A stretch of DNA of 30,193 nucleotides from Salpingoeca rosetta (taxonomy: Eukaryota > Protista > Choanoflagellata). The notes beneath the pieces were generated by a model that searched no databases, was not told the origin of the DNA, and saw nothing but the letters and a program-made list of their open reading frames with translations. Positions within the stretch are counted from its first letter, which is position 1, and each line of letters begins with the position of its first letter. Shown in pieces: positions 1 through 30,193 of this stretch. The translations under genes and the position numbers were made by a program. The stretch covers positions 1,500,950 through 1,531,142 of the forward strand of contig JAWQFM010000015.1 in the NCBI GenBank assembly GCA_033442325.1. Direction: 5' to 3'.

Positions 1-851
1 ACTACGACAGAGCCATCCACTTCCACGAGAAGGACCTCGCCATCACGGTGGAAGCGTTGGGCGAGAAGCACCCGAGCGTAGCCACGTCGTACTTCAACAT
101 CGGCCTGCTCTATGACAAGCGCGGTGACAAGGAGCAGGCCTGCGCGTACATGCAGCAGGCGCTCGACATTTTCACAAGCACGCTCAGGCCAGACCACCCA
201 CACACCCTCAAGGCGGAGCGCAACCTGCGGCGCATTCGCGGTGGTGCTGTGACTAGGCAGCACACATCCACGCAACACGTGTCAGAGTCTCGACTTCAGC
301 AGCAACACGTGCTTGCTCATCGCAACCTTCTTCTTCGGTTCATCTCTTCTGCTGTCGTGTACCAGGCGTTTGCTCCACAACGCAACCTGCTCATGCGATT
401 TCCCGGTGCAGTTGCACATGCTGACGTTGACGCAAGACGCCCAGCAAACACAGGCAGCGACGGTGAGGACAAGAAGACAGGGACTGGGCGAGATGCTCCT
501 CGTGGCTGCTCAGCACCAGCAAGAGCGTTGTACAAGGACGCTTGCGAGTGCCCGAGTGAGCCTCCGGCCGGTTGGTTGCGGAAGCGTGGGCGACGGAGGG
601 CCGCCTTTCGCCCGTGCTGGTGCAGGCTTGACGACGACGGCCACCTCGCGTACGGCAAGTCCGCGTCAGGCACGGCCAAGCGACGCATCCCCCTGTCCAG
701 CGTGCTGTCAGCTGAGCTCGCCCATGGTGGCGAGGAGTTACACGTTGCTGTTTCTGGCCGCACCTTCGTCTTCCGCCTGGACGCGCGCTCTGACACCTCG
801 CTCGCTGACTGGTGCACCGCCATCAACAGCCGCATCAACGTTACCACTTGA
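1..851 (+). CDS. TPR-repeat protein (kinesin-light-chain-like TPR_12 repeats), 5'-truncated, with C-terminal PH domain
   Basis: Frame from nt 3 reads YDRAIHFHEKDLAITVEALGEKHPSVATSYFNIGLLYDKRGDKEQACAYMQQALDIFTSTLRPDHPHT, the 42-aa 'LGxxHPxVAxSYxNIG' TPR type. Nt ~561-848 read AGWLRKRG...FRPCWCRL...LAYGK...IPLSSV...GRTFVFRL...DWCTAIN, a PH consensus including the terminal Trp helix. Part of 241-411 may be an intron. Confidence 0.85.
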   Translation, partial: YDRAIHFHEKDLAITVEALGEKHPSVATSYFNIGLLYDKRGDKEQACAYMQQALDIFTSTLRPDHPHTLKAERNLRRIRGGAVTRQHTSTQHVSESRLQQQHVLAHRNLLLRFISSAVVYQAFAPQRNLLMRFPGAVAHADVDARRPANTGSDGEDKKTGTGRDAPRGCSAPARALYKDACECPSEPPAGWLRKRGRRRAAFRPCWCRLDDDGHLAYGKSASGTAKRRIPLSSVLSAELAHGGEELHVAVSGRTFVFRLDARSDTSLADWCTAINSRINVTT

Positions 852-1084
852 CTGTGTGCTCTGTGCGTGTGTGTGTGTGTGTGTGCTTGCTGGTTGGTCT
901 CTTTGCTCGTTTGCTCCTGCTCTTTCCTCCACGTGCTTGCCTTACTTTGCTTGCGTTTACTTGCTTGACGTTGCTTGTTTGATACTTTAGTAAACTCTTC
1001 ACACAATCCAACCGGCTGACAAGCAACGAGCATACAACCTACCACACCACATGTCAACCAAACACTGGCTACCAAACAGGTCCT

Positions 1085-1790
1085 ATTTCACCCCCACATC
1101 CACGCCCACAACGCCCGCCTTGCGCATCAGCAGCTCCAGGGCGCGGCCGGTGGAAAAGTAGTTCCATCAGCACGGGAACGTGCGGCGGTATCGACAGCGG
1201 GTTCAGTTGCCCAGCGTGCACGGCGCCCAGCAGCCTTGTCGGAGCGCTGGATCGCCAGCCTGGACTCGTTGTCCGTCCGCGACCGTGCGGAACAGCACGT
1301 CGTCGCTGCAGGCCCACGCCAGTCGGGGATGCGCCCAACTCTCGTGTTGCACCTCTGCCGCCGTCTCCGTCCTCCGGGTTCAGGTTGTCCGTCCCCAGCG
1401 ACAGGTTCCACCATACAAAGGGCTGCAGCGACATCAGGAACAAGAAGACGTCCGCGTCCCGGCAGCGTGCTCCCGCAGTCTTGTCTCCTCGTCGGTCTGG
1501 CTGCGCATCATGCCGGAAAACTCGGCGGCAATCCCCGCCAGCAGCTGCAGCTTCGTCTCGAACGGCGCCTGCAGCGTCTTCTCGCTGACGACCATGTGCG
1601 TGTCCTTGTCCACCTCGCGCGCGCGCGTGTACTCAGGCGAGAAGTTAGAGCACGTCTCCCGCGTGTGGGGCACACCCGTCCGTCCGCGCAAACCACAATC
1701 GTGTTGACGGTGTTGTCGTGCTGGAACGTGCGCTTGGGGGTCTCGGCGGCCAACACACGGGTACGTCGGGGTCGGCGAGCGACCTGAAGC
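1085..1790 (-). pseudogene. Degraded coding remnant of unidentified gene
   Basis: GC-rich, microsatellite-free sequence in which protein-like segments switch frames (RVLAAETPKRTFQHDNTVNTIVVCADG / NFSPEYTRAREVDKDTHMVVSEKTLQAPFETKLQLLAGIAAEFSGMM / FLFLMSLQPFVWWNLSLGTDNLNPE / ALELLMRKAGVVGVDVGVK*). No family recognised. Confidence 0.4.
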
Positions 1791-2189
1791 CAAGCGGCCG
1801 TGGCGGCGGCGGCTCGATGGTGAGCCCACCATCCCCGTTCACGCATCCCGACAGACGTGCTTGCTCTTGGTAGCTGCTGGAGCTGGCGGTGGGGGGAGGA
1901 AACGACGCCACGACAGACGGACAAATGACTGGGCGTGGATGTGGAGACGTTGTGGCAACGGAGCATGCTGGCTGAACGCACTTGTCGACATAGATGAGCT
2001 GCAATGTTTGCAAAAGCGAGGAGAGATGGTTGCCTGTTGGACAGGCGAGGAGACGGGTGAGTGGTGGATGAGGAGGAGCACGACTAGTCCACACGGGACC
2101 TCAGGTGAACCGCAAACAAAGGTGCAGACAAGGGCGCAAACGCACGCACGCATGAACGCACGCACCGTCGATGGAGATGCCTGCGTCGT

Positions 2190-2416
2190 TGGCAAGAGCG
2201 AGCCAGGTGTGGGTGATGGTGGTGGCGGCGATGGTGCCGATGCGTTTCAGCTCATCATTCGATTGAGACAGCTGCCGTACACCCAGTGCAATGCAGAAGG
2301 GATTGTGGTAGTGTTGGTGGTGGTAGTGAAACGGGTGAGAGACACTCTTCATGGAAGGACATGATGTTGTCCAACACGCCTTCCCCAACGCACAAGTTCA
2401 TGCACACACACACTCA

Positions 2417-2471
<55 letters not shown>

Positions 2472-2785
2472 TCACACACCATCCTCCTTCTCGTGGTCAA
2501 TGAGGCCTGCGGCGGGGATGCGCTGGCGGTCAAACGTGAGCGTGGTCAGGACACGGAAGAGCTGCCAGATGTGGATGAAGTGCAGGTTGCTCAGGCAGTC
2601 CAGGATGCCGTTCAGCATTAGCACGCGAACGGGTGCAGCAGCTTCGGGTGGTCTGTGGCCAGCGACAGTAGCAGCACAGACATGGCTGCGTCCACCTCCT
2701 GTGCCTGCCCCGTGCCAATGTGCGCCACCAGCGCCCCGACCACCTCCTGCCGTGCACTCGCGGTCAGAGTCGAGCGTAGGCGCCT
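2190..2785 (-). pseudogene. FANCD2: FANCD2 internal fragment, frameshifted
   Basis: [28 protein letters not shown]...[frameshift ~2618]MLNGILDCLSNLHFIHIWQLFRVLTTLTF, then QLSQSNDELKRIGTIAA at ~2274-2225. This matches my recollection of human FANCD2 ([28 protein letters not shown]...VKGILDYLDN...IRKLFYVLSTLAF...RKQLSSTVFKYKLIGIIGA). Confidence 0.75.
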
Positions 2786-2789
2786 GGCT

Positions 2790-4350
2790 TCTGGAAGGTG
2801 CAAAACTTGCACCTGCTCACGGTCGAGCGTGGAAATGTACCCCCAGGCAGCGTAAGACGACACGGGCACGCACGTGTCCTGGACGCACTTGCGGCAGAGG
2901 CGGTCGTGCTGGCGCGTGGGCTCGCAAAGCAAATCTCTTCCTCATCCGGACCGCACTGCGTGACGGGGCAGCATGACTCGGCCTGGCGGTCGACGGGCTT
3001 GAAGGTGGCGCTAAGCTCGCACTGGCTGCACACGCAGGTCGCTGGTAGGGGGTGGGCTTGGCCGTCTCCTCCTCGCCGGCGTCGCACGTGGTGATGGGAA
3101 AGCGAGCACGCCCTGGCCAGAGACAGCCTTGTACGTGCCCTCCAGGACACTCGTCGCAGACACGGTCGCTGATGAGGAGGGTCATGGCCTGCACCTCCTC
3201 AAACCCGGGCGCGCACTCTGTGACATCGTGGAACGGGGTGGGTGGCAGGGTCGCTGTCGTGGTCGTGGGTGCCTGCGCGGCAGGTGAAGCTGGAGCAGGA
3301 GCCGTGGGAGCCCGCCTCCGTGTAGTGGCCAGCGGGGCACACTTGGCTGGCAACCCGTGGAACCGTCGCTGTCCAAGTCGATGGTGCGGGCCGAGCAGTC
3401 GTGGCACACGCGGTCCGAGGAGCGGGTTGGCGCGGCGACCTCTTCCTGGCCGAGCTCGCACTCCTCAATGGGCTCGTACTTGCTGCCGCCAACGGATGGG
3501 GAGAACTCCGTCACGCCGTCGCATGGCCGACAGTCGGCTGAGTCGGCGTCGTAGACAAGGATGAAGCCAGCGCTGCACTCGCACGTGTCTGTGCAGCCTG
3601 GGCAGGAGCGGCGTGCCGCGTAGGCGTCCATCTGGCGAATGGTGGCGTGGATGCCATCCTCGCCCGGGCCGGAGCAGCACACGTCAAGCACCACGTCGAG
3701 CTGCTCGTCCGTGGGCCAGGCGCACACCATCTCCTCAAACAGTTGCGTGATGAGCTTGTTGCAGGCGAGCGTGTCACAGGAGCACATGCGGTCCGTGGTG
3801 AGCGTGGGCGGGATGGTCTCGATGAAGGGCTCCTCGCACATGCTGGTGGGAAGCACGAAGTGTGGTCCGGCAGCGGCTGGTACTCTATGCCAAAGGGTGC
3901 AGCTCACGCACATGCGGTGGTCGCGCACGGCGTTGCCAGAGACAGACTTCTTCTGGCCCGGCTTGCACTCCGTCCAGGGAGAGCAGACGGCGTCGGAGGA
4001 CGCGGAGCATGGGGGTGGAGGCCCAGGTGCCCATGCCACACGTGGTACATGGCACACAGCCGTGGTCCTTGGCGTAGTAGTTGAGAGGGCAATGGGGTAA
4101 TGCACGACTGAGGAGGTTGCCGTCGCAGCGGAGGCAGTTGGTGGCGTTTGGTGGGGTGGCATTCGGCACACGCAGAGTGTCATTCAGCACACCCGTTGCC
4201 GAGCTCATACTCACCATCGGGATACTCGCTGATGCAGGGGCCGTTACTGGAGGTGAGAGTGTAAAGGTGGTGCACTCCTCGATGCCTGGAGGGGAGGGTG
4301 TGAGAGTGGAGGAGAGGATGGCATGAGAGGCAATGACAACATCGTTGTGA
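2790..4350 (-). pseudogene. Cys-rich surface-protein ectodomain fragment (furin-like repeats followed by TNFR-like 'PTxxSDRVC' repeats), multiply frameshifted
   Basis: Furin-like segment GPCISEYPDGEYELGNGCAE*HSACAEC (in-frame TGA at 4180-4182 where Cys is expected) and NATNCLRCDG...CPLNYYAKDHGCVPCTTC. Repeats PPTLTTDRMC, APTRSSDRVC, LISDRVCDECPGG, EPTRQHDRLC and CPAGHYTEAGSHGSC are spread over all three frames. Confidence 0.75.
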
Positions 4351-4453
4351 GTATTGAGGAACCGTGGACTGCTTCATCTTCTCAAGGTCACAGCACTCAT
4401 ATGAGGCTTTGAGGACAAGCACGCACACACACACACAGACACACACACACACA

Positions 4454-4492
<39 letters not shown>

Positions 4493-4523
4493 ACACACAC
4501 ACAGCCAACATTGGTCGACATAC

Positions 4524-6806
4524 CATTGGCTCGTGATGAAGCTATCCTTGAGGACCCGCCGCACGGTGTTGTTGTGCACCGTGTCGATTGTCGTGCGGTT
4601 GTGCTTTACAGTCTGCTCCAAGTTACCGTTTGTGGTGAAGCATGTTTCCCAGAGTTCCATATCCGCGCCGCCGTTCAGCGTTTTCGCGACAGCTCGACGG
4701 GAGTCACGGGCGTACTTGTTGGCACTGACCATGTTTGCAAATCGCACCGCAGTCTGTTCCAATCGTCACCGTGTCACGCTTCCACTGCCCGCGCACGACG
4801 TCGTTGAGCAGTATGCTGTTCGCACACGAGGGCACGCCGTTGATGCTGGCGTACGAGCACATGGCAGCGAGTGCCCGCGCTTGTACTGCACATGAGACAC
4901 GTGGCAGAGGGGAGCGGGATTAAGATGAGAGGAAGTGGGAGGTGAGACAATGGCGCAAGCATGGTGGCGTGGACGAACTAACAAGAATTGTTGATTGGAG
5001 ATACACGAGCTGACACAGACAGACAGACAGACAGACACACACACAGACACACACACATGCACACCTCGGTGTCCCAGAGGTCAAAGGTGGAGATGTTCCC
5101 GTTGAATGCCATGCGGTTTGTCTCGACTGAGTGCGCGTCAACGTGCCTGAGACCTAAACGCGATGGTGCGGTGACAGCAGTGTAAATGCCACGTCCACCA
5201 CCAAGTGTGCAAATGAGGCAGCGTCGCTGACACGGTTGTGGGCGTTTGCATACACACATGTGTGAGGTTGGATGCGTGTGCGTACCTGCTGCCATTTTCT
5301 TGTACTTCTTGTCTGGGCCATCCTGGCAGCCCGCCACGTAAGCAGCAGCGTACTCGCCGCTCAAGAAGGGGTCTCAGAGATTGAGAGGGGTGCAGTGAAG
5401 GTGAGGAGGTGGGCCTGCAAAGTGAGCGAGTGAGTGAGTGGGTGTGAAGGGGTAGGTGGCATGCGGGCGACTGTTGTAGAGTGATCGCATGTGTGTGTGT
5501 GTGTGTGTGTGTGTGATATGCACCAGCATCAGCAACACGTGATGAAGGGGGCACCTGTGAGTCCGATCTTCTGCAAGACGCCACCGCCCCTGTGCCAGTT
5601 GAGATTGTTGAAGGTGCGCATCTCCGTGGATATGGCCTGGAAGCGAAGAACCGGTGGTGGGGGACGAGGAGGGAGGGAATGAGCGACAGGTGCTTTGATC
5701 AAGAAGAAACCGACATAGCAGACGCAGACACACACACACACACGCACACACACACAAACACACACACACACACACACACACACTCGCCACAAGCAGCGGT
5801 TGAAGGCTGCGCCAAGACCTGTGGGCCTCAATGAACGTCGTGGCACACTTGTCCTGGCTAATGATGCACGCAGAGCCAACGGCCGTGTTCATCTCCGCCA
5901 GATGCAGACACGGCGGGATGTCGAGCCTGCGACCCACACGCACACACACACACACACACACGCATATGAGCATGAAGAAGGAGGTGGTGTTGTTGTGTGA
6001 GTGGTGGTGGTGGTTGATGTCGCTGTGGCACGAAGAAGCGGGGAGGATGGGGAAACACAAGCAGACAGAGTCACGAGTCACTGCGTGGGCGCTGCATGTC
6101 CTTTCCCACCTCTTGACGCCATAGTCAACAACAGCGCATGGGCTGGTGACGGGATCAGGGCCAATGAGACCGGCCTTCTCCTGAAGACTGAGGCGTCCAA
6201 TGAGGTCGTCGAGGCGGGCACAGATGGACAGACTCGAGTTGCAGACCGGCAACTCCTTCGTCGCTGCAGACAGGCACACATGGCCTGACAAGGCAAGGTG
6301 CAACATCAGTCACGTATCTACGTATGAGCTGAGAGAGAGAGAGTGTGTGTGTGTTGTGTGGGTGTGTGTGTTGGAATCACCTGTTGGGAACGGGTTTGCC
6401 GGAACAGTTTGCCCGGATGATGTTCATGCGATTGGCTGCTCCGCACCTCTCGGTGGACGCTCCCGTGCACGGCTCGTTGCAGTCGGAGGAAGGCTACGCA
6501 TGTGTGCGTGTGTGTGTGTGGGGGGGGGGGGGGGGGAGTGCGTGGTCGCATACACTACTGCACACACACAGACACACACACAGGCCCCCCCCCCGACACC
6601 CACCCCGACACACACACACACACACACACACACCGCCGAAACTGCGCGGGGGAATTCAGCTTGGGTGCCGCAAAAACATTGGTAGCCGTACTCCACGGCG
6701 CTTGAGGGGAAAAGTTTAAGGGGTAGCAGAGCGTGGCACACGCCTCACGCGTCATGGACGCCTGCGCCATGTTACCCGCACACGCAAATGTGCGATTGTC
6801 AACGCG
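4524..6806 (-). pseudogene. WSC domain + glycoside hydrolase family 3 (beta-xylosidase-like) N-terminal domain; spliced and disrupted
   Basis: WSC segments MTREACATLC..AVEYGYQCFCG (6640-6800) and CNEPCTGASTERCGAANRMNII (6380-6495). GH3 exons: CNSSLSICARLDDLIGRLSLQEK (6110-6290), TGLGAAFN (5790-5925), AISTEMRTFNN (5555-5637), DPFLSGEYAAAYVAGCQ (5286-5373), VETNRMAFNGNISTFDLWDT (5065-5150), MCSYASINGVPSCAN...QW...TDCGAI (nucleophile Asp motif), then a +1 frameshift at ~4740 into ANMV...LNGGADMEL. No C-terminal GH3 domain; no DPRWGR exon found. Confidence 0.85.
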
Positions 6807-6919
6807 GTGTGTGCCAGTGTGTGTGTGGGGGGGGGGAAAAAGTGTTAATAGGTGAGCGCCCCGATGGGAACAGGGGATGGGCCACGCCAAGTTCGGTTTC
6901 TCACACACACACACACACA

Positions 6920-7019
6920 NNNNNNNNNNNNNNNNNNNNNNNNNNNNNNNNNNNNNNNNNNNNNNNNNNNNNNNNNNNNNNNNNNNNNNNNNNNNNNNNN
7001 NNNNNNNNNNNNNNNNNNN
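6920..7019. other. Assembly gap (100 N)
   Basis: N run. Confidence 1.
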
Positions 7020-8051
7020 TTGTGCTGAGTCAGCACTTTCTTCTTTGTTGTTGAAAAGGGGTACACTGTTGTGTGATGGAAGGCAGACGCACAGACACGC
7101 ACAGACACGCACAAGCATGCACATGCACGCACACGCAGGGGCGAACGGCTTGATGGAGCAGTGCTCTGCGTGGAGGAACGAAAGGGAAGGGGGGTACCAA
7201 CTGCTGTGCTGCTTGCGACCGGGACAAAAGCACGACAAGTGCACGGCAAGCCAGCCAGCAAGCAGGCAGTGAACAGCCACAAACAGGTCTCCTTCTTGGC
7301 CCGTTTGCATACACATGTGTGACACGCGCCACAAACACTGTCAGCCCACCGTCTGGCAACAGCATCCAAGATGCACTCGGCAAGGGCACTGGCAACTTGC
7401 GATTGGTGATTGTGGCGTCGTCGCCAGCAACGGCCTCAGCTACAGCATCCCTCCCTTTGATGCAACTCCCACCACCTCTGTGCTCATCATCAGCCCATCA
7501 TCAACAACAGCAGCAGCAGTGACAGCAGCAGTGACAGCAACAGTGGATGACACGACCACCATCAACAGTCTGCAAGCCATGTGGGCACTGCAGGCGGCGT
7601 GTGCTGTGGCTCACAGCACCCTCCTCTACGGATGTGACCACTGATCGCAGGACGAACACAGCAGACACAAGCACGCTTGGTGGGCTGCTACACGGCGGAT
7701 GCAAGTGGATCAGCGGCGTGGCTGCGGACAATAGCCTTTTCCTGTCACGGCATTCCATGCAACTCGCCATCCATCCTCATCGTCGATTCAGCCGCAAATG
7801 CGGTGGCCACAACCATGCTGTCCGTTCCAGATGTGGTATGGTGGTGTGTGTTGGCTGGCAACGACCTGCTGTGTCGCATGCCCTGGCTCGTCCATCACCT
7901 GCTCCTCGTCAATCCACGATGCTGACACAGGTTGGTGTGTGATTGTGTGTTGGAACAAAAGTGCATATGGGGTTGGCACGCACCATGTGCGACTGCTGAT
8001 GCTTACACGCTTCACCAATCCTGTCTATTCCATCTCATCACACCACTTCAG

Positions 8052-8799
8052 TGAATTCCACCACCGTGACGGCCTCGATGTGTCCATGCCACTCTTCTCC
8101 ATGGTGACATTCATTCATTCACACCGGAGCGACGCTTTCCGCCCGCACACAGAAAGTACCTCGTCACCTTCAGGTATGTGCATGCATGCGTGCGTGTTGT
8201 GACGTGGTGCGATGTGAGGTTCGATGTTCACTGCTGCTGCTGCGAGTTTTGAGGGGTTGGTGTCGCTCACTGCACCACCGCTCGCGCTTCTTGTGTCGCT
8301 GCAATCTCACTCCAAACCTGTCATGGTGCCACTGCTTGACGTGTGTCTTCTTTCCCTGTTGTGCAGACGCACTACCAAGTCTGCTCATTCTCATGCCATG
8401 CTCAACCACCTCCCCAAGCTTCACAACGACAGGTGTGGTGTGCTGCGCTGTGATGTGTTGTGTGTTATCGTGTTCCGTGTGTGTCTCGTGCGTTGCCTCG
8501 GATTCAACTGGCGTTGGTGCTATGTGTGTATCTGTCTGGAACCACCTCACACATACACACACACACACACATCGTCTCTTTGTACGTTTGCTTGTGTATG
8601 CGCAGGGACATTGTGTTGGTGTGCGCCTGCCGGTGGTTTGGCGAAGAGCGCATGGGCCGAGAGGGGAAGGTTGGATATGACCCGTCGTGCAAGCAGGCAG
8701 AGGAAGAGTTCAACAAGTACACGTACACAGAGCTGGCGCTGGAGACCAAGTTTGGGCTCATCGTGGAAGGATTTGGCTACCACTCCTTCAGGTGTGTGT

Positions 8800-8884
<85 letters not shown>

Positions 8885-9029
8885 GCAGACGATTTCGGTC
8901 CTGTTTGTGCTCTCACCCACCTTCCATCTCCTGTCACCCCCTTTCATGCCTCATAGATCATGGCTGCGGGTACCATCCCCGTCATTGTCGTCGATCACTA
9001 CGTGCTGGTGCGTATGGATGAATGACACT

Positions 9030-9122
<93 letters not shown>

Positions 9123-9236
9123 GGGAGATGTACCCCTCCCGTCGTTCATGGTGCTGTGACGTGATGTTCTGGTGTTTGCTTTTTACATGCTTGCAGCCCT
9201 ACCAGGACCTGCTGGACTGGGAGACGTTCATCATCC
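8052..9236 (+). pseudogene. Exostosin-family (GT47, EXT1/EXT2-like) glycosyltransferase fragment, probably disrupted; runs into gap
   Basis: Exons 8052-8173 (DGLDVSMPLF, frameshift, RKYLVTFR), 8367-8432 (NHLPKLHNDR), 8606-8791 (DIVLVCAC...YTYTELALETKFGLIVEGFGYHSFR), 8957-9007 (IMAAGTIPVIVVDHYVL) and 9197-9236 (PYQDLLDWETF), matching the EXT motif 'F.L...G....SFR..E...AGCVPV......LPF...I.W'. There is a phase mismatch between 8791 and 8957. Confidence 0.75.
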
Positions 9237-9413
9237 NNNNNNNNNNNNNNNNNNNNNNNNNNNNNNNNNNNNNNNNNNNNNNNNNNNNNNNNNNNNNNNN
9301 NNNNNNNNNNNNNNNNNNNNNNNNNNNNNNNNNNNNNNNNNNNNNNNNNNNNNNNNNNNNNNNNNNNNNNNNNNNNNNNNNNNNNNNNNNNNNNNNNNNN
9401 NNNNNNNNNNNNN
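9237..9413. other. Assembly gap
   Basis: N run. Confidence 1.
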
Positions 9414-25412: not shown

Positions 25413-28400
25413 ATGGCCCTGCCCTCGTCGATCCTCTCGCTCTCGCCAAAGAAGACAAGAGCAGCACGAGCTGCTGTTGCCTGTGCATGGCTGCACCTGT
25501 TGCTCTTGGCGTTGGTGCCGGTGCTGACATGTGGTGTGCGGGCGCAAGGAAGCGTCACCCCCAAGGTTGACACAGCAATACCGACGCCACCAAGGCACCC
25601 TTTTGCTGAGACTAATGTACTGTGCTTGCCGGAGTCCCTGAATCCGGATTCGATCGCATCATCTGCTGCGTCAATCTTGCACGTTGGCTGTTCTGCGCAC
25701 AGCACGCTGTGCCGCGAGGCCAAGGCTGAGCTGCGGCAACTGCTGCAACTCGTTCACGGTGCACCCCACGTTCACAACACGACTGACGTCGACGACAAGA
25801 GCGACAACAGGACGGGCGACGGGGCGTCTGACCCACCCCAACCGCAAGCAACTGCCACCGCGCTGCAACGTGCACTCACCTTCTTCTGTGACAGCGGCAG
25901 TGGAGGAGTTGACTCAGATGAGCTTCATCCTGTCAAGGAACAGCAAGCGCACCAAGCAACGCCACTTGCTGCAGACGTGCCAACGCCAAGAACGCCAAGC
26001 AACGGTGACTTCTTCGGTGAATCCGCAGCAGATCCTCCGCTGTCACGACCACCACCTGGCGTCCAGAAACACCAGCGATCAGCTGCTCCGCGTGGACAGT
26101 CGCGGTCCAGGACCCGCCGGAACGAGATCAACTTCGATGCAGCGCACGCCGTGTGCACGTTGTCCAGTCTGCTTTTCCTCAACTGCACCTCGCCTCCCAC
26201 TGCTGTTCCCACGAGTACGTTGGAAGTGATTGTGGATGCTGATGAAGAGCTGGGCGCCCTCACCACGCAGCCTGACCCCGACTTCAACACCACCATCGCC
26301 GCAGAATACGTGCGGCAACAGACGGCAGCCTGGGAGCCACAGCGCCTTTTTGTCAGTGGGGCGGTGTACTTGGAGGATTTGGTGTGGCTGCTCAACAGCG
26401 GCACGTGGGACATCATGGCCAACCTCAGGCTTACAGGGCTTCACAGGCCCACACTGTGTCTCAACATCTTCAACCCTTTGGCACGCGTTCGCGACATTCG
26501 CATCTCGGACGGCCATGTCATTCGTCTCGCGCAACGCTGCAGCGACGATGAGCCAACATTCCAACCACTTCTTAAACAGCTTCGGGTGCACCGAATGGGC
26601 ATCCGTGAGATTGAAGACGGCACATTCCGCGATCTGGGTGCCTTGAACACAGTCGACTTGCAAGGCAACCAGCTGACCACGCTCACGGCTAGCACTCTGC
26701 TTGGGCTGAGGCACGTGGATACCCTCACGCTGCGCGACAACCACATCGGTGTCATTGAGGACGGTGCGTTTGCTGGTATGACCCAGCTGAGAATCCTGAA
26801 CTTGATTGAGAATGATCTGACCAAACTGGCGGAGCAAACATTCTCGCCGCTGAGCACGCTGCATTCGTTGCACCTGGGCAGCAACCCAATCGACACCTTG
26901 CCGCCACGTGTGTTTTCATCCCAGACGCGGCTAAAGATTCTTGCGATGAACAACTGCAACCTTCAACGCCTGCCGCCCGCCTTGTTCCAGAACACAACGG
27001 TGCTGAGAGAGGTGCGCTTCGACAACAATCAGCTCAGTCAGGTTCCAAACAGCCTCTTCCATCCGCTGCGGCAGCTGGCGAGATTGGAGCTGAACCACAA
27101 CCGCCTGGCGCGCGTTGACGCCCTTTGGGCGGGAACACTTGAGACGCTGCTGCGGCTTCAGCTGGACAGCAATGCTCTTACGGTCATTGACCCGTCACTC
27201 GTGCCATCTGCACCGAGGTTGACCATTTTAAGCCTCCACCACAACGCGTTGGATTCATCCGTCCTGCTCTCGCTGCGCGACCATGCGCAGCTGACCAGTG
27301 TCGTTGTGAGCTTCAACCGCATCACCACTATACCTGCAGGCGCGTTGCGCAACATGACGCGGCTGGTGCACCTGTCGCTGACCGACAACTTCCTCACTGC
27401 GTTTCCGCCTCGAGAGCTGCCGTCCCTTCTGTCCCTTCACCTCAGGAACAATCCCCTCACAGCCCAGCCAGATGTGTCTGGGTATCCACAGCTTGACGAA
27501 GTGGCACTCACCAACCACCGCATTCCACATCTGGATGTGACGCCGCTCTTGCGGCTGACGCTGCTGCACAGGCTGGAGATTGCGGCGGCCAGCGACGTAC
27601 CCTTCGCTTCAGTTGCGTTGAGTGATTTGGGCAGTCTGCCGGGCTTGAAGCAGCTCGTCGCTGTGGACATGAGGAACATGGACGTGACGCCTTTGCTCGG
27701 CCTGGTGCAGACTGCTACTGCAGGCACACTTGCGTTTCGCGAGCTTTCCCTTGGCTGGAGTGGCATGGACGAAGTCTCCTTTCCCTTGGAGGACATTTGC
27801 GCCCTCCTTCACGACAATGTCATCCGCTTTGAGCTGTCCAACACGGCATTCACGCACGTGCGCCTGTGCGATGGCGTGGCCTACGACGCCGTCTTCCTCC
27901 AAGACAACCTGCAGCTGCAGAGCGTGAGCAGTGTCGGCGGTGTGCAGCAGCTCAACGTGTCCGGGTGTCCACATCTGCAGCAGCTGCAGGTGCCGTCAGC
28001 AGAGGTGCTGGACATCAGTGGCACACGGGTGCCGCTGTTCCGTGGACTGTGCACGTCGCTTGGAACACGCACGGTTGTTGCACGCAACTGGCAGACTGGG
28101 GACTTGACAAACACAGCACGCTTGCGGCAGCTGCTATCCCAGTGCTTGGCGTTTGGGGGTGTGGATGTGCTGGACCTGAGCGACAATGCGCAGCTCAATC
28201 GACCCAGCGTCGTGAACAGTGTGCTGTCGGAGGTCGTTGTGTTGGGAGCAGAAGGCCTACACTTGACTCACGACTTTGCATTTGTTCCTGGGCGACCGAG
28301 CATTGGGCTTCTGCAGTTGGCCGACAACCCCATCACGTGCCAGCTGCAGTTTGTCAATGTGCAAACACGCATTGCGCTCCAAATCCGCCATTTCCGGTCC

Positions 28401-29128
28401 CAAGAGCTGGGCTACTTCTACACGTGCCAGTGTGCGCAAGGGTACGAGCATCGCGGTGGCCACTGTCGTGTGATCGAGCGTGACAACACAGCAGCGGTGC
28501 TGGGCACGCTGGCGGGCTTGTTGGCGTTCCAGGGCATCCTGTTCGCCGCGTACCGCACATACACACGACAGCGACGCCTGCAGGCGGACAACGCGCTGAA
28601 GGAGCAGCTGCTGGTGGAGCGAGACGCGGAGGTGATGGCACTGAAGAAGGTGTGGGAGATCGAGTACGATGAGCTGAGGATGATCAAACGGGTTGCTGCG
28701 GGTGCGTTTGGCGTGGTATTCAAGGCACAATGGGACACGGTGACGGTGGCAGTGAAGGTGCTGCAGCAAGGGGTGATGATGTTTGACGAGAGCACGGTGG
28801 TTGAGTTTGAGAAGGAGGTGGAGTTCTTGCAGCGGACACGGCATCCACACGTGGTGCGGTTCTTTGGGGCGGGCACCGATCCCAACGGCAGCCCATTCCT
28901 TGTGCTGGAGTTTGTGGCGATGGGGTCGCTCAAGGACTTGTTGGGCAAGGACATGGCGCGGGTATTGCAGGAGGTTGCAGAGAGGAACAATGATGATGAT
29001 GCTGAAGGAGAAGAGAGGGAGGAGAAGGCAGAAGGGATGGCGGGGGTGTGGGAGCTGAAGCTGCGGCTGTTGCGCGATGTTGCGAGTGGGATGGCCTTTA
29101 TCCACAGTTTGGATCAAGTGCACAGGTA

Positions 29129-29162
<34 letters not shown>

Positions 29163-29837
29163 TGTGTATATATATATATATATGTGTGTGCGTGTGTGTG
29201 TGTAGTTGGGGGGGGGGAACGGTTGTGGCGGCGTTGTGGCGTTGGTCATTGTTGTGTAACTGCGGGTCGTCACCATCACTGAACACACACACACACATTC
29301 ACACACATTCGTAATCAACCCAAAGCTTGTGCACCGCGGAGGTGATGCACTGAAGGATGTGTGGGAGATCGAGTACGATGAGCTGAGGATGATCAAACGG
29401 GTTGCTGCGGGTGCGTTTGGCGTGGTATTCACGGCACAATGGGACACGGTGACGGTGGCAGTGAAGGTGCTGCAGCAAGGGGTGATGATGTTTGACGAGA
29501 GCACGGTGGTTGAGTTTGAGAAGGAGGTGGAGTTCTTGCAGCGGACACGGCATCCACACGTGGTGCGGTTCTTTGGGGCGGGCACCGATCCCAACGGCAG
29601 CCCATTCCTTGTGCTGGAGTTTGTGGCGATGGGGTCGCTCAAGGACTTGTTGGGCAAGGACATGGCGCGGGTATTGCAGGAGGTTGCAGAGAGGAACAAT
29701 GATGATGATGCTGAAGGAGAAGAGAGGGAGGAGAAGGCAGAAGGGATGGCGGGGGTGTGGGAGCTGAAGCTGCGGCTGTTGCGCGATGTTGCGAGTGGGA
29801 TGGCCTTTATCCACAGTTTGGATCAAGTGCACAGGTA

Positions 29838-29871
<34 letters not shown>

Positions 29872-30193
29872 TGTGTATATATATATATATATGTGTGTGC
29901 GTGTGTGTGTGTAGTTGGGGGGGGGAACGGGTTGTGGCGGCGTTGTGGCGTTGGTCATTGTTGTGTAACTGCGGGTCGTCACCATCACTGAACACACACA
30001 CACACATTCACACACATTCGTAAACACACACACACACACATTCGTAAACACACACACACACATTCACACACACATGCATGCACTGCAGGGATCTGAAGAG
30101 CGGCAATGTGCTGGTGTCATCGCGACTGCGTGCCAAGATCACGGATTTCGGATCCATTCGCCAGTGCCTCGCGGGTGGCACCGCAAACGTGCC
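25413..30193 (+). CDS. LRR receptor-like Ser/Thr (TKL) kinase, 3'-truncated by window end
   Basis: Exon 1 (25413-29125) encodes a hydrophobic signal (WLHLLLLALVPVLTCGVRA), many LxxLxLxxNxL repeats (~26570-27560, degenerate to ~28340), an EGF-like CQCAQGYEHRGGHC, a TM helix AAVLGTLAGLLAFQGILFAAY (28491-28553), WEIEYDEL, AAGAFGVV, VAVK and HPHVVRFFG. The exon starting at 30089 completes HR|DLKSGNVLV...KITDFG. Confidence 0.93.
28625..30023 (+). repeat. Near-identical tandem duplication of kinase N-lobe plus intron start (28625-29314 vs 29335-30023)
   Basis: Copies are offset by 709 nt and share even the (GT)n/(TA)n tracts. The few differences cluster at the start of copy 2, plus AAG>ACG (K>T) at ~29432. 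Confidence 0.95.

What the first reader, a model, noticed from the sequence alone, without database searches (positions are those of the whole stretch)
1085..6806. Co-oriented chain of unrelated, decayed gene fragments (GH3 > Cys-rich ectodomain > FANCD2 > unknown): possible gene-capture mosaic
Seen: four unrelated partial genes lie head-to-tail on the minus strand with almost no intergenic spacer and no assembly gap between them. All are truncated and frameshifted, and GH3 and FANCD2 retain introns. Known: Helitrons and Pack-MULEs capture intron-containing fragments, often co-oriented. Inference: this is DNA-level capture by a mobile element or a subtelomeric/segmental-duplication patchwork, i.e. 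domain shuffling caught in progress. I found no transposase and no convincing element termini.
Basis: partly seen in the sequence, partly recalled or inferred. Interest (0 to 1): 0.75.

Follow-up and report, generated by a model that had tools for sequence, protein, structure and literature searches.

The report
Subtelomeric patchwork of dead gene fragments
The chain of broken gene pieces is real, but it is one of about twenty diverged copies of a block that has been copied between chromosome ends of the choanoflagellate Salpingoeca rosetta: an ordinary subtelomeric duplication patchwork, not the cargo of a gene-capturing transposon.

Summary
On the minus strand of 6806-1953 lie a WSC exon remnant, the 5' half of a GH3 beta-xylosidase-like gene, a TNFR-type Cys-rich ectodomain piece and an internal FANCD2 piece that keeps two introns. 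No N gap separates them. All are truncated and frameshifted. The fourth, "unknown" piece (1952-852) shows no sign of coding.

Intact parents exist for two pieces: FANCD2 at C21:34.9-40.7 kb and a TNFR-repeat/TM/2xSH2 receptor at C23:867-872 kb. For GH3 only a 5'-deleted relative exists, at C5:21.7-25.3 kb.

The window is the last 30 kb of contig C15. The mosaic recurs about 20 times at 82-88% identity, almost always within 75 kb of contig ends, and always in the same orientation relative to the end. Junctions and several frameshifts are shared by diverged copies, so they are not assembly or consensus errors.

The GH3|Cys-rich junction lies inside an intronic (GT)n microsatellite. The Cys-rich|FANCD2 junction is an 8.4-kb deletion with 3-7 nt of microhomology.

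I found no transposase, reverse transcriptase, Helitron Rep or terminal inverted repeats in the blocks examined.

The scan reached the same conclusion earlier on another piece of this genome (s1-436029), and the genome paper already mentions shared subtelomeric repeats.

The parts
6640..6803 (-). WSC-domain exon remnant, split over two frames by a frameshift near 6710-6740
   Evidence: The homologous exon at C5 is continuous and matches PF01822 WSC at E 2.9e-8. It belongs to the block at window 6561-6919, which is shared with C5 at 82%.
4510..6306 (-). 5' half of a GH3 (beta-xylosidase-like) gene: exon-like pieces separated by (CA)n-rich spacers, ending at the exon that covers PF00933 profile 189-314; +1 frameshift near 4735
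   Evidence: PF00933 pieces. DNA homology of 4909-4527 to the C5 GH3 exon. The +1 at C5-exon nt 211 is shared by all 8 copies compared. The 5' exons are identified by eye only. Exon 1 is present in about 18 subtelomeric copies only.
4420..4503 (.). (CA/GT)42 microsatellite that is itself the junction between the GH3 piece and the Cys-rich piece
   Evidence: TRF. GH3 homology stops just 5' of it, and homology to the parent's intron starts just 3' of it.
4290..4419 (-). Remnant of the 3' part of the parent receptor gene's intron, with its AG acceptor kept
   Evidence: Comparison of window 4420-4200 with L032 4990-4770.
2750..4289 (-). Fragment of a TNFR-type Cys-rich ectodomain, equal to residues about 47/62-595 of the 1565-aa exon of the C23 receptor gene; 17 frameshifting indels
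   Evidence: 84% DNA identity over 1626 columns to L032 3214-4816. The parent has TNFR_c6 x6, a TM segment and SH2 x2.
2750..2756 (.). Junction of the Cys-rich and FANCD2 pieces, with 3-7 nt of microhomology; it marks an 8.4-kb deletion relative to the long form of the block
   Evidence: Three-way comparison with both parents. The long form in C3 carries 8,358 bp between the same two points.
1953..2756 (-). Internal FANCD2 fragment: part of an exon (Pfam profile 470-~556), an intron with (GT)n, an exon, an intron, and part of the next exon; a 2-bp insertion near 2625 gives a stop
   Evidence: Pfam PF14631 pieces. The parent is at C21:35320-36154. The 3' break is mid-exon.
852..1952 (.).
   Evidence: No Pfam match on either strand. 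It occurs only as about 21 block copies at 79-88% identity.
1..851 (+). End of a TPR_12 + PH-domain reading frame on the opposite strand, proximal part of block A
   Evidence: Pfam TPR_12 E 2e-11 and PH E 4.6e-7. It is repeated with block A.
6920..7019 (.). 100-N assembly gap that bounds block B distally

Best explanation
Window 1-6919 is the centromere-proximal part of a roughly 19-kb repeated domain at the right end of Salpingoeca rosetta contig C15. It is made of non-functional pieces of unrelated genes.

Shown:
- Each identifiable piece is a DNA-level copy, with introns kept, of part of a gene. The FANCD2 piece comes from a gene on C21. The Cys-rich piece comes from a TNFR-repeat/TM/2xSH2 receptor gene on C23. 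The GH3 piece is related to a subtelomeric GH3 gene whose only 3' half is on C5.
- The mosaic exists in about 20 copies at 82-88% identity, nearly all close to contig ends, and all in the same orientation relative to the end.
- The junctions and several disabling indels are shared between copies. The pieces were therefore joined and inactivated before the block spread.
- The GH3|Cys-rich join lies inside a (GT)n microsatellite of the kind that starts the introns of both source genes.
- The Cys-rich|FANCD2 join in this window is a secondary 8.4-kb deletion with 3-7 nt of microhomology. It is shared with the copies on C33 and on both ends of C20.
- After spreading, the copies drifted almost neutrally.

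Inferred:
- The pieces were patched in by repair of chromosome-end breaks, through end joining or template switching at microsatellites and microhomology.
- The block was then passed between chromosome ends by ectopic recombination or break-induced replication. This preserves telomere polarity.
- The block has no coding function of its own.
For: Location and identity:
- The window is C15:1500950-1531142 of a 1,531,142-base contig.
- The genome paper lists the 3' end of supercontig 15 as telomeric, with about 5 kb missing and 'matches others: yes'. The match between that supercontig and C15 is by size only.

Copies and polarity:
- One search gives 285 matches. Long ones lie at 11 contig left ends (all on the - strand) and at 6 right ends of known length (all on the + strand; lengths).
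- Block D (window about 9.4-18.6 kb; one search covers 10194-18604) has at least 16 copies with the same polarity.
- TTAGGG arrays lie at contig ends. On C5 the array is about 10 kb distal to the nearest retrieved block-D sequence, which begins at C5:14001, the edge of the stretch fetched. The order there is D-C-B.

Parents:
- FANCD2 is multi-exon on C21:34874-40734, while 17 other places hold only profile ~470-556. The alignment includes the introns.
- The C23 parent is a 1565-aa open exon.
- On the tree, the FANCD2 parent sits on a long branch (0.13) and the 11 copies form a star.

Decay:
- There are 3-17 frameshifting indels per Cys-rich copy. A 22-bp deletion is present in 8 of the 9 copies compared; the ninth, C20L, does not cover that site.
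- A +1 in GH3 is present in 8 of 8 copies.
- Diversity among copies is nearly flat over codon positions (0.092/0.073/0.113). Parent versus copy majority gives 0.038/0.022/0.078.

Junctions; long form.

No mobile-element signs.

More dead pieces lie in the long form, an E1 SCCH fragment and a WD40 fragment.
Against: - dN/dS among copies is 0.3-0.7, not 1. Part of this may be composition bias at GC-rich third positions, but a period of selection or gene conversion from functional paralogues is not excluded.
- A few copies are not near contig ends: C3 at 1.84 of 2.80 Mb, C10 at 190 kb, and a partial one at C29:461 kb.
- No fully intact GH3 parent exists in the assembly. The C5 gene lacks the first ~190 residues.
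- The window's own telomere is not assembled, and 11 kb of apparently different sequence lies distal to block D beyond N gaps.
- The repair and exchange mechanisms are inferred from junction anatomy only. Transcription was not examined.
Confidence: 0.88

Rival explanations
1. The mosaic is the cargo of a gene-capturing DNA transposon (a non-autonomous Helitron or a Pack-MULE-like element) that picked up host gene fragments and multiplied by transposition.
For: The fragments are co-oriented, intron-containing, internal gene pieces in many copies. The genome does hold three Helitron_like_N loci.
Against: - Every end-proximal copy has the same polarity towards the contig end, and nearly all copies are within 75 kb of an end.
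- Blocks A and B occur together, 8-16 kb apart, or alone, so no constant element ends can be defined.
- The only inverted repeats are microsatellites.
- No TE domain was found in the ORFs of 1-9 kb of the window or in the long form, and no TE-like ORF is seen at 7-30 kb.
- The Helitron Rep loci are interior and unlinked.
Confidence: 0.04
2. The blocks belong to a giant telomere-attached retroelement of the Terminon / Penelope-like type that carries co-oriented host-derived ORFs and attaches to chromosome ends in one orientation.
For: Fixed orientation towards the telomere and co-oriented host-derived pieces would fit. One RT hit lies 2 kb beyond a TTAGGG array on C17.
Against: - Only 25 RVT_1 hits exist in the genome, and none lies in or next to any copy of blocks A-D.
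- The pieces keep their introns.
- No long ORF in block D resembles anything.
Confidence: 0.02
3. The chain is an assembly artefact: a chimeric scaffold or collapsed repeats, with frameshifts caused by 454 homopolymer errors.
For: The assembly is Sanger plus 454. Microsatellites sit at several breakpoints, and N gaps flank the region.
Against: - Each junction is present in several separately assembled copies that differ by 12-18%. GH3|Cys-rich is in at least 8 copies. Cys-rich|FANCD2 is in C15, C33, C20L and C20R. The FANCD2 3' break is in 10 of the 11 copies compared; C20L's alignment stops about 60 nt short of it.
- Many frameshifting indels are shared between copies, and several are 22-50 bp long.
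Confidence: 0.02
4. The GH3-Cys-rich join is, or recently was, a functional chimeric subtelomeric gene family created by intron-to-intron recombination, and the copies are partly under selection.
For: The join is intron to intron. Both source introns are phase 0, the donor side comes from GH3, and the acceptor is retained. dN/dS among copies is below 1.
Against: - All 8 GH3 copies share a +1 frameshift.
- Eight of the nine Cys-rich copies carry a 22-bp deletion (the ninth does not cover the site), and all nine carry further frameshifts.
- The window's donor site is mutated.
- Diversity is nearly equal at the three codon positions.
- The GH3 TIM-barrel domain is cut before the C-terminal domain.
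Confidence: 0.04

Closest known systems
Human-type subtelomeric duplication patchworks (blocks exchanged between chromosome ends, joined by end-joining-type repair, carrying gene fragments and pseudogenes; from my own knowledge of the literature, e.g. Mefford & Trask 2002 and Linardopoulou et al. 2005, not read here)
   Same: - Multi-copy blocks on many chromosome ends.
- Conserved centromere-to-telomere polarity.
- Different block combinations at different ends.
- Junctions with microhomology or simple repeats.
- Truncated, intron-containing gene pieces.
   Different: - A different organism (a choanoflagellate) and a much smaller scale (blocks of 1-9 kb).
- Copies are more diverged (82-88%).
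- Intronic (GT)n microsatellites serve as a junction site.
Shared subtelomeric repeated regions of S. rosetta noted in the genome paper (Fairclough et al. 2013, PMC4054682, Methods and Table S3)
   Same: The same genome and the same phenomenon: regions repeated at most telomeric supercontigs, used there to recognise telomeric ends. The 3' end of supercontig 15 is listed.
   Different: In the passages read here, the paper does not describe the content of the repeats. The gene-fragment composition, the parents and the junctions are worked out in this report.
Helitron / Pack-MULE gene capture
   Same: Chains of co-oriented, intron-containing fragments of unrelated host genes, copied at the DNA level and multiplied.
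   Different: No element termini, no TIR, no linked Rep/Hel or transposase. The placement is strictly end-proximal and polar, not dispersed as insertions would be.

Membership tests
Subtelomeric segmental-duplication patchwork | The same sequence is present on many different chromosomes close to their ends | tested here: met
   About 17 copies of block B and about 21 of block A. Long matches lie at 11 contig left ends (<55 kb) and at 6 right ends of known length (4-76 kb from the end). Three interior exceptions exist.
Subtelomeric segmental-duplication patchwork | Orientation is conserved relative to the telomere | tested here: met
   All left-end copies are on the - strand and all right-end copies on the + strand, for blocks A, B, C and D.
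Subtelomeric segmental-duplication patchwork | Mosaic of blocks in differing combinations, with discrete breakpoints | tested here: met
   There is a breakpoint at window 2751-2754. A and B are adjacent in C15, C33 and C20, and 8-16 kb apart in C3, C36, C30 and C2. Other deletions are seen in C5, C33 and C29.
Subtelomeric segmental-duplication patchwork | Physical adjacency to telomere repeats | tested here: inconclusive
   TTAGGG arrays are assembled at only a few ends. On C5 the array (4.2-4.5 kb) lies distal to blocks D-C-B. The window's own telomere is not assembled. Table S3 of PMC4054682 lists the 3' end of supercontig 15 as telomeric by fosmid mates, but the equivalence of that supercontig to C15 rests on size only.
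Helitron gene capture | Defined ends (5'-TC, 3' hairpin + CTRR) shared by the copies | not tested
   No constant copy boundaries could be defined, because the blocks break at different points. A termini search was therefore not meaningful.
Helitron gene capture | Rep/helicase gene in the element family, with dispersed insertion sites | tested here: not met
   The Helitron_like_N loci (C26:81 kb, C20:809 kb, C1:1.21 Mb) are unlinked to any block copy. The copies are polar and end-proximal.
Pack-MULE / TIR transposon capture | Terminal inverted repeats flanking the captured fragments | tested here: not met
   The only inverted repeats in window 1-9230 are (CA)n against (GT)n microsatellites.
Processed pseudogene (retrocopy) | Loss of introns | tested here: not met
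   The FANCD2 fragment aligns through two parental introns. The Cys-rich fragment keeps the 3' part of the parental intron.
Telomeric retroelement (Terminon / Penelope-like) | Reverse transcriptase gene within or next to the repeated unit | tested here: not met
   There are 25 RVT_1 matches in the genome, none in or beside blocks A-D.
GH3 glycoside hydrolase (functional member) | Complete N-terminal barrel plus C-terminal domain in one open frame set | tested here: not met
   The window copy stops at profile ~314 of PF00933, lacks PF01915 and carries a shared +1 frameshift.
FANCD2 (functional member) | Full-length protein of about 1400 positions | tested here: not met
   Only profile 470-~556, plus the two following partial exons, is present, with a stop. 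The full gene is on C21.

The most novel reading that the evidence does not exclude
The (GT)n microsatellites that commonly begin S. rosetta introns may act as recombination substrates at chromosome ends. They would fuse exons of unrelated genes intron-to-intron and in phase, as in the GH3 N-domain joined to a TNFR-repeat ectodomain here. Under this reading, subtelomeres of the closest unicellular relatives of animals would work as a nursery for exon shuffling of receptor genes, and this dead mosaic would be one failed product.
Probability: 0.08. Interest if true: 0.55.

Novelty: new member of a known kind. Interest (0 to 1): 0.2.

Why it matters
**For annotation.** These roughly 20 blocks should be masked or labelled as pseudogene mosaics. 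Otherwise the FANCD2-like, GH3-like and TNFR-like hits at chromosome ends inflate gene-family counts for a species that is used to reconstruct the gene content of animal ancestors.

**For biology.** The mosaic documents that choanoflagellate chromosome ends exchange sequence and collect gene debris, as animal and fungal subtelomeres do. It also gives one clean example of an intron-to-intron join at a microsatellite. Nothing here calls for a new mechanism.

Tried and rejected
- **Ordinary intron-rich genes misread as broken.** Rejected: each piece is far too short for its family, and the parents elsewhere are complete.
- **Helitron, MULE and retroelement readings.** Rejected.
- **Parent for the 'unknown' segment 852-1952.** I found only block copies, including an interior partial copy at C29:461 kb that already carries the FANCD2 junction, so it is not a parent.
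- **Statistical support for the 5' GH3 exons.** Pfam and PDB sequence searches of single exons gave nothing significant. A search of the genome with exon 1 found only subtelomeric copies.
- **Joined (spliced) GH3 model.** Exons were searched singly, by reference.
- **dN/dS.** On its own it was ambiguous (0.3-0.7), so I added diversity per codon position.
- **Sequence limits.** The 10 kb upstream of the window came back as N (withheld), so the proximal limit of block A on C15 is not known.
- The coordinates were obtained instead by printing translations by reference.
- **Large protein-database searches.** Not used. The parents were found inside the genome, and the remaining open piece shows no sign of coding.
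Full report
**What the window is**

The sequence is eukaryotic, 45-66% G+C, and full of (CA)n/(GT)n microsatellites. It is C15:1500950-1531142, the last 30 kb of a 1,531,142-base contig in a 55.4-Mb, 68-contig assembly.

Earlier notes of this scan name the genome as Salpingoeca rosetta. This fits the 55-Mb genome with TTAGGG telomeres described by Fairclough et al. 2013 (PMC4054682). Their Table S3 lists the 3' end of supercontig 15 (1,520 kb) as telomeric, with about 5 kb missing and matching other ends. I equate that supercontig with C15 by size only. Nothing suggests human DNA.

**Check of the observation**

N runs lie at 6920-7019 and further on. None lies inside 1085-6806. The pieces, on the minus strand, are as follows.

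- **GH3.** Pfam finds Glyco_hydro_3 profile 203-262 (window 4892-4728) and 255-314 (4732-4550) in two different frames.
- **FANCD2.** Pfam finds FancD2 profile 470-507 (2758-2642) and 513-547 (2624-2520), also in two frames. These scores are weak, but DNA homology settles the identity.
  - Window 2756-1953 aligns over 866 columns (754 bits) with C21:35320-36154, inside a FANCD2 gene. That gene's exons match profile 316-1377 in order, without stops.
  - The alignment runs through part of an exon, an intron with (GT)n, a whole exon, a second intron and part of a third exon. The introns are therefore retained.
  - The split of the two Pfam hits is a 2-bp insertion that creates a stop, not an intron.
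- **Cys-rich piece.** Window 4245-2750 is 84% identical to C23:870214-871816. This lies in a 1565-aa uninterrupted exon encoding six or more TNFR_c6 repeats (E 1.5e-57), a transmembrane segment and two SH2 domains (E 3.6e-25). The fragment equals parent residues about 62-595.
- **GH3 relative on C5.** Window 4909-4527 matches the GH3 exon at C5:21.7-22.1 kb. That exon is GH3 by Pfam (E 4.4e-10) and beta-xylosidase-like by PDB sequence search (5a7m, E 6.6e-14).
- **More 5' GH3 exons (6306-5062).** These show the expected short motifs in the right order, by eye only. Single-exon searches were not significant.
- **WSC exon remnant.** It lies upstream at about 6803-6640.
- **'Unknown' piece (1952-852).** It has no family match on either strand and no parent. 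I see no evidence that it is a gene.

**The mosaic is a multi-copy chromosome-end block**

- A search of the genome with window 1-9200 gave 285 matches at 82-88% identity.
- The FancD2 profile search found the full gene on C21, plus 17 further places that hold only profile ~470-556.
- Long matches lie within 55 kb of the first base of 11 contigs, all on the minus strand. They also lie 4-76 kb from the last base of six contigs whose lengths I know (C33, C30, C36, C20, C2, C29), all on the plus strand.
- Window 10194-18604 (block D) behaves the same way in at least 16 copies.
- On C5 a TTAGGG array at 4.2-4.5 kb lies distal to blocks D, C and B in that order. Block D was retrieved only from C5:14001 inward.
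- Exceptions in location are C3 at 1.84 Mb, C10 at 190 kb and a partial copy at C29:461 kb.
- The blocks break at fixed points. Many copies cover window 1-2754 (block A), and others cover 2751-6919 (block B).

**Long form and junctions**

In C3, C36, C30 and C2, blocks A and B are 8-16 kb apart. In C3 the Cys-rich homology continues to about parent residue 1070. The FANCD2 homology continues back to C21:34183. The spacer holds further dead pieces, a ubiquitin-E1 SCCH fragment (E 7.9e-6) and a weak WD40 match.

The window's direct Cys-rich|FANCD2 junction is therefore a secondary deletion of 8,358 bp relative to C3. At the join the two parents share TGC(A/G)CGG, that is 3-7 nt of microhomology. 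The same junction is present in C33, C20-left and C20-right.

The GH3|Cys-rich junction lies inside the (GT)42 tract at 4420-4503:
- On one side the GH3 exon ends, with its donor region mutated.
- On the other side, window 4419-4290 matches the 3' part of the parent receptor's intron, up to its retained AG acceptor.
- Both source introns begin with (GT)n. The receptor's intron is phase 0, and the GH3 intron is phase 0 if the donor I infer on C5 is right. The phase match has a one-in-three chance expectation.

The FANCD2 3' break at about 1953 is mid-exon. It is shared by 10 of the 11 copies compared; C20L's alignment stops about 60 nt short of it.

**The pieces are dead, and the damage is real**

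- Against the C23 parent, the nine copies compared carry 3-17 frameshifting indels each.
- Several of these indels are shared: a 22-bp deletion in 8 of 9 copies (C20L does not cover the site), a +1, a 47-50-bp deletion and a 29-bp deletion.
- All eight GH3 copies share a +1, and all end their homology to C5 at the same base.
- Indels shared by separately assembled copies that differ by 12-18% cannot be consensus errors, and the shared junctions cannot be chimeric joins.
- dN/dS among copies is 0.3-0.7, lower than neutral expectation.
- Diversity among copies is nearly flat over codon positions (0.092, 0.073, 0.113). Parent versus copy majority shows the codon pattern of a selected gene (0.038, 0.022, 0.078).
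- On a tree of the FANCD2 piece, the parent sits on a long branch and the 11 copies form a shallow star. This fits a single capture followed by spread.

**Parents**

- FANCD2 has an apparently intact parent on C21.
- The receptor has an apparently intact parent on C23.
- GH3 does not. The 3' half, with the GH3_C and following domains, exists only at C5:22.1-25.3 kb. That gene lacks the exons for the first ~190 residues, between two microsatellites. I cannot tell a true deletion from an assembly collapse.

**Mobile elements**

- No transposase, RT or Rep domain was found in the window or in the long form.
- The only inverted repeats are microsatellites.
- The genome's 25 RVT_1 matches and three Helitron_like_N loci lie elsewhere.
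- Together with the strict polarity and the end-proximal location, this rejects transposon capture.

**Explanation**

Gene pieces were patched into a chromosome end at the DNA level, at microsatellites and microhomologies. They were inactivated early, and the block was then copied among chromosome ends without inversion. The patchwork, the parents, the junction anatomy, the polarity and the decay are shown. The repair pathway and the mode of inter-chromosomal transfer are inferred.

**Comparison and novelty**

This is the pattern known from human and other subtelomeres (my own knowledge, not read here). The genome paper already notes repeated subtelomeric regions at most S. rosetta telomeres. 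This scan reached the same verdict for a similar 10-kb mosaic on another piece of the genome (s1-436029). The specific content and junctions are new detail, so I class it as a new member of a known kind, of low interest.

**Limits**

- The 10 kb upstream of the window was withheld.
- No reads or RNA-seq were available.

Noticed in passing
window 9414-18604: Block D is about 9 kb of non-coding-looking, low-complexity sequence without convincing ORFs. At least 16 copies at 83-87% identity lie at contig ends, all in the same polarity. On C5 it lies between the TTAGGG array and block C.
   Followed up: partly
window 1-851 (+) and L021:187-1092: A TPR_12 plus PH-domain reading frame lies on the opposite strand at the proximal edge of block A. 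In other copies it is preceded by a tandem array with a 126-bp (42-aa TPR) period. Whether any copy is a working gene was not examined.
   Followed up: partly
L021:6505-7068 (+) and L021:7194-8552 (+) (C3:1841505-1843552): The 8.4-kb spacer of the long form carries further gene debris: a ubiquitin-activating-enzyme SCCH-domain fragment (E 7.9e-6) and a weak WD40 match.
   Followed up: partly
L015:7241-10000 and L016:1-1300 (C5:21241-25300, +): A WSC exon runs directly into a GH3 gene that starts at profile position ~189 and continues to the C-terminal end. This is the only copy of the GH3 3' half in the genome. The missing 5' exons fall between two (GT)n tracts, so either a deletion or an assembly collapse is possible.
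   Followed up: partly
L032:281-4978 (-) (C23:867281-871978): A receptor-like gene has a single 1565-aa exon with TNFR-type Cys-rich repeats, one transmembrane segment and two cytoplasmic SH2 domains. This architecture has no obvious animal counterpart that I know of.
   Followed up: partly
window 24081-24864 and 27740-29307: These stretches, distal to block D and separated by N gaps, are 99-100% and 90% identical to C15:968286-970804 on the opposite strand. The LRR-kinase end of the scaffold may be a misplaced or duplicated interior segment.
   Followed up: no
window 28421-30063: There is an apparent tandem duplication of about 709 bp inside the kinase-coding region. Identical microsatellites lie at 29129-29203 and 29838-29912, with near-identical flanking ORFs. 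It may be an assembly artefact at the contig end.
   Followed up: no
G000:C17:1387565-1388044 (+): A reverse-transcriptase match in an 1126-aa open frame lies about 2 kb beyond the TTAGGG array at C17:1385099-1385360.
   Followed up: no
G000:C17:49569-49829 (+): A weak match to the Cys-rich ORF lies within an open frame reported as more than 8,300 aa, about 50 kb from the left end of C17. A copy of GH3 'exon 1' lies 2 kb upstream (C17:47435-47611).
   Followed up: no
G000:C21:9888-10969 (-): A copy of the 'unknown' segment (window 852-1952) lies 24 kb distal to the real FANCD2 gene on the same chromosome end. No FancD2 hit was reported next to it.
   Followed up: no
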